Shown: one piece after another, positions 1-64,000 of the stretch
How positions within the stretch are numbered: the stretch's first letter is position 1
How the letters are laid out: the number at the start of each line of letters is the position of its first letter
NCBI GenBank assembly: GCA_965215265.1
Contig: OZ244048.1
Span: 3,616,001 to 3,680,000 of the forward strand
Reading direction: 5' to 3'
Source of the DNA: Candidatus Poribacteria bacterium
GTDB lineage: Bacteria > Poribacteria > WGA-4E > WGA-3G
Length of the DNA stretch: 64,000 bases
Made by a program: the position numbers and the translations under genes
The notes under the pieces: model-generated
What the model was told of the DNA's origin: nothing
The model's database searches: none
The model's input: the letters and a program-made list of their open reading frames with translations, nothing else

Positions 1-2220
1 AATAACGTCTCTTCGCTTGCCCACAGCGTCTTGAATTTCAAGGATGATCTGCTCGGTAAGTTCACTGTTGCTGAATTCATTGGCACGATCGATGGCAACC
101 TTATTGAGATTCTCCTCGGTGTGGAAATAATAACGTTTGTCGTCATTGTATAAATAGTGGAGATTGCCGCTCATCTTGCTGAGTGCCTCGGTGTAAGTGG
201 CAATTCCGTGTCGAGGTTGTGCGACACCAAGATGAATATGACGGGCATCGATGCCTTTGATGGCTCCACTGGGACAACTGCCGAGGAACACCGTCCGGGC
301 GATGCGGCGTGCAGCTCCGCCGAGCTCGCCAAATCTACGTTCTCCCTGATCTATTAAGTCGACGCGAGAACCGTCCTTGTCGACCTCTGCAAGCACAGGT
401 TCCCATCGCCCTGGAAGCCACTTTTCAAATTCGCTGGAGAGGTTCTCATCATCAAGGGGTAACGTGGCAGGCATGATGAGTGGGGCTGCATCACTGCGTT
501 GGTAGAGCCGGTTAATGGTGATTGCCATGAGTCGTAGGACACCACGCGTGCGCTGAAATCCATGAATGGTAGACCAATCGGAATGCAACCGGTCAAATAT
601 CTCTGGGTGAATCGGGTAGCATGCTTTCATCCGTTCCAGATAACGTTGCTCATGAACCCCTTTCGGAAACTGCTTTCTGTTGTTATTGTAAAGATTTATA
701 AAGGCTTCACAGGTGTGGTCTCGTGCTGCTTCGTCGATTTTATTTCCGAAGAGTCGACGCCGCACGACTTCGAAAGCTTCGTTAATTTCCAGGGGTTTCC
801 ATATAGATTCGATGCGCCCCACACGTGCTTCAAGTATTGAAAGAATCTCTTCGCCCTCTACCCCGCCGGCCTCTCCCTGACTCTCGGGAAGTGTGACGAC
901 AAGTATAACGTTCTTGGCTCTACGGACGGATTCGGTGAGGGCTTGTATAAAGGTATAGTTAACCCCACGTACCTTCTCCGCAACGTTGTGCATATAGGCG
1001 ACGAGTTCGTCCATGAGGATGACACAGGACCCGACGGACGCAAAGAGCCGGTCAAGCTGAGCACCGAGAGGAGCGGAACTTTGTTGTATTGCCGCCTCGC
1101 GTATCAGGTTGTACGCCTCCTGTCCACCGAGTTGATAGGCCATCACCCCCCATAACGTATTCAACGGATCTCCGTTTTCCTTCGTTAATTCAGTATCGGT
1201 GGGTGATAGGTAGGTGCCGACAAGCACGGCGACTTTCGGTTGTGCACCGGATTCTGTGTCCCACCCGGCTTCGTGCAGAATGCCGTGAATCTCCGTGTGC
1301 GTCTGTGTAGATTCACCATCAGCCGGTCTATTAGTGAACGCATCAATGCTGTTGACAAGGTGATAGAGTGCGATGAGACTGTGCGTTTTACCACCTCCGA
1401 ACCCTGTCTTGGTTTGAATGACTGGGTCACCGCCTTTACCACTGAGTTTCTTGACGGCATTAACCAACAATGCCCGGATGCCGCCCGTTACGTAAGTCTG
1501 ATTGAAAAAGCTAACCGGATTGCCGTAGCTAGTCGCGCTAGCTCGGCCATCATAGACCTGCTGAAGGTCGGCTGCCAACTCCGCCTCTTCAAAAGTCCCC
1601 TGGGTGAGCTCAAAGTTTGGTGGGATGACCTCGCGCCACGGTTTAAGGGAGGTTTTAGTCAGCTGGGATTTCTCATCAGGTTCTCTCTTCAGAATTATGG
1701 CCGTTGGTTGCGTCTTTCTATCAACTGGCATCGGAGGCTTGTTCTTATCGTTGAAAAGTGCGTCGCGGAGTTCCTCAACAGCCGCTTTTTCGTCAGGACT
1801 GTTGATTTTGTTTAACACCTCAACAATGTGAAACAGACAGGTTCTGGTGTATTCATTCTCCAAATCCGCTGTGCCTGGGTGCGCGACATGATTTCGGGCT
1901 TTCGTGATAATGCGGAGCATGTCTAGCACGGTCATATCTTCGGTAAACCGCCGTCCGAAAACCTCCTGTTTCCAGTTTTTACTGATGAGATAAGGGAAAT
2001 ATCCGATGTCGATTGCGGCTTCAACGTCGCCGCCGTTCCTTTCCAATTGGTTCTGAAATTCGTACGCCTGCTTACTCGGCAAGACATCATAAATCGCTTC
2101 GTCGAGGGTCTTGCCTCTGACTCGTTTTAAGGAACGAACAACGAAGGGACGCATTGCATCGCGGTAGATGTCAAGTGCTTTGTTGAGGGTGTCACGGTTA
2201 GGGCGTTCTATTGTGCTCAT
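1..2220 (-). CDS. Swt1-like HEPN domain fused to DUF499-family AAA+ ATPase (3' end outside window)
   Basis: Not in ORF track (no stop in window). ATG at 2220 with AAGGAG RBS. Manual translation MSTIERPNRDTLNKALDIYRDAMRPFV...KARNHVAHPG (HEPN RxxxxH) ...LKPWREVIPP...AADLQQV...QTKTGFGGGKTHSLIALYH (DUF499 Walker A). Same frame is still open at position 1. Confidence 0.9.
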   Translation of the reverse strand, partial: MSTIERPNRDTLNKALDIYRDAMRPFVVRSLKRVRGKTLDEAIYDVLPSKQAYEFQNQLERNGGDVEAAIDIGYFPYLISKNWKQEVFGRRFTEDMTVLDMLRIITKARNHVAHPGTADLENEYTRTCLFHIVEVLNKINSPDEKAAVEELRDALFNDKNKPPMPVDRKTQPTAIILKREPDEKSQLTKTSLKPWREVIPPNFELTQGTFEEAELAADLQQVYDGRASATSYGNPVSFFNQTYVTGGIRALLVNAVKKLSGKGGDPVIQTKTGFGGGKTHSLIALYHLVNSIDAFTNRPADGESTQTHTEIHGILHEAGWDTESGAQPKVAVLVGTYLSPTDTELTKENGDPLNTLWGVMAYQLGGQEAYNLIREAAIQQSSAPLGAQLDRLFASVGSCVILMDELVAYMHNVAEKVRGVNYTFIQALTESVRRAKNVILVVTLPESQGEAGGVEGEEILSILEARVGRIESIWKPLEINEAFEVVRRRLFGNKIDEAARDHTCEAFINLYNNNRKQFPKGVHEQRYLERMKACYPIHPEIFDRLHSDWSTIHGFQRTRGVLRLMAITINRLYQRSDAAPLIMPATLPLDDENLSSEFEKWLPGRWEPVLAEVDKDGSRVDLIDQGERRFGELGGAARRIARTVFLGSCPSGAIKGIDARHIHLGVAQPRHGIATYTEALSKMSGNLHYLYNDDKRYYFHTEENLNKVAIDRANEFSNSELTEQIILEIQDAVGKRRDVI

Positions 2221-2831
2221 AGAGGTTCACTCCTTGGGTACTTGTACTTTTTTTTGACGATTAAAGCGGGGAAAAACTACCACCAAACAGAGATAGCCCC
2301 ATGGAGGTGTCTCACAGCGGAGGTCCAAGGAGCTACGATAGCGTTTGTCTATTTTGCATGGCGCAAAGAGATAAGCCGACGCAAGACAGGAAAAGCGAAA
2401 AGGTTGCGGATATAAAAATATACTGGATGTTAATTCTAAATTAACAAGGGGGGGGTATAATGAGTTTAATCTGCTGATTGCCCTTACGTGGCAAGGAAGA
2501 GACTAAGTCGTCGGTGCTGATAGGCCATAGAGACGCGAAACGTGGATATGCGTCGTGCGTGCTGAGGTCGTCGTGAAGTTTGGCAGCTGCGCTGCACGTC
2601 TCTTTTATTGAAAAGTCGATGTTAAGGTTTAGGTTGTTCACTTGTAAGTAACCTGCAAGTCGCGTTCTGCAATTATTAGCGTCTTAAGTGTGTACTTTAT
2701 GGAATTAGTTCAGTTCGTGTTGCTTCTTTCAACTCAACAGAATCTGTTTTCGGAGAGTTCTACAACATTCAATATAAATAGTATCACAATTTCCATTTGC
2801 ATTTCAAGACAAATTCTGTTATATTTATGAT

Positions 2832-3593
2832 ATGCTCATATTTTATTTAGCATTGGCGGTATTGGCGGTTCCCCTTGGCGCGGGAATTGCGTTCACTTCG
2901 CGGGCACAGCAGAAACATTTTAGCATTATTTTCGGGTTTACTGCTGGGGCAGTGCTTGGGATTGTTTTAATGCTGATGCTGCATCTTTACACAGAGTACG
3001 GCTATGCAACAATTTTAATAATGTGGGGTGGCTTCCTGTTAATTTCGGTTTTGGAGTACATGACACCATGGTTAGGCATTGAAAAGCGAGGTGCTTCCGG
3101 TGGCGCTGCGCGTTTCGACAAACGACATTTCTGGGGTGTCAATATAGCACTGATAGGTTTATCTATTCACTCGCTAACTGATGGTTTCAACCTGGTTATC
3201 GCAGCCAAGGAAGGGACGTGGGGCGGTCCCTTGGCCTTGGCCATATTGGTCCATCGATTGCCGATCGCTATTCTGATTTCTGTTGCGCTTTTGCGAGATT
3301 CCGCTTCGGTGAGTCGGGGTGCGCAGCTCATCCCACTTATGTTTGGGCCGTTGCTGGGAGCGTTATTAGGCGAACAGTTGCTCCGTGGCCCGTTCAAGGA
3401 ATTAACAGAGTATCTCACGGCTTTCGCGGCTGGTACCTTGCTGCACATTGTAGTGGACGGTTTTCGAGGGAGTTACCTGCCCCAAAGTGGAGGCTTGAGC
3501 AAAGTCGCTAAAGTCATGTTTATCATCGGATTTATCCTGACGTTTTGTGTTATCCGTTTTTTTCCGGGGTTTGAACCTATACACTATCACTAA
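2832..3593 (+). CDS. ZIP-family metal (Zn/Fe) transporter
   Basis: Multiple TM helices with SIHSLTDG and ILVHRLP metal-binding motifs and AAGTLLHI, typical of ZIP permeases. Confidence 0.8.
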   Translation: MLIFYLALAVLAVPLGAGIAFTSRAQQKHFSIIFGFTAGAVLGIVLMLMLHLYTEYGYATILIMWGGFLLISVLEYMTPWLGIEKRGASGGAARFDKRHFWGVNIALIGLSIHSLTDGFNLVIAAKEGTWGGPLALAILVHRLPIAILISVALLRDSASVSRGAQLIPLMFGPLLGALLGEQLLRGPFKELTEYLTAFAAGTLLHIVVDGFRGSYLPQSGGLSKVAKVMFIIGFILTFCVIRFFPGFEPIHYH

Positions 3594-3629
3594 CATTGCA
3601 ATCAGCCGAGGAGCTGCCAAGGAACGTAG

Positions 3630-6134
3630 ATGCAAAAACACGCTGACCGTAGAACCGTCGTAAAAATTGTTATTGTCGGCTTATGTTTCTTCACTTTAAC
3701 GGTACTGACAGGCAGAACCGAGGTGCCGATAGCAGTCTCCGGTGAACCGAGGGCAGCGTTGCAAATCGCAGCGAATGCATCTGAACAGGAAGAGTTCGCT
3801 GCATCAGAGATCCAGACGTTTATTCGGCAATTCACGGGTGCAGAACTGGAGCTCGTCACAAACCGCGAACAGACAACAACGCCAACGGTCATCCTGTTAG
3901 GTACACCGGATTCACATCCGACGATTGCAAAATTCTTAACGAATCAAACGTTGGCGTTAGCAGAGACGCTCGGGGAGGAAGGGTACCGTATAAAAACAGT
4001 TGAATTTGAGGATGAAATTCTCATTATCGTCACGGCTCACACCCCCCGGGGTGTGATTTATGGGGCATACGGTTTCATTGAGGCGTGCATTACAGCCCTA
4101 ACAGGACTGTCGCCGGTGCATCCGGAGTTGGCTGTCGCGCAAACTCCGGCATTGCTTGTGCCGTTCATAGACGAGTCATCGAGTCCTTTCTATCCAGTGC
4201 GTGCTGTCCTTGAAATAGCCGAACCGGACGTGCTTGTACGGCACCGCGTTAATATGAGCGGCGGCGAGGGGGTTTGGACTGGTACAGGCATTGAAGACGG
4301 CTTCGGCACTGCGTTTAAATATGTAGATGCACTGGCTTTTGAAACGTTGCAAGATGAACCGCGTGCCGAACGGTTAGAACGGATTCAGGAGCTGCAGTAT
4401 CGGTTCGACGCACTGAAGCGGCGGGGCATCGACCCGTATCTTTTCATGTATGTCACTGGAGAACCGACAGAGGCCTTGATTCGACAGCGTCCGGACGTAT
4501 TAGGTCCTGCTGTGCTTTACGGATCCTCTCGGAACGAGGTTTCATATCGTCCGTTCTGCTGGACGAAGCCGGAATTCCATGCACTCGCGCGGCAGTTAAT
4601 TCAGGAGATTGTGAGAACTTACCCGGCACTGGCAGGTTTTCACCTCCGTTCTTGGGGACATGAGACACGTGCATGCGATTGCCCAGATTGCGGAGACAGG
4701 ACCGAACAAGGACAAGCCAAGCTCTGGCAGGTTTACTTTACGATTATCAACGCCGCACGGGAGGTGCGACCGGATTTTAAATTTTACATCTCCGGTTATG
4801 ACAGCAGCTGGCTAAAGGATGCCTCTGGAGACTATGCCCGGCAGCTGCCAAAAGGTACTATTTTTTCTCGAAAGTGGGGGGCAGACGGTGAGCCTATCGT
4901 CCATCCCGGCTTGCCGATTCCGCAGATTAATCTACTTGGCGAGATGGGGCATCGCTTTATTGTGCTTTCCCATGAAGTAGAAGAGGTAATGCCGTTGTGG
5001 ATGTTGGAAAGCGACCTGTTTATGCAAGGGGTTCGCCAGTTCTCCAACAATCCGGAGGTTGTGGGACTCAGCGGTTTTACCGTGCAAGGTGCAACACAAG
5101 GGTTAGGTTACCTAGATAGGCTTGTCAGCGCGCGCTTGAATTGGGATATTGAACTTGATGGGTTTCAATTACTTCACAACGAGTTGGTGGCCCGATACGG
5201 GACAGCAGCAGGCCCGCTAATTCTGAATGCGCTCCGGATTAACGGCTGGAATTTGGCGAGTTATTTTTCAGATTACGCAGGTTCTATTTCCGTAGGAGGT
5301 GCGTATGGAAGTGGTTCTGCCGGATTGGCAACGCGGTTGTGGGCAATTATCGGGCCCCGGGCCGTGGAGGATACACTAGCGATTCCCGAACTTGAAACCG
5401 CAAAAGTCGCAGTGAACCGGTTCACAGAGCTCTTGGCACCCCAACAACAGGCCGCAAATGAGATGCGCCAAGCCCGTGAAGTAGCAGAACCGTTCGATTT
5501 GGAAGCAGGTGAAGATATGCAAGATGCAGTTCATATCATGGAATTGTGGGTTTTGCTTTTCGAGAGTCGCGCGAAACTCGTAGAAGCCATCGTACTCGGC
5601 TATGAGTCAGGTGCCGAGAACGTTCTCCGCGCTAAATTGACAAGTGCGATAGAGTTTTCAAAATCGATACAGCCGCACATTAAAGGGATTGAGGAGTTTG
5701 TCCCGCTATTTGGATACTCGCATCAGACAATTGAAGCCGAGCTGCTGAGTACATTAAACGCAGAAGTCGCTTGGCTTACCAGTTTTGATTATCAAAACCT
5801 CCGAAAGTACGAAGACGATTTTTCACCGGAGGAGACACCCTTCAGAATCTGGGCAGTGCACAATTACCCGAACCCTTTGAAACGCCAAACGACCTTCACT
5901 TATCAATTAACGCTTGATGCAGATGAGGGGAGCATAACAATTTATACGACTTCGGGGCGCAGCGTGCAAATTTTGACAGATATTCCTGTAGACGAAGGCT
6001 ACAACGAATTTTTCTGGGATGCCCGTGATTCAGAGGGAGTACGCCTCGCCAACGGAATCTATTTTTATAGAATTCGAGTTGTTGCAGGTGACGAGAAGGT
6101 AGAGACCATCGGACGGTTAGCCGTGTTAAGATAA
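3630..6134 (+). CDS. Secreted putative carbohydrate-active protein (GH20/GH67-like N-domain, TIM-barrel-like core, NYPNP Ig-like C-terminal domain)
   Basis: Signal peptide; LGEEGYRI...TPRGVIYGAY (hexosaminidase/alpha-glucuronidase N-domain-like); CDCPDC; C-terminal HNYPNP...WDARDSEG..LANGIYFY. Confidence 0.65.
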   Translation: MQKHADRRTVVKIVIVGLCFFTLTVLTGRTEVPIAVSGEPRAALQIAANASEQEEFAASEIQTFIRQFTGAELELVTNREQTTTPTVILLGTPDSHPTIAKFLTNQTLALAETLGEEGYRIKTVEFEDEILIIVTAHTPRGVIYGAYGFIEACITALTGLSPVHPELAVAQTPALLVPFIDESSSPFYPVRAVLEIAEPDVLVRHRVNMSGGEGVWTGTGIEDGFGTAFKYVDALAFETLQDEPRAERLERIQELQYRFDALKRRGIDPYLFMYVTGEPTEALIRQRPDVLGPAVLYGSSRNEVSYRPFCWTKPEFHALARQLIQEIVRTYPALAGFHLRSWGHETRACDCPDCGDRTEQGQAKLWQVYFTIINAAREVRPDFKFYISGYDSSWLKDASGDYARQLPKGTIFSRKWGADGEPIVHPGLPIPQINLLGEMGHRFIVLSHEVEEVMPLWMLESDLFMQGVRQFSNNPEVVGLSGFTVQGATQGLGYLDRLVSARLNWDIELDGFQLLHNELVARYGTAAGPLILNALRINGWNLASYFSDYAGSISVGGAYGSGSAGLATRLWAIIGPRAVEDTLAIPELETAKVAVNRFTELLAPQQQAANEMRQAREVAEPFDLEAGEDMQDAVHIMELWVLLFESRAKLVEAIVLGYESGAENVLRAKLTSAIEFSKSIQPHIKGIEEFVPLFGYSHQTIEAELLSTLNAEVAWLTSFDYQNLRKYEDDFSPEETPFRIWAVHNYPNPLKRQTTFTYQLTLDADEGSITIYTTSGRSVQILTDIPVDEGYNEFFWDARDSEGVRLANGIYFYRIRVVAGDEKVETIGRLAVLR

Positions 6135-6233
6135 TAAGCCAAAAATAGTGGCAGGATAGGTATGGCACCCACCCACTGGGAGGAATGGAAAGACCTGGGC
6201 ATGAGTCGTAAAAAAAATAACGTAGCGTTTTAG

Positions 6234-7352
6234 ATGAAAAGGAGGCTAATGATGTCCCGTGTATATGTATGTTTAACGCTTTTAATGTCGATCATCGGTT
6301 GTAAATCGGAGACTTTACAAGAACATCTGCTTGAACCGCCGCCGCCGCTTATTAATTTCGCCCTCAGCCGGAACGGAGCAACTGCGACAGCCTCACAGTC
6401 AGTCGAGAACCATCTGCCGAGAGAAGTGATTGATGGGGACACAACCTCTGAAACATGGGATGAAGGCAGTGGTTGGGGGTGTAGTTTAGAACACCTCCGC
6501 ACCTCAGATTTGAACAAACGCCCTTATGTGCTCGTTGAGCTCGCGCGCGCCGTTGACATTCGCCGGATTGTTGTATGGACGATTGACGCTGCGCAGTACC
6601 CAGCAAACGAATTCGGACTGAAAGACTATCGGATTGAGTACTGGCATGGTACCGGATGGGGTTTAGTTCCGTCAGGAGATACCAAAGATAAGCAGTACAC
6701 TGCCCGGAATAACACCAAAGGCAGAAGGACTCATCAAATCAGGCAACGCCTAATTGCGAGTAAAGTCCGGCTTGTTCCGGTCTCGTCGAATGATACCGTG
6801 CGCAATTACCAACACATGGCAGGAAAACGGCCCGTCTACGACGTAAAAGGCATCGCACGTGTCATGGAATTGGAGATCTGGGGTTATGCAGCACCGGAAG
6901 TACACACACTCAAACAGATTGCGCAAGGGGTACCGCCTGAGTCGATTAGCCACACCGTGCCGATGGAGACACCAACCGAACAAGAAACCGCTGAACCGAC
7001 ATCCGAGAAAACTATCCGGCATGTCTTAAATCTGTACGAATTGGGTTATGATATGGCGAAGCTGGAGCAGGTGATGTCCTGTTTCTCAACGGCGTACTTG
7101 TCTAATGGACGCACGTATCAAGACGTTCAAACTAAGGCAGCGCGATTTTTTGAAATGTACCATCAGATTGACATGACGCTCACAAACATCGACATTCATC
7201 CGAACATCGCTGATGATACAGCGATTGTAACCGGCGGTTATACGCTGCAGTATCGTTCAAAAGCAGACGGGACGGTTCGGCAGACATCCGGAAAATTGAC
7301 CTTGGTTTTAGCAAGCGAAGATGAGACGTGGCGCATCATCCGGGCAGAATAG
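6234..7352 (+). CDS. Lipoprotein with discoidin (F5/8C)-like domain and C-terminal NTF2/SnoaL-like domain
   Basis: Lipobox-like SIIGC; NFAL..NGATATAS..IDGD...ELEIWG; C-terminal ...WRIIRAE NTF2-type end. Confidence 0.65.
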   Translation: MKRRLMMSRVYVCLTLLMSIIGCKSETLQEHLLEPPPPLINFALSRNGATATASQSVENHLPREVIDGDTTSETWDEGSGWGCSLEHLRTSDLNKRPYVLVELARAVDIRRIVVWTIDAAQYPANEFGLKDYRIEYWHGTGWGLVPSGDTKDKQYTARNNTKGRRTHQIRQRLIASKVRLVPVSSNDTVRNYQHMAGKRPVYDVKGIARVMELEIWGYAAPEVHTLKQIAQGVPPESISHTVPMETPTEQETAEPTSEKTIRHVLNLYELGYDMAKLEQVMSCFSTAYLSNGRTYQDVQTKAARFFEMYHQIDMTLTNIDIHPNIADDTAIVTGGYTLQYRSKADGTVRQTSGKLTLVLASEDETWRIIRAE

Positions 7353-7425
7353 TCCCACCGTTTATTAGCGATGTCTATTGGTACCGCAAAATAGACCTAT
7401 CATCTGTTTTGACAATATCTCTTTG

Positions 7426-7506
7426 ATGCTATGCCTAAGAAATCTCCGACGAGATTTACACCGGATTTCACATAACATAACCCTTGATGGTACGGAGATA
7501 TACGAA
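7426..7506 (+). repeat. Dispersed structured element, copy 1 (short variant)
   Basis: ATGCTATGCCTAAG-AATCTCCGACGAGATTTACAC..variable..TTGATGGTACGGAGATATACGAA; same blocks at 8469-8562 (+) and 46361-46446 (-). Confidence 0.85.
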
Positions 7507-7562
7507 AAATTGTGTCTCATAATTCCACGGGTGAACCGTGCACGTGATGAAAGGAGTTGAAA

Positions 7563-8390
7563 ATGGAAGGCAACGAACCCTCTCATGTTTGGGTAAAATC
7601 ATACATCAACGATGGATATCTGATGCTGCCGAACCTGATTACACCAGAAGAATGTGAGGAATTAAAGGCAGAGATGCTGAAAATCTTTCGTGGTGATTAT
7701 GGGTGCGAATCGATTCCACCGATGGCGGCGACAGCCAGCGAGACGGAGGTTTTAGATAGAATTATGTGCGTTGGCGAGCCGCATGTCTTTAGCCCGCTCG
7801 TGCGTCATTACGTTGAACATCCCAAAATTTGTGAGGTGCTTCAAGCGATTGTCGGTGCGCATATCCCGTTTTGGGATGGCGGTGTAAAGTGCATGCAGTC
7901 CATGATGTTAGGAAAGGCACCAGGGCATAACGGTAACCCGTGGCATCAGGATGAACACCCAATTCCGACACGCGACCGTTCTCTTATCGGTGTCTGGATA
8001 ACGTTAGATGATGCCACCGTTGAAAATGGCTGTCTATGGATATTGCCTAATAGCCATCGTCTTGGTGTAATTTACGACAGGCATCCACACAATAAACAGC
8101 ACGAATTTGACAGTTGTCACGAAGCCGTCGGTTTCGATGACAGCGACGAAATTCCGGTTGAGATGACAGCTGGGAGCGTTCTCTTTTTCAACGGTTACCT
8201 GTTACACCGTTCGAAAAAGAATAGGAGCAACGGTTTTCGCCGCATTTTAGTGAGTCACTACTGCACAACTGCCTCATGGTTAGGTTGGAAGGGGGAGCGT
8301 AACTATCGCGGAGTTGTGGTTGTTGCTGGTGCGGATCCGTATGCCGCCGAGGGCTATGTTACGCCAAACGCCTGGGCGCGCTGGGAATAA
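7563..8390 (+). CDS. Phytanoyl-CoA dioxygenase (PhyH) family Fe(II)/2-oxoglutarate dioxygenase
   Basis: WHQD, VWITLDDATVENGCL, LLHRS motifs; ATG 7563 follows AAGGAG. Confidence 0.9.
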   Translation: MEGNEPSHVWVKSYINDGYLMLPNLITPEECEELKAEMLKIFRGDYGCESIPPMAATASETEVLDRIMCVGEPHVFSPLVRHYVEHPKICEVLQAIVGAHIPFWDGGVKCMQSMMLGKAPGHNGNPWHQDEHPIPTRDRSLIGVWITLDDATVENGCLWILPNSHRLGVIYDRHPHNKQHEFDSCHEAVGFDDSDEIPVEMTAGSVLFFNGYLLHRSKKNRSNGFRRILVSHYCTTASWLGWKGERNYRGVVVVAGADPYAAEGYVTPNAWARWE

Positions 8391-8468
8391 TTATTGAAGA
8401 GCTTGCGAAAAAGGTTATCAATGATGAAGAGGATGAATGATGTTTAGAGTCAATACATCACATCGAAC

Positions 8469-8562
8469 GGCTCCGACGAGATTTACACAGTCATTGACAC
8501 AACATCAGGCGTTGTAGAGCTCCTGTATACGAAAAAGCGTTGATGGTATGGAGATATACGAA
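8469..8562 (+). repeat. Dispersed structured element, copy 2 (long variant)
   Basis: GGCTCCGACGAGATTTACAC...GCTCCTGTATACGAAAAAGCGTTGATGGTATGGAGATATACGAA; ends just before the stop codon of the convergent FG-GAP gene. Confidence 0.85.
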
Positions 8563-8567
8563 TAGGC

Positions 8568-11369
8568 TTACTTCATAATCACCATGCGGCGCGTCGTTTG
8601 AAACTCGCCGGTGCTTGCATCGACAGGTTGGACTGTAAATGTATAGAAATAGATGCCGCTCGCAGCGTAAGCGCCAAATTCATCTCTCCCGTTCCAATAT
8701 GCCGCTTTTTCTTGGCTTTGATAACTGCCTCGGTCTTGTATTCCAATATTCAATCGTCGGACAAGCCGGCCCTGTACATCGTAGATGTCCACTGTAACAG
8801 CAGCCTTCTGTGCTAAATTGTAAGGGAGCCAGGTCTCGGGGTTAAAAGGATTCGGATAGTTTTGGAACACGGTTGTCTGTTTAATATGCCCAAGGGTTGT
8901 CAGTGTCCGCGATGCCGGGTCAATGGAAAACGGAACGTCCTCAGAGAGGAATCCAAGGTCGATCGGATTATAGATAAATGCGGAACCGGAATTATCACCG
9001 GCAGTATCATTACCGGCGGCTCCGACAATTGCAAAGGCCCCTTGGATAGCCACGGATGCGCCAAACAGATCTGCGCGATTCGCTTGTCCTGCGACAATCC
9101 GTCGTTTCTGTACCCACGAGAGATCTTCTCGTAAAAAGGTGTATGCAGATCCTTTGTCAATTTCCAATGTTAGGTCAATCCCTGCCCCGAGGGGATGATC
9201 GTCTTTCCACGCGCCAACAAGTGCAGTATTTTGATGAATAGCGACATCGGAGCCGAATTCATCCCCTGCTTCGCCGTCAGTTGCTATCAATTTCGCCTGT
9301 TGAACCCATGTGTCTTTAGTTTCGACGTAAATGTAGGCGGCACCCATGTCTTCTCCGCTGCGATCTTCTTTGGGTGCCCCAATAATCGCTGCATCTTCGC
9401 TCAGAGCCACGGCGTATCCGAATGCATCCCCGACACCTGTATCGTTGGGTATAAGTTTGAGGGAAAAGTGATTCCAAGAATCACCATTGCGGGTAAAGAG
9501 GTACGCCGCGCCGGAGTCAGGTCCCGTAGTATTACTCAATGGGGTACCAACAAGGACGCTATCGCCGTTAACTGCTACAGAGAAGCCAAACAGGTCGCCC
9601 GGTACCGCGTCTGGATGTGTGAGTTTTGCTTGTTGTGCCCAATTCGTGCCGTTTCGGATAAAAATATAGGCTGCACCGGAATCTTCTCCGACTTCATCTT
9701 TTCCGGCTGCTCCAACTACAGCAGTGTTTTCATGGATAGCAACGGTCGTGCCGAATCTATCGAACATTCCGACATCTGCGCCGATGAGTTTTGCTTGTTG
9801 AAACCATTCATCTGCAACCCGTAGAAAAACGTAGACCGAACCTGCTTCAGGTCCGGCATCATCCACCCCTACTGCCCCAATAACAGCAGTGTCCCCGCTG
9901 AGGGCGACAGTACTTCCAAATAGGTCTCCGGCTTTTGCATCGTCAGCCACCAGCTTTGTGCGTTGTAACCAGAGTGTGCCGCTCCGTTCGAAAACGTAGA
10001 CCGCGCCGGCATTTGGCGCGGCACTATCATCTTGCTGCGCACCTGAAATGGCGAAATTTCCACTAATCGAGACAGATATCCCGAACTGTTCCTCGGATGC
10101 AGTGTCCCCGTCGCTCAATTGGACAGTTTCGACCCAGCCGCCTTCTTCTCTTTTTTCAAAAATAGAAGCGGCACCGGAGGCGAGTCCACCGGCACTATGC
10201 TTCGGGGCCCCTGCAATCACCTCATCTCCATGAATGGCGACAGAGAATCCGAGCTGATCTCCGGCACTCCGTTCGCTTGCAGCGAGTTTCGTGTCTTGGT
10301 TCCAGAACGGTGGATAGGTATGTGCAAAAATATAGACGGCCCCGACCGGCTCATCTCCGATAATACCCCCAGCTGCCCCAATGACAGCAATGTCTCCTTG
10401 GATAGCGACAGAAACGCCGAAAGCAGTTGCGCCTTCTGGATCTATGGGTATCATTCGTTGACGGATACGGTTTCTTTTCTGTTTCCACTCGGTGCCTTCA
10501 CGTTTATAGATATAAACCGCGCCACTACCGCTGTTTCGAGGAGAACTTGCGATTGCAAAGTCACCATCAACATCCACAGCATATCCAAAATTATCCTCTG
10601 CTTTGGTGTTATTCCCAATGAGTTTCGCCTGAAAGCTCCATCCGAATTGATTTCGTATAAAAATGTAGGCGGCTCCTGCATCGTTCCCGGCTCCATCGTC
10701 TCGGGTGGCCCCGATGATGGCGGTATCTGCATCTATACCGACAGAGAAACCGAAATATGCGAATTTGTCTGCATCCGGTGCATTGAGCCGCGCGGTTTGA
10801 CTCCAGTTTGTGCCGGTGCGCTCAAAAACGTAGACGGTCCCTGCATCGGCATCGGGTTCATTTGAACGGTGTGCACCGACTAAAACGGTATTACCATCAA
10901 TGGCAACAGAAATACCAAAATAGTCGCCTCTATTCTCATCAGATGCGACCAATTTCGCTTGCTCAACCCATTCGAGCCCTTGCCTCGTAAAAACGTAAGC
11001 TGCACCTGAGCGTCTCCCGGCACCAGTTTTCCTAGGTGCGCCAACGACGACGTAGTCACCATCGATTGCCAGGGTTGTGCCGAATTCGTCTCCTTGTGCG
11101 GCATCATTGGCGTGCAGTTTTTGATGCTGCACCCATCCGGTTTCACTTCGAAAAAAGACCTGGATGGAGCCAGCATTTCTGCCATTATCGGTATCATCTT
11201 TCGGTACCCCGATAATCGCGTAATCGCCGCTGATGCCAACGCTTGCTCCAAGGTTATCACTTACCACCGCGGCACTCGTAGTAAGTTGGACCCTATCAGC
11301 GTTACCGCCTTTTATCAAACCGATCGCCAGGAATAAGGTGATGATTAAAACGACTTGTAGTCTATTCAC
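8568..11369 (-). CDS. Secreted FG-GAP (integrin-alpha-like) repeat protein with NYPNP Ig-like C-terminal domain
   Basis: Signal peptide; about 14 repeats of FG.SVA..GD..VVGA...G.AY.F...W.Q..KL; C-terminal FQNYPNPFNPETWLPY...ASGIYFY. Confidence 0.9.
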   Translation of the reverse strand: MNRLQVVLIITLFLAIGLIKGGNADRVQLTTSAAVVSDNLGASVGISGDYAIIGVPKDDTDNGRNAGSIQVFFRSETGWVQHQKLHANDAAQGDEFGTTLAIDGDYVVVGAPRKTGAGRRSGAAYVFTRQGLEWVEQAKLVASDENRGDYFGISVAIDGNTVLVGAHRSNEPDADAGTVYVFERTGTNWSQTARLNAPDADKFAYFGFSVGIDADTAIIGATRDDGAGNDAGAAYIFIRNQFGWSFQAKLIGNNTKAEDNFGYAVDVDGDFAIASSPRNSGSGAVYIYKREGTEWKQKRNRIRQRMIPIDPEGATAFGVSVAIQGDIAVIGAAGGIIGDEPVGAVYIFAHTYPPFWNQDTKLAASERSAGDQLGFSVAIHGDEVIAGAPKHSAGGLASGAASIFEKREEGGWVETVQLSDGDTASEEQFGISVSISGNFAISGAQQDDSAAPNAGAVYVFERSGTLWLQRTKLVADDAKAGDLFGSTVALSGDTAVIGAVGVDDAGPEAGSVYVFLRVADEWFQQAKLIGADVGMFDRFGTTVAIHENTAVVGAAGKDEVGEDSGAAYIFIRNGTNWAQQAKLTHPDAVPGDLFGFSVAVNGDSVLVGTPLSNTTGPDSGAAYLFTRNGDSWNHFSLKLIPNDTGVGDAFGYAVALSEDAAIIGAPKEDRSGEDMGAAYIYVETKDTWVQQAKLIATDGEAGDEFGSDVAIHQNTALVGAWKDDHPLGAGIDLTLEIDKGSAYTFLREDLSWVQKRRIVAGQANRADLFGASVAIQGAFAIVGAAGNDTAGDNSGSAFIYNPIDLGFLSEDVPFSIDPASRTLTTLGHIKQTTVFQNYPNPFNPETWLPYNLAQKAAVTVDIYDVQGRLVRRLNIGIQDRGSYQSQEKAAYWNGRDEFGAYAASGIYFYTFTVQPVDASTGEFQTTRRMVIMK

Positions 11370-11383
11370 GGGTGCCTCCTACA

Positions 11384-12004
11384 CTATGTGCGAAACGTTA
11401 GCCGAGAGAGCAGCAGACCTTTGTCATCTCCATACCACAAATGGGTGCCATCCCACGTCAGACCATGGGGTTCACTGGGACAAGTAACGGCATCAAGAAT
11501 TTCGCCGGATTCTGGATGAATGCGGTAAAGAACATGTTCATTTGTGTCTGCATTCCAAAGTGCTTCGCCATCCCATGCGAGCCCGTGTGCTCGTCCCCCG
11601 GGTGTTTGAAGTTCAGCAAGCATCTCGCCGGTTTCTGGACATTGCTTTACAAAGCGCTGAGTGTTCATGTCGACACTCCACAAGTGTGCACCGTCCCATG
11701 CCAATCCATGGGGGCCCTCTCCGGGGGCTCGGAAGCGGGTAACAACTTTTAATTCCGGGACTGTGAGTTTATAAAAGGTTTGCTGCCAGATGCTGTTGTA
11801 CCAGAGATGTTCGCCATCCCATTCTAAGCCGGCTCCACCTGGGTAGGGCGGCGATAAAGTGCTTTGCACCTCTCCGGTTTGGGCATCAATTTTATGGAGG
11901 GGGCCACCGCCTTCAACACTCCAGATAGCCCGTCCTTGCCATGCGAGTCCGTTCGTGCCGGCTCCGGGAGCCGGAAATTGTTGTGCAATTATTCCTTCAC
12001 GCAT
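11384..12004 (-). CDS. Beta-propeller repeat protein (GLxWDG repeats; glutamine cyclotransferase/Vgb-like fold)
   Basis: Five GL(A/E/T)W(D/Q)G..(L/I)W repeats; ATG 12004 with GGAGG RBS overlapping the queG stop. Confidence 0.7.
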   Translation of the reverse strand: MREGIIAQQFPAPGAGTNGLAWQGRAIWSVEGGGPLHKIDAQTGEVQSTLSPPYPGGAGLEWDGEHLWYNSIWQQTFYKLTVPELKVVTRFRAPGEGPHGLAWDGAHLWSVDMNTQRFVKQCPETGEMLAELQTPGGRAHGLAWDGEALWNADTNEHVLYRIHPESGEILDAVTCPSEPHGLTWDGTHLWYGDDKGLLLSRLTFRT

Positions 12005-13250
12005 TTCTACCTCCACGGTAAGAAGTTCTCCCTGCTTTGCAGAGTGAATTCTTTTTTACCGATGTCAACTTCATTTCTCCGCCTCTTGCGGTTGATATCT
12101 CAAGTGCCTGTTTGAGTTCAGTAATAACCTCCGGTTCATCCTCGACTGCCAAACGAGTTTGTAATATCTGCTTGGCGGTGTCGCCGCCGATTTTCCCAAT
12201 CGCCCAGGCAGCATGTCCGCGAATTAGGGCTTCATCATCGTTTAGCGCAATTTTGAGTGCAGGTAACGCAGCCGGTGCCCCCCAATTGCCGATGGCAACA
12301 AGGACGTTCCGTAGGAATCCTCGGCGTTTAGCGCGCTTGATAGGGCTCCCCTTAAACCTTCTACTAAACTCGGTTTGCGTCATATTGATAAGCGACAGCA
12401 GCTTGGGTGCGAGGTTTCCATCGCGTGGTTGGAAGCCAGGTTCCGTTGTGGGTGTCGCTTTGCTGTTCCATGGACAAACTTCTTGACAGATATCGCATCC
12501 AAAGATAAGATTGCCCATTTTCGAACGAAGTTCCTTGGGGATACTCTCCTTAAGTTCAATTGTTAGATAAGAGATACATAGTCGCGAATCAAGCAGATTC
12601 GGTTCAATAATTGCATCAGTTGGGCAAGCCTCAATACACCGCGTGCAAGTACCGCAGCTGCCTTTCGCTGGTTGTTCTGTCGCTTCTAACTCGACATTGA
12701 TAAGGATCTCAGCGAGAAAATACCATGAACCGGAACGCCAATGAATGAGGTTAGTATTTTTGCCTATCCAACCGAGGCCGGCTTTTTGTGCGTACGCCCG
12801 TTCCAGCATTGGGGCGGTATCGACACAAATTCGGGTCTGGATTTCAGCTTCTGCGGCACGTTTAATAAAAACGACGAGATGTAAAAGACGTTCGCGAATC
12901 ACATCGTGGTAGTCATTCCCCCGGGCATATCGTGATATTTGCCCACGTCCGGGGTCGCGTGCTACCGTGTCAGGTAAATGTGGCGTGTAATAGTTTATGG
13001 CCAGGCTAATAATAGACTTCGCCTCTGTTAAAAGCAGGCGTGGATCTTCCTTGAGCAGCAAATGCTTTTCAAGATAGCCCATTTTTCCGGCGTACCCATT
13101 TTCAAGCCAGCACCGGTACCGGTTAATTGTTTCACTCCGTTCTGCAGGTGTAATTCCAACCAGTGCAAACCCCAATTCGTGTGCGCGGGACTGAATTTTT
13201 TGTGTTAAGGAATTATCCCCGCAAGCGGGGAGAAAGTTCTTAAACGTCAT
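11997..13250 (-). CDS. queG: Epoxyqueuosine reductase
   Basis: ISRYARGNDYH, VDTAPMLER, AGLGWIGKN, CGTCTRCIEACPT, CISYLTIE, FGCDICQEVCPWN, C-terminal HEAT repeats. Confidence 0.95.
   Translation of the reverse strand: MTFKNFLPACGDNSLTQKIQSRAHELGFALVGITPAERSETINRYRCWLENGYAGKMGYLEKHLLLKEDPRLLLTEAKSIISLAINYYTPHLPDTVARDPGRGQISRYARGNDYHDVIRERLLHLVVFIKRAAEAEIQTRICVDTAPMLERAYAQKAGLGWIGKNTNLIHWRSGSWYFLAEILINVELEATEQPAKGSCGTCTRCIEACPTDAIIEPNLLDSRLCISYLTIELKESIPKELRSKMGNLIFGCDICQEVCPWNSKATPTTEPGFQPRDGNLAPKLLSLINMTQTEFSRRFKGSPIKRAKRRGFLRNVLVAIGNWGAPAALPALKIALNDDEALIRGHAAWAIGKIGGDTAKQILQTRLAVEDEPEVITELKQALEISTARGGEMKLTSVKKNSLCKAGRTSYRGGRNA
12020..12051 (-). repeat. Palindromic element copy A, inside queG 3' end
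   Basis: Reverse complement GAATTCACTCTGCAAAGCAGGGAGAACTTCTT matches the 40821/46024 copies with stem-preserving changes. Confidence 0.75.
13209..13241 (+). repeat. Palindromic element copy B, inside queG 5' end
   Basis: GGAATTATCCCCGCAAGCGGGGAGAAAGTTCTT; encodes KNFLPACGDNS on the minus strand. Confidence 0.75.
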
Positions 13251-13256
13251 AATTAC

Positions 13257-14327
13257 TTATGGGAAGGTACCACGTGGATACGAACCGAGGATTTTGACAC
13301 TTTGACACAAAGTTTCAAGTTGTTCAAGTGCAGATTGGAGGTTTTCATCGGCAACGTGGCCATCCATCTCAACGAAGAAAATGTACTCCCACGGTTGAGT
13401 TCGAGAAGGTAAAGACTCCAAGTAGCTCATATTCAGCCGATGTGTCTCTAAAATTCCGAGCACCTCAAACAGGGCCCCGACCTTATCGCGAATTGTAAAG
13501 AAGAGCGAGGTCCGATCTTCGCCGTTCGGTTTCGCTTTATCATTACCGATAACAAAGAAACGAGTGGTATTATTCGGTTCATCCATGATGGAATCGGCAA
13601 CTATCGGCACTTGATAAATGTCACTGGCAAGTTTGCTTGCAATGGCGGCCGTTGCAGGTTCATTGGCGGCACGTTGTGCAGCAACAGAGGTGCTGACTAC
13701 CTCAATTTGTTCAACCGATTTCATAAACTGATTTAACCAGACTCGGCACTGTGCAAAGGGTTGTCGATGCGAGTAAATACAACGAATTTCAGCAAGAGGT
13801 GATTTTGAAAGCAGATGCTGTTTAACGGGTTGGAAAACCTCGGCACAAATCTGCAGGGGTGTTTTTTGGAACTGTTCTAACACGTCTCGGACGGTCCCTT
13901 GTACAGAGTTTTCAATTGCAACAACACCATAGTCGGCTCGTTCCGTCTCCACCTCGGTAAAGATAGCGGTTTGCGGTTGAACAGGAACGAGTTGAACAGA
14001 GGCACCAAAATGGCATAAAGCTGCAAGATGCCCAAAACTCCCAATAGGGCCAAGGAAGGCGACGCGCTCGCGTGCTTGTAATGCGCGCGATGCTGACAAA
14101 ATTTCAGTCCAGATCGCCTCTAGGGCGGCATCTGGGAACACGCCATGGTTTTTGGATTTGAGGCGTTGTATGATTTCCCGGTGCCGATGCGGGACATAAA
14201 CCTTCGTTGTACCAGTTTCTGCTTTTACAGCCCCGACCTGTTTAGAAATTCCTGCCCGTTTTTGTAACAGGGATAAAATCTTGTCGTCAATTTCGTCAAT
14301 CTGCTTGCGGTATTCTTTCAGTTCCAT
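13257..14327 (-). CDS. pheA: Bifunctional chorismate mutase/prephenate dehydratase
   Basis: N-terminal CM (RKQIDEIDDKIL), VAFLGP, IENSVQG, YSHRQ, NNTTRF, ACT domain LESLPS. ATG 14327 preferred to the upstream TTG. Confidence 0.95.
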   Translation of the reverse strand: MELKEYRKQIDEIDDKILSLLQKRAGISKQVGAVKAETGTTKVYVPHRHREIIQRLKSKNHGVFPDAALEAIWTEILSASRALQARERVAFLGPIGSFGHLAALCHFGASVQLVPVQPQTAIFTEVETERADYGVVAIENSVQGTVRDVLEQFQKTPLQICAEVFQPVKQHLLSKSPLAEIRCIYSHRQPFAQCRVWLNQFMKSVEQIEVVSTSVAAQRAANEPATAAIASKLASDIYQVPIVADSIMDEPNNTTRFFVIGNDKAKPNGEDRTSLFFTIRDKVGALFEVLGILETHRLNMSYLESLPSRTQPWEYIFFVEMDGHVADENLQSALEQLETLCQSVKILGSYPRGTFP

Positions 14328-14360
14328 CTTCACAGTATTCAGTTGCAAGTAAGGCGGCGG

Positions 14361-14416
14361 GGCGGGTTTACAAACCGCGCCTAGGCGCTCAAGCGTATTA
14401 AAAAGCCAACCCCGCC
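14361..14416. repeat. REP-like palindrome(s)
   Basis: GGCGGGTTTACAAACCGCGCCTAG plus a half-site AACCCCGCC; related to 43674-43697. Confidence 0.6.
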
Positions 14417-14431
14417 TGGCCGTCTATTCCA

Positions 14432-14677
14432 TTAACCGTTGAGTTTCCTCATGGCGGCAATCATTTCCTTGTCCGATGGGTTGTTTTTGACTATTTCAAC
14501 AAACTCTTCAGCAGTGATCTTATGTTCCTCCAGGAACATTTTATCTTGTGGTCACGGATAGATATAATCCCCGATGATGCCTTGTAATTTGGCATTGGCT
14601 TTATCGGTAATCCGAGCGAGCCACGGGAAATCGCCGATAATCATATCTCTGTGCCGTGGTTTCCAATCTAGAGCCAT
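14432..14677 (-). CDS. DUF5069-like protein, probable selenoprotein (UGA at codon 42)
   Basis: GGAGGTG RBS, ATG 14677; MALDWKPRHRDMIIGDFPWLARITDKANAKLQGIIGDYIYP-UGA-PQDKMFLEEHKITAEEFVEIVKNNPSDKEMIAAMRKLNG-TAA. The pattern PR..WL.R..DK...G..G.Y.Y.CP.D..FL...SD.E fits DUF5069 on both sides of the UGA. Confidence 0.85.
14516..14554 (-). promoter_or_regulatory. Bacterial SECIS-like hairpin immediately 3' of in-frame UGA
   Basis: UGA-CCACAA-GAU-AAA-AUGUUCC-UGGA-GGAACAU-AAG-AUC: 7-bp perfect stem, 4-nt loop with G in position 2, loop 19 nt after UGA. Confidence 0.75.
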
Positions 14678-14694
14678 GGCTTTCACCTCCTTTT

Positions 14695-17600
14695 CTATTG
14701 CGCGTTTTCCTCAAGTTGCCTCAAGGTTTGCTCTAAAAGTTCAACGTAGTGGCCATATTCAGCCCATTCGCCTGCCCGCTGCGCGGTTTGTGCTTGGTTA
14801 AAATAGCGATTTGCTCGTTCGATGAGTAGAGAAAGCGATGTCCCTGGCTTTAGTTCCACCAATGATGTCGCCGTAGAATCCAAAGCCTCATCGGTTGTAC
14901 TTGCTACGCGCGTGCTCCGTCCGAACATATTCACAAGTGCTTCGTCAAGCGTTGCCCCCCACACAACATTCTCTTTGTACCCGACAACAACTCGTCGCAA
15001 TTCTGGAATTGCAGTCTTTTCATCTTCGGATTGGATATAGATAGGCTCAACGTAGAGCAGCGAATTGTTCATAGGTAGAATCAACAGATTACCACGGAGG
15101 ACACGTGAGCCTTGCGTATTCCAGAGACTGATTTGCTGTGAGATATCAGGTTCTTGGCTTATGAAGTTTTCAACCTGCATCGGCCCAGAAACTAGCTCTG
15201 CTTTGGGAAAACGGTAGACAAGGAGCTGCCCGTATTGCGGTCCATCGCATCGAGCGGCTAACCATGCTGTCAGGTTCGGTTTATTTCGCGGGGTAAACGG
15301 TAGCATGAGCATAAATTCTGCCCGTTCTTCCCCCGGCAGCCGGATAACAACGTAATAAGGTTCTACAGGTTGATCATTTGATTGTGCGAATTGAACAACG
15401 GGCCGTTGGGGTGCGAACGGGCTCGCCTGCGGTGGTGGTGCCGCCTGTCTCTGTTGTGCATCAGTGTGGTCATATAATTCCCGTCCAATTTCCCACTGAT
15501 CCTCACCTGCGTAAAACGTTACCGGGTCTTTCATGTGGTAATCCCGGTATACTTGCGCTTGGATAAGGAACATTCCGAGCGGATAACGGATATGTGTCTT
15601 CAATTCAGCAGGCATCTCCTCAAAAGATTTGAAAAGGTTTGGGAAGATTTTGGCATAGCACGCAACAATTGGATCCTGCTCACGCTCCATCATGTAAAAA
15701 ACAACGGTGCCGTCGTAAGCGTCAACAACAACTTTGACTGAATTTCGGATGTAGTTTCCCCAGGGTTCGGCATCTCTCCGTGTTCTCGCGACTTGTCGTA
15801 CGGGGGATTCGGTAATTTTCTGCATTGAAACAGAATACGGATACCGGTGCGTGGCGGTGTAAGCATCAACCATCCAGACGAGTCTTCCATTATGGATGAT
15901 AATGTAAGGATCACCATCATAATGCAAGAAGGGGGCAATTTTATGAATGCGCTTTTTTATATTCCGTTCATAAAGGACCCGGCTCGTAGGTGTAATTTCG
16001 CCCGGCAAGATGAAGTTAATCTGGTTATCAAACTTCAACATGTAAACAAGTTTCCGCCAGAAAGAGTTGAGTGGTACACCGCCTTTACCCTGGTAAGCGT
16101 ACTCGGCGTATTGTTGCCCTTCTTGCGGATAATCAAATTCCAATGCCTGCGGCCGGTCTGGATGCACGATGACGTACCGGTCTGTCCGTTCCCCGTAGTA
16201 GATGCGAGGCCCTGGATTTTCGTTAAATCTGTGCGGCCATTGGGATTCATAACTAATTGGTGGTAAACCGCGGATGTACATGTTCGGTTTACCGTTATCA
16301 ATTTCATTCACTGGACTGAGAACTGCCCCGTAGCCGTGTGTGTAGGTGTACGTTTGCTTATACCAATCATTTCTGATTTCTGCTGGGAGTTCATCGATAT
16401 TGAGTTCACGTGCGGACAACATCACTTGCCGGATCTCATCGTCAACGGTGTATCGATCGATATCAACATCAAAGAAGTCGTATTGCGAGCGTAATTCTTG
16501 TAACTGCCGGAACGTTCTACGCAAGGGGCGCCAATCCCAGAGGCGGATGCTGTTGAGAACTGGTTCGTTTTCGGAGCTCGTTATCTCTTCATAAACGAGT
16601 TCTTCTGTGAGTGGGTATTCCTCTTCTGTCACCGTGTCATCCTCTAACCCATACGCTTGGAGCGTTGCCTTAATGTTATAGTTAATAAATTTCGCCTCTA
16701 AATCCTGTTTCCTTGGTTCAACACGCCACTTCTGTATTAGTATTGGGTAGAACTGGCCGAGGAGGGCCGCAACGAGAAATACCGCGAGTCCGCCGAACGC
16801 GAATCTGCTGCGGCGCAAGAAGATGCTAATAACAAAAACCAGGGCACAGAGAACCGTAAGAACTTGTAGAATTTGCAATACAGGCAAGCGTGCATGAATT
16901 GCAGCGTACCCGCCCCCACCGCGTACTACTTCGTTTGAGGTATACAACAGGTCAAACATGGCAAATCGATAATTCCATGCTCGAAACAGGAGTGTCAAGG
17001 CAACTAAAGCAAACAGGTGTGCTTTGACCGGAAACGGAGGTTGGAACCGTAATTGATTCGTATCGCCGGTGATTAACCCATGGAAAAAGTAGATGGCAGT
17101 GGAAAATACGGTTATCAACAAGAAAAGACCGAAGAAGGTTCCGACAACGTAACGTTCTAAGGGCATTTTGAAGACATAGTAAGTGACAGGCTTACTGAAA
17201 ATTGGGTCGCGAGCGGAAACAGTGAAAACGGTTTTTTGCCCAGTGTCTACCTGAATAGGTGTATTGAGACGGATACCGTTTTCAAGGACCGATTCAACAC
17301 GTGCTGTCTGATCGGTTCCATCTACTTGGACGATGATTTCATCGCCGACTTTGATGTTCTTCCCTTCTAACTCAGATGCAGACACGGGAATTTCAGTCGA
17401 GTTAAGTTCTCCTTCTACAAGAAGCGGTGTGGCAGTGCGGAAATCCAGCCCCTCCGTATGCCGATAGCGTAGATAAACCTCCCACCGGTCACTCGCTGTA
17501 TACCCCATTAGGATACTGAAGAGGACAGCAAGAACCAGTAGTCCCCCGTAAATTAACTTACGAGTGTTGCCACCGGCACCTATCAATTCTGTTCCGCCCA

Positions 17601-17856
17601 TAAAAGTGGGGCTCAGTTGTGCTGGCGTGAGCCGATAGACTAAGATAAGATTTACGATGAGGATGCCCAAATAGACAATGCCAACAACCGTCCCAATAAA
17701 AATTTTGGTGAAGAGAATTTTAGTGTAAACCTCGAGGTGATCTATCATCTTAAACCATAGATAATCAGGATAAATATTAATCCAGACGGTGGAAAGCCCC
17801 CCGAGGATTGCTAGAACTACAACTGTGATAAAAAAGCGCTTAATGCGTGAATCCAT
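14695..17856 (-). CDS. UPF0182 family membrane protein
   Basis: DYLWF, DPIF..YYVF, IRLWDWRPL, DVDIDRY, YTHGYG, PRIYYGE, NYIRNSVKVVVDAYDG, LLYVEPIY. Confidence 0.95.
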   Translation of the reverse strand: MDSRIKRFFITVVVLAILGGLSTVWINIYPDYLWFKMIDHLEVYTKILFTKIFIGTVVGIVYLGILIVNLILVYRLTPAQLSPTFMGGTELIGAGGNTRKLIYGGLLVLAVLFSILMGYTASDRWEVYLRYRHTEGLDFRTATPLLVEGELNSTEIPVSASELEGKNIKVGDEIIVQVDGTDQTARVESVLENGIRLNTPIQVDTGQKTVFTVSARDPIFSKPVTYYVFKMPLERYVVGTFFGLFLLITVFSTAIYFFHGLITGDTNQLRFQPPFPVKAHLFALVALTLLFRAWNYRFAMFDLLYTSNEVVRGGGGYAAIHARLPVLQILQVLTVLCALVFVISIFLRRSRFAFGGLAVFLVAALLGQFYPILIQKWRVEPRKQDLEAKFINYNIKATLQAYGLEDDTVTEEEYPLTEELVYEEITSSENEPVLNSIRLWDWRPLRRTFRQLQELRSQYDFFDVDIDRYTVDDEIRQVMLSARELNIDELPAEIRNDWYKQTYTYTHGYGAVLSPVNEIDNGKPNMYIRGLPPISYESQWPHRFNENPGPRIYYGERTDRYVIVHPDRPQALEFDYPQEGQQYAEYAYQGKGGVPLNSFWRKLVYMLKFDNQINFILPGEITPTSRVLYERNIKKRIHKIAPFLHYDGDPYIIIHNGRLVWMVDAYTATHRYPYSVSMQKITESPVRQVARTRRDAEPWGNYIRNSVKVVVDAYDGTVVFYMMEREQDPIVACYAKIFPNLFKSFEEMPAELKTHIRYPLGMFLIQAQVYRDYHMKDPVTFYAGEDQWEIGRELYDHTDAQQRQAAPPPQASPFAPQRPVVQFAQSNDQPVEPYYVVIRLPGEERAEFMLMLPFTPRNKPNLTAWLAARCDGPQYGQLLVYRFPKAELVSGPMQVENFISQEPDISQQISLWNTQGSRVLRGNLLILPMNNSLLYVEPIYIQSEDEKTAIPELRRVVVGYKENVVWGATLDEALVNMFGRSTRVASTTDEALDSTATSLVELKPGTSLSLLIERANRYFNQAQTAQRAGEWAEYGHYVELLEQTLRQLEENAQ

Positions 17857-17883
17857 TTTTCCCTCTATAGGTATAGTATTTTT

Positions 17884-20800
17884 TTAAAATGCTTGGCCGA
17901 GTCCTAAGTGGTACTTAAAACCGGGCTCTAATTCAATTAAATCTGTGTTTCGGGCTGCGGCAAAATCGATAGAAAACAGTCCTATTTGGAGGCGAAGTCC
18001 AAGCCCGATTGATGCTTTGACATCATCCAACCGAAACCGATATGTGTTCCCAGTTTTTCGTGCGAAGATGCGGAACGGATTTTCAGGTCCGTATTCCCAA
18101 TCCGACCAGGCCCCGCCAATATCTGCAAAGAGAATGCCGCGGATGCCACCAAGCGTCCACTGAACCGGCCAGCCGAAATGGAGAATATCTATGAAGGGTA
18201 TCCGCACTTCGGCATTCAACAACCCGATGCGTGAACCTATCAATTCCTCGTAGTTATAACCTCGCAGTGTATCAATTCCACCGAGATAAAAGAGGTCTTT
18301 ATCCGTGCCAAAACTACCGCCGAGTAATAACCGGAGTGCGACAGTGGAACGGCGTCCAAGACTGAAGTAACGACGTGCGTCGAGAACAACGTTGGTAAAC
18401 GATAATTCGCTCCCGACAGATGTGAACGCCCGTTCTACCTCAAACCGGTAGCGTGAACCGGTATAAGGATAGAACTCTCTCCACATTGTTGTATCACCAA
18501 TAAAGGCGATTGACCCGAGCGACAGCAAGCCTCTGTTATCGTATGGATCTAATGGGCGACTCGTCTGGAAGTTGAACAAAAACGGCATAGTCTGCATTGA
18601 AACACCGATGTCAAGCCGGTGATATCTATCATAAGGATAACTCAGATAACCGCCGATGCCGGTAATCCGTTGTAAAACGCCGCGCCGACTTTGGATCCTA
18701 CCCAAAATATGGTATTCATGGTAATTGTAAACGCTGATTCCAATATCTGGCCGGTGCGTTAAAAGACCGTACTGTGCAATGAAGTCCGGCGCGAGATAGG
18801 AGGATTGGTTCATCACAGTTACCCCGAATCGATGGTTGCCTAACATATCGCTACCGATAATTTGCACTGTGCTGCGCAGTAGCCCATCTGCCCCCATGCT
18901 AAAATTAGGAAAGATTGCATCCAACACAAACGACGATTTTGTACTGTACTTCCGTTTTGCAATCCGATAATTCCGCTCATCTGCTGTTTTTTCGTACCAG
19001 TGTAAGGGAGATGGCTCAACCTCCTCCGATTGTAACACTGCATCAGGTCGCAAGTCAACCTCTTCTTCAACTATCTTTGCAGTCTCCATGAGATAGACAT
19101 CGTACTTTCCATTCTGATATGCACTAAACAAGAGCATCCTGCCATCAGGTGACAAACTCGCGTTGAAACAGCCCGTCATCATGTTAGTCAAACGGGTTAG
19201 CCGCCAACCCGTTTTTCCGTTTTGCGGCGCATTTTCTGAATTTGCTAGCGGTTGGATTTTGTGTACGTCGTAAACACCTTGGATGTCGGCACAAAAGATG
19301 ATTGATTCACCATCAGGGGTCCAGGTTGGGCTCATTGCATTGAAGGTCCCGTCTGTTAAAAGCCGCGGTGAAGTAGCAATCGGCATCAATTTATCTGCTA
19401 CCGTCTCAATCTGAACCAGCCGGTTTCTACCGCCGCGTTCGGAGGCGTAAACAATTTCATCCCGCGTTGGGTGCCATGAAGGATGTGTATCGTGAAACAC
19501 GTCTGATGTCAGAGGCGTAACATCTCCAGTACTTAATTCAATAATATAAAGATCTGTACGTGCTTCTGATAAACCGGAGAAAACTATCCGTTTGCCTTGC
19601 CCGTCGTAATCGGGACTTGTGACATTATCAAAATCGAGTTTATAATAATGCGTGAGTTCAGTTGTCAAAATGTTGATTTCAAGCAAATAATTTGCATCGT
19701 GATGCTTCGCGATAAACGCGATCCTGTCTCCATCAGGTGCCCATGCAATGCTTCTACCAAACCCGTTAAAATCTGTTCGGATGTCCTCGTATTTACTACG
19801 GAAAAACCGTTTCGTGAGTCGTTCAATCCGTTCGCCAGTCTTCGCCGAGACTAGCACAATCTCCAGAAAGCCGTCATTCCCCGTTACGTATGCAATAATA
19901 TCGCCGCTCGGTGCCCACACAGGCTTTATGTTATGCGAATATCTAGATTTTTCAGTAAGGTTCTTCGCCAAGAGTTCAGGCAGTTCGAGATCTTGGATGA
20001 GCGGCCAGTAGCGTTTTCGCACTTTTTGTCGCCAAGCTTTATCAAAGTCTGCAAGCGTAACCCCGAGTACTTCTTTGAAGACACGGTCTAAGTCCTTTGT
20101 GCGGCTCTCGCGCAGCCCGTGCATAATTTCAGCGACTTTCTCACGGCCGTATGTTTCACATAGATAGGCGACAGCGAGCTGTCCCATCTTATATCCAACG
20201 TAAGGTGAGCGGAGCCGGTTGAAATTCTGCAATTGTGGTAACGGAACGATAGCGTTATTGATACTGGCATCCCGAAGGACCATCTCACCTATCGCATCAT
20301 TATCTTCAGCGAAGTAGTCTGCCATTCCTTCTATAAACCAGACAGGCGGAGAGTAAAGAAATTCACCGCTATAGATGCGCATGTGTGGCTTTTGATAGAT
20401 AATATCGTACTGAAAAACATGGATCAGTTCGTGGAAGATTACCTCACGGAACGCTTCAAGTGACCCGGTAAACGGTATAACGACGCGATGTTTAAAGAGC
20501 TCGGCGAACCCGCCAATTCCTTCGTGGAGTTCTTGGAGGATAATGTTCGTTTCCTGAAAATCTTTATGCGATTTGTAAAGAATGAGCGGTGTCCTATTCT
20601 CCAATTCATGCTCAAAATCTTCGCTGTGTTTTTCGTAGGCTTCCTCAGCAATATCTGCCATAATCGGCACCAGTTTCGCCTCGCTCGGATAGTAGTGAAT
20701 GTCAAAATGTTCTGTGCGATGGATGTGCCAATCAAAACGTTGTCCTGTAATCTTATTTTTGCCGAATCCTTGTGCCCAACACAGATTTGCCTGAATCAGT

Positions 20801-21000
20801 AAGACTAAGATGAGTAAGATTCTTTGTCGGCAGAAGCGATAAGCCCTATTTGGCACGAACGACCCTATACCTATCTCGGAATCAGAATCAACGCTACGAA
20901 TGCTGCGTGGTATCCGGTGAGTATTCGTTCGTTGTTCCTTCACCAACCGGCGGCATACGCTTTTGTTGATACGGTGAGAAGGGAATTTTGTCATTATCAT
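17884..21000 (-). CDS. Outer-membrane protein: peptidase-MA-like domain, PD40/TolB-like propeller and BamA/TamA-type barrel (start uncertain)
   Basis: QGFGKNKI, TEHFDIHYY, HELIH..EGMAD metallopeptidase motif, P.W.PDG repeats, LGGIDTLRGY, C-terminal LGQAF. Confidence 0.85.
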   Translation of the reverse strand: MIMTKFPSHRINKSVCRRLVKEQRTNTHRIPRSIRSVDSDSEIGIGSFVPNRAYRFCRQRILLILVLLIQANLCWAQGFGKNKITGQRFDWHIHRTEHFDIHYYPSEAKLVPIMADIAEEAYEKHSEDFEHELENRTPLILYKSHKDFQETNIILQELHEGIGGFAELFKHRVVIPFTGSLEAFREVIFHELIHVFQYDIIYQKPHMRIYSGEFLYSPPVWFIEGMADYFAEDNDAIGEMVLRDASINNAIVPLPQLQNFNRLRSPYVGYKMGQLAVAYLCETYGREKVAEIMHGLRESRTKDLDRVFKEVLGVTLADFDKAWRQKVRKRYWPLIQDLELPELLAKNLTEKSRYSHNIKPVWAPSGDIIAYVTGNDGFLEIVLVSAKTGERIERLTKRFFRSKYEDIRTDFNGFGRSIAWAPDGDRIAFIAKHHDANYLLEINILTTELTHYYKLDFDNVTSPDYDGQGKRIVFSGLSEARTDLYIIELSTGDVTPLTSDVFHDTHPSWHPTRDEIVYASERGGRNRLVQIETVADKLMPIATSPRLLTDGTFNAMSPTWTPDGESIIFCADIQGVYDVHKIQPLANSENAPQNGKTGWRLTRLTNMMTGCFNASLSPDGRMLLFSAYQNGKYDVYLMETAKIVEEEVDLRPDAVLQSEEVEPSPLHWYEKTADERNYRIAKRKYSTKSSFVLDAIFPNFSMGADGLLRSTVQIIGSDMLGNHRFGVTVMNQSSYLAPDFIAQYGLLTHRPDIGISVYNYHEYHILGRIQSRRGVLQRITGIGGYLSYPYDRYHRLDIGVSMQTMPFLFNFQTSRPLDPYDNRGLLSLGSIAFIGDTTMWREFYPYTGSRYRFEVERAFTSVGSELSFTNVVLDARRYFSLGRRSTVALRLLLGGSFGTDKDLFYLGGIDTLRGYNYEELIGSRIGLLNAEVRIPFIDILHFGWPVQWTLGGIRGILFADIGGAWSDWEYGPENPFRIFARKTGNTYRFRLDDVKASIGLGLRLQIGLFSIDFAAARNTDLIELEPGFKYHLGLGQAF

Positions 21001-21111
21001 GTTAAACTCCGAAATACAGACTTGTGCCCGGGCAATTCAGCAATACCTGATATGCAAGTCTGAAGATATTTAGGAAACACTCGTGTGATGCAGGCAATTT
21101 TTTAGAGAAGT

Positions 21112-21897
21112 TCACTTAAGTAGGTACCTATCTTCACGTTCGTAGTGCGGTGAAATTCTACGTGTAAATTCGGCAATAGCACGTCTGCTAAGTTCTCTGG
21201 CAGTGTTCTCTTGTGGTCCTGCTTGTGAAAAGATGAAGGACCCGAGGGTATGGGCTTCGGCAGTGCTTCCGCGATACGCTTCATCCCAAACGACAAGAGC
21301 CTCCGCCTTGTCCGTTTCGACATCAATAATCAAAATGCGGAGTGTGAGAAAATAGGTTTTCTGCATATAGTCTTGGTAATTCAAGACATATCTTTGCCGT
21401 TGCACGGAATAGCGTTCGCCGTAATACCGCCTCGGGCGGCTATCCGAATCAAACTTGTATGTTCCAATAATGATGGCTTTGACTTCAAAATAACGACCTA
21501 GCTCCCGCAAACGTTCCGTATCAGATAGCCATTCTTTGGTGACTTTTTCTCCAGTCAGCAGGCGGGCGGTTTCCTGAGTACTAACAACATCAAAATGGTG
21601 TAAGTGAGAGCCCGCTTTATCGGAAACTTGGAAGTTTCGCTTGAGCCCACGCCGGAGAATCGCGGCAATATCTTCCCCGAGTTGTGAAGAAGCAGCCTCT
21701 TGGTGGTCATCGACAAACGGCAGGACAGCGAAGTTAGAGTACCGAGTAATATCAATTTCTGACTGCACCTTGACCGGGATAGAAACACGCGTGACAGCTG
21801 GGCTACATCCGCAAAAGGTTATGGCTACCAATATTGCAGCATAACTTGTGAGTTTGCGAATGCTTCTAACTGTGAGACTCTGCGTTATCTTCCACAT
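21112..21897 (-). CDS. Lipoprotein (CsgG/HfaB-like fold suspected)
   Basis: Lipobox-like TFCGC; FAVLPF, FDVVS, AIIIG, LRILIIDVET pattern. Confidence 0.55.
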   Translation of the reverse strand: MWKITQSLTVRSIRKLTSYAAILVAITFCGCSPAVTRVSIPVKVQSEIDITRYSNFAVLPFVDDHQEAASSQLGEDIAAILRRGLKRNFQVSDKAGSHLHHFDVVSTQETARLLTGEKVTKEWLSDTERLRELGRYFEVKAIIIGTYKFDSDSRPRRYYGERYSVQRQRYVLNYQDYMQKTYFLTLRILIIDVETDKAEALVVWDEAYRGSTAEAHTLGSFIFSQAGPQENTARELSRRAIAEFTRRISPHYEREDRYLLK

Positions 21898-21931
21898 TTT
21901 CTGTATTAACTTCTTTGGCCTCCTACGTCAA

Positions 21932-22327
21932 TTATTCGTTCGGGCGGGTGCCAACATCTTCATCAGAACCAACCGTTCCGCTCCGACGTATATTTATACG
22001 GCATCGGCGATGGTTAAGTCTGTAGTATTGATTGTCTGGTGCAATTTCGGTTGCGCGCTGATAGCAGGCAAGTGCCTCCTCAGTTTTCCCCAATGCCTCG
22101 TAAGCAACCCCGAGGTTGTTGTATGCTTTGGAATTCTCTGTGTCAAGGGCTATCACCTGCTCCCACCGGAAGATGGCTTCGTTCCACAACTCCGCCTGCG
22201 CTGCTTTTATGGCAAATCTATTGTAGGCAGATGCTTGTGTAGCATCACGCGAAGTTGCACACCCTAACAGTGTACAAAAAACAATCATGCAAATAGCACT
22301 ATGCACGGACGGGTTATGTTGTAGCAT
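21932..22327 (-). CDS. TPR lipoprotein
   Basis: LLGC lipobox; AYNNLGVAYEALG..EEAL..YQRA.EIAP TPR. Confidence 0.85.
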   Translation of the reverse strand: MLQHNPSVHSAICMIVFCTLLGCATSRDATQASAYNRFAIKAAQAELWNEAIFRWEQVIALDTENSKAYNNLGVAYEALGKTEEALACYQRATEIAPDNQYYRLNHRRCRINIRRSGTVGSDEDVGTRPNE

Positions 22328-22365
22328 ATCTATTTACCTCAGAACATTTCAATTATGCCTTAAGT

Positions 22366-22485
22366 ATTGTACGCTGAATTGATTTTTTTGTCAAGTTTTT
22401 CGTAATTAGAACACTTAGTTCCATAAGAGTATTCTATTTACGTAGGCTCACCTAATAGTATAGCCTTTTTTTGCCAATATGTCAA
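22366..22485 (-). promoter_or_regulatory. Two sigma70-type promoters for the long minus-strand gene run
   Basis: TTGACA-17-TACAAT (22394-22366) and TTGACA-17-TATACT (22485-22457). Confidence 0.7.
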
Positions 22486-22619
22486 TGTGTAATGTGTAAT
22501 GTGTAATGAAAAGCAAATGAAATTTTGTGATTGGCGATCGAGTTCATTTTCTATATACCGAGGAGATGCTTTTGTGTTATACTTTTAGCAAACCTGATAT
22601 ATTAGAAGAGGGACGTACA

Positions 22620-23720
22620 ATGTCCAACACAACTCCACTTCGTACTGTTATTGTCGGCTGTGGCATGATTGCAGCTGGGGGCTATCAGCCCCGCTGTGCA
22701 GCATACCCACATCAGATTGAATTGGTTGGCTACTACGACCAGGACGAAGCGCGAGCAGCAGCTTTAGCAGAGAAAAATGGTGGCCGTGTCTATAAATCAC
22801 TTGATGAAGTCCTCAATGATTCAAACGTAGAAGCGATTATTAATTTAACTATCCACATCGCTCACTATTCCGTTTCTTTAGCAGCACTCAAAGCAGGCAA
22901 ACATGTCTACTCTGAAAAACCTATTTCCATCCGCACGGACGAAGCGAACGAACTGGTGGAAACAGCCGAGGCAATGGATTTAAAATTGGCATGTGCACCA
23001 TCAGCGATTTTGGGCTATGTCCAACAGAACGTATGGAAACGCATCCGTGCTGGAGAGATTGGCGATGTCATTTCCGCAGTCGGCAATTTTGGAGGCCCCT
23101 TAGAGCATTGGCATCCTAATGCCGATGCATTTTTAATGCATGCTGGGCCGTTTCGAGATGTTGCGCCGTATCCTTTAACGGCCATGACAACAATGATTGC
23201 GCCTGTCAAAACGGTCCATGGATTCGCCAGAGTTGCTGTCCCTAAGCGGTTGTTACACCAAGGCCCCCGGAAAGGTACTGAATTCGAGATTACCGAGAAG
23301 GACCATGGGTTCGCCGTGCTCGAATTTGAGAACGGGGCACACGGGCTAATCTATCACAGTTTTACGATCTCTTCTGGAATTCCTCCTTATGAAATCCATG
23401 GGACAAAAGGTGGGTTCTCGCTTCAAGCACACGATGATGGACGAGGCATCCAAAAATTCACCCCTAAAAATGGATGGACAGATGAAGATTCACCCCCGAA
23501 AGCATACATAGGTTTAGATTGGGGGAAAGGTGTGGCAGACTTCGCAAGCGCGATTCGGAACAACCGGCTGCCACGATGTAACGGGGCGCAAGCTCGTCAC
23601 GCCCTGGAAGTGTGCGAACGCGTGATTGAATCCTCCGACTTAGGTAAAGCTGTTGATGTCGTTAGCCGCTTTCCTGCACCACAGCCGGTTGGCGCAATAG
23701 CTCCATGGGATATAAGTTAA
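22620..23720 (+). CDS. Gfo/Idh/MocA family oxidoreductase
   Basis: IVGCGMIA, GKHVYSEKP; ATG 22620 after GAGGGA. Confidence 0.9.
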   Translation: MSNTTPLRTVIVGCGMIAAGGYQPRCAAYPHQIELVGYYDQDEARAAALAEKNGGRVYKSLDEVLNDSNVEAIINLTIHIAHYSVSLAALKAGKHVYSEKPISIRTDEANELVETAEAMDLKLACAPSAILGYVQQNVWKRIRAGEIGDVISAVGNFGGPLEHWHPNADAFLMHAGPFRDVAPYPLTAMTTMIAPVKTVHGFARVAVPKRLLHQGPRKGTEFEITEKDHGFAVLEFENGAHGLIYHSFTISSGIPPYEIHGTKGGFSLQAHDDGRGIQKFTPKNGWTDEDSPPKAYIGLDWGKGVADFASAIRNNRLPRCNGAQARHALEVCERVIESSDLGKAVDVVSRFPAPQPVGAIAPWDIS

Positions 23721-23733
23721 ATGGCGGAACCGG

Positions 23734-26403
23734 TTATTTGCCTAGGCTAATCATATTAGCAAAAAGACGGTACGCGCCCTCCACACCAGCGGGTAGTTGA
23801 CGATAAAAGGCATAAGCGGCATAGATATACGTGCCTTCCCCATACTCTGCGTAAAGGAAGCCTCCATGTTGCGGTTCTTGTTCCCGATCGTTGCACGACA
23901 GTAGTGCCAGATAGTTTGCATCCCATTCGGTTAGGAATTTTGAACCGCGTTCCTCAACCCAATCCTCAAAATCTGCTGTCGTAATTTGATTAGGGAAATG
24001 GAAAATCCGATTATGGGGTTGCAAGATGCTGACCGAGGCATCTTCCTCTGAAACTTCTTCTGGCCTCCTACCCATTGTATAAGGATAGGGCCCGAACGGA
24101 GCAGCATCAAACTCCGGAGTCTGATATTGCACGATGAGATTACCGCCATTATGCACGTAATCAAGAAGGCGACTGTTATAGGCGATGAGGTCACGGCGAA
24201 CAGCATAAGCACGAATTCCGACGAGAATCGTATCATACTGTTTCAAATCGCCTGTACGCAGCTCCTCACGGTTAAGCATTTGCACCTCGACACCTAATTG
24301 CTGCAAAGCCTCTGCAACCTTATCGCCTACGCCCATGATGTATCCGACTCGCAAATTTTGCGGGCGTTTGACTTTAATAGCGTTGAGTAGCATTGTAGCA
24401 GGACGATATAGGTGACGAGGCTCCAGATCTGGATGCTCAATTGCTTGATAACCGGTACTGTATTCTTTACCGTTGTAAGTCGCAATTGCCTGAATTGTGT
24501 AATTTTTGCGGGCTTCGATGTTCTGTGCCGATACAAGGAAGTTAAACGTCCGACTCGCCCCTTGGTGTGTAAAAGAAAAAGGAATCGATTCTGGAGCAGC
24601 AGTCCAACCGTGAGGGAGTTGAAGCACAACCCCTCCTTCAGCCTGTCCTCTGACGTTATTTAGCACCTCCACCGTTGTAGAAAAAAGTTGTTCACTATCG
24701 TCTTCCTGGACCGGAATAACGCCGATGCGTGGCGAAATTGTTAGACTGAGTGCTGGCGCGACGGTTAGTAAACGCCTTTTTTCGCCCCAGGGCCGGTTAA
24801 TAGATACCGTCTCTACCGGTTGTTTCAGTCTAAAAGCCACACCATTAACGCGATAGGTTAAAATACCGTGAACTTCCGGAGGGGCAAAAGGCTCAAAACG
24901 GAATTCCGGTTGGTTAAGTGTGTAAACAGCATCATGGTATTCGGACGCACGTGTCCAATACGGTTGTGTATAGCCTGCATCGGGCGGAACCTCTACTTCA
25001 AACTCAAGAGTGACAGGCGCATTTTTTTGCAGACGTGTTATTTGCCCTGCTGCTTCTCCAGATTGAATTTTGCGGACATTCCAACCTTCCGGAGTGTGGA
25101 GGAATGCATCAACAAGGACAGTTTCAATATCAGTCGGATTCACCATTCGCATCGTAATGGAAAACTTTTGCCCTGGAATTGCGACAGTGAAGGTTTCAGA
25201 CGAGCCGGATGTAGCTTGTGCACGTACTTCTAGCGACAGTCCAAGTGCTGCGTTTGCTGCTATCATAAACTCCTGTTCCTTATTCCGGAGTAAGAAAAGC
25301 AGATGGGAGCGTGTGGTATCACCAAGTTCTGCCTGCTTTATCTTTTCGATTAAATCGCGTGTCGTTTTTAAACCGATGGCAAGGTACTCTATCACTTCCC
25401 AAGGTTTCCGGGCATCAAAAATACGCAGTGCCGCCTCAACGTTTTTATCAAGTTGTACAAAATCCGCATCTAACGTTGACACGTTAGCAAATGTCGACAT
25501 ACTGCTAATTGTGGTATCCACCCCATCAAAAATACTTGTCTCAGCACCTGTTTTGGGCAATGTTGAATCGACTAACCTCAATTCAGCAAACAAAGCGCCT
25601 TTGGATGCGCGCGTCTGCCCTACCCCTTGCGATCGTTGGTAGCTAAGCCCCTTGCGTGCAATTTGATGGTAAGAGAGCCCGAGCAAAGGATTGTACTCAC
25701 CTATATCAATTTTTAGGGGCTGCGGATCCGTGATATCCGTCTCGCTCTCGCTGCGTCTCCATCGTGAACGTGTAATATAGAGTTTCTTCGGTTGCCAGGG
25801 TTGGATTCCTTCCTGACTATGTTCAGGAAAACGTGTTGCATCCGCTGCGGCACGGAACGCTTCTAACGTGACAACCCCTGAAGCCTGATGGTGTCCATGT
25901 CCATCTTGACGGTTTCCTTGAAAACGCGAGATGATGACATCGGGGCGGTACTGGCGAATCAACCGGACCATATCCTCCAATAACATCTGATAGTCCCATT
26001 TCTCCAGCGTTTCGTCCAACCTTTTAGAATAGCCGAAGTCTACTGCCCTGCTAAAAAACAGATCAACTCCGTAGTGGTATGCTGCGGCCAGATGCTCCTC
26101 TGTCCGGACAATTCCTAATGCATCAAACAGTTCCGGGCCGATGAGGTTCGCACCGCCTTCTCCGCGTGTTGTTGAGTATAATCCCGTTCTAACTCCTTGC
26201 CCTCGGCTGAGCCAGGTTAACAACGAACCATTTTCATCGTCAGGATGAGCGACAGTATGTAGAACGGTAGCAGTTGTCTGTAAACGTTGCAAAGCACGCC
26301 AAACTTCTGCTGCATGAGTCGCGTTAAAGATTTCACTAGTCCCTGCCATTGCTACGGACCCCCCTATTATGAACGTGAATATAAAGATAGTGAAGCTCTT
26401 CAT
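23734..26403 (-). CDS. Secreted PIG-L family deacetylase with NEW3/GATase-like C-terminal domains
   Basis: AHPDDE, TRGEGG.NLIG, DFGYSK, HGHHQ, GGNLIVQY, AFYRQLPAGV.GAYRLFAN. Confidence 0.9.
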   Translation of the reverse strand: MKSFTIFIFTFIIGGSVAMAGTSEIFNATHAAEVWRALQRLQTTATVLHTVAHPDDENGSLLTWLSRGQGVRTGLYSTTRGEGGANLIGPELFDALGIVRTEEHLAAAYHYGVDLFFSRAVDFGYSKRLDETLEKWDYQMLLEDMVRLIRQYRPDVIISRFQGNRQDGHGHHQASGVVTLEAFRAAADATRFPEHSQEGIQPWQPKKLYITRSRWRRSESETDITDPQPLKIDIGEYNPLLGLSYHQIARKGLSYQRSQGVGQTRASKGALFAELRLVDSTLPKTGAETSIFDGVDTTISSMSTFANVSTLDADFVQLDKNVEAALRIFDARKPWEVIEYLAIGLKTTRDLIEKIKQAELGDTTRSHLLFLLRNKEQEFMIAANAALGLSLEVRAQATSGSSETFTVAIPGQKFSITMRMVNPTDIETVLVDAFLHTPEGWNVRKIQSGEAAGQITRLQKNAPVTLEFEVEVPPDAGYTQPYWTRASEYHDAVYTLNQPEFRFEPFAPPEVHGILTYRVNGVAFRLKQPVETVSINRPWGEKRRLLTVAPALSLTISPRIGVIPVQEDDSEQLFSTTVEVLNNVRGQAEGGVVLQLPHGWTAAPESIPFSFTHQGASRTFNFLVSAQNIEARKNYTIQAIATYNGKEYSTGYQAIEHPDLEPRHLYRPATMLLNAIKVKRPQNLRVGYIMGVGDKVAEALQQLGVEVQMLNREELRTGDLKQYDTILVGIRAYAVRRDLIAYNSRLLDYVHNGGNLIVQYQTPEFDAAPFGPYPYTMGRRPEEVSEEDASVSILQPHNRIFHFPNQITTADFEDWVEERGSKFLTEWDANYLALLSCNDREQEPQHGGFLYAEYGEGTYIYAAYAFYRQLPAGVEGAYRLFANMISLGK

Positions 26404-27239
26404 GAGTCATGACTCCTTTCAGCCAATGCGTGCCGGAGCATCTCCACGGTTTGTGGGACACCATTCTGCGCATCTGCTTTCCCTTCAAATTCAATAGATA
26501 CATATCCGTGAAACCCGACAGAATTCAGAATTTCCGCTATTTTAGCATAATCCAATTCTAATGTATACCACTCGCCTCCGCCGTAATAGCTTTTGGCATG
26601 AACAAGTACGGTTTCATCGGCAATCTGCCTGAGTTTTTCGTACGGGTCGGAAAGAAAATTCCCGCAATCCATTGTCACCTTCAACCAATCTGAGTTAATA
26701 GCGGAAACGATATGATTCACGCCATGGGGCGTACATGTTAACCCCCAATGATTTTCAAGCGCAAGGACGACTCCGTACCTCTCAGCATCCGGGAGGCACT
26801 GTTCAATGGCAGCAATAACCCAAGCGAATGCCTCATCCTCAGTGTGCCCGGGGAGTGTTGGTTCTTGTCCCTCTAATTTCATCAATTCATTAAAAGACCC
26901 GGCGGTACCCCATCGTCCAGAGTTAAGTCGAATCGCGGGGATACCGAGCTCATGCGCCAACCGGATGCAATGAATCGTATGATTAATGTTTTTTTGTCGC
27001 GTTTCGATATTTGGTGAAACGAAGCCCTGATGAATAGAGAGGGCATACAGATCGAGTCCATGAAGAAAGGCATGCCGCTTCAGTTTTTGAAGATAAGAAT
27101 TTGCTTCGGATACCATTTGTTGATGAAGAATCTCAACGCCATCAAGTTCAAGACGCGCGGCTGCCTCAATGACATGCTCAATGGGCACGCGCTCAGGTGT
27201 GAAATGCCAATAGGAATAAGTAGATACGCCAAGTTTCAT
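26400..27239 (-). CDS. Sugar phosphate isomerase/epimerase (AP_endonuc_2 TIM barrel)
   Basis: LALENHWG, DCGNF, VHAKSY, YVSIEFEG. Confidence 0.9.
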   Translation of the reverse strand: MKLGVSTYSYWHFTPERVPIEHVIEAAARLELDGVEILHQQMVSEANSYLQKLKRHAFLHGLDLYALSIHQGFVSPNIETRQKNINHTIHCIRLAHELGIPAIRLNSGRWGTAGSFNELMKLEGQEPTLPGHTEDEAFAWVIAAIEQCLPDAERYGVVLALENHWGLTCTPHGVNHIVSAINSDWLKVTMDCGNFLSDPYEKLRQIADETVLVHAKSYYGGGEWYTLELDYAKIAEILNSVGFHGYVSIEFEGKADAQNGVPQTVEMLRHALAERSHDS

Positions 27240-27382
27240 AGATCATAATCCTTCTAAATGATAATGCACTTTCCGTTTTAATAAATTTGTGGTATTTATT
27301 GATTTAACTTCCAGTATGTCTGCAGCATATTTCACGGTAATTACGTCTACATCTGTGTGTATTCTGTTGATTTTTTTAAAGT

Positions 27383-27424
27383 AAAACCGGCCGATACTCT
27401 CTATAGGAGGTGACGGCCGGTTTT
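27383..27424. terminator. Intrinsic terminator-like hairpin
   Basis: AAAACCGGCCG...CGGCCGGTTTT downstream of the DUF4159 gene. Confidence 0.6.
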
Positions 27425-27499
27425 ATTGGATGGGTTGAAAAACCCATCTCACATATCCAAAAACTGCGTTATCCCAAAATACCTACTAAAACGGCGGGA

Positions 27500-28978
27500 C
27501 TATTCAAACCCACCAACTTTCGCGGCTTCAGGCGCACGCGTCGGAAGCTCCTTCTTCGCTAAGGTGTCTTCTGGCACATAACCCGAGTAATCCGAAATCG
27601 AACCATGCGTCAACGCATACACCACTACGTTCGTCATAAAACGATATACACCCGGCGAATAGTGGACACTCCGCGTTGGAAGACTTACAGACTCCATCGC
27701 GCACATATAGTCACGCCGCACAACGATAACCGACAACTTTTCACCCACGGAGATACCTTCAAGGTAATTCCGTTTCGGTGGACGGGTGCCCCACCAGAAA
27801 ATGTCAAAACCGACCGGCGGACCGCCCATTTCGTAGAAGTTATTGTAGACCTCATGATCGTTGTCAATCCGCTCAATTTGATATTCTGGCATGACATATC
27901 GCATTTGTGCGAGGAAGAGTCGAATCATCGCCTGCGCGGGTGCGTTCACACCGCAGTCATCAAAGACGAGGAAGCCGCCTTTTTCGACCAGGTACCGCCT
28001 CATACCGGCGGCTTCGGTTTCGCTGAGTCGGCTATCCATCTTACCGCCGCCATATTGCCGTCCGAGTAGGTTCCGCGAACGAACGAGTGACGGATCATGT
28101 CCTGTCATAAACACAAAGGGTGTTTTCAACAAGTTTGCATCAGTCAGTTTCAAGGCACCGCCTTCAACGTTCATGTCTGTCTTAATTTTAGTACGTTCGT
28201 TGAGCCACTTTGTCAATGCATTCAGTGAGGATGCATCTGCCCACCAGTCAGAGAGACTGTGACGGATACGTGTAAAACGGAAGACACCGCGGATGTCGCG
28301 GCCTTTACCAATCACACGGCCACCGGGTTCGCCTCTGGGGAGGGGCGGCACTTCAACGTTCCCGAGTGTAATATTCTCAACGACATCACCGAGTGCGTCG
28401 CGTGCGGCACCCACATGTTCAACCATCGCGAGCCCGGGTGGACGTTCAAATGCGACTTTTACCTGCACTGCCCCGCCTGCCACACCGCGTGCGATGTTCG
28501 CAGGACCCGCAGACGGCGCGGTTGCAACAGGCGCTGAGAACGCTAACGCACCCGGTGCATCTGAAACCGGCAGGTCTGTGTGCGTCACCACTTGCGGCAC
28601 CGGCGCGTTCGGTGTCACCACTTTCGGGACATTCGGGTTAATCGGTGCGTCAACTTTAACGGCTTGATTGGAAAATTCTAGCACCGTCTGCGGTTGGAAG
28701 TTTGACTTCGCAACAAACGCGGTGGTGACACGCGGTTGGACTTGAACTTGTTCCACAACCACAGTATTCTGAGTTGGAACGGTTGGCTTAATAACTGGTT
28801 TGACGACAGGTTTACGAACCTTCGGTTTCGGGGGTTCCTTCGGTTGAAGAACTTCAGCACCTACGAGATCTTTGAACTGTTCTGTTTGGCTGACCAGGTA
28901 GAATCCGGCGATCAGGATAACGATTCCGTGAATCACCACTGAAGTCATCAACGCTCCTGAGGTTCTTTTTGCGCTCAT
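27500..28978 (-). CDS. Membrane-anchored Pro-rich protein with C-terminal DUF4159 domain
   Basis: N-terminal TM SVVIHG, Pro/Lys-rich linker, PFVFMTGH, YLVEKGGFLVFDDC, NVVVYALTH; ATG 28978 with GGAGG. Confidence 0.85.
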   Translation of the reverse strand: MSAKRTSGALMTSVVIHGIVILIAGFYLVSQTEQFKDLVGAEVLQPKEPPKPKVRKPVVKPVIKPTVPTQNTVVVEQVQVQPRVTTAFVAKSNFQPQTVLEFSNQAVKVDAPINPNVPKVVTPNAPVPQVVTHTDLPVSDAPGALAFSAPVATAPSAGPANIARGVAGGAVQVKVAFERPPGLAMVEHVGAARDALGDVVENITLGNVEVPPLPRGEPGGRVIGKGRDIRGVFRFTRIRHSLSDWWADASSLNALTKWLNERTKIKTDMNVEGGALKLTDANLLKTPFVFMTGHDPSLVRSRNLLGRQYGGGKMDSRLSETEAAGMRRYLVEKGGFLVFDDCGVNAPAQAMIRLFLAQMRYVMPEYQIERIDNDHEVYNNFYEMGGPPVGFDIFWWGTRPPKRNYLEGISVGEKLSVIVVRRDYMCAMESVSLPTRSVHYSPGVYRFMTNVVVYALTHGSISDYSGYVPEDTLAKKELPTRAPEAAKVGGFE

Positions 28979-29050
28979 TATTTTACCTCCAAGGGGTTTT
29001 GCAAAAATAAACTTAGAATCCAAAAATAAGATGTTGATGCTAAAGATATG

Positions 29051-29066
29051 TGCAAGTTATATGCCA
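29051..29066 (-). promoter_or_regulatory. Sigma54 (-24/-12) promoter
   Basis: TGGCATATAACTTGCA (GG-N10-GC), about 70 nt upstream of the DUF4159 start. Confidence 0.75.
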
Positions 29067-29182
29067 ATTGCTCCTATTCAACATGAATAAGGCAAGTTTA
29101 GTCTGAACGTTCCTGTGTCTATCTGTTCAGAGCCGCTTTCCATGATACGTTGAAGTTGACATATCTCCATGCATCAACAAGG

Positions 29183-29234
29183 TTACGCTGCACGAAAAGG
29201 GGCAGCTATTTTTTACGCTGCACAAAAAGGGGCA
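29183..29234. promoter_or_regulatory. Tandem 22-bp repeats, candidate enhancer (UAS) sites
   Basis: TTACGCTGCACGAAAAGGGGCA and TTACGCTGCACAAAAAGGGGCA, period 30 bp, about 120-170 bp upstream of the sigma54 site. Confidence 0.6.
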
Positions 29235-29276
29235 ATTTTGGTAAATAGAACACCCTTTGTGTTGCGATATTGTCCG

Positions 29277-29924
29277 TTAGGGTGCTTTATCTTCTGATGT
29301 GGTGAAAAACTTCGTGAGTCGCCAACTCCCTCTATCTGTCCAAGTAAAGATATTCGTATTGTTCTGTGTGATACTATCCAACTGTTGAATCATCCATTCA
29401 TCCTTTTTCTTTACGAGATAGAGTTGTGTCTCACCGGGAAACGCTCCTTTAAAGCAGTTAAACCCGACGGCACTCGCTTCGTTCCGACGAATCCAAAAGT
29501 GTGACAACTGATCGTTCTGTCCCCACTTGCTTCCCTTTGTACCGATACCTCCCCATAATCCGAGTATGCCAATTCTCACATCGTTCCACCCATCTGCGAT
29601 GGGAACCGGTTCGTTACCGGCAAAGACAGTGCCGAATGAAATAGAGCCTGTATCAAACGTTGCGGCAACCGCTTTAATATCGTTATCGTTAAAGGCTTTA
29701 TAGAAGGCACTGTAGACTTCTTGAATAGCCTGTTTCTCAACTTCAAAATCGACGGGTCTACTCGCCACAATAGGTCCTTCGTCAGCAGGACTCGTAGGCG
29801 AGGAACTTGTTTCCGGTTTTTCAGCGGTTTCTTCTGCATCGTCGCCGCCGCAGCCAACAATGCTAACGCTCGCGATGCCCATAACGAATAGGACAATTAC
29901 GAGCCACCTTAATCTCAATTGCAT
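29277..29924 (-). CDS. Lipoprotein with NTF2/SnoaL-like domain
   Basis: IVGC lipobox; EKQAIQEVYSAFYKAFNDNDI...KKKDEWMI. Confidence 0.7.
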   Translation of the reverse strand: MQLRLRWLVIVLFVMGIASVSIVGCGGDDAEETAEKPETSSSPTSPADEGPIVASRPVDFEVEKQAIQEVYSAFYKAFNDNDIKAVAATFDTGSISFGTVFAGNEPVPIADGWNDVRIGILGLWGGIGTKGSKWGQNDQLSHFWIRRNEASAVGFNCFKGAFPGETQLYLVKKKDEWMIQQLDSITQNNTNIFTWTDRGSWRLTKFFTTSEDKAP

Positions 29925-30017
29925 TTTCTAAATTCCTCCTTTGGGCTTTTCAATAGCATCAAGGAATCGTCTTGTGATTAAGACGAATTTTTCTTAAGAT
30001 ACTGTTCAAGTTAAAAT

Positions 30018-30046
30018 ATTATAGTTTATAAAAAAAAATATGTCAA
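30018..30046 (-). promoter_or_regulatory. Consensus sigma70 promoter
   Basis: TTGACA-17-TATAAT. Confidence 0.75.
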
Positions 30047-30180
30047 GTTAATTTTATCAGAAAAAATTAAGGACGTTATACTCACTTTTTTTCAAGAAAT
30101 ATTCTCACAAGGTTTCTTAACAAGATTACTCTGGCGAAGCCGAAATTGATTGAGAGTAGATATTCATTCCGAAGGTAAAC

Positions 30181-31347
30181 TTATTTAAGAAGCGTACAAA
30201 AGGCTTGGATCACATCGGAGACTTGGATTTCGGGCATGCATCCGTCTATTCCAAATCGACACGAAGTTCCGAGGCATGGTGGGCACTCCTGCTCCCTCCG
30301 AATCGTCTGACACTGCGCGCCTACAGGACCAAAACGGGCGGGGTCGCCGGGGCCGTACAGTCCGATGGTCGGTATACCGACTGCTGCTGCGAGATGCATC
30401 GGGCCGCTATCGTTGCCTATAAATATATGAGATATATACAAAATTGATGCCAATTGCTGAAAGGTTGTTTTGCCGGCAAGATTCGTTGATTGCTCCCGCA
30501 TGTAACCTTGAATTTGCGTGACGATCGGAATTTCATCCTGTACGCCGACAAAGAGAATTTCTGCACGTTTTTGTGCAATTAGCCAATCGGCGAGTTTGGC
30601 ATAACGTTCCGGTTTCCACCGTTTAAGCGCAATCGGGGAGCCCGGATGGATAGCAACTAACGGATATACTGTTGAGCCTATCGTAGTATTTGGCAAGACA
30701 GTTGAATTAATTCCGTTCGCCTTTAGGAAATTAAATGCCCATCTTTTATCCTCTTCTGTCACTTGAAATTTAGGAATTTTCACCGGCGTTGGAATACCTG
30801 CACGCGCTAAGACATCAAGATTGCGCGTGGTTTCATGTGTACCGGAGAATCGAAAGAATCCTTTAACACACAACTTTTGATGCAAAAAGTTAGCAATCTG
30901 TAAGGTTGCCCGGTCAAGCCGTTTTGGTGCAACTCGAAAGAGTGCGCAGCAGACAATACGCCAATCGCTACGTAATTCTACTAACGCATCATATTTTTGC
31001 TGACGTAACTGGTGGTAGAGTTTAATTGTCTCCCAGAGCCCTGTCGGCGAGTCGTCTACACGACAAAAAAACGGTGAATTGTATTCAATTATCTTATTAA
31101 CATCCGGATGGTTTTCCATAACCATGCGACTCCAGGCACCGGTAAGTGCGTGCAGCTCGGCATCCGGGTACGCACGACGCAAATTGGAAAACACCGGTGT
31201 CGCTAACAACACATCTCCGAGATGATCGAGTTTGACAACGAGGATGCGTTGTGGCATCCAATCGCTCGGTAACCTGCTGTGATAAAAGAGGCACTGGAGA
31301 GCCGCAGACACGATTAACGTGAAAATTTCCTTTAAATTCCGAAGCAT
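30181..31347 (-). CDS. Glycosyltransferase family 9 (LPS heptosyltransferase-like)
   Basis: ILVVKLDHLGDVLLATP, IHPGS..KRW, GNDSGPMHLAAA. Confidence 0.9.
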   Translation of the reverse strand: MLRNLKEIFTLIVSAALQCLFYHSRLPSDWMPQRILVVKLDHLGDVLLATPVFSNLRRAYPDAELHALTGAWSRMVMENHPDVNKIIEYNSPFFCRVDDSPTGLWETIKLYHQLRQQKYDALVELRSDWRIVCCALFRVAPKRLDRATLQIANFLHQKLCVKGFFRFSGTHETTRNLDVLARAGIPTPVKIPKFQVTEEDKRWAFNFLKANGINSTVLPNTTIGSTVYPLVAIHPGSPIALKRWKPERYAKLADWLIAQKRAEILFVGVQDEIPIVTQIQGYMREQSTNLAGKTTFQQLASILYISHIFIGNDSGPMHLAAAVGIPTIGLYGPGDPARFGPVGAQCQTIRREQECPPCLGTSCRFGIDGCMPEIQVSDVIQAFCTLLK

Positions 31348-31507
31348 GGTTCTACAGTATAACAGATTTATAGGATAACTGTCAAATATTTGCTTGTGTA
31401 GAGGTAACGTTAGGAACGCGGCACCAAAAACTAACTTGCATTCGCAAGTAGATTCTGCTATACTACTTTCAAGTGTTTTTTTTAGAGTTGGAGTCGGACG
31501 CGGGTGT

Positions 31508-34042
31508 ATGCAGTTTATTAAACACTTCTCAGAGATTGATGATGCAGATCTTTCGAGCGTCGGCGGTAAAACGTTGAACCTCGGAAAACTGATGCGAGGC
31601 GGGTTCCCTGTCCCTAAAGGTTTCTGTGTAACAACAGCTGCCTATCGATTCGTAATGGGCATAGGTACTGTGGAATCAGATGCCGTTAAAAGTATTGCGT
31701 TAGCCCCAGAACTTATCGCGGAAATTGAAGAGGCATATAAGACTTTGCAGACTGGCACGGTGGCTGTTCGTTCCAGTGCAACTGCTGAAGATTTACCGGA
31801 TGCAAGCTTCGCTGGACAACAAGATACGTTTTTAAACGTAAATCCGGAGACGCTTTTAGACGCACTGAAAGCATGTTGGGCTTCTCTCTGGTCCGAACGT
31901 GCTATCGCCTATCGGCAAATCCAAGGCATTCCCGAAGAAGGATTAGCTATGGCAGTTATCATCCAAGAGATGTGCACAGCGGATGTCTCCGGTGTCATGT
32001 TTACCATGAGTCCTTTTTCAGGGTCAAAAGAAAATATCTGTATTATCGAATCAAATTGGGGATTAGGCGAATCAGTTGTCTCCGGCGCAATGACTCCAGA
32101 CAACTTTCATGTCTCGCGAGAAACGGGGGAAATTGTAAAAAAAAATGTTGCTCTGAAACAGGAGATGATAACGGCCTCTGGTGTCAGTGAGGTACCATCT
32201 GCTCAACAGAATATTCCGAGTTTAACAGATGTACAGTTGAAACGTCTTGCACAACTCGGAATAGAGGTAGAGGCCTTCTACGAACAGCCAATGGATATTG
32301 AATGGGCACTCACAGACGGAGAATTTGTTTTATTGCAAGCGCGTTCTATTACCGGGCAAGTTACGACACACGCTCCAAAAGCGGTTGAAGCGCTGCGACA
32401 GGCAGAAATTCAGCGGTTAGAAAAATGCGTCAATGCCTCTAGAATTGTTTGGAGCCATCACAATCTCGCCGAGGTTTTGCCTGCGCCGTTCCCCATGACC
32501 TGGGCAATTATTAAAGAATTTATGTCCGGCTCCGGCGGATTGGGCATGGCCTATCGCAGCTTAGGGTTCTATCCGAGCAAGCGCGTTGATAAAATGGGTA
32601 TTCTCGATTTAGTCTGCGGGCGAATTTACGTTAATTTGAATCGTGAGGCAGAACTCTTCTTTGATGGCTTTCCGTTTGTACACGATTTTGAGGCACTCAA
32701 ACAGCACCCGCAAAAGGCAATGTATGCTCAAGCTGCCCCTAACATCAGCGAAAGTTCCGCCTCATTTTGGTTCAAACTACCTCTACACATCGTCCGAATG
32801 AGCAAGGCAGAATTGCGTTTAAGAAAACAGCGTGCCGATTTCGACAAGTTTTTGACGGCGGAGATATTCCCACAGTTTCAGGCTGCTGCTGAAGCCGAAC
32901 GCCAATGCGTTTATACGGACTTGTCGAACGCTGAATTAGTTCAGAAGTTCCAGACGTGGCGTGACAAAACCTTGAATGAATTTGCCCCACAAGCATTGAT
33001 AGCAACCCTACTCGCCGGTTTTTCACTACAGCGGCTACAAGCCGCACTTCAAAAATGTACCGATGAAGCATCCGCAGCAGTTCTCTTACAAAAACTCATC
33101 GGGGGGCTGTCGGACAATCTGACTGTCAAAACGAACGAGAAATTGTGGCAGGTGGCAGCGGGTGAATTTACACTTGCCGATTTCTTAAACGAGGCAGGGC
33201 ATCGTGCGGTTGGAGAATTTGAATTGGCACAACCGCGTTGGCGCGAAGATAGCGCCTACCTGGAACAGGTTATTGCATCCTTCCGCACGTCTGGTGCTAC
33301 AGATACACCTCAACACTATACTTTGCAAAAACAACGAGAACAACGTGAAGAAGCAGAAGAAAGCCTCGCAGTACTGCTAACAAAGCACAATCGTGTAAAA
33401 AAACAGATCGAGCAAGAACTCGCTTTTACACGCCGCTATATGCCTTTCCGTGAGACAGCGAAATTTTACCTGATGCTCGGTTACGAACAGATTCGACGCA
33501 CCTTAGTTGAACTCGATAAACGCTATAGACTTGACAGTGGAATCTTCTATTTGATACCTGATGAACTACCACAACTTATTAATGGGGAGGATGTCTGTAA
33601 TATCATTGCAGAACGCAAATCCCAGCGGGAGCTGCTGCTGCAGATTGAGCTTCCGGATGTGCTTTTTAGTGATTCACTGGATAGTATCGGACTTCGGGTC
33701 TCAGAAAAATTGACAGCAAATTCCGAAACATATACCGGTACAGGCGTATCAGCAGGCGTAGCGATAGGCACCGCACGTGTACTTTTGAATCCTGCTGATG
33801 TGCTTCCGACAGACAGGGATTATATCTTGGTCTGTCCTTCTACAGATCCTGCGTGGACACCCCTATTTCTATATGCCGCGGGACTTGTGATGGAACGAGG
33901 TGGATTGCTCTCGCACGGGGCAGTGGTTGCAAGAGAGTACGGTGTTCCGGCTGTCGTCAACATTCCGGACGCGACGCGCAAAATCTCTGATGGACAAGAA
34001 CTACGTGTGGATGGAGACCAAGGTACCGTTTCGATTCTTTAG
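31508..34042 (+). CDS. PEP-synthase-like dikinase (rifampin phosphotransferase-like architecture)
   Basis: VGGK..NLG, AVRSSATAED..SFAGQ, WGLGE, DIEWA, LQARSIT; C-terminal swivel domain TDPAWTPL..GGLLSHGAVVAREYG; no PEP-binding C-terminal barrel. Confidence 0.85.
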   Translation: MQFIKHFSEIDDADLSSVGGKTLNLGKLMRGGFPVPKGFCVTTAAYRFVMGIGTVESDAVKSIALAPELIAEIEEAYKTLQTGTVAVRSSATAEDLPDASFAGQQDTFLNVNPETLLDALKACWASLWSERAIAYRQIQGIPEEGLAMAVIIQEMCTADVSGVMFTMSPFSGSKENICIIESNWGLGESVVSGAMTPDNFHVSRETGEIVKKNVALKQEMITASGVSEVPSAQQNIPSLTDVQLKRLAQLGIEVEAFYEQPMDIEWALTDGEFVLLQARSITGQVTTHAPKAVEALRQAEIQRLEKCVNASRIVWSHHNLAEVLPAPFPMTWAIIKEFMSGSGGLGMAYRSLGFYPSKRVDKMGILDLVCGRIYVNLNREAELFFDGFPFVHDFEALKQHPQKAMYAQAAPNISESSASFWFKLPLHIVRMSKAELRLRKQRADFDKFLTAEIFPQFQAAAEAERQCVYTDLSNAELVQKFQTWRDKTLNEFAPQALIATLLAGFSLQRLQAALQKCTDEASAAVLLQKLIGGLSDNLTVKTNEKLWQVAAGEFTLADFLNEAGHRAVGEFELAQPRWREDSAYLEQVIASFRTSGATDTPQHYTLQKQREQREEAEESLAVLLTKHNRVKKQIEQELAFTRRYMPFRETAKFYLMLGYEQIRRTLVELDKRYRLDSGIFYLIPDELPQLINGEDVCNIIAERKSQRELLLQIELPDVLFSDSLDSIGLRVSEKLTANSETYTGTGVSAGVAIGTARVLLNPADVLPTDRDYILVCPSTDPAWTPLFLYAAGLVMERGGLLSHGAVVAREYGVPAVVNIPDATRKISDGQELRVDGDQGTVSIL

Positions 34043-34056
34043 GATTAGTAGGATCC

Positions 34057-35193
34057 ATGAAAATAAAGCACTGCGAATTCCAATATCCAATCACTCAACT
34101 TGCTCAGCGTCAGAACTATTCACTGAGACGACACAGCGGCCGAAAAAAGACACGAAACGCATTTCTGAGTTCTCTGATTATTCATGCAATCGTGCTCGGG
34201 TTGCTCAGCTTCAGCTACGTTAAATGGTATAAACCGATGCTGCCCTCAGAACCACTTGTGTCTGAAGCAATTACGGTAACGGAACTTCAACGTTTCCATA
34301 TAACAAGTTTCCGGAAACGTTCAATGCCTGCAGCACGGCGTTCACGTCCCACAGCACCTGCCGTCCGGGACACCGCGGCACCGATGCGTCCGATGGAAGC
34401 GGCACATTCGATAACAGCACGTACGGCAATGCCCAGTACACAGACAGCGGCACGTTTACCGATGACAGAGACATCCATTGATACGCTGAATGCAGAATTG
34501 AAACCACTTGCAACAGCCGATGTAAAGCCGGAGCAGCTGGTAAGTTCTAATTTGCTAAATGTTTTGAAGATGCAAGAACCGTCTAAAATGACACAGCAAA
34601 CGGGTACAGTGGAATCTAAACCGTTCCTTGGTCTCATTGATAGAGATGCACATATCGGTGAGGCATTGGAAGGCATAGCAGAAAGCATTGCGGATGGCAC
34701 TAGCGAGCCGGTTGCCGTTGACACTGTTTTTTTACTTGACATTAGTGGGAGTATGATAGATAATATCCGTGCAGTTGGTAGACAACTCACCCGCATGGTA
34801 GAGGTATTTGAGGAGAAAAACGTTGATTTTACTCTCGGTATTGTTATTTTTAGATACCTTGAGGGTGATACGATCATCCATCCACAGACAAAAGATGCTG
34901 AGAGATATAAACGACTACTGACCTCTCACGTGGTCGCAGCAGCCGGTGATGAAAGAGCACACAACGCTATCATGAAAACAATTCGCCGTGTCAATTTTAG
35001 AGAGGGAGCAAACCGCAGGTTCATCCTCGTTACTGATGAACCAAGTAAAGGTTCTTATTCATTATCAGAGGTGCTTGTTCAGTGTTTGAAACAGAAAATT
35101 GTGGTAGATGTTATCGGTATTAACGATACTTCTCACAAAGCACTCACCGTTAAAACCGGGGGACTCTGGTTCCCCATTCCGAAACAGGAGTAG
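34057..35193 (+). CDS. Membrane-anchored VWA domain protein
   Basis: TM SSLIIH; MIDAS DISGSM; ILVTDEP. Confidence 0.85.
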   Translation: MKIKHCEFQYPITQLAQRQNYSLRRHSGRKKTRNAFLSSLIIHAIVLGLLSFSYVKWYKPMLPSEPLVSEAITVTELQRFHITSFRKRSMPAARRSRPTAPAVRDTAAPMRPMEAAHSITARTAMPSTQTAARLPMTETSIDTLNAELKPLATADVKPEQLVSSNLLNVLKMQEPSKMTQQTGTVESKPFLGLIDRDAHIGEALEGIAESIADGTSEPVAVDTVFLLDISGSMIDNIRAVGRQLTRMVEVFEEKNVDFTLGIVIFRYLEGDTIIHPQTKDAERYKRLLTSHVVAAAGDERAHNAIMKTIRRVNFREGANRRFILVTDEPSKGSYSLSEVLVQCLKQKIVVDVIGINDTSHKALTVKTGGLWFPIPKQE

Positions 35194-35199
35194 AGTTTG

Positions 35200-35964
35200 A
35201 TGAAATGGGCATTGAATACATATCAAACGTGTCAGGAGTGGGAGCTTGCACGGATACTTGAAACCGCTGAAGCTACGGGGTATCACGGTGTTGAACTCCT
35301 CATGGATTACCAACAAAAACATGGTTTTGAATGGAATACACCGAAAGAGGAGTGGGCAGGATTAAAAACACAAGTTGATTCAAGCCGGGTCGTTATCTCT
35401 TCACTGACGAGCTGCCAAAATTTCCATTCTGCTCAGGCTGCTGACCGGGAAGAGAGCATCCGGCGCATCATGCGTGTGATTGATATGGCAGAATTTATGG
35501 ACTGCAACCACGTCCGGGTCCTCGGAGATCGGTATACTGAGGATACTCGTGATGCTGTCATCCGGTACGTCACAGAAGGCTTGAAAGCCTCAGGAAACTA
35601 TGCTGGGGAAAAGGACATTACTGTCTCTATTGAGATGCACGGTTCTTTCACCGATCCGGATTCCGCGATGCAGGTGATTGAAAACGTGAATTTACCCAAC
35701 GTTGGCTTTGTCTTCAATTCGCAATTTGTTGGCTGTGATGAAGGCAGTATTGAACCACTCTTTTCCCGCGTAGCAACCTACATCACTGCTGTGCATACAC
35801 ACCGGGTAGAAGAACCGGAAACATTTGAATTGTATCGTCAAATGTTTGGATGGCTTAAACGCATCGGCTTCTCTGGCTACATTTCCAATGAGTGCGCGTA
35901 TACCGGCCCGGATGCGGAGAAGGTTCTCGCTCTCTACGTTGGACTTTTCAAAGCCTTTATCTGA
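35200..35964 (+). CDS. Sugar phosphate isomerase/epimerase
   Basis: GYHGVEL, SIEMHG, GYISNE. Confidence 0.85.
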   Translation: MKWALNTYQTCQEWELARILETAEATGYHGVELLMDYQQKHGFEWNTPKEEWAGLKTQVDSSRVVISSLTSCQNFHSAQAADREESIRRIMRVIDMAEFMDCNHVRVLGDRYTEDTRDAVIRYVTEGLKASGNYAGEKDITVSIEMHGSFTDPDSAMQVIENVNLPNVGFVFNSQFVGCDEGSIEPLFSRVATYITAVHTHRVEEPETFELYRQMFGWLKRIGFSGYISNECAYTGPDAEKVLALYVGLFKAFI

Positions 35965-35968
35965 AAAC

Positions 35969-37342
35969 ATGAAGAGTTCACAATCTGCACATCTCTATAG
36001 GCGGGTAGCAATTCCACTTGCCTTCCTTAATGAAACATCTGGAAAGAGGTGGGGCGGCGATATCCGTATCGGGGACTTGACAGGTGATGGAAATGCCGAT
36101 CTTCTGGTTTACAAATCCATCGGGGGTATCCATCCATGCTTTCTTGGGGCGTTTACACTCGAAGGTGAGCCGATCTGGGCATTCGGTAATAAGCATCTTA
36201 CACTCCAAGACGCTGACGATGAAACATCTGTCCTAGAAACACTCTCGCCCGAACGTCCCGGTCCTGTTGCGATTTATGATATCGACGCGGACGGAAAAGC
36301 AGAGGTTATCTGTTTTTGGCTTAGTTCAAAGGCGAGACAAGCGAGCAAATGGAGTCTATCTGCAATTCAGTTGCTGATTTTAGACGGCGCGACCGGTGCG
36401 GTTAAACACAGTAGCACACCTGACGAACTTCGGCACTGTAACGCTTATGCAGAAGGTGAACTGCACATTCCAAACTATGTACATCAACGTTTGATGATTG
36501 CCAATCTTTGTGGCAATGCCCAAGCCCAAGATTTTGTCGTTAAGGTTGGGGTTGCTGTGCTCGCCTTTAACCACGAACTTGAGTTACTGTGGCAACATAC
36601 GGATCGGTGGTTCCGTTACCCGCGCCACTCAGCGTATATCCCCGCTGTTGGGGACATCAACGGCGACGGGCTTGATGAAGTCAACGGTGGCAATTTCGGG
36701 CTAGCTGCCGATGGAACGGTACTCTGGGATAAGTACCTTGGCGATAACATGGACTCAGTCCTAGTTGAAGAATGGGGCGAGAATAGCAGAGATGCCAAAG
36801 CAGCTATCCTCTCTGGAGGGGGCCAGGTCCTCCGTAGCGATGGTACGTCGGTTTTCTCGCTGGGGCTCGAAACAGTGCCGCATGGACAAGAAATTCGGTG
36901 CGGTAACCTCCTCACAGACTCATCAGGGCGCGAACTTGTTGTCCGTTATAACGGACACAAGCCAGAACTGATGGTGGTAGACAACAGCGGGCAGATTCGG
37001 AGCCGGTTTCGCGTTGAGGAAGCGCCAAACAATACAGGCTTAGAGATTATCCGTTGGAATGGATTAGGTAATGCTGAATTAATTTATAGTCCCGCGGCGC
37101 TCTATGATGCATACGGGAATAAAGTGGTGACGTTTCCGGAACTCCCGCCACCAACTGGTGGCAAAATGGGGTGGTACCACTGCTTTCCTGCTGATGTCTG
37201 TGGAGACGAACGGGAAGAGGTTATCTTATATGACCCTTACAGTGACACGGTCTATATCTATACGCCAAAACCTTTTAATCCCAACCAATTTAAGGGCTAT
37301 AAGCACACGGAACGGCAGTACAACGCCCGGTTAATGGACTAA
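35969..37342 (+). CDS. Ca-binding beta-propeller, rhamnogalacturonan lyase (PL11)-like
   Basis: GDLTGDG, YDIDADGKAEV, GDINGDGLDEV, ADVCGDEREEV; ATG 35969 preferred. Confidence 0.55.
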   Translation: MKSSQSAHLYRRVAIPLAFLNETSGKRWGGDIRIGDLTGDGNADLLVYKSIGGIHPCFLGAFTLEGEPIWAFGNKHLTLQDADDETSVLETLSPERPGPVAIYDIDADGKAEVICFWLSSKARQASKWSLSAIQLLILDGATGAVKHSSTPDELRHCNAYAEGELHIPNYVHQRLMIANLCGNAQAQDFVVKVGVAVLAFNHELELLWQHTDRWFRYPRHSAYIPAVGDINGDGLDEVNGGNFGLAADGTVLWDKYLGDNMDSVLVEEWGENSRDAKAAILSGGGQVLRSDGTSVFSLGLETVPHGQEIRCGNLLTDSSGRELVVRYNGHKPELMVVDNSGQIRSRFRVEEAPNNTGLEIIRWNGLGNAELIYSPAALYDAYGNKVVTFPELPPPTGGKMGWYHCFPADVCGDEREEVILYDPYSDTVYIYTPKPFNPNQFKGYKHTERQYNARLMD

Positions 37343-37350
37343 GAAACAAC

Positions 37351-38604
37351 ATGGTTAATAAATTTCTGCTTGTCTCTATTGATTGCTGGCGGTTTGACGC
37401 ACTCAGCTGCACCAATCCACGTTTCAATACCCCAAAATTTGACCTGCTCACTCAGGAATTCTCCCTCGCTGAGAGGTTTTTCGTCACTGCACCAGCAACC
37501 CGGCCCTCGCATACGTCATACTTTACAGGACTTTATCCGTTTGAACATGGGGTTTACGGGCAGACCTACCTCAAAATGTTTCAAGGTATACCCCATCTAT
37601 TTCAACTCTTTAAAGATGCAGGCTATCACATCACCGGCAGATCGGAGCGCCCGGAGGTATTTCGCTTTCTCGATTTTGAGCCGTTTATTACTGCACTAGA
37701 CCCGCGTGCCAAAGCACAACATCTCGGTGCACTTGAAGACCTTCTTGAGCACCTCGTGCAGCCCTCAGATACACCACAATTCTGTTTCCTTCATTTTTGG
37801 TATACGCACGGCGGATACGGCATGTCAGGTATACCGAATGCCCCAAATTTTAAATCACTCGTGGAGAGTAGGAGAACAGATGAGGCATTGCGTTTTTATT
37901 ACGCCGCTGTGACACATATACTTGAATTTAAACTGGTTGAAATTCTGAAACACCTTTCGCTTTCTGAATGGGCGATCTTTATCTTCGGCGACCACGGCGA
38001 AGGGATTTGTGAGGAAATTATCGCACATGGAGACACCCTCAATCAGAACGTGCTGCATGTACCGCTTTTAGTGCATATCCCCAACTATGAAGTGTTGGAA
38101 TTTCCTAACGCTCCACTATCTTCATTGGACCTGTTCCCGACACTCACGAACCTCGCCGGTATTGACGTAGATTATAAAGGATATGGACACAATCTACTAA
38201 ACCCATCGGAAATTGATAACCGAGCATTGGTTTTGTCAGAGTTGGATAGTCTGTACGGCATCGGTTTCCTCAGTCGGAGTAACTTAGAAATGCCACATAA
38301 CCGCGTGACCTCCCGTACATCGGTCGATAACATAGAAATCAATAGATACTCAGAAGGAGTCCGACTCTGGTCACTTACGGATGGCGATCATCTCTATCGG
38401 GAAGACGAACAAACCGGCGAATTTGTGTATAGAAAGGTAAAGAGCGGAGAAGATATCGTGTGCGGAGATCCGCAGCGATTTCGTGAGGCTTATGACGATA
38501 TTTTGATGAATTCCAACTATCAGCACCTTCAGGCTCAAGAAACGACCTCAGAAGAGACCCAAATATTGGAAGGAAGACTAAGGGATTTAGGGTACGTTGA
38601 GTAG
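37351..38604 (+). CDS. Sulfatase-like hydrolase (alkaline phosphatase superfamily)
   Basis: SIDC, TRPSHTSYFTG.YP..HG, GDHGE, HVPL, C-terminal LRDLGY. Confidence 0.85.
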   Translation: MVNKFLLVSIDCWRFDALSCTNPRFNTPKFDLLTQEFSLAERFFVTAPATRPSHTSYFTGLYPFEHGVYGQTYLKMFQGIPHLFQLFKDAGYHITGRSERPEVFRFLDFEPFITALDPRAKAQHLGALEDLLEHLVQPSDTPQFCFLHFWYTHGGYGMSGIPNAPNFKSLVESRRTDEALRFYYAAVTHILEFKLVEILKHLSLSEWAIFIFGDHGEGICEEIIAHGDTLNQNVLHVPLLVHIPNYEVLEFPNAPLSSLDLFPTLTNLAGIDVDYKGYGHNLLNPSEIDNRALVLSELDSLYGIGFLSRSNLEMPHNRVTSRTSVDNIEINRYSEGVRLWSLTDGDHLYREDEQTGEFVYRKVKSGEDIVCGDPQRFREAYDDILMNSNYQHLQAQETTSEETQILEGRLRDLGYVE

Positions 38605-38616
38605 ATTGTTCAATTT

Positions 38617-39108
38617 CTAAGACGGAGACAGTTCATGAATTGTCACATCCAGTGATTTCAATTCTACAACGGCTACCGTTGATTTACCAGTTGTCCACCC
38701 ACCTGTTTCCCCTGGATTAAGTAAAAGCGACTTTTCGTTGCAGATATCAATCTTATGGGTGTGGCCATAAACGACAATATCGTAAGTACCACCCCTTGCA
38801 ATCGGAATAGCGAGCTCCGGATAGTGCATAACAGCGATATTCCGCTCTCCAAGGGAAACGTTGGCTAAGTTGGGGTGTACCTCCCCGATGGTTTCAAACC
38901 GTTGTGCAATAATAACGCGTTCCCCGTCATTATTGCCGAACACTCCCACGACGCGGCAATTCAGATTAGCTAGAGGGGTAATGGCAAACGGGGCGATAAA
39001 ATCACCCGCGTGCACAACCAAATCAACGCCGATATCGTTGAAGAGGACAACAGCACGTTCGATTTGGGGAATGTTGTCGTGACTATCGGACATAACACCG
39101 AGTTTCAT
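38617..39108 (-). CDS. Metallophosphoesterase (YfcE/MJ0936 family)
   Basis: SDSH, HAGD, GNND, YGHTH, NPG. Confidence 0.9.
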   Translation of the reverse strand: MKLGVMSDSHDNIPQIERAVVLFNDIGVDLVVHAGDFIAPFAITPLANLNCRVVGVFGNNDGERVIIAQRFETIGEVHPNLANVSLGERNIAVMHYPELAIPIARGGTYDIVVYGHTHKIDICNEKSLLLNPGETGGWTTGKSTVAVVELKSLDVTIHELSPS

Positions 39109-39130
39109 GTGAGATTTTCCTTTTTTTGAT

Positions 39131-39991
39131 TTAGAGAGTTTTGCGGATTTGTTCAAATAACTCAGTATTGGGATGCCCTTGATAGAGGACAACACAGTAC
39201 CGTAACCTCAGGTTATCATCGTCGGCAAGTTTAATAGGTTTATAGTAGGCAGGAGAAGGATGGATAAGGGAGTAATGCTGCCGATTCCGCACCCACCACG
39301 TTGTCGGATAGCGCGGATTTTCCGGATTATCAATGATAGCAGCCCCATAAACCTTGCTATCAGCCGGGTGTTTCGCAGTGAAACTGCACCATTGGCTCTG
39401 TTTGCCAAAGATGTCCATAGGTTCTGTGCGGTTGTCTGCGTCCAACAGTTTGCCTGGTGTGAGAACATTATCAAAACGAATAGCTAAACCGCTGTAGAAC
39501 CTGCCATCTGCGCCGGGCTCGCCCCGTCGCAAATCTAAAACGACCTCCCGATCATTGGGTTGGAATGCCAATTCTACGAGAATATGCATAGAATCCTCAG
39601 TAGGCGTGCATACGGTGAGCTGCCGACGTTCTGTCATATACGTTATGCCTTGCCAATCGATCCAAGCATTTTCAGTGATTAAGCTTGCGTGTTCGGCATC
39701 TGCCTTCTGTTCAAAAATGTTTTGATGTACGATTTTTCCGAAACCCGTAGCATCCGCACCAGCAGCGGGTTGCTCCCAAAAATTGACACCGTTAACTTTT
39801 TTCCAAGCCACCCACATTCCTTGATGATGCACGTGGTCACCAGGTTCATTCATCGTCAGCGACGGTGCACCGGGCAATCTCAGTGGGTGACAATACGGAC
39901 GGTTACCCTCTTTAGGAAAGTGGTAACTCAAGACCTGCTGTCCGTTCCACGCGACTGTTAAACTGTATTGTGTTTGCGATAGTGAAAACAT
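39131..39991 (-). CDS. PmoA-like/DUF6807 family protein (putative sugar-processing beta-sandwich)
   Basis: RPYCHPL, DHVHHQGMW, VNFWE, NPRYPTTWWVR. Confidence 0.75.
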   Translation of the reverse strand: MFSLSQTQYSLTVAWNGQQVLSYHFPKEGNRPYCHPLRLPGAPSLTMNEPGDHVHHQGMWVAWKKVNGVNFWEQPAAGADATGFGKIVHQNIFEQKADAEHASLITENAWIDWQGITYMTERRQLTVCTPTEDSMHILVELAFQPNDREVVLDLRRGEPGADGRFYSGLAIRFDNVLTPGKLLDADNRTEPMDIFGKQSQWCSFTAKHPADSKVYGAAIIDNPENPRYPTTWWVRNRQHYSLIHPSPAYYKPIKLADDDNLRLRYCVVLYQGHPNTELFEQIRKTL

Positions 39992-40003
39992 TGCTTTTCC
40001 GTT

Positions 40004-40864
40004 TTAGTTAAGGTATGGCTTAACGACCTCGCGTTCCAAAGCTAATCCTTCCCATTCGTCATCGCCCGGTCCATCATAGATAAGGGTGTGTGGTCCAGAA
40101 AAACCAGCTTTCCGGGTCAGTTCCAAGCATTGGACATAATCATCCTTTTCCATCTGGCGCGGTGCAGTGAAATGGGCTTTGGTATGACACGATTCTGCCA
40201 ACGAGGCAATAGCACCCAGGTCATCGTATTTCGTCTCACCACGCCAGTTACCGAAGTCCAAGCAAAGTCCGACCTTTCCATCTAATTCGCCTAAAATAGC
40301 ATTAACGTTGTCAGGCGTGGAAAAGATAGAAAACCAGTTTTCACTCATCAAACGGACACCGACGGTTTCTGCAAGCTTAGCGAGTTGGGCAAGCACATTG
40401 CGGCTTTGTGCAATCGTCGTTTCAGAGGGTGCAGCTTTACCACCGATGACGCGTGCACACTTCGCGTCGAGTTCACCGGCAATATCGAGCCAGGTTTCTA
40501 TCCACGCTATATCGCGTGCTGCTTCGGCTGGATGTGTAATGTCACCGTCGTCAATTAGCAATGAAAAAAGTTCAACATGAGCATCTGCTAAGGCTGCACG
40601 GAGTTCTGACAAGTATGCTCGCTCAACAGAGGGCAAATGGAAGTGGCAAATTTCTAAAGTGTGGATACCAAATTCGGCAACGTGGTTCGGTAATTCCAAC
40701 AAGGAAATGGGACCTTTATTGTGCGTTTCAATAGGAATGTGCATGCCGTTCGCTGGGCCGGTGAACCCGGGCCGTCCAAGTTGCCTGTGCAAACTCCATG
40801 TTGAAACCGAGAGGCGTGGGGAGGAATTCACCCCGCAGGGCGGGGAGAACTTCTTAATTGACAT
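40004..40864 (-). CDS. Sugar phosphate isomerase/epimerase; N-terminus contains a palindromic element
   Basis: STWSLH, LMSENW, DFGNW, CHTKA. Confidence 0.85.
   Translation of the reverse strand: MSIKKFSPPCGVNSSPRLSVSTWSLHRQLGRPGFTGPANGMHIPIETHNKGPISLLELPNHVAEFGIHTLEICHFHLPSVERAYLSELRAALADAHVELFSLLIDDGDITHPAEAARDIAWIETWLDIAGELDAKCARVIGGKAAPSETTIAQSRNVLAQLAKLAETVGVRLMSENWFSIFSTPDNVNAILGELDGKVGLCLDFGNWRGETKYDDLGAIASLAESCHTKAHFTAPRQMEKDDYVQCLELTRKAGFSGPHTLIYDGPGDDEWEGLALEREVVKPYLN
40821..40860 (+). repeat. Palindromic element copy C (in frame within CDS)
   Basis: GAGGAATTCACCCCGCAGGGCGGGGAGAACTTCTTAATTG, identical 40 bp to 46024-46063. Confidence 0.9.
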
Positions 40865-40867
40865 AAT

Positions 40868-41683
40868 TTAAATTCTCCAAAATTGCAGGAATATTCTAGA
40901 AAGTAGTAGGCACACTTCGGTGTGCTGTAACATAACTCCGTAAATAGATTTTAGTATCTCAAGAATATCCTTATGGTGTGAAGGGCTAAGCATCCCGAAA
41001 ACTTTCACCATCTCAATAACTATGCTGGAGTTACTCTGATCTACTACAAATTGTGCTGTTTCTTTTACTTGTGCGATACGACGGATTGGATTTTCACTTG
41101 TCTGAAGTTCTGTTATAGGAAAACATAAGTAAAGCATTGGTTGGACACCAATTGCTCTTTGCTTTTCTCTTATAGTAATCTCTGCACTAATTTCATATTT
41201 TCCAAATTTATATACGAGTTGTGGATAATTCAGGCTTATCCCAAAGAATGTCGTGTTATTGATCTGCTTCTCAATAGGATGCGTTCTAGTTATCTGGCAG
41301 TCCGGGTGATTAGACAGTAGATTTTCTTCCTTCAGTCCAGATAGAAACTCAAGAGTACTCCTTAATTCTGATAAAGTAATTACATCCCAAGAATAGAAGT
41401 GATACAGATATTCGGACAATTCGTACAAGACCTTTTTCTTTCCGTTGTATGCAATGAACGATACATGAGGCAGGGAGGAACTATCCCTTTTCTTGTATTC
41501 TAAATCGTAACCTATTTGCCATTCAACATAATTATTTGGGTTGAAAGGTTCCTTTCTTGTAGCATGCGGCTTGCCATACTCATAAAACATACTTCTTGAC
41601 TTAATTCTTATTTTACCAGTATGGTTTGTCAGAGGAAGATTTACAAGAATTTTCCTATTCTCTTTATCAAACATGATGTTCAC
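40868..41683 (-). CDS. R.PabI-family (HALFPIPE) restriction DNA glycosylase
   Basis: TGKIRIK.R, YVEWQIGYD, LYELSE, KQRAIGVQPMLY, HHKDI: spacing matches R.PabI E63-x4-Y68 and H211-x2-D214. Confidence 0.85.
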   Translation of the reverse strand: MNIMFDKENRKILVNLPLTNHTGKIRIKSRSMFYEYGKPHATRKEPFNPNNYVEWQIGYDLEYKKRDSSSLPHVSFIAYNGKKKVLYELSEYLYHFYSWDVITLSELRSTLEFLSGLKEENLLSNHPDCQITRTHPIEKQINNTTFFGISLNYPQLVYKFGKYEISAEITIREKQRAIGVQPMLYLCFPITELQTSENPIRRIAQVKETAQFVVDQSNSSIVIEMVKVFGMLSPSHHKDILEILKSIYGVMLQHTEVCLLLSRIFLQFWRI

Positions 41684-42845
41684 CTAACAACAATTTAAAA
41701 TACATATCTAATTCGGACTCTGCCTGTTGCTTTTCCATCGGGTTTATCTGAAAATGCTTTTTCAGGAAAGGATGGTGTCTAACAGTATCGCTGATGAAAC
41801 AGGGTTTATATTGCCTGAACAGATCATTATCTATAAGAACATCACAATTCCCGAAATAGAACGGAAGTCTATGCAGATTTCTTTTGAATACATCTACGTA
41901 GGCATAATAATCTAGTTTTCGCTTGTCAATTACAATCGTATTTTCACTATAACTTTCGACAAAGGTGCGATTTCTTTTTAATGCGTTGATATCTCGCATT
42001 GTCCAAAAAAAAAGCAAATCATCATTTTTGGAGCAATGGATGTCTCCCTCTACTGATGAAAACAAGGTATTACTATATGTCGGTCGATTCTTCTTGGGAT
42101 ATTTATCAATGTAACGAGTAATATAATCAAAATCACCAAGACAAAAATTACTTTCACATAATGTCCGAAAACGAAAAGAGCGAATAAAGTTGTAAGTCAT
42201 TCCTTGAGTTTTTCTCTGGTAAAGAGCAAGGACAATTGGAAAAGGCGTGAGTTTTGCTGAATCAGGAAATTCCCAGCTGCTGATTAATAGTCCGAAGATC
42301 AATCTGTAATTTGTGGTAAAATCCTTTAAGAGCCTGAAGTTGGTCGGTTTAATTAAATAAGACAATGGGTGCAAAACACAGATAAAATCTGCTTCGAGTT
42401 TATTATAGGAGCGGAGAAATGATATTCCTAAGTCCCGGCTCGCTAAGTCTTCATCTATGTCAAAATTGATACTTTTGATACTTTGACGAATAAAGGATGT
42501 CTTATCATTATAAGGTGGGTTCCCAACGACTATCAAATTGGACTGCTGAGGAATACCGAATTTTGCTCTTGATACGTTGCATAAAGCGTTCGCTTGAAAA
42601 AACAGAGCCTTATCATTGTTCTTTTTAGCTACATTGATTGCAGTCTCGTCTATATCACATCCAATTGTGATGGCCTGCCCACAATTTTTCAGGAAATCGC
42701 CGTATCCACACGTACTATCGATGATAGCCGTCTGTGAATGCACATAAGGCGCAATTATCTGCCAGGCTATATTCACAATTTCAGTAGGAGTGTAGTAACT
42801 ACCCAAATTTATTCTGCTCTTATACCCTAAGTGTGCTTGACTCAT
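41667..42845 (-). CDS. N6-adenine DNA methyltransferase (M.PabI/M.HpyAXII-like)
   Basis: LGSYYTP, DSTCGYG.F SAM motif, VGNPPYN; overlaps the R gene start; AT-rich. Confidence 0.88.
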   Translation of the reverse strand: MSQAHLGYKSRINLGSYYTPTEIVNIAWQIIAPYVHSQTAIIDSTCGYGDFLKNCGQAITIGCDIDETAINVAKKNNDKALFFQANALCNVSRAKFGIPQQSNLIVVGNPPYNDKTSFIRQSIKSINFDIDEDLASRDLGISFLRSYNKLEADFICVLHPLSYLIKPTNFRLLKDFTTNYRLIFGLLISSWEFPDSAKLTPFPIVLALYQRKTQGMTYNFIRSFRFRTLCESNFCLGDFDYITRYIDKYPKKNRPTYSNTLFSSVEGDIHCSKNDDLLFFWTMRDINALKRNRTFVESYSENTIVIDKRKLDYYAYVDVFKRNLHRLPFYFGNCDVLIDNDLFRQYKPCFISDTVRHHPFLKKHFQINPMEKQQAESELDMYFKLLLGEHHV

Positions 42846-42905
42846 TGTTTATTCAATTTTTATCACGAAGGACATCATCGAAGAATCTTCGGTTTACCAA
42901 TACAT

Positions 42906-43628
42906 TTATAGGTTTTGGTCAACCCATGCGACGACCTGTTGGGCCATAACATCAGCGAATTTACCAGAGAAAACGTGGTCAACTCCGGGAAGCTCAAGTA
43001 GTTCTGTTTTTTCATTTGCGTGGCTGAGAATGTCTCGGCTATCTTGAATCGGAACAACATCATCTTCTGTTCCATGAACTAATAGCCACGGGACATGTAT
43101 TTTCGATGCAGACGTTACAACAGAGTCAATTGCAAACAAATCAGTCATGTAGGCTTGAGAGAGCGGGCAGTCAGGTTCATCCCACATGAAGCCTTTGTCA
43201 GGTGTAACATCGCCGAATTCGCGTTGAGCGAACGCTTTTGTGTGTACCATGCCTGCGAGCGAGACGAGACATCGGATACGGTTATCGACAGCAGTCCGCA
43301 AGACACCGACAGCGCCGCCCATGCTATGTCCTACATAGCAGAGTTGATAGTCCGCAAGGGTATCAATGATACTGCCGAGGTCCGCTACCTCTTTAGTGAT
43401 AGTAGAATCGGTAAATTGGCCATCGGATCCGCCATTGCCGGAGAAGGAAAATCGGAGGGCATGAATTCCTGATGCGGCAAGTTTTTCTGCTAAAGCGATG
43501 AGAGCCGGTCTGTCTTTATTTCCTGTGACACCGTGGCCAATGATAACAATCGCTGGGCAATCTTGATTCCCTTGGTGGAAGGTATAATCGATTCCTTCAC
43601 CGTGTTCGTTTCTAATTTCGCCAAACAT
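42906..43628 (-). CDS. Alpha/beta hydrolase
   Basis: HG, GHSMGG nucleophile elbow, HGTEDDVV, DH. Confidence 0.9.
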   Translation of the reverse strand: MFGEIRNEHGEGIDYTFHQGNQDCPAIVIIGHGVTGNKDRPALIALAEKLAASGIHALRFSFSGNGGSDGQFTDSTITKEVADLGSIIDTLADYQLCYVGHSMGGAVGVLRTAVDNRIRCLVSLAGMVHTKAFAQREFGDVTPDKGFMWDEPDCPLSQAYMTDLFAIDSVVTSASKIHVPWLLVHGTEDDVVPIQDSRDILSHANEKTELLELPGVDHVFSGKFADVMAQQVVAWVDQNL

Positions 43629-43673
43629 AACTTGTGTATCCTGTATCGTAGAATATCCGCTTACTTGAATAAG

Positions 43674-43697
43674 GGCGGGGTTGTAAACCCCGCCTAC
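43674..43697 (-). repeat. REP-like palindrome (GTAG-GCGGGGTT-TAC-AACCCCGCC)
   Basis: GTAG tetranucleotide followed by a perfect stem, as in RAYT-associated REPs. Confidence 0.65.
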
Positions 43698-43708
43698 AAA
43701 ACTGAGAA

Positions 43709-46006
43709 TTAACGTCCGTTGCTCTTCAAGGCATTAACCACCTTTTCTGGTTTAATCGGTAATTCGTTAATCCTGACACCGACGGCATCTCGAACAGCAT
43801 TTGCCATCGTTGCTAAGGTTGGCGTAATCGGTGGTTCACCAACACCTTTAGCACCATAAGGGCCATTGGGAGCTGGTACTTCAACGATGACAGATTCTAC
43901 AGTCGGCAGATCAGCAGAAGTTGGAACGCGATAATCGACAAAGCCAGGATTGACATTGCCGTTTTCGCTGTACTGCATCTCCTCCATCATTGCCCAAGCG
44001 TATCCTTGCACCGTGCCGCCTTCAATTTGCCCTTCAACCGCCATGGGGTTGATTGCAAACCCGACATCTTGAGAGGCAACGAGTTTTAACACTCTGGTCC
44101 TGCCTGTGTCGGGATCCACTTCAACTTTAGCAATTTGTGCTGCGAGAGCAGGGGTACTGGGTTGCCGGGCGAAGGAGCCTTTGCCGACAATCGGGCCACC
44201 TGTCGTGGAGAGACTATAAGCGGCCAATTCCGCTAACGAAATAGATTTAGGCGGATCCGCGCTCACAACGTGAACAGCCCCATTTCGAAGTTCAAGGTTA
44301 TCGACGTTGGCACTGAGGCGCTCCGACGCAAGTTCCAGAATACGCTGGTGTGTATCTTCAGCTGCTAATTTGGCGGTATTCCCCATCGTAAACGTTACCA
44401 CACTCCCGCCAGAACCTGTAGAATAGGGTGCAGAATCAGTGTCGCCGCGAGTGATAGTTACATTTTCGTAAGGGACGGTAAGAATTTCGGCAATAATCTG
44501 CGAAATCGCCGTGTCCGTTCCTGTAATATCCATAGAACCATGGAAAATCCGGACACTTCCATCTTCATGGACAGATACGTAGACACCTCCCGGGCCACAT
44601 CCGTTCGTCCAATCGCCGACAGCAACCCCCCAGCCTTGGTTTTCGCCGGCTTCACGGTTCCACCATCCTGCTGCATCAGCAACAGCTTCCAAAGTTTCTT
44701 TGTAGCCGACTTTGGGTTCACTACCGCCGGCTGGAATTTCGTCGCCTTCTTTGCGCATGTTCTTCAAGCGGAATTCAACCGCATCCATCCCGATACGTCG
44801 TGCGAGCTCGTCAAGTTGAGATTCGCCTGCAAAAATGGCTTGCGGTGCACCGGGCGCACGATAAGCAGCCGTTCCAGATTTGTTAGTGTGAACGCCGTAC
44901 GCGTCTACTTTGAGGTTCGGAATCTTATAGACACCTCGAACGCGAATCGTACTGCCAATAGAGGCCCCGGAGACAGAACCTGAATCCCAGAAAGCGAGTG
45001 CCTCCCGAGCAAGGATGCGGCCGTCACGGGTGGCACCAGTTTTAATTTTGATAACGCAGCCGGGGGCAGGTCTCCCATCGAGAAATTCCTCTTCGCGCGT
45101 CATCTGGACGCGTACAGGGCGGCTCGTTTTCTGCGAGAGCAGGACGGCTGGAACGTGGGTGATGATTACGCCGAAACGCCCACCGAAACCGCCCCCCATG
45201 GTAGTACCGATGACATTAACCTGCGTCAGTGGAATGCCCAACGTGCCTGCTATACCAGAACGAATTGCGAAGGGCCCCTGAGTCGATGCCCATACCGTGA
45301 TCTTTCCTGAAGAATCCGCACTAGCGACGGAGACATGCGGTTCCATATAGGTTTGGTGGACACGCGGAATGACGTATGTATCTTCAACCACTACGTCAGA
45401 CTCAGCAAAGCCTTTCTCAACATCGCCAACTTCGGAATGGCTCTCCGCAGAAATGTTATAATAAATTTCATCGGGGTAGGAATCTAATTCTGCCTCTAGT
45501 TCGAGAATTTTGTCCGCATGATCGGCTTCCTTATCCCGAGAGAGTTTCCGAATTTCGGCACTAACCTTGCGCCGATTTGGACCGTCTTTTGTGACATCAC
45601 CGTGTAAACGTGACGCAGACGGTTTAATCGCTTCCATAACATCTTGGACAACGGGCAAAACTTCATATTCAATCTTAATCAATTCTGCAGCTTCTTCAGC
45701 GATATCCGGATCGGTTGCGGCGACAGCAGCAAGCGGCTCGCCTAAGTAAAGCACTTTATCAGTAGCAAACACTCGGCGACCACTCGGTACATCCGCTTGG
45801 GTGATGATTGCTCTGACACCCGGCAGTTTTTCGGCTTCGCTCGTGTCAATATTCAGTATATTTGCATGCGCATGCTTGCTTCGCACCAGTTTGCCGTAGA
45901 GCATCCCGGGCGGGTGAACATCCGCGCCATATTGCGCAGCACCAGTCACCTTTTCAACAGCATCAACTCGCGCGACTTTTTGACCGACAACAGTATATTC
46001 TGACAT
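43709..46006 (-). CDS. Xanthine dehydrogenase-family molybdopterin-binding large subunit
   Basis: EKVTG.A.Y, HQTYMEPH, STQ, MGGGFGG, AYRAPG, GQIEGG, GAKGVGEP. Confidence 0.92.
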   Translation of the reverse strand: MSEYTVVGQKVARVDAVEKVTGAAQYGADVHPPGMLYGKLVRSKHAHANILNIDTSEAEKLPGVRAIITQADVPSGRRVFATDKVLYLGEPLAAVAATDPDIAEEAAELIKIEYEVLPVVQDVMEAIKPSASRLHGDVTKDGPNRRKVSAEIRKLSRDKEADHADKILELEAELDSYPDEIYYNISAESHSEVGDVEKGFAESDVVVEDTYVIPRVHQTYMEPHVSVASADSSGKITVWASTQGPFAIRSGIAGTLGIPLTQVNVIGTTMGGGFGGRFGVIITHVPAVLLSQKTSRPVRVQMTREEEFLDGRPAPGCVIKIKTGATRDGRILAREALAFWDSGSVSGASIGSTIRVRGVYKIPNLKVDAYGVHTNKSGTAAYRAPGAPQAIFAGESQLDELARRIGMDAVEFRLKNMRKEGDEIPAGGSEPKVGYKETLEAVADAAGWWNREAGENQGWGVAVGDWTNGCGPGGVYVSVHEDGSVRIFHGSMDITGTDTAISQIIAEILTVPYENVTITRGDTDSAPYSTGSGGSVVTFTMGNTAKLAAEDTHQRILELASERLSANVDNLELRNGAVHVVSADPPKSISLAELAAYSLSTTGGPIVGKGSFARQPSTPALAAQIAKVEVDPDTGRTRVLKLVASQDVGFAINPMAVEGQIEGGTVQGYAWAMMEEMQYSENGNVNPGFVDYRVPTSADLPTVESVIVEVPAPNGPYGAKGVGEPPITPTLATMANAVRDAVGVRINELPIKPEKVVNALKSNGR

Positions 46007-46023
46007 ACGACGCTCCTATAGAT

Positions 46024-46063
46024 GAGGAATTCACCCCGCAGGGCGGGGAGAACTTCTTAATTG
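46024..46063 (+). repeat. Palindromic element copy D (intergenic), followed by two more short hairpins to 46118
   Basis: Identical to 40821-40860; then GCGATCTGCCAGATCGC and TGGGAGG-TTT-CCTCCCA. Confidence 0.9.
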
Positions 46064-46119
46064 CGATCTGCCAGATCGCTCCATCAATATGTTTCTGGGA
46101 GGTTTCCTCCCATAAAACC

Positions 46120-46350
46120 TTATGTAAGTTTAACGAGGTGGTGTAGTTTACCGCGGCCTATCGCGGTGTTGCATCTTTTACAGACATTCACAGTACTTTC
46201 ACTGACTTCTCGGCTATAAAGCACTTTGACACCGGTTCGTCCACAGACAGGGCAGGTGCCGCGGCCGTTGTTGTACTCGCCAGTATGGGTAACCCCTTTT
46301 GTATCAATATAGAGGTGCTTTATGCCTTTCCCACGATGTGTTTTCGCCAT
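46120..46350 (-). CDS. Small basic zinc-finger protein (76 aa, CPVC..CKRC)
   Basis: AGAGGA RBS, ATG 46350; MAKTHRGKGIK...GRGTCPVCGRTGVKVLY...VCKRC. Confidence 0.75.
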   Translation of the reverse strand: MAKTHRGKGIKHLYIDTKGVTHTGEYNNGRGTCPVCGRTGVKVLYSREVSESTVNVCKRCNTAIGRGKLHHLVKLT

Positions 46351-46360
46351 TTTTCCTCTT

Positions 46361-46446
46361 TTTGTATATCTCCGTACCATCAAAGGTTATGATTTTACAA
46401 CGCTGCTCTTGTGTAAATCTCGTCGGAGATTCCTTAGGCATAGCAT
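46361..46446 (-). repeat. Dispersed structured element, copy 3 (short variant)
   Basis: ATGCTATGCCTAAGGAATCTCCGACGAGATTTACAC...ATAACCTTTGATGGTACGGAGATATACAAA, ending at the RBS of the Zn-finger gene. Confidence 0.85.
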
Positions 46447-46451
46447 AAAGC

Positions 46452-46546
46452 GGCTCTGGCGAGATTTGTAAAGGGTTTAAGATTGCAGCAGCCTTTATTG
46501 GGCTCCTGTAGACAAAAAACCTTCGATTTAAATAATAGATAAACGT
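46452..46546 (+). repeat. Dispersed structured element, copy 4 (diverged long variant)
   Basis: GGCTCTGGCGAGATTTGTA...GCTCCTGTAGACAAAAAACCTTCGAT...AGATAAACG aligns end to end with copy 2. Confidence 0.65.
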
Positions 46547-46550
46547 AACC

Positions 46551-47030
46551 TTAGGCAGTTGTCTGAACCTCTTCGGCAGCTTGCATAACTGCTTCAAGAA
46601 TTTTGGTATAGCCGGTGCATCGACAGATGTTTCCACCGAGAGCGTGTCTAAACTCCTCTTCAGTCCGGTTAGGATTCTCATCTAAGAGTACCTTCGATGC
46701 CATGATGAAACCCGGTGTACAGAAACCGCATTGGTAGCCGCCAGTGTTAATAAATGCTTGTTGAACCGGATGAAGTTCGCCATCCGCTGCGAGTCCTTCA
46801 ACAGTAGTAATCTCTTTATTTGCAGTGGTAACGCCAAGCACCATGCAGGACGTGACAGCTTTCCCGTCCACAATAACGGTGCATGCACCGCAGTCTCCGG
46901 TGCTACATCCTTCTTTGGTACCGGTTAAACCGATCGTATCGCGCAGCACTGCAAGTAGTGTTTTACGTGGTTCAATAAGTAAATCGTACTCGTCCCCGTT
47001 GACGGTTAAAGTAATTGGAATTTTTGCCAT
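46551..47030 (-). CDS. Molybdoenzyme (2Fe-2S) small subunit
   Basis: GTKEGCSTGDCGACTV, QCGFCTPG, NICRCTGY. Confidence 0.95.
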   Translation of the reverse strand: MAKIPITLTVNGDEYDLLIEPRKTLLAVLRDTIGLTGTKEGCSTGDCGACTVIVDGKAVTSCMVLGVTTANKEITTVEGLAADGELHPVQQAFINTGGYQCGFCTPGFIMASKVLLDENPNRTEEEFRHALGGNICRCTGYTKILEAVMQAAEEVQTTA

Positions 47031-47115
47031 TTTTTATCGGTCCTCAAATGTATTTCCCTTGGCATGAATGTCTACCTATCAACACCCAGCTCAGGCCAAA
47101 GGGGTAATCAAAGTG

Positions 47116-47976
47116 TTATTCGCCACTCAGGGCCCTTGCGACAGATTCTTGCACAGTGCGTTTGGTGAGAACATCAACCATCTCTCTACGATGTTCCGCA
47201 GAGCATCGCAAATCGGATATAGGACTACTTGCTGCTGCTGCTGCTGCTCCGGCTTGTTCCAGCAGTGCATCAGTGAGAGATTTGCCTTTTAGCAATTCTT
47301 CAGCCTCGGTTGCGCGAATTGGAGTCGGAGCGACAGCAGCGAGGCCAATCCGTGCATCTGTAATTGTATCGTTGTCCATATCGACTGCAGCAGCAACCCC
47401 GATGAACGCCAGATCCATCACTTCGCGAATTTTATGCTTGATATAATGTGAACCGGAAGCTGGCCCCGGCAATCGAAATTGTTTGATAATCTCACCCGAC
47501 TTTAACACAGTCTGCCCGGGACCGGTGAACAAGGCATGAATCGGCACGGTGCGTTCGGCATCTGCATTGGCGATGTCAACCTGTGCATCAAGGACGAGCA
47601 ATCCCGCGACAGTATCAGCAGCAGGTGAAGCGTGTGCAATATTCCCACCAATAGTGGCAAGGTTGCGGATTTGGATAGATCCTATTTCTGCGGCACCTTC
47701 TGCTAACGCGGTATAACGTCCCTGGATGACTGCGGAGAGCTCAACCTCACGCACTTTCGTCATCGCGCCGATGGTTACACCATTATTCGCATCAACTGTG
47801 ATACCTTCAAGGCCCGCTATTCTTTGTAAACTGATGACGGATTGTGGCGTTTCGGTTAGTGCCTTCATCCCGATAATCAGGTCTGTTCCACCGGCGAGGA
47901 GTTGTGCATGCTCTTGTGAGAACAAACGCGATGCTTCCGCAAGCGTGGTGGGTTCAAAAAAATCAAAACTTTTCAC
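47116..47976 (-). CDS. Molybdoenzyme FAD-binding medium subunit
   Basis: AGGTDL, QIRNLATIGGN..ASPAAD, PISDLR; GTG start with GGAGG. Confidence 0.95.
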   Translation of the reverse strand: MKSFDFFEPTTLAEASRLFSQEHAQLLAGGTDLIIGMKALTETPQSVISLQRIAGLEGITVDANNGVTIGAMTKVREVELSAVIQGRYTALAEGAAEIGSIQIRNLATIGGNIAHASPAADTVAGLLVLDAQVDIANADAERTVPIHALFTGPGQTVLKSGEIIKQFRLPGPASGSHYIKHKIREVMDLAFIGVAAAVDMDNDTITDARIGLAAVAPTPIRATEAEELLKGKSLTDALLEQAGAAAAAASSPISDLRCSAEHRREMVDVLTKRTVQESVARALSGE

Positions 47977-48039
47977 ATTTAAGCCTCCGTTTCATACGAT
48001 CCTAAGTGGTAACGGTAAATTTCTATTTTAGCCTTTAAA

Positions 48040-48300
48040 GGGGCCACCTTCGCCGTGTAGGACGGCAAACACCTTGGACTGCCTGTCTTAATCTGTCGGC
48101 ACATCGCCCGGGGTGAATTGTGATGCGTCACTTGCCATGTTCCGGCGATGTTACCCTGGTGAGGTGTACACCAAGTGCCCCAATCGCCCACTTTTGTCAG
48201 CATATCCCGTCCGTACCGAGGTAAAATGCCCAGGAGACTCGCGGGTCCACGCTTACTGGACCGCCAGGTTAACCCCGTTGTTCAGTTGGAACAATAACCG
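48040..48300 (-). ncRNA. Putative large structured RNA of unrecognised class
   Basis: GC-rich island in an AT-rich intergenic region; closing stem GGGGUU(A)ACCU/AGGUGGCCCC (G-U pairs only on minus strand) enclosing stems GGUCCA/UGGACC, UGGUG/CACCA, ACAUCGCC/GGCGAUGU, GUGA/UCAC, GCCGU/ACGGC. Confidence 0.6.
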
Positions 48301-48386
48301 AGCGTGAGCATTATTATCGCTTCAATAAACAAAAGATTATAATTCTCATGAGAAGATTCTCCATTTAGCGTTGTAGTCCTAAAAAA

Positions 48387-48461
48387 TCATAATCTATGGT
48401 AGTGCCGCGACATCTCAAAACCCCAATGGTGCCACAGGAAGGGAATTTTACTTTTCGACAT
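48387..48461 (-). CDS. Putative 24-aa leader/small peptide MSKSKIPFLWHHWGFEMSRHYHRL
   Basis: AAGGAG RBS 6 nt before ATG, just downstream of a TTGACA-17-TAAAAT promoter. Confidence 0.45.
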   Translation of the reverse strand: MSKSKIPFLWHHWGFEMSRHYHRL

Positions 48462-48506
48462 AGTCTTCTCCTTCCCTTATATTCATAGGTTTTTCGTGAT
48501 GTTAAT

Positions 48507-48535
48507 ATTTTATAATGAATCTGAAAAATTGTCAA
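48507..48535 (-). promoter_or_regulatory. Sigma70-type promoter
   Basis: TTGACA-17-TAAAAT. Confidence 0.7.
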
Positions 48536-48628
48536 GATAAAAAGATTTTTACGTGTCTTGATGGGTGGAACACGCACATAGATGTATCACTAAGATGGTG
48601 CAATACCTCGCTGATCCGCTTTATGACT

Positions 48629-49885
48629 TTAGGATAGGTTTTCAGGAATTGGCCATCCTGGTGTCGGTTCTGTCCGGAGTGCTTCAAGTTCATAAAGTTC
48701 TGCGACTGTGATTTCGCGGCGGAGTTTCGCGGATAAGAGTGCCCCACTCATAATCTCTGTCACTTTCAAGCCGACATCGCCGTTGCTCACAGGTTGCGCC
48801 TCGCTGTTACAAGCATCTAAGAAATCTCGAAATTTGTCCGGGAAAGACATATCTGGAAGTTCCAAGGGTGTTTCAATGAGATTGTCACGATAGCGTCTAC
48901 GATTACCTTGTTCATCGGTATCCCAGTTCCCTTTTTCAAGGAAGAGTCTATCGTTGCTGAACGCGCCTTTAGAACCGAAGATGAAGATGCCTTGCGGCTG
49001 CCCGCTCATATTGCTGGACCAGCCGTTTTCAAACGTAAACGACATGCCGTTCGTAAACCTGACAAATACAGAGGCGTGTTCCTCAACATCGTTAATCTCT
49101 TCACCAGTGTATTCAGGGTGCATGCCGCGGTAGGCAATCCCACTGATAGTAGCGGGCTGTGGACAACCAAGTAGGTAGATTGAACGGTTGATGAGGTAGA
49201 CACCCGTGTCATAGATGGTGCCGCCCCCACTGTAGACGGAATTGAGGAACCATCTGCCGAAGCCAAACATATCTACGTTAGGGCGGCCACGGGTACGATA
49301 ACTAGTGAGTCGTCCATAGTAGACATCTCCGAGCTTACCGGTGGTTATGTAGTCCCGAATGGCGTAACTTATGGAATCGAGGCATGTGCCGCCGCTCTGA
49401 TATGCGAGTTTGACACCAGCCTGCTTGCATGCGTCACGCATATTCCTCGCTTCTGTTGCCGTGCGCGCCATCGGTTTTTCGCAAAAGACGTGTTTTCCTG
49501 CACTCGCCGCTGCAACAGTCGCCGGTTCGTGAACAAAAGGGGGTGCAGCAATGCTGATGGCATCTAACTCACATCCCTTCAACATCTGATTGTAATCGTT
49601 AAAGATTTTAACACCGTTTTTGCTATATTCATTCAACAGCGCGCTATTGGCTTTCAACTGCTGACGTGCTTCTTGGGTATCTGCTTTTTCTGCTTCCTCT
49701 TTTGCAGATGCAGCACGTGTGGCCGCGCTGGAAAGCACCTCCGCTTGCCGGCGTTGTGCGTTCGCATCTACTGTATCGCAGACAGCAACGATTTCGGCGT
49801 GCTGAGGATGCGCAAGGTAGCCGTTGATGTGTGAACCGGATATCATGCCACATCCAATAAGACCTATTTTGATGCGTTTCGCCAT
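48629..49885 (-). CDS. Gfo/Idh/MocA family oxidoreductase
   Basis: IGLIGCGMIS, GKHVFCEKP, GGG..YDTGVY. Confidence 0.9.
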   Translation of the reverse strand: MAKRIKIGLIGCGMISGSHINGYLAHPQHAEIVAVCDTVDANAQRRQAEVLSSAATRAASAKEEAEKADTQEARQQLKANSALLNEYSKNGVKIFNDYNQMLKGCELDAISIAAPPFVHEPATVAAASAGKHVFCEKPMARTATEARNMRDACKQAGVKLAYQSGGTCLDSISYAIRDYITTGKLGDVYYGRLTSYRTRGRPNVDMFGFGRWFLNSVYSGGGTIYDTGVYLINRSIYLLGCPQPATISGIAYRGMHPEYTGEEINDVEEHASVFVRFTNGMSFTFENGWSSNMSGQPQGIFIFGSKGAFSNDRLFLEKGNWDTDEQGNRRRYRDNLIETPLELPDMSFPDKFRDFLDACNSEAQPVSNGDVGLKVTEIMSGALLSAKLRREITVAELYELEALRTEPTPGWPIPENLS

Positions 49886-49953
49886 TTTAATACTCCTTAA
49901 AGGCGTTGAAACGCGAGAGAGAACCCTCGCACTACAGTAATTTGTCCTCAGGT

Positions 49954-50619
49954 TTACAATCGTCCTGTTGGCGTATGCCCTGCCCCTACTTTGACATGCG
50001 TACCCTGTAATTGAATTTGCACATGTTCAATGCACTCTTGAAGGTTCTTAAGCGGAGATTTCGGATACGATTCTATGCTAAAGTTAAGATCGTTCTCCCC
50101 AAAGGTAACCATATCTACACCGGGTTTCGCGAATTTGCGAACATTAATGACAGCATCGACAGACTCAATCTGTAAGATGAGAAGGCCATTATTGTTCCAC
50201 CAATCAGCATATTCAAGCCGTTCTATGCCTGGTTTGAAACCGTAGCCTCGGCTGGGCCCCCAACTACGTTTACCTATTTGCGGATAATAGAAGGCATCAA
50301 CTGCTTCATAGACCGTTTCAACTTTCTCCACTTGTGGTACAACAATGGCGAGCGGTCCCAAATCAAGCATGTTGCCAATAAGATAGGTGTGTCGCGTGTG
50401 TTTAATCCGGAGTTGAACACCAACACCGAATTCGTTCGCCATTCCGCAGTATTCAACGAGTTTTTCTTCATCTGCAGCGGCATGCTGATGGTCGGTACCT
50501 ATTAAATCGTAGTCGTCTTGGCTGAGCACGGCTTCCATCTCATCGCGGGTGCAGCCGAAAGGAACACCGCTAGCAATTTTAATCGCTTCTTTATTACGGA
50601 CGCGTTGTTTCAAAGACAT
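49954..50619 (-). CDS. HpcH/HpaI aldolase family protein
   Basis: DHQH, LDLG..IVVPQVE, YYPQIGKRS, QIES, G.NDL. Confidence 0.85.
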   Translation of the reverse strand: MSLKQRVRNKEAIKIASGVPFGCTRDEMEAVLSQDDYDLIGTDHQHAAADEEKLVEYCGMANEFGVGVQLRIKHTRHTYLIGNMLDLGPLAIVVPQVEKVETVYEAVDAFYYPQIGKRSWGPSRGYGFKPGIERLEYADWWNNNGLLILQIESVDAVINVRKFAKPGVDMVTFGENDLNFSIESYPKSPLKNLQECIEHVQIQLQGTHVKVGAGHTPTGRL

Positions 50620-50646
50620 TAGCCTAACCTCCTGATTGTTAAATCT

Positions 50647-50674
50647 ATTATAGACATTCTTTATTTTTTGTCAA
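50647..50674 (-). promoter_or_regulatory. Sigma70-type promoter
   Basis: TTGACA-16-TATAAT. Confidence 0.7.
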
Positions 50675-51064
50675 GAAATAAAAAAAGCAGAAGCAGCTGT
50701 ACAAGCCGTTATTGTCTCAATGTACTGTCAGCATAGTCTCAATCGCTAACGTCTCAAATTTCTATGAGTATAATTCATTTTCTGAAAGATAACAAGGTAG
50801 GAAAAACCTGCGTTTAGTGCAATGTAGTTTTCCAAATTTTTGACGTATTCCACAAGTTAAATAGCGATATATTTGAGAAAAATACTTGACAAATCGACGA
50901 TTTTGTGTAAAAATATATATAAGATAGTGACGAAAAGCATCTGTCACCTGTAACGTGCATGTTGTTAAGTCATGAGGCACGAAAATCTTTCATTGCAGAC
51001 GCGAGAAGCTTGGGAATTTACATGCCCTACTCGCCCTATTGCTTCTAAGAAAAAAGAGTTTAAT

Positions 51065-51718
51065 ATGAAAAACGATTCGCTTGCATCTTATGAACGAGAG
51101 ATTCCGCTTTTTCCCTTGCAGGTTGTTTTGTTCCCTGGTGGCATTTTACCGCTTCATATTTTTGAGCAGCGGTATCGCGAGATGATTAAATTCTGTTTGG
51201 AACATGAATCTGAGTTCGGTGTCATTTTAATAAAAGAGGGGGCGGAGGTCGACGAGCCGGTGACACCGTATAAAGTTGGCACAGCCGTTCGGATACGGGA
51301 TGTTGAACATTTACCCGATGGTCGTATGAACATCATGACATCAGGAGAATATCGGTTTGAGATTCTTGAGGCGCTAGAACATCAACCGTATTTAGTTGGT
51401 AGAGTGCAGTTATTAGATAGCTTAACTTCGGAAGTGGACCCGGCGCTAGCAGCAATTGCTGCAGAAATTGAAGATTTGTATGAAGCGTATGAGTTGTTAT
51501 CAAGCCGGTTAATTTTTGGATGGCACTCACCAGAGGAAAATCCGGTTCATCCACGGGAACTTGCCTATCAGATTGCGACACGGCTGCGCATCTCGCTTGA
51601 AGAAAAACAGGGACTCTTAGAAACGGTTCCGTTGACAGAGCTCCTGACGCGCGAAATCGAAATCCTGAAAAAGGAGAATCGCCGCATCTCGTTTCGCTTG
51701 ATGGCACGAAATAATTGA
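51065..51718 (+). CDS. LON peptidase substrate-binding (N-terminal) domain protein
   Basis: IPLFPL.VVLFPG..LPLHIFEQRY, DGR.NI..G..RF, EKQ.LLE; ATG at about 51065 preferred over 50972. Confidence 0.9.
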   Translation: MKNDSLASYEREIPLFPLQVVLFPGGILPLHIFEQRYREMIKFCLEHESEFGVILIKEGAEVDEPVTPYKVGTAVRIRDVEHLPDGRMNIMTSGEYRFEILEALEHQPYLVGRVQLLDSLTSEVDPALAAIAAEIEDLYEAYELLSSRLIFGWHSPEENPVHPRELAYQIATRLRISLEEKQGLLETVPLTELLTREIEILKKENRRISFRLMARNN

Positions 51719-51784
51719 ATTGATGCCGCTTTTTGCAAACGCGTTTCCAAGCCATCTAAGAGACTTTTTGGCTAATATATTATT

Positions 51785-52429
51785 ATGTCACTAAAGGCTC
51801 CTATTCACCAGTTTACCGAAACCCGGGTCATCCGAATTGCACCCCGAGATTTCTTCTACATCAGTAATCTGCTATCAACGCTCAGGTTACTCATGGTGCC
51901 CTTTATCTTTTATTTTATTTACCAGGCACAGTGGAAGATCGCATCGGTTTGGGGCCTGGCCGCGATTATTACTGACCTGCTTGACGGGTTTTTCGCACGG
52001 CGGTTGAATCAACACACACAACTCGGATACATTTTGGATCCAGTTGCCGACAAAACCGCTATCGCTGCGGGCGTTTTTGCGTTAGTTTTATCAAAATCCA
52101 CATTTCCAGCGTGGGCACTTGTCGTTGTTGCTATACGCGATATCGCCATCGTGCTCGGCAATGTTATTCTGGCGTATAAGGCGAAAATGATTACTCGCTC
52201 TAATTTTTGGGGAAAATGCACGAGCTTGACTTTGTCAATCACGTTAATGCTCTATCTCCTCCGCCCAATAGTACTGCAGTTACCGGAGAATATTGAGTTT
52301 TATAGTCTCTGTGTCGCTTTGGTATTTGTTGTGATATCGACGGTGAGTTATGCACGCAACATGTTCCGTGAGTTAGAAACGCATCGTCGCATCCCTTCTG
52401 GAGATAAAACAGCATCACTAAAACAGTGA
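51785..52429 (+). CDS. CDP-alcohol phosphatidyltransferase (PgsA-like)
   Basis: N.LS.LR, TDLLDGFFARR...LG.ILDPVADK. Confidence 0.92.
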   Translation: MSLKAPIHQFTETRVIRIAPRDFFYISNLLSTLRLLMVPFIFYFIYQAQWKIASVWGLAAIITDLLDGFFARRLNQHTQLGYILDPVADKTAIAAGVFALVLSKSTFPAWALVVVAIRDIAIVLGNVILAYKAKMITRSNFWGKCTSLTLSITLMLYLLRPIVLQLPENIEFYSLCVALVFVVISTVSYARNMFRELETHRRIPSGDKTASLKQ

Positions 52430-52511
52430 GATGGGCACCGGCACTCGCTTGCATAGTCGCCTTATCGATGTCAGTGTAGATGGCTGGTAACAAAATTAGG
52501 AATATTCGAGA

Positions 52512-53006
52512 ATGCACCTTTATATGGAACCCGACGATGTCGCCAAAACTATTGGTGTTGAGGCACAAATCGTCAAAAGCACCTTAGAACGTAGAGATAC
52601 CGATATTGAACCGTATCTGCATGTCGTAAGTGGACAACCCGAAGATGGTAGTGACACCCTGAGTACACAGCTTCAAATACGGGTAGATGGGCTCGCGCCA
52701 CTGATAAAAAAACTTAGTTACAATATTCCGACAGATGAAATCATTGAGAATCTCATCTGTCAAATTGTACATCTTACGTATCTACAAGAAGCGAACGAAG
52801 AATTGGAAAACCAAAATCAAGAATTGATTCACGAAAACCAGCAGCTCAAGCAAACAGTCGCATCACTTGACAAAGAGAATCGCGATTTGCAGGAACAAGT
52901 CGACGAAAATCATGAGTTGCATATGCAAGTTGACAATTTAACAACCCAATTGCAAGAGAAAGCCACTAAAACTTGGGTAAATCGCTGGTTCTCAGGGAAG
53001 GAGTGA
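52512..53006 (+). CDS. Coiled-coil protein with possible N-terminal HTH and C-terminal amphipathic helix
   Basis: DVAKTIGV.AQ.V N-terminus; heptad-rich middle; KTWVNRWF C-terminus. Confidence 0.65.
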   Translation: MHLYMEPDDVAKTIGVEAQIVKSTLERRDTDIEPYLHVVSGQPEDGSDTLSTQLQIRVDGLAPLIKKLSYNIPTDEIIENLICQIVHLTYLQEANEELENQNQELIHENQQLKQTVASLDKENRDLQEQVDENHELHMQVDNLTTQLQEKATKTWVNRWFSGKE

Positions 53007-53056
53007 ACAAACGTGGCAGAAGGGTGTGCCAACACACAAGTGCCCTAATTTGAAAA

Positions 53057-53659
53057 ATGGCTATAACAAAACGAAAAGGGGAAGAACTTCAACTGGTTGC
53101 AATTGAACTCTGCGTGCTCGGAATTCTCTTGCTTTATTTACCCGTAGCTGAGACCCTGCTTAAAGGGATTGCCCTTGTGCTGCTCAGCATCTCTGCTATC
53201 TTAGCCGGTGTGTCTTCCGAAAATAAAAGACTGATTGAAATGATTGCTATCCTCGGCTTACTAGTTGGGTTTTCGTTTCTCTATCTCCCCCCGTTAGCAT
53301 CTGTCCGGGGTTCTGCTTTTCATCTGCTGTTTGCGAGTGCGATTGCGTTTGGAATGACAACCTCCGCCAAGCGATTCGCAACGGTGGCATCTGCCGTGTG
53401 CGTGCTTCTCGGTATAGGGTTCCTCTATCAACCTTTCTTACCAAGACTCGGTGGCAGTTCTCTCCACCTGTTACTGCCAGGCATAACGGTTTTATCTACT
53501 GTTTCTACCCCGACGGTGTTCAGCGAACGCATTTCCATCGGTTTAATTGCGTTCGGTCTGATTTCACTTTGTCAGCCATGGCTCATACTATTTTATCATA
53601 CCGGGTTCCAGCTGCTGCTCGCTGGCTTGACCGGATTCATTGTCGTGGCACATCGCTAA
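53057..53659 (+). CDS. Membrane protein built from repeated helical hairpins
   Basis: Very hydrophobic; repeating LG..LYLP / LYQP / LCQP..G..L.LL units. Confidence 0.7.
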   Translation: MAITKRKGEELQLVAIELCVLGILLLYLPVAETLLKGIALVLLSISAILAGVSSENKRLIEMIAILGLLVGFSFLYLPPLASVRGSAFHLLFASAIAFGMTTSAKRFATVASAVCVLLGIGFLYQPFLPRLGGSSLHLLLPGITVLSTVSTPTVFSERISIGLIAFGLISLCQPWLILFYHTGFQLLLAGLTGFIVVAHR

Positions 53660-53711
53660 TTGTTACCATCCCAAATTAACTTGATGGGTATCAGTTTGTA
53701 ACAGGAGTTTT

Positions 53712-54836
53712 ATGGCTTCCTCCAAAACTGTTCGCGTTGTAATAGTCGGTGCTGGTATCATCGGGGCATCAATAGCCTATCAGCTTTCACGAAGAACGGA
53801 CATTGCCTTAACCGTTCTTGAACGGAATGTGCCGTGTGCAGGAGCATCTGGACATTCTTTCGCATGGGCGAACGCCTTTGGAAAAGCCCCGGAGCATTAC
53901 CATTCTCTCAATCGCCGTTCTTTGGATATGTGGTATCGGTTCGCGTATCAACTCAATGAAGATATTGGATTGCATTATGGAGGGGAGATGCGGTGGGAAA
54001 ACCGGAAAGAGCCGGCAGAGCAATTACAAGAACGTATCCGACAACTTCAGAATTGGGGTTATCCCTGTCGACTCTTGACTCATGAGGAATTCGCAGAACT
54101 TGAGCCCGACCTCTGCACTGGCAATGTTTTAGCAGCCTCACTCTCCGAAGCGGATATCCACGTTGAAACCGACAAATGCATTGATATCTGCCTCCGGCGT
54201 GCTCGCACATCAGGCGCAGTTGTGCATCCGTATACCACCGTCACAGGGTTCGTCATCCATAGAGACCGAATCGCCGCTATCAAGGCAGGTGATGCTGAAT
54301 TCCCGTGTGATGTGGCTGTCTTAGCGAGCGGTGTCCAGACAACCGAACTGGCAGAACTCGCACGAGTGACTATCCCACAACAACAGAGTCCGGGTATCGT
54401 TATTAAGACAACGTCCTGTCCCAAGGTGCTACAAAACGTTGCTGTTATTCATGCCCCGCCAATAGATGCAAACCGTCAGCATCTTCATCTTCGGCAGCTC
54501 GCTGATGGGAGCCTCCGAATCGGTCAAGGCACACAAGAGGGCATAAACAGTGATGCTTCACAACAGCATGCCGATGAACTGCTCGCTCGCGCTAAAGCCT
54601 ACTTACCCGCCATAGTTGACGCACAGGCAATCCCTACCCCGGTCGGCTATCGCCCAATGCCACTTGATGGATTTCCGGTACTTGGATTTACATCAACCGT
54701 GCCGAATCTGTATATTGCCCTCATGCACAGCGGCGTAACGCTGGCACCTTTAGTCAGCGAAATGGCAGCTTTAGAAATTGTTGACGGTGCACGCGTGGAA
54801 CTGTTCGCCCCCTATCGAATAGAAAGATTTCTGTAG
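53712..54836 (+). CDS. FAD-dependent oxidoreductase (DAO/glycine oxidase family)
   Basis: VGAGIIG, GAS..SFAW, GYRPMP.DG.PVLG, HSGVTLAP. Confidence 0.9.
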   Translation: MASSKTVRVVIVGAGIIGASIAYQLSRRTDIALTVLERNVPCAGASGHSFAWANAFGKAPEHYHSLNRRSLDMWYRFAYQLNEDIGLHYGGEMRWENRKEPAEQLQERIRQLQNWGYPCRLLTHEEFAELEPDLCTGNVLAASLSEADIHVETDKCIDICLRRARTSGAVVHPYTTVTGFVIHRDRIAAIKAGDAEFPCDVAVLASGVQTTELAELARVTIPQQQSPGIVIKTTSCPKVLQNVAVIHAPPIDANRQHLHLRQLADGSLRIGQGTQEGINSDASQQHADELLARAKAYLPAIVDAQAIPTPVGYRPMPLDGFPVLGFTSTVPNLYIALMHSGVTLAPLVSEMAALEIVDGARVELFAPYRIERFL

Positions 54837-54975
54837 GAACAATTTGCCTGACTTTTAAAGCAATTAATGCAAGATAGGCTCACTGACGACTGTAACTAAA
54901 CGTTTCGACACCGTTGACTCATTTTTTGCCATCGTGTATACTATACATAAACCTAAACTGACTAAATAGAACCCT

Positions 54976-55974
54976 ATGAAAAATGAATTGAAACCCGCTA
55001 TCCGCTGGGGTGTAATCAGCACTGCGAATATTGCCACGAAGGTTGCTCGCGCAATTCACCTTGCTCGGAATGCTGACTTAATTGCGATTGCCAGTCGCAC
55101 CGCAGAACGCGCCACAACGTGGGCTGAGCAACATAACGTTCCAACCGCTTACGGCACCTACGATGCCCTCCTCGATGACGAGTCTATTGATGCCATCTAT
55201 ATCCCGCTGCCGCCATCACTCCACGCGGAATGGACAATCAAAGCCGCGGAGCACGGCAAGCATGTCCTCTGTGAGAAGCCGCTCTCTGCAAACGCCAGCG
55301 AGGCTGTTGCGATGGCAGATGCGTGCCGCCAAAATGGTGTGCAACTCATGGACGGTGTCATGTGGGTGCACCACGAACGCACCGCAGCGATGAAGCAGAA
55401 ACTCACTGATGGCAGCTTAGGACAACTCCGCCGGATCACAGCCGCTTTTACCTTCAATTGGGATACGATTCCGGCGGGCAACATCCGGGCAATGAAAGAA
55501 TTTGCAGGCGGATGTCTTGGCGATTTGGGGTACTACTGTGTACGCGCGATGCTCTGGGCGTTTGAGACGATGCCGACACAGGTTTTCGCCACGGCACGGT
55601 ATAAAGTCGGTGTCGAATTCAATCTTGCAGGCATCCTCTGGTTTGACCATGAACGTATCGCCACGTTTGATTGCGGGTTTGATACTGGGCTCCGTAAATG
55701 GTTTGAGGTTGCCGGTACGCGTGCTTCTCTCGTTTGTGATGATTTCACGGTGCCGACATCTGAAGAATCTGCCCGATTCTGGATCCACGGCACTGAGAAT
55801 AAGAGACACGAAACCGGCAGATACATTCAGGAAGTTACTATGATTGAGCGGTTCTCGCAAATCGTTCAAACTGGAAAACTTGATGAACACTGGCCGGATG
55901 TTGCTGTTAATACGATGCAGCTCTGCGATGCGCTGCTTGAATCCGCTCGGCGACGTGAAGTTGTCACCTTGTAA
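54976..55974 (+). CDS. Gfo/Idh/MocA family oxidoreductase
   Basis: WGVISTANIA, GKHVLCEKP, GGCLGDLGYY; TTGACT-17-TATACT promoter at 54914-54942. Confidence 0.9.
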   Translation: MKNELKPAIRWGVISTANIATKVARAIHLARNADLIAIASRTAERATTWAEQHNVPTAYGTYDALLDDESIDAIYIPLPPSLHAEWTIKAAEHGKHVLCEKPLSANASEAVAMADACRQNGVQLMDGVMWVHHERTAAMKQKLTDGSLGQLRRITAAFTFNWDTIPAGNIRAMKEFAGGCLGDLGYYCVRAMLWAFETMPTQVFATARYKVGVEFNLAGILWFDHERIATFDCGFDTGLRKWFEVAGTRASLVCDDFTVPTSEESARFWIHGTENKRHETGRYIQEVTMIERFSQIVQTGKLDEHWPDVAVNTMQLCDALLESARRREVVTL

Positions 55975-56023
55975 AGGGTAGTACCTGCTTCGTTAATTTT
56001 GTAAGCGCCCGAGGAGACACAGT

Positions 56024-57211
56024 ATGAAAATTACGAACATTGAGACTTTTATTGTCGATGCCGGTTGGAGGCCCTGGACGTTTGTCAAAGTCGAAACCGA
56101 TCAGGACGTTACCGGCTACGGTGAATGCAGCGATGGCAGAAATCCAAACGGTGTAACTGGCACTATCAAAGACCTCACCCCACTGCTAATTGGACGGGAT
56201 CCGCGCACTTATGAGATGCGATTTTGGGATATGATTCGCGGCTCCCGGCAAAGCCCTGGCGGCATCGCTGCGAAGGCTATCGCTGGTATCGAATGTGCCT
56301 TAGTGGATATCAAAGCAAAGGCTTTGGGGCTCTCTGTTGTTGAACTGTTTGGCGGTCCCACCCGTGATAACGTGCGTGTCTACTGGTCGCACTGCGGAAC
56401 CTCCCGAGCAAGTAATTTTGAACTACTTGGTGTTCCGCCCTTAAAAACGATGGATGATATTGCAGCATTAGGATGCGAGGTCGTTGAGAAAGGCTTCACT
56501 GCTCTTAAAACTAATATCGTTATCCCCGGTGAACCTGCCTCCGTCTATTTTACAGGTTTTGGCGGCGGTAACGGCACCACCGATGGCAACGTGACACCGC
56601 AGCTCGTGCGACATATTGTAACCTTGATTGGCACATTCCGGGATGCAGTTGGTCCAGATGTTGGTATCAACCTAGATCTCAACTTCAATTTCAAGCCTGA
56701 GGCGTGTATGCGTATTGCAAAGGCATTGGAGCCGTTTGACATGCTGTGGCTTGAAATTGATATGTATGACCATGAGGCTATCAGGCAAATCAAGGATTCC
56801 ACGACGACAAAGATATGCACCGGCGAAAACCTCTATTATATGCGTGAGTACCTCCCTTATTTTCAAGTGCGCGCCGCGGATGTCTTTATGATAGACGTAC
56901 CGTGGAATGGATTCTCTCCATCAAAAAAGATTGGGGATCTGGCAAACGTCTATCAACTTAACGTCGCGCCGCACAACTATTACAGTCATCTTGCCACCTA
57001 CATGAGTGCAAGTTTGTGTGCGGTGCTACCCAACGTGCGGATTATGGAGATTGACATCGACGATGTCCCGTGGAAAGATGATTTGACAACTCACACACCG
57101 GAAATCGTCGACGGATTTATGAAAATCCCGACCGGACCAGGTTGGGGTACCGAACTCAATGAGGAAGCTGTCAAAGCGCATCTGTGGGATAACCGTAAAG
57201 CGAATTGGTAA
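56024..57211 (+). CDS. Mandelate racemase/muconate lactonizing enzyme family (acid-sugar dehydratase-like)
   Basis: FVKVETD..GYGE, DIKAK, GFTALK, CTGE, APHN, PGWG.E. Confidence 0.9.
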   Translation: MKITNIETFIVDAGWRPWTFVKVETDQDVTGYGECSDGRNPNGVTGTIKDLTPLLIGRDPRTYEMRFWDMIRGSRQSPGGIAAKAIAGIECALVDIKAKALGLSVVELFGGPTRDNVRVYWSHCGTSRASNFELLGVPPLKTMDDIAALGCEVVEKGFTALKTNIVIPGEPASVYFTGFGGGNGTTDGNVTPQLVRHIVTLIGTFRDAVGPDVGINLDLNFNFKPEACMRIAKALEPFDMLWLEIDMYDHEAIRQIKDSTTTKICTGENLYYMREYLPYFQVRAADVFMIDVPWNGFSPSKKIGDLANVYQLNVAPHNYYSHLATYMSASLCAVLPNVRIMEIDIDDVPWKDDLTTHTPEIVDGFMKIPTGPGWGTELNEEAVKAHLWDNRKANW

Positions 57212-57265
57212 TAAGTTCTCGGAACCAATATTGGAACCGTAAGAAAGACGTTAGGATTAAGTTAA

Positions 57266-60200
57266 ATGCAAAATGGAATTGAAAAACAGTTGCAAGGGGC
57301 ACGTGAACGCCTCCTTGATTTGACGCTGCACAACCGCCTCCTGAATTTCCGACCGACACAGCGCAGAACTATCAAGGTGATTGACGAAATCCCAAATGAG
57401 GTCTTTGACATCCTGGTGCTGCATGAACGCGTGATGCAGTTTAAACCTTCTGAACAACCTGCGGAAGACACCGAGTCACTTTTTGCTGATGAGGATATTG
57501 CAGCGTTGCCGTGGTGGGATGCTACTGAGCCAGAGCAACATCACATCGACCGGCTTTTACAGACGGAGTTGACAAAAGAAGAACTTCAGAAGCGATTGTA
57601 TTACATCTATCAGCAAGCGCGCTCCGTTTTTGAAGAACAAGGCTATTCTGTTCTGTATCTCGCCCTTGGCTACCTTGAGTGGACTGAAGATGCCAACGCG
57701 GAACAAACCAATTCTGCCCCGTTAATTCTAATTCCGGTTGAGTTAGAACGTCAAAAAGTCCGTACTCGATTCAGCCTCCGTTGGAGCGGGGCAGAACTTT
57801 TTCCAAACCTTTCTCTTCAGGCAAAACTCTCAGAGCTCAGCGTCGAACTTCCGATATTGGAAACCCCTGAGGACAAAACTGAGCTCGATGCCTATTTTCA
57901 GAAGGTGGGTGAGGCAGTCTCCGAACACGAAAATTGGCGTGTCGTACCACACATCTACCTCGATTTTTTCAGTTTTACCAAATTTGTGATGTATAAAGAT
58001 TTGGAACCGGAGGCATGGACAGTTGACAGTCACCCGCTGCTCGGAACTATTTTAGGACAGACAGCAGGTAACTCCGGTGCAGGTGATGGTTTTAAACCAG
58101 AAGAGGTCGACCTGGGGTTACCGAGTCAGAACGTCTATCATGTTATGGATGCAGATTCATCACAGATTGCAGTTATTGAAGATATTAAAAGCGGCAAGAA
58201 CTTAGTAGTCGAGGGCCCGCCTGGGACCGGCAAATCCCAAACCATTACGAATATTATCGCTGAACTTCTCGCCGCCGGGAAAAACGTCCTTTTTGTCAGC
58301 GAAAAAATGGCTGCGCTTGAAGTCGTGAAAAGCCGGCTTGACAAGGTTGGCCTCGGTGATTTCTGCTTGGAACTGCATAGCCATAAATCTAATAAACGCG
58401 AGGTGCTGAATGAACTCCAACGAACACTTTCTGTACAGCCACTACAAGAAATGCCCCAGGAAGATGTCTTTGCTCAAATAGATAACAAAAAAGCAGAGTT
58501 AAACGCGTATGTTAGCGCTATCCAGGAACCGATCGGCGTAACACAGAAGTCACCGTTTACGTTGTTCGGTATTCGTGAAGCTGCTCACCGGCATTTTGAA
58601 AAAGCAGAGAAGCAGATGCTGCACATTACCTTTGAAACAGACCCAACGACGTGCACGCCTGCTGATTGGCAAACCGCAGTGCAACGTTTAGAAAACCTTG
58701 CTGTTATTCTACCTCGTGTTATGCCACTTGGTGAGCATCCGTGGCGAGGTTGTAAGCCTGGTACCATAACACCACTTGTTGAAAGAGAAATTAACACCCT
58801 TATTGAAGCATGCAAAACTGCTTTAAATACTTTGGAAGTAGAAATTGATTCATTGACTGAGCTGTGTGGGATTTGCAGCCCGGCTACATTGGAAGATTTA
58901 TCCAATGCCTTGCAAGCTGCAGATGTGATGGCACAGGCACGCCCTGTTGAACTGCAGGTTTTAACCAACGAGGCATGGAATACGTCTAATGACGATGCAC
59001 AGAGACTCATCCAGACAGTTGAAGCAGGAAAGAAGGCACTTAAGTCCGCACGGGAAAAGTTTACCGAGGCTGCATTAAAACAGGACATTGCGGCGTTGCT
59101 CGACGAGTATAAGCAGTTATCGGGGAAGTTTTTTCTGTTGAGGATGCTGAACAGCCGCTACCGTTCTATCAGTCGTGAATTTCGTAACTGCTACCTCAAA
59201 ACCGCAACATCTCGAAACCCCACACAGATTAGCGCTGACTTCTCGAAATTAGCCAACTGTATTGACTTACAACAGAAAATAAAAAGACAAGAACAGACGG
59301 GACGCTCACTCTTTGGCAGTGAGTGGCGCGGTGAGGAGAGTGACCTGGAGCGGTTAACAGAGTTTTCGGAATGGATTGTAAAGTTCCGGCAGCAGCTACT
59401 TTCGGGCGTTTTTACCGAACGTGCTGTGGAAATAGCTAGCACAGGTATTTCCGAAGAACAGGTGCAAGTGCACATCAAAGCACTGCAAACTGCCCTCAAC
59501 GATTTTGTAACACAACGCGATGCGCTCCTCAACCTTCTCGGTACTGATATTCACACGTTATTCGGCATAGAGGCTGAGAAACTAACTTTCACCGAGTTGC
59601 GGGCACGCCTGGAGGAGTGGCAGGAAAAACGTGACGCGCTCCACTATTGGGCGCAATTTGTGACGCGACGTGATGTGTGCCGAGATAGCACGGCATCGTC
59701 GCTGCTTGAACGTATTGCGGAGATCGCACCAGAAGACTTAGTGCAATGTTTTGAAGGCAATCTCGCGGATGCGCTCCTTCACAATGCGTTTCTTGAACGC
59801 TCAGCACTCGGTAATTTTGTCCAAGACTCGCATGAAAAGAAAATAGAAGATTTCTACAAACTGGACAGTGAATGCATTAAACTGAATCAGCAGCGGCTCG
59901 CCTATGAACTGTATCAGAGCCAGCCGCGCCTCATGAATGGCGCATCCCCGGACTCCGAAATCGGCATTCTACAAGGCCAATTCAATCGAAAGCGCGGGCA
60001 CCTACCGATTCGCAAACTGTTGTCAGTTGCCGGCAGCTTAATTCAGAAGATTAAACCGTGCTTTATGATGAGCCCTCTTTCCGTTGCGCAATTTTGTGAC
60101 CCGGCCATCGTAAATTTTGATGTTATTGTATTTGATGAGGCAAGCCAAATCCGTCCAGAGGATGCCCTCGGCACATTGCTGCGCGGGAAGCAAGCCGTCG

Positions 60201-61981
60201 TTATTGGGGATACGAAGCAGCTGCCACCTACCAGTTTCTTTGACCATATCGTTGAAGACACCGATGAAGATGAAGACGACATGACTACCGCAATTGTTGA
60301 CGTGGAAAGCATTTTGCACCAGTGCAAACTGAGTTTTCCTACCAAAGCGTTGAGATGGCACTACCGCAGCCGCCATGAATCCTTAATCGCGGTGTCTAAT
60401 CAGGAATTCTATGATAACAATCTGCAAATCTTCCCATCACCAATTGATAGCGCAGCGCATCTCGGTTTGAAGTTTATTCATCTCCCAGATGCTGTCTACG
60501 ATCGAGGACGAAGTTCTGTTAATCGGAAAGAGGCACAGGCGGTTGTCCAGGCTGCATTTGAGCATTATCGCGAGTATCCAGATAAAAGCCTCGGTATCGG
60601 TACTTTTAACATCAAACAACAACAGGCAATCCTGGACGAGGTCGAGCGCCAACTCCGTCAGAATCCGGAGATGGAGGAGTACTTTGCGAGCAGCCGCGAT
60701 GAGCATTTCTTTGTTAAAAACCTGGAAACAATTCAGGGCGATGAACGGGATGCAATTTTCCTCAGTATCGGGTACGGTTTTGATCAAGACCGCCGCCTTC
60801 ATAAGAATTTTGGTCCCCTTAACCACGAGGGTGGCCAACGGCGCTTGAACGTTCTGATTACCCGCGCGCGTGAACGATGCGTCGTCTTTTCCAATTTCCG
60901 CGCGAGTGACCTGCAATTGGATGCGAATGCTCCTTCTGGTACACAGGCACTGAAGGTGTTCCTGGATTATGCCGAAAATAGAAATCTACAATCGGTGTTA
61001 CCGACAGGGGCGGATACCGATTCACCCTTTGAAGATGCCGTTTACGAATTCCTTACGAGCCACGGTTACACTGTCAGCAAACAAGTGGGATGTGCAGGTT
61101 ATCGGATTGACCTCGCAGTCGTTGATGCAAAGGCACCGGGGCGTTATCTACTCGGAATTGAGTGCGACGGCGCGCAGTATCACAGTTCGCCTGTTGCACG
61201 GGATAGGGATCGATTACGGCAGCAGGTATTGGAGGGCTTAGGCTGGACGCTGCATCGCATCTGGTCTACAGATTGGTATCGCAACCGGGCAGATACAGGA
61301 AAGCGGCTGTTAAAGGCAGTTGAACGTGCGAAGTTGAGCGAGATGACTGTCCCCATAAAACCGGCAGTACAGCCGACGAAACAAGAGCCGGTTAATCCCG
61401 CTTCAGATGAACCCACCGAACCTCCTGTGTATGAAGCGTGCCCAAAAGTACCCGATTATGTCGAGTGTACGGATCTTGGAATTCCGATAGACGGCGAATT
61501 ACACAAGAAAGATCCTGTCGAACTTGCCATAGCAATTACAAGAGTGGTGCGGATTGAGAGCCCAGTCCACACTGATGAGGCTGTGTCTCGCATCCGTTCT
61601 TTATGGGGCTTGAAGAAAGCAGGAAAACGGATTAAAGATGCGATTGAGAGCGGTGTAGCCGACGCACAGCGAAGCGGAACAGTTCGCCGCGAAGGAGAGT
61701 TTCTCTGGTGGGCTGTTGAAGAGTTGGAGATTCCTATGCGTAGGCGCGCAAAACCTCGTATTGAGTGGCTGTGCGACGAAGAAATCACCGAGGCGATGAG
61801 AATGGTCCTCACGTCACAGGGTGCAATTTCCCCGGATGCACTCATAACCGAAGCGGCAAAATTGTTCGGTTATAAATCAACTGGAACGAAGATTCCTAAG
61901 CGAATGAAGCCGTTATTGGATAAACTTATCCGCGATGGGATATTCCGGAAAGCAGCAAATAATATGATTAATTTACGTTGA
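57266..61981 (+). CDS. DUF4011 - SF1 helicase - Vsr-like nuclease - DUF3320 protein (Hhe-type defence protein)
   Basis: LLDLTLHNRLLNF; GPPGTGKSQTI; MMSPLSVAQ; FDEASQ; WHYRSRHESLI; ETIQGDERD; RRLNV..TRAR; SPFE..GYRIDL..IECDG..YH; RIESPVH. Confidence 0.9.
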   Translation: MQNGIEKQLQGARERLLDLTLHNRLLNFRPTQRRTIKVIDEIPNEVFDILVLHERVMQFKPSEQPAEDTESLFADEDIAALPWWDATEPEQHHIDRLLQTELTKEELQKRLYYIYQQARSVFEEQGYSVLYLALGYLEWTEDANAEQTNSAPLILIPVELERQKVRTRFSLRWSGAELFPNLSLQAKLSELSVELPILETPEDKTELDAYFQKVGEAVSEHENWRVVPHIYLDFFSFTKFVMYKDLEPEAWTVDSHPLLGTILGQTAGNSGAGDGFKPEEVDLGLPSQNVYHVMDADSSQIAVIEDIKSGKNLVVEGPPGTGKSQTITNIIAELLAAGKNVLFVSEKMAALEVVKSRLDKVGLGDFCLELHSHKSNKREVLNELQRTLSVQPLQEMPQEDVFAQIDNKKAELNAYVSAIQEPIGVTQKSPFTLFGIREAAHRHFEKAEKQMLHITFETDPTTCTPADWQTAVQRLENLAVILPRVMPLGEHPWRGCKPGTITPLVEREINTLIEACKTALNTLEVEIDSLTELCGICSPATLEDLSNALQAADVMAQARPVELQVLTNEAWNTSNDDAQRLIQTVEAGKKALKSAREKFTEAALKQDIAALLDEYKQLSGKFFLLRMLNSRYRSISREFRNCYLKTATSRNPTQISADFSKLANCIDLQQKIKRQEQTGRSLFGSEWRGEESDLERLTEFSEWIVKFRQQLLSGVFTERAVEIASTGISEEQVQVHIKALQTALNDFVTQRDALLNLLGTDIHTLFGIEAEKLTFTELRARLEEWQEKRDALHYWAQFVTRRDVCRDSTASSLLERIAEIAPEDLVQCFEGNLADALLHNAFLERSALGNFVQDSHEKKIEDFYKLDSECIKLNQQRLAYELYQSQPRLMNGASPDSEIGILQGQFNRKRGHLPIRKLLSVAGSLIQKIKPCFMMSPLSVAQFCDPAIVNFDVIVFDEASQIRPEDALGTLLRGKQAVVIGDTKQLPPTSFFDHIVEDTDEDEDDMTTAIVDVESILHQCKLSFPTKALRWHYRSRHESLIAVSNQEFYDNNLQIFPSPIDSAAHLGLKFIHLPDAVYDRGRSSVNRKEAQAVVQAAFEHYREYPDKSLGIGTFNIKQQQAILDEVERQLRQNPEMEEYFASSRDEHFFVKNLETIQGDERDAIFLSIGYGFDQDRRLHKNFGPLNHEGGQRRLNVLITRARERCVVFSNFRASDLQLDANAPSGTQALKVFLDYAENRNLQSVLPTGADTDSPFEDAVYEFLTSHGYTVSKQVGCAGYRIDLAVVDAKAPGRYLLGIECDGAQYHSSPVARDRDRLRQQVLEGLGWTLHRIWSTDWYRNRADTGKRLLKAVERAKLSEMTVPIKPAVQPTKQEPVNPASDEPTEPPVYEACPKVPDYVECTDLGIPIDGELHKKDPVELAIAITRVVRIESPVHTDEAVSRIRSLWGLKKAGKRIKDAIESGVADAQRSGTVRREGEFLWWAVEELEIPMRRRAKPRIEWLCDEEITEAMRMVLTSQGAISPDALITEAAKLFGYKSTGTKIPKRMKPLLDKLIRDGIFRKAANNMINLR

Positions 61982-62003
61982 AGGTGCCCGGGGGCACCTT
62001 CAA
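61978..62003. terminator. Hairpin between convergent genes
   Basis: TTGAAGGTGCCC-GG-GGGCACCTTCAA, perfect 12-bp inverted repeat. Confidence 0.6.
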
Positions 62004-62007
62004 AGGT

Positions 62008-62871
62008 TTAGCGAGCGACTGCCTCAGCTCCGAGATGTTCTTGGATCCATGAGCGAAGGGGGACATCCTTTTCACCGGGTGAGGTATACCCCATGCCACC
62101 TGTGCTTTTACCCAGAATTTGCTGCCGAATCGGATCTGACCGTTCCATAAAGTGTTCCACCGTCATGTTATCGCGCGGTTGCAACCACCGGTAGCTATAT
62201 CCGTAAAATAGGACTTTGCGCGTGATGTCGGAGGTATTGCGTCCGGCTGCATGCCACAGCCGCCGGTCGAAGAAGACAGCGGTTCCCGGCTTCGCGAAGA
62301 CAGGAGTTGCATTCTCCGGATCTGCGGTGTTTTCCGTGGGCATTTCCAAGGTATTCCATTTCTGACTCCCCGGAATCACAGAGAAATTGCCACGTCCGGG
62401 CACAGACGTATCGGTGAGAAAATACGCAACCTTCAGTGAGACTCGGGGACGCGGAGTACCCTCTAATTCAATGTTCAACCGGCCGCTATCTTGGTGCCAG
62501 CCAAGCCGTTTCGATTTTTTACGTTCTTTACTGGGAAGCGGAGGTAGCACAATCAGATGTGAATGATAAAGTTTGATATTCCACCCCAAAATTCCCCAGA
62601 CTTTCGGAAAAGTGGTATGCCAATCCAGCAGCTCTATGAAGTTTTCATCCTTACCTACGAAGTCGAGGAGGTTGAACCGTGCGTCGGCCGGGAGTTTCTT
62701 TGTGCCTAAGTGTTCGGCACCAACCCGGTCAACGGCGGCTATTAATTTCTCAACCATGTCTTGTGGAATAGCATCCTCGACTGCAAAGAAACCGTTCTCT
62801 TCAAATTGCTGCTTTTCGGTATCTGTTAAACAGTGCTCTAAACATAGTGGGTTCATGATATGCTTCTCCAA
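62008..62871 (-). CDS. Phytanoyl-CoA dioxygenase (PhyH) family dioxygenase
   Basis: WHQDSG, KVAYFLTD, VIPGS, FDRRLWH. Confidence 0.9.
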   Translation of the reverse strand: MEKHIMNPLCLEHCLTDTEKQQFEENGFFAVEDAIPQDMVEKLIAAVDRVGAEHLGTKKLPADARFNLLDFVGKDENFIELLDWHTTFPKVWGILGWNIKLYHSHLIVLPPLPSKERKKSKRLGWHQDSGRLNIELEGTPRPRVSLKVAYFLTDTSVPGRGNFSVIPGSQKWNTLEMPTENTADPENATPVFAKPGTAVFFDRRLWHAAGRNTSDITRKVLFYGYSYRWLQPRDNMTVEHFMERSDPIRQQILGKSTGGMGYTSPGEKDVPLRSWIQEHLGAEAVAR

Positions 62872-63022
62872 TAGGCGCGCTGTTCAAGCGCACACAAATT
62901 TCTCGTCGATTAAAGTGTTAGGGCCGGCGAATCAACGCTACGAATGCGAGTATAGCATTCAGTGGGCGTGAAAACTCTTGTCCCCATCTCGCCAGAGCCG
63001 TTTTAACCCTATCTTCATTAAT

Positions 63023-64000
63023 TTATCCGGAAATTGAATTTTCGTCAAGACTTGTTTTACGGTATTTCTCGAGTTCTTTCAGGCGTTTACCAGCACGCCA
63101 ACTCCGCCAAAAGTTTACAGATGCACTAAAAAGGAATCCAACACCGATGATGCTAACCCCTATGCCGCCAAACGCGAATTCTGGGAACGTTATAATTACA
63201 TAGATGCCACCCCCGATAAGCCCACCGGCAATAATACTATCTTTGAGGCTGCGACGTTGCGCTCGTTTGTGGATGAGGTTTAGGTTCCGGCGTTTCTGTT
63301 CTATGACGTACTTTGTGAGTGGCTCTATTGGAATATGGACTGCATATTTTTGTTCTGGTGGTAGCGGTTGCACACACCGGAACCCAATGTTATCTGCTTT
63401 ATAATATGGTGGGGCATGTAACCGGTTCGCACACCGAAAATAACGTTTGGCTGTGCCGTCGCGTGCTTCTAACCATGAGCCGCCGCGCAGCGTTTTATGT
63501 GCGTTACCGGCTCTGTTTCCGGATGTGATTTGATTGGCATTTACGTAGGGCTCATACCTATCTGCTGTCCACTCCCATACATTTCCGGCTGCTTCCTGTA
63601 CACCATAAGGACTCTCTGCTGCTGGCCGGCTTCCGACAGGCGTAAGATGGCTTGTCAAAATCTGTGCGAATTTCGTTCCACTCGGTAACATGAATGTATT
63701 ACCCCACGGATATAGGCGCCCATCTGCTCCCCGACAGGCTTTCTCCCATTCCGCTTCTGTCGGTAAACGTTTGTCTGCCCAGTGCGCATACGCGTTGCTA
63801 TCATACCAACTAACTTGGACAACCGGTAGGTTCGCTGCATCTGGTGCGTAACGATCGTTTTTCCAATGTGCTGGCGGGGTATGGTTCGTCTCTTGGACAA
63901 AAATGGCATATTCGGCATTTGTCACCGGATACCGTTCAATGCGATAAGCCTCCAAAAAGCGGACGTGCATCGGTGCTTCATCCTGTTTCGCATGTTCTGA
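63023..64000 (-). CDS. Formylglycine-generating-enzyme (SUMF1) family domain protein with C-terminal TM helices (5' end outside window)
   Basis: VTNAEY, LPVVQVSW, RLPTEAEWEKA, GNVWEW, RGGSW, IGFRC; frame open to 64000. Confidence 0.9.
   Translation of the reverse strand, partial: SEHAKQDEAPMHVRFLEAYRIERYPVTNAEYAIFVQETNHTPPAHWKNDRYAPDAANLPVVQVSWYDSNAYAHWADKRLPTEAEWEKACRGADGRLYPWGNTFMLPSGTKFAQILTSHLTPVGSRPAAESPYGVQEAAGNVWEWTADRYEPYVNANQITSGNRAGNAHKTLRGGSWLEARDGTAKRYFRCANRLHAPPYYKADNIGFRCVQPLPPEQKYAVHIPIEPLTKYVIEQKRRNLNLIHKRAQRRSLKDSIIAGGLIGGGIYVIITFPEFAFGGIGVSIIGVGFLFSASVNFWRSWRAGKRLKELEKYRKTSLDENSISG

Follow-up and report, generated by a model that had tools for sequence, protein, structure and literature searches.

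A short-form DUF5069 gene with an in-frame TGA in Candidatus Poribacteria, a probable selenoprotein gene

An interrupted frame between UPF0182 and pheA

In the 64,000-nucleotide stretch of a Candidatus Poribacteria genome analyzed here (the window), the space between the gene for a UPF0182 membrane protein and pheA holds a frame of 81 codons that is broken by a single TGA. This raises the question of whether the TGA ends a short peptide, marks a decaying gene, or is read as selenocysteine (Sec) within one continuous protein. Comparison of the sequence with its relatives makes it highly probable that the frame is a real, translated gene and that its product is an 81-residue selenoprotein in which the UGA of codon 42 is read as Sec.

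The candidate gene occupies 14432..14677 on the minus strand, from an ATG at 14677-14675 to a TAA at 14434-14432, and a Shine-Dalgarno sequence, AGGAGG, can be read 8 nt upstream of the ATG (14686..14691, minus strand). Its sole in-frame TGA is codon 42 (14552..14554, minus strand), in the context DYIYP-U-PQD, and 39 codons remain after it. The original prediction had described a strong ribosome-binding site and an 81-codon frame between UPF0182 and pheA, with one TGA at 14554-14552 followed by 39 codons, and every one of these elements was found where it had been placed. Both neighbors lie on the minus strand as well. Upstream is the UPF0182 gene (14695..17856; Pfam, 801 bits), with 17 nt between its TAG stop and the ATG of the candidate gene; downstream is pheA (13257..14348), with the Pfam chorismate mutase, prephenate dehydratase, and ACT domains. 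A terminator-like hairpin followed by a T-run (14394..14421, minus strand), which is a pattern match from a consensus scan, lies 10 nt past the stop codon and stands between the candidate gene and pheA.

Read with table 11, the frame is seen as two pieces only, 14552..14686 and 14432..14539. A large protein collection contained 17 entries for the gene, of which 12 have Trp at the site and 5 are cut at codon 41 (2 of these from NCBI); in P0011 and P0013, the terminal TGA was read as Trp as well. We infer that the Trp entries are alternative-code gene calls made on short contigs. That standard gene callers would miss the gene had been foreseen, and the copies we found are either cut at codon 41 or given Trp. 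The gene is probably misannotated in the majority of Poribacteria genomes and on related contigs from marine metagenomes. Taken at face value, the cut entries favor a true stop at codon 42, and the Trp entries favor read-through of the UGA without Sec.

DUF5069 homology and conservation across the TGA

The read-through protein matched the Pfam family DUF5069 (PF16798) with an E value of 6.1e-13 and 49.5 bits, against a cut-off of 27, and the match covered residues 7-78, that is, it ran across the TGA; on raw DNA, the match scored 43.5 bits. Positions 4-75 of the 133 in the profile were matched. The whole 133-position domain is not present, and the protein is a short form that has only the N-terminal half of the DUF5069 domain. 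The short-form subgroup to which it belongs also occurs in other phyla, there with Cys. An exhaustive profile search returned 177 relatives, of which 147 were listed; among those 147, 11 stop one residue before the Sec site, which means that they are cut at the TGA, and one (P0044) is a fragment that falls short of the site and was left out. The remaining 135 relatives gave 147 aligned stretches. Opposite U42, these have Cys in 124 of the 147, Ser in 11, and other residues in 12 among the matches listed, and one of these 12 is a Trp that is itself a TGA read as Trp. The structure PDB 3omd (named only "Uncharacterized protein"; 145 residues) also has Cys opposite U42 and aligns in frame past the TGA. 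The expectation that the read-through protein would match DUF5069, with U42 aligned to Cys, is thus borne out for most homologs and for 3omd.

A motif common to the short form and its relatives is Y-x-Y-P-[C/U]-P-x-D, and R22, D25, K26, R28, and D45 are nearly invariant across the DUF5069 family. The original prediction had given Y.Y.CP.D as the DUF5069 pattern at this site. This describes most members but not all: full-length Poribacteria paralogs (139-162 residues) read Y-x-Y-D-C-P-L-D in 4 of the 6 loci checked, whereas the genome's own 427-residue three-domain paralog reads Y-x-Y-G-x-D-S-G-x-D (Y.YG.DSG.D in the same notation) and lacks the Cys at this site. Within the order, the stop was found only in the short form adjoining pheA and in none of the full-length, two-domain, or three-domain paralogs. 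Of 41 genomes searched, 35 have 4-9 DUF5069 domain matches each, and none of the 14 model genomes that served as controls has the domain.

Each of the order's 61 genomes, from 13 genera in 4 families, has an ortholog with exactly one TGA, at 65-86% protein identity, and in all 61 extracted orthologs U stands at the same codon, within the motif Y-[IV]-Y-P-U-[PA]. A scan of GenBank Poribacteria gave U in 80 of 80 loci; 28 of these repeat the order set, and the union comprises 113 distinct coding sequences. Across the phylum, the gene was present in 168 of 176 genomes, with one TGA in every match listed but one, 27 further matches standing outside the list. By family, TGA occurred in every ortholog of f1-f4, f6, f7, and f9 among the matches listed. 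The family f8, which belongs to the sister order, has no in-frame stop in any of its 8 genomes and has TGC in the 7 sequences read. These Cys orthologs are uninterrupted and equal in length to the Sec form, and the f8 genomes still have selA (7/8) and tRNA-Sec (7/8).

A bare in-frame stop, with nothing else to go by, could be a sequencing or assembly error or a nonsense mutation specific to the strain. However, contigs of four runs from four studies, one of which may be the source sample, equal window positions 14380-14720 with zero differences, and the orthologs listed for f1-f4, f6, f7, and f9 have the TGA too. Conservation of the TGA across the order, the GenBank loci, and the independent contigs excludes an error or a private nonsense mutation for practical purposes, and we regard this explanation as extremely improbable. 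Among 24 runs listed, no RNA data set containing the locus appeared.

The codons beyond the TGA also evolve as protein-coding sequence. Before the TGA (codons 1-41), pairwise dN/dS was 0.06, and after it (codons 43-79), the value was 0.12, from 181 and 286, respectively, of 400 sampled pairs with unsaturated dS. This indicates purifying selection on the downstream codons, the absence of which had been named as grounds for rejecting the original prediction. A separate 35-codon open reading frame starting at Met47, the sole candidate start of such a downstream frame, was considered and rejected. This Met is kept in only 59% of the orthologs, and so a separate frame is unlikely.

If the UGA of codon 42 were a true stop, the locus would encode a 41-residue peptide or be a decaying pseudogene, and the conservation downstream would have another cause, such as an RNA leader of pheA. 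In favor of this are the public gene calls that end at codon 41, the fact that pheA is next on the same strand in 56 of the 61 loci of the order and in 11 of 12 further loci (from 11 sister-order genomes and G127, an own-family genome in which the locus is truncated by the end of its contig), and a hairpin past the TGA that is terminator-like on the opposite strand. Against it, DUF5069 and PDB 3omd align in frame with the 39 codons past the TGA, dN/dS downstream is low, synonymous change is free outside the hairpin, and Cys orthologs run to the same length with no interruption. One would not expect a nonsense mutation to persist in 113 distinct sequences, and the terminator-like site at 14394..14421 parts the gene from pheA. 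We therefore consider a true stop very unlikely, and translation through the UGA is the reading that we carry forward.

The surroundings of the gene are only partly shared. The UPF0182 C terminus lies upstream of the ortholog in 52 of the 61 loci of the order and in none of the same 12 loci from the sister-order genomes and G127. Upstream of the ATG, the frame reads K-E-V over the AGGAGG site in most orthologs, which indicates that the same purine-rich Shine-Dalgarno site is kept. We did not find pheA beside the orthologs of a second Sec clade recovered among metagenome loci (described below). Because the linkage to pheA is kept across the class and absent in this other clade, we read it as inherited gene order, with no functional tie.

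The hairpin and the selenocysteine machinery

Folding and comparison point to a candidate SECIS hairpin at 14522..14539 on the minus strand, AUGUUCC-UGGA-GGAACAU. Counted from the U of the UGA, it is a perfect 7-bp stem in which +16..+22 pair with +27..+33 around a loop at +23..+26; the UGGA loop begins 19 nt past the UGA, and the hairpin, whose core is GUUCC-UGGA-GGAAC, begins 15 nt past the TGA. The perfect 7-bp hairpin with a UGGA loop 19 nt past the UGA that had been predicted thus lies at 14539-14522. The 18-nt hairpin alone folds at -6.9 kcal/mol, which 4 of 200 shuffles equal, and the 42 nt from the UGA fold at -9.8 kcal/mol, with 2 of 200 shuffles equal or better. A 71-nt context was no better folded than its shuffles (z -0.06), and for an ortholog that has just the 5-bp core the value is -5.7 kcal/mol. 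Folding energy alone exceeds chance only modestly; the strong evidence is comparative.

The bSECIS model, as given in the legend to Fig. 2 of PMC13188914, has a loop of 3-9 nt, a stem of 4-16 bp, a spacing of 16-37 nt from the UGA, a G within the first two loop positions, and an energy of -7.5 kcal/mol or lower. Set against the terms of that legend, the hairpin has a 4-nt loop with G at position 2 followed by another G, 7 bp, and 19 nt of spacing, so that loop, stem, and spacing all agree. The limit of -7.5 kcal/mol is reached only when three nonconserved lower pairs are counted (-9.8 kcal/mol, versus -6.9 kcal/mol for the hairpin alone).

Constraint on the hairpin is visible at the nucleotide level. 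Codons 48-51 are fixed as TTC (61/61), CTG (60/61), GAG (61/61), and GAA (60/61), and synonymous entropy approaches 0 only there; elsewhere in the gene it is 1.9-2.2 bits for Leu and about 1 bit for Glu and Phe. Sec forms also conserve the amino acids F-L-E-E, and therefore part of this nucleotide conservation lies at the protein level. All five core pairs are kept in 56 of 56 distinct rows, with 3 wobble or compensatory variants: the inner core pairs show two substitutions, both to G-U wobbles, and a GC pair is replaced by AU in one case and by GU in another. The outer pairs covary from AU to GC in 4 rows, from UA to AU in 3 rows, and from GC to AU in 1 row, and two outer pairs are unpaired in 21 and 14 rows. 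A terminator on the plus strand at this site, where the sequence scores as terminator-like, was considered and rejected; the site lies inside the conserved frame, and no substantial plus-strand open reading frame ends there.

The hairpin tracks the identity of the codon. The 7 f8 sequences read have FLEK, FLER, FLQR, or WLQK in place of F-L-E-E and have lost the hairpin, whereas in f6, f7, and f9 TGA and hairpin are both retained; retention of the two together had been expected of related genomes, and the 61 loci of the order and the 80 GenBank loci agree with it. A more distant relative with the TGA, used as the query against metagenomes, gave 40 loci, and the motif could be located in 38, with TGA in 21 and TGC or TGT in 17. 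The TGA forms of this second Sec clade carry (A)AGUUCC-UGGA-GGAACU(U). One locus, L225, is a TGA form inside an otherwise Cys clade, and it has a stem of CGGUUUC/GAAGCCG with a UGGAU loop at the same position.

Over all these sets, every one of the 83 Sec forms has a stem of at least 5 bp with an NGGN(N) loop, as does 1 of the 24 Cys forms, and a hairpin in the fixed register occurred in 82 of the Sec forms and in none of the Cys forms; L188, L216, and L233 (motif pattern), L078 and L079 (N), and L226 (contig end) were left out of these counts. In two Cys forms, all 5 pairs are intact at this position around a UCGC loop, which may be a relic or a consequence of the R-F-L-x-E-A codons. The sequences are kin, and a quick tree of 75 columns gave 4-5 Sec/Cys changes. 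Independent contrasts on well-supported branches numbered three, and hairpin and Sec went together in all of them (sign test, p 0.25); with only three such contrasts, significance cannot be reached.

The genome has the means to insert Sec. In accordance with what had been predicted for a Sec-using genome, selA (589 bits), selB (336 bits), tRNA-Sec (selC; 80 bits, directly downstream of selB), and selD (360 bits, with its own in-frame TGA) were all found, each above its curated cut-off. One in-frame TGA each was found in an fdhA-like molybdopterin oxidoreductase gene, six genes of the AhpC/TSA family, a SelW-like gene, and a thioredoxin-like gene. In total, at least 11 genes of the genome have UGA at a Cys-type site, at least 10 of them besides the DUF5069 gene and with the same kind of hairpin. 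The genome's accepted selenoprotein genes have stems of 5-7 bp starting from +13 to +19 and G-rich loops of 3-5 nt: fdhA has GUUGCC-GGGCU-GGCAGC from +16, the selD hairpin starts from +15, and the thioredoxin-like gene has a UGGAU loop in a hairpin from +13. Within the window, a hairpin-plus-open-frame scan gave 6 further hits, all of them low-complexity off-frame translations, and no other selenoprotein genes; Rfam over 14000-15000 gave nothing meaningful (best E value 0.071, a snoRNA model). Poribacteria are sponge symbionts; selA and selB are reported to be enriched in sponge symbiont bins (PMC5649159), and group 4 hydrogenases with Sec are reported in Poribacteria (PMC13582414).

The UGA might alternatively be read through without Sec, by a near-cognate Trp or Cys tRNA or under a SelB-independent recoding signal. 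The Trp at the site in 12 of 17 automatic gene calls would fit this, as would a hairpin that is weaker than classical SECIS elements. However, those Trp calls lie on short contigs, and P0011 and P0013 misread the terminal TGA in the same way; in this genome, TGA is otherwise an ordinary stop that ends 257 of the 1265 open frames of at least 400 codons, and homologs have Cys, not Trp, at the site. The full Sec machinery and the at least 10 other genes with TGA at a Cys site and a like hairpin also stand against it, as does the GG of the loop, which is a requirement of SelB-binding models. Read-through without Sec is, in our judgment, improbable to much the same degree as a true stop.

Insertion of Sec is thus the preferred reading. 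The ribosome would arrive at the UGA of codon 42, the hairpin with its UGGA loop would recruit SelB together with Sec-tRNA(Sec), and Sec would be inserted, after which the 39 further codons would be translated. That this putative insertion follows the standard bacterial mechanism is strongly supported by comparison. Sec insertion at the UGA was the central claim of the original prediction, and the machinery, the conserved TGA, the pairing of Sec with Cys, and the hairpin all argue for it.

Possible role of Sec42 and relation to known systems

Replacement of Cys by Sec is among the few signs, readable from sequence alone, of a chemically reactive residue. The original prediction had taken it to mark the residue as redox-active or metal-binding, which may be so. 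The read-through protein has no Cys besides the Sec42 position, and Sec42 lies in a Pro-flanked loop that is followed by a predicted helical stretch. Since it is alone in a protein without Cys, Sec42 probably acts by itself as a nucleophilic or redox center. We tentatively suggest a role in redox chemistry or in sulfur/selenium transfer, a suggestion to be held with some reserve; the protein could be an oxidoreductase of the 1-Cys type or a carrier of persulfide or perselenide that passes this cargo on to a partner protein.

Domain fusions bear on this question. The 75-residue module is fused to cupin domains in 4 proteins; its other fusion partners, each found in a single protein, are a NuoF-like FMN/Fe-S module, the C-terminal domain of a CO-dehydrogenase flavoprotein, a methyltransferase, DUF2249, and a dienelactone hydrolase. 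Some of the metagenome fusions may be false products of gene calling. The pattern is in keeping with a small domain that carries out redox chemistry or sulfur/selenium transfer together with a partner. Gene neighborhoods gave no functional lead, whether in the window (UPF0182, pheA, and QueG), in the second Sec clade (a solute-binding protein and an HDOD response regulator), or around the three-domain paralog (DUF4403 and an unassigned open reading frame). A protein-atlas search with a natural Cys ortholog likewise returned DUF5069 clusters only, from Verrucomicrobiota and Vulcanimicrobiota, with scores of 0.84-0.87 and no functional lead.

It is possible, though somewhat short of probable, that Sec42 is the catalytic center of DUF5069 and that the N-terminal 75 residues form an autonomous single-selenol/thiol redox or carrier domain. 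If this is true, bacteria use the 75-residue module alone, in tandem arrays, or fused to partners, and marine lineages gained or lost Sec versions repeatedly, with at least 3-5 switches.

The family appears to be new among selenoproteins. NCBIfam gave no match at E values up to 1 for the read-through protein and none for its relatives, and a full-text literature search found no paper that names DUF5069 or PF16798, which may go under another name. Literature on "3OMD" concerned, among the matches listed, 3-O-methyldopa, 3-O-methylglucose, and other unrelated topics, and a search for selenoproteins in sponge symbionts gave an unrelated match only. A May 2026 review (PMC13188914) tabulates 119 selenoprotein families with model accessions, and its main text mentions neither PF16798 nor DUF5069 nor Poribacteria; nor is DUF5069 among the nine new families that the deep-Sep paper lists (PMC12013277). 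On the evidence of the sequence comparisons, the UGA is almost certainly read as Sec, which brings DUF5069 into the bacterial selenoproteins as an uncatalogued family and singles out residue 42 as its probable reactive center.

The proposed mechanism of Sec insertion is itself standard and no surprise in kind. What the finding would offer is a defined residue to mutate and assay in DUF5069, a family with a solved but unexplained structure, 3omd, and, for sponge symbiont biology, one more gene in the selenium-rich proteome encoded by this genome. With 3omd and the rest of DUF5069, the short form shares the nearly invariant R22, D25, K26, R28, and D45 and the Y-x-Y-P-C-P-x-D motif; it differs in its partial coverage of the profile and in having Sec in place of Cys.

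TusA and SirA are single-cysteine sulfur carriers with a Cys-Pro motif, "CPxP." The short form is like them in having one reactive Cys position before Pro and no resolving Cys, but this is a resemblance only. Set beside this likeness, as an observation in its own right, is the one DUF5069 homolog that is fused to DUF2249.

With genes that carry a SECIS element in the coding region, for which E. coli fdhF is the prototype, the DUF5069 gene shares a UGA at a Cys position and a downstream hairpin with a small G-rich loop. Cys homologs and selA, selB, selC, and selD are shared as well, and the geometry is that of the genome's own fdhA, selD, and thioredoxin-like genes. Compared with the classical bSECIS, the DUF5069 hairpin is at the small end, with 5 conserved pairs (7 in this genome), a 4-nt loop, and no bulge.

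Further parallels are computationally predicted families with a single Sec and Cys homologs, such as DUF523, DUF3179, and DUF1858 (Table 1 of PMC13188914; see also the deep-Sep paper, PMC12013277). DUF5069 resembles them in the kind of evidence, namely, a Sec/Cys pair, TGA-containing orthologs, and a bSECIS. The short form of DUF5069 differs in belonging to another fold family and in having no second Cys and no UxxC or CxxU motif. It differs also in the unusual depth of the comparison, which for DUF5069 extends over more than 110 distinct sequences and includes natural Cys revertants without the hairpin.

Genomic neighbourhood and spread of DUF5069

The gene directly 3' of pheA in the window encodes a QueG-like epoxyqueuosine reductase with C-terminal HEAT repeats (11997-13250, minus strand). 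Elsewhere in the same genome (G000:C1:2197852-2199102; locus L023:1054-2337, minus strand) lies a paralogue of the short-form gene, whose 427-residue product consists of three full-length DUF5069 domains in tandem. The conserved Cys is missing from all three, and Y-x-Y-G-x-D-S-G-x-D stands in place. Across the 41 genomes searched, 35 had between four and nine DUF5069 domain matches each; five of the remaining six belong to genus g8, with one or two matches. DUF5069 was found in none of the 14 model-genome controls.

Other genes with in-frame TGA codons in the source genome

The source genome is selenium-rich, with in-frame TGA at Cys-type sites in several genes. Such a codon occurs once in selD, in the genes for an fdhA-like molybdopterin oxidoreductase, a thioredoxin-like protein, and a SelW-like protein, and in each of six members of the AhpC/TSA family. 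TGA-containing genes outside the window lie on G000:C1 at 4044300-4045226, 1440686-1441954, 1414331-1415149, 4162962-4163333, 2904513-2904884, 3574094-3574480, 2395927-2396262, 1624103-1624318, and 4806563-4806814. Most of these genes have a short G-loop hairpin 13 to 19 nt 3' of the TGA, as judged by a simple finder, which returned no G-loop hairpin for the Prx1 gene.

TGA usage and hairpin position among orthologues

Orthologues from family f2, genus g10 (L056-L063), bear a Lys/Ser-rich C-terminal tail of ~14 residues and terminate at a second TGA, and thus TGA serves the same gene as both Sec codon and stop. In family f3, genus g8 (L068-L071), an extra codon is inserted between the UGA and the hairpin, which consequently sits 3 nt farther away; the stems there show compensatory changes (GUGUUCC/GGAACAC and GUAUUCC/GGAAUAC).

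Cys forms and possible hairpin remnants

Sister-order family f8 has Cys versions of the gene (L177, L179, L181, L183, and L185-L188). As selA and tRNA-Sec are each still present in seven of the eight family f8 genomes with the Cys version, loss of the Sec trait does not explain the Sec/Cys difference there. At the SECIS position, four Cys forms from a metagenome clade (L220, L223, L228, and L232) retain four or five of the five pairs of the stem, but their loops read UCGC or UGGC; the clade's single Sec-containing relative, L225, has a 7-bp stem and a UGGAU loop. The stem in this Cys clade could be a relic of a Sec-containing ancestor or, alternatively, a structure favouring later gain of Sec.
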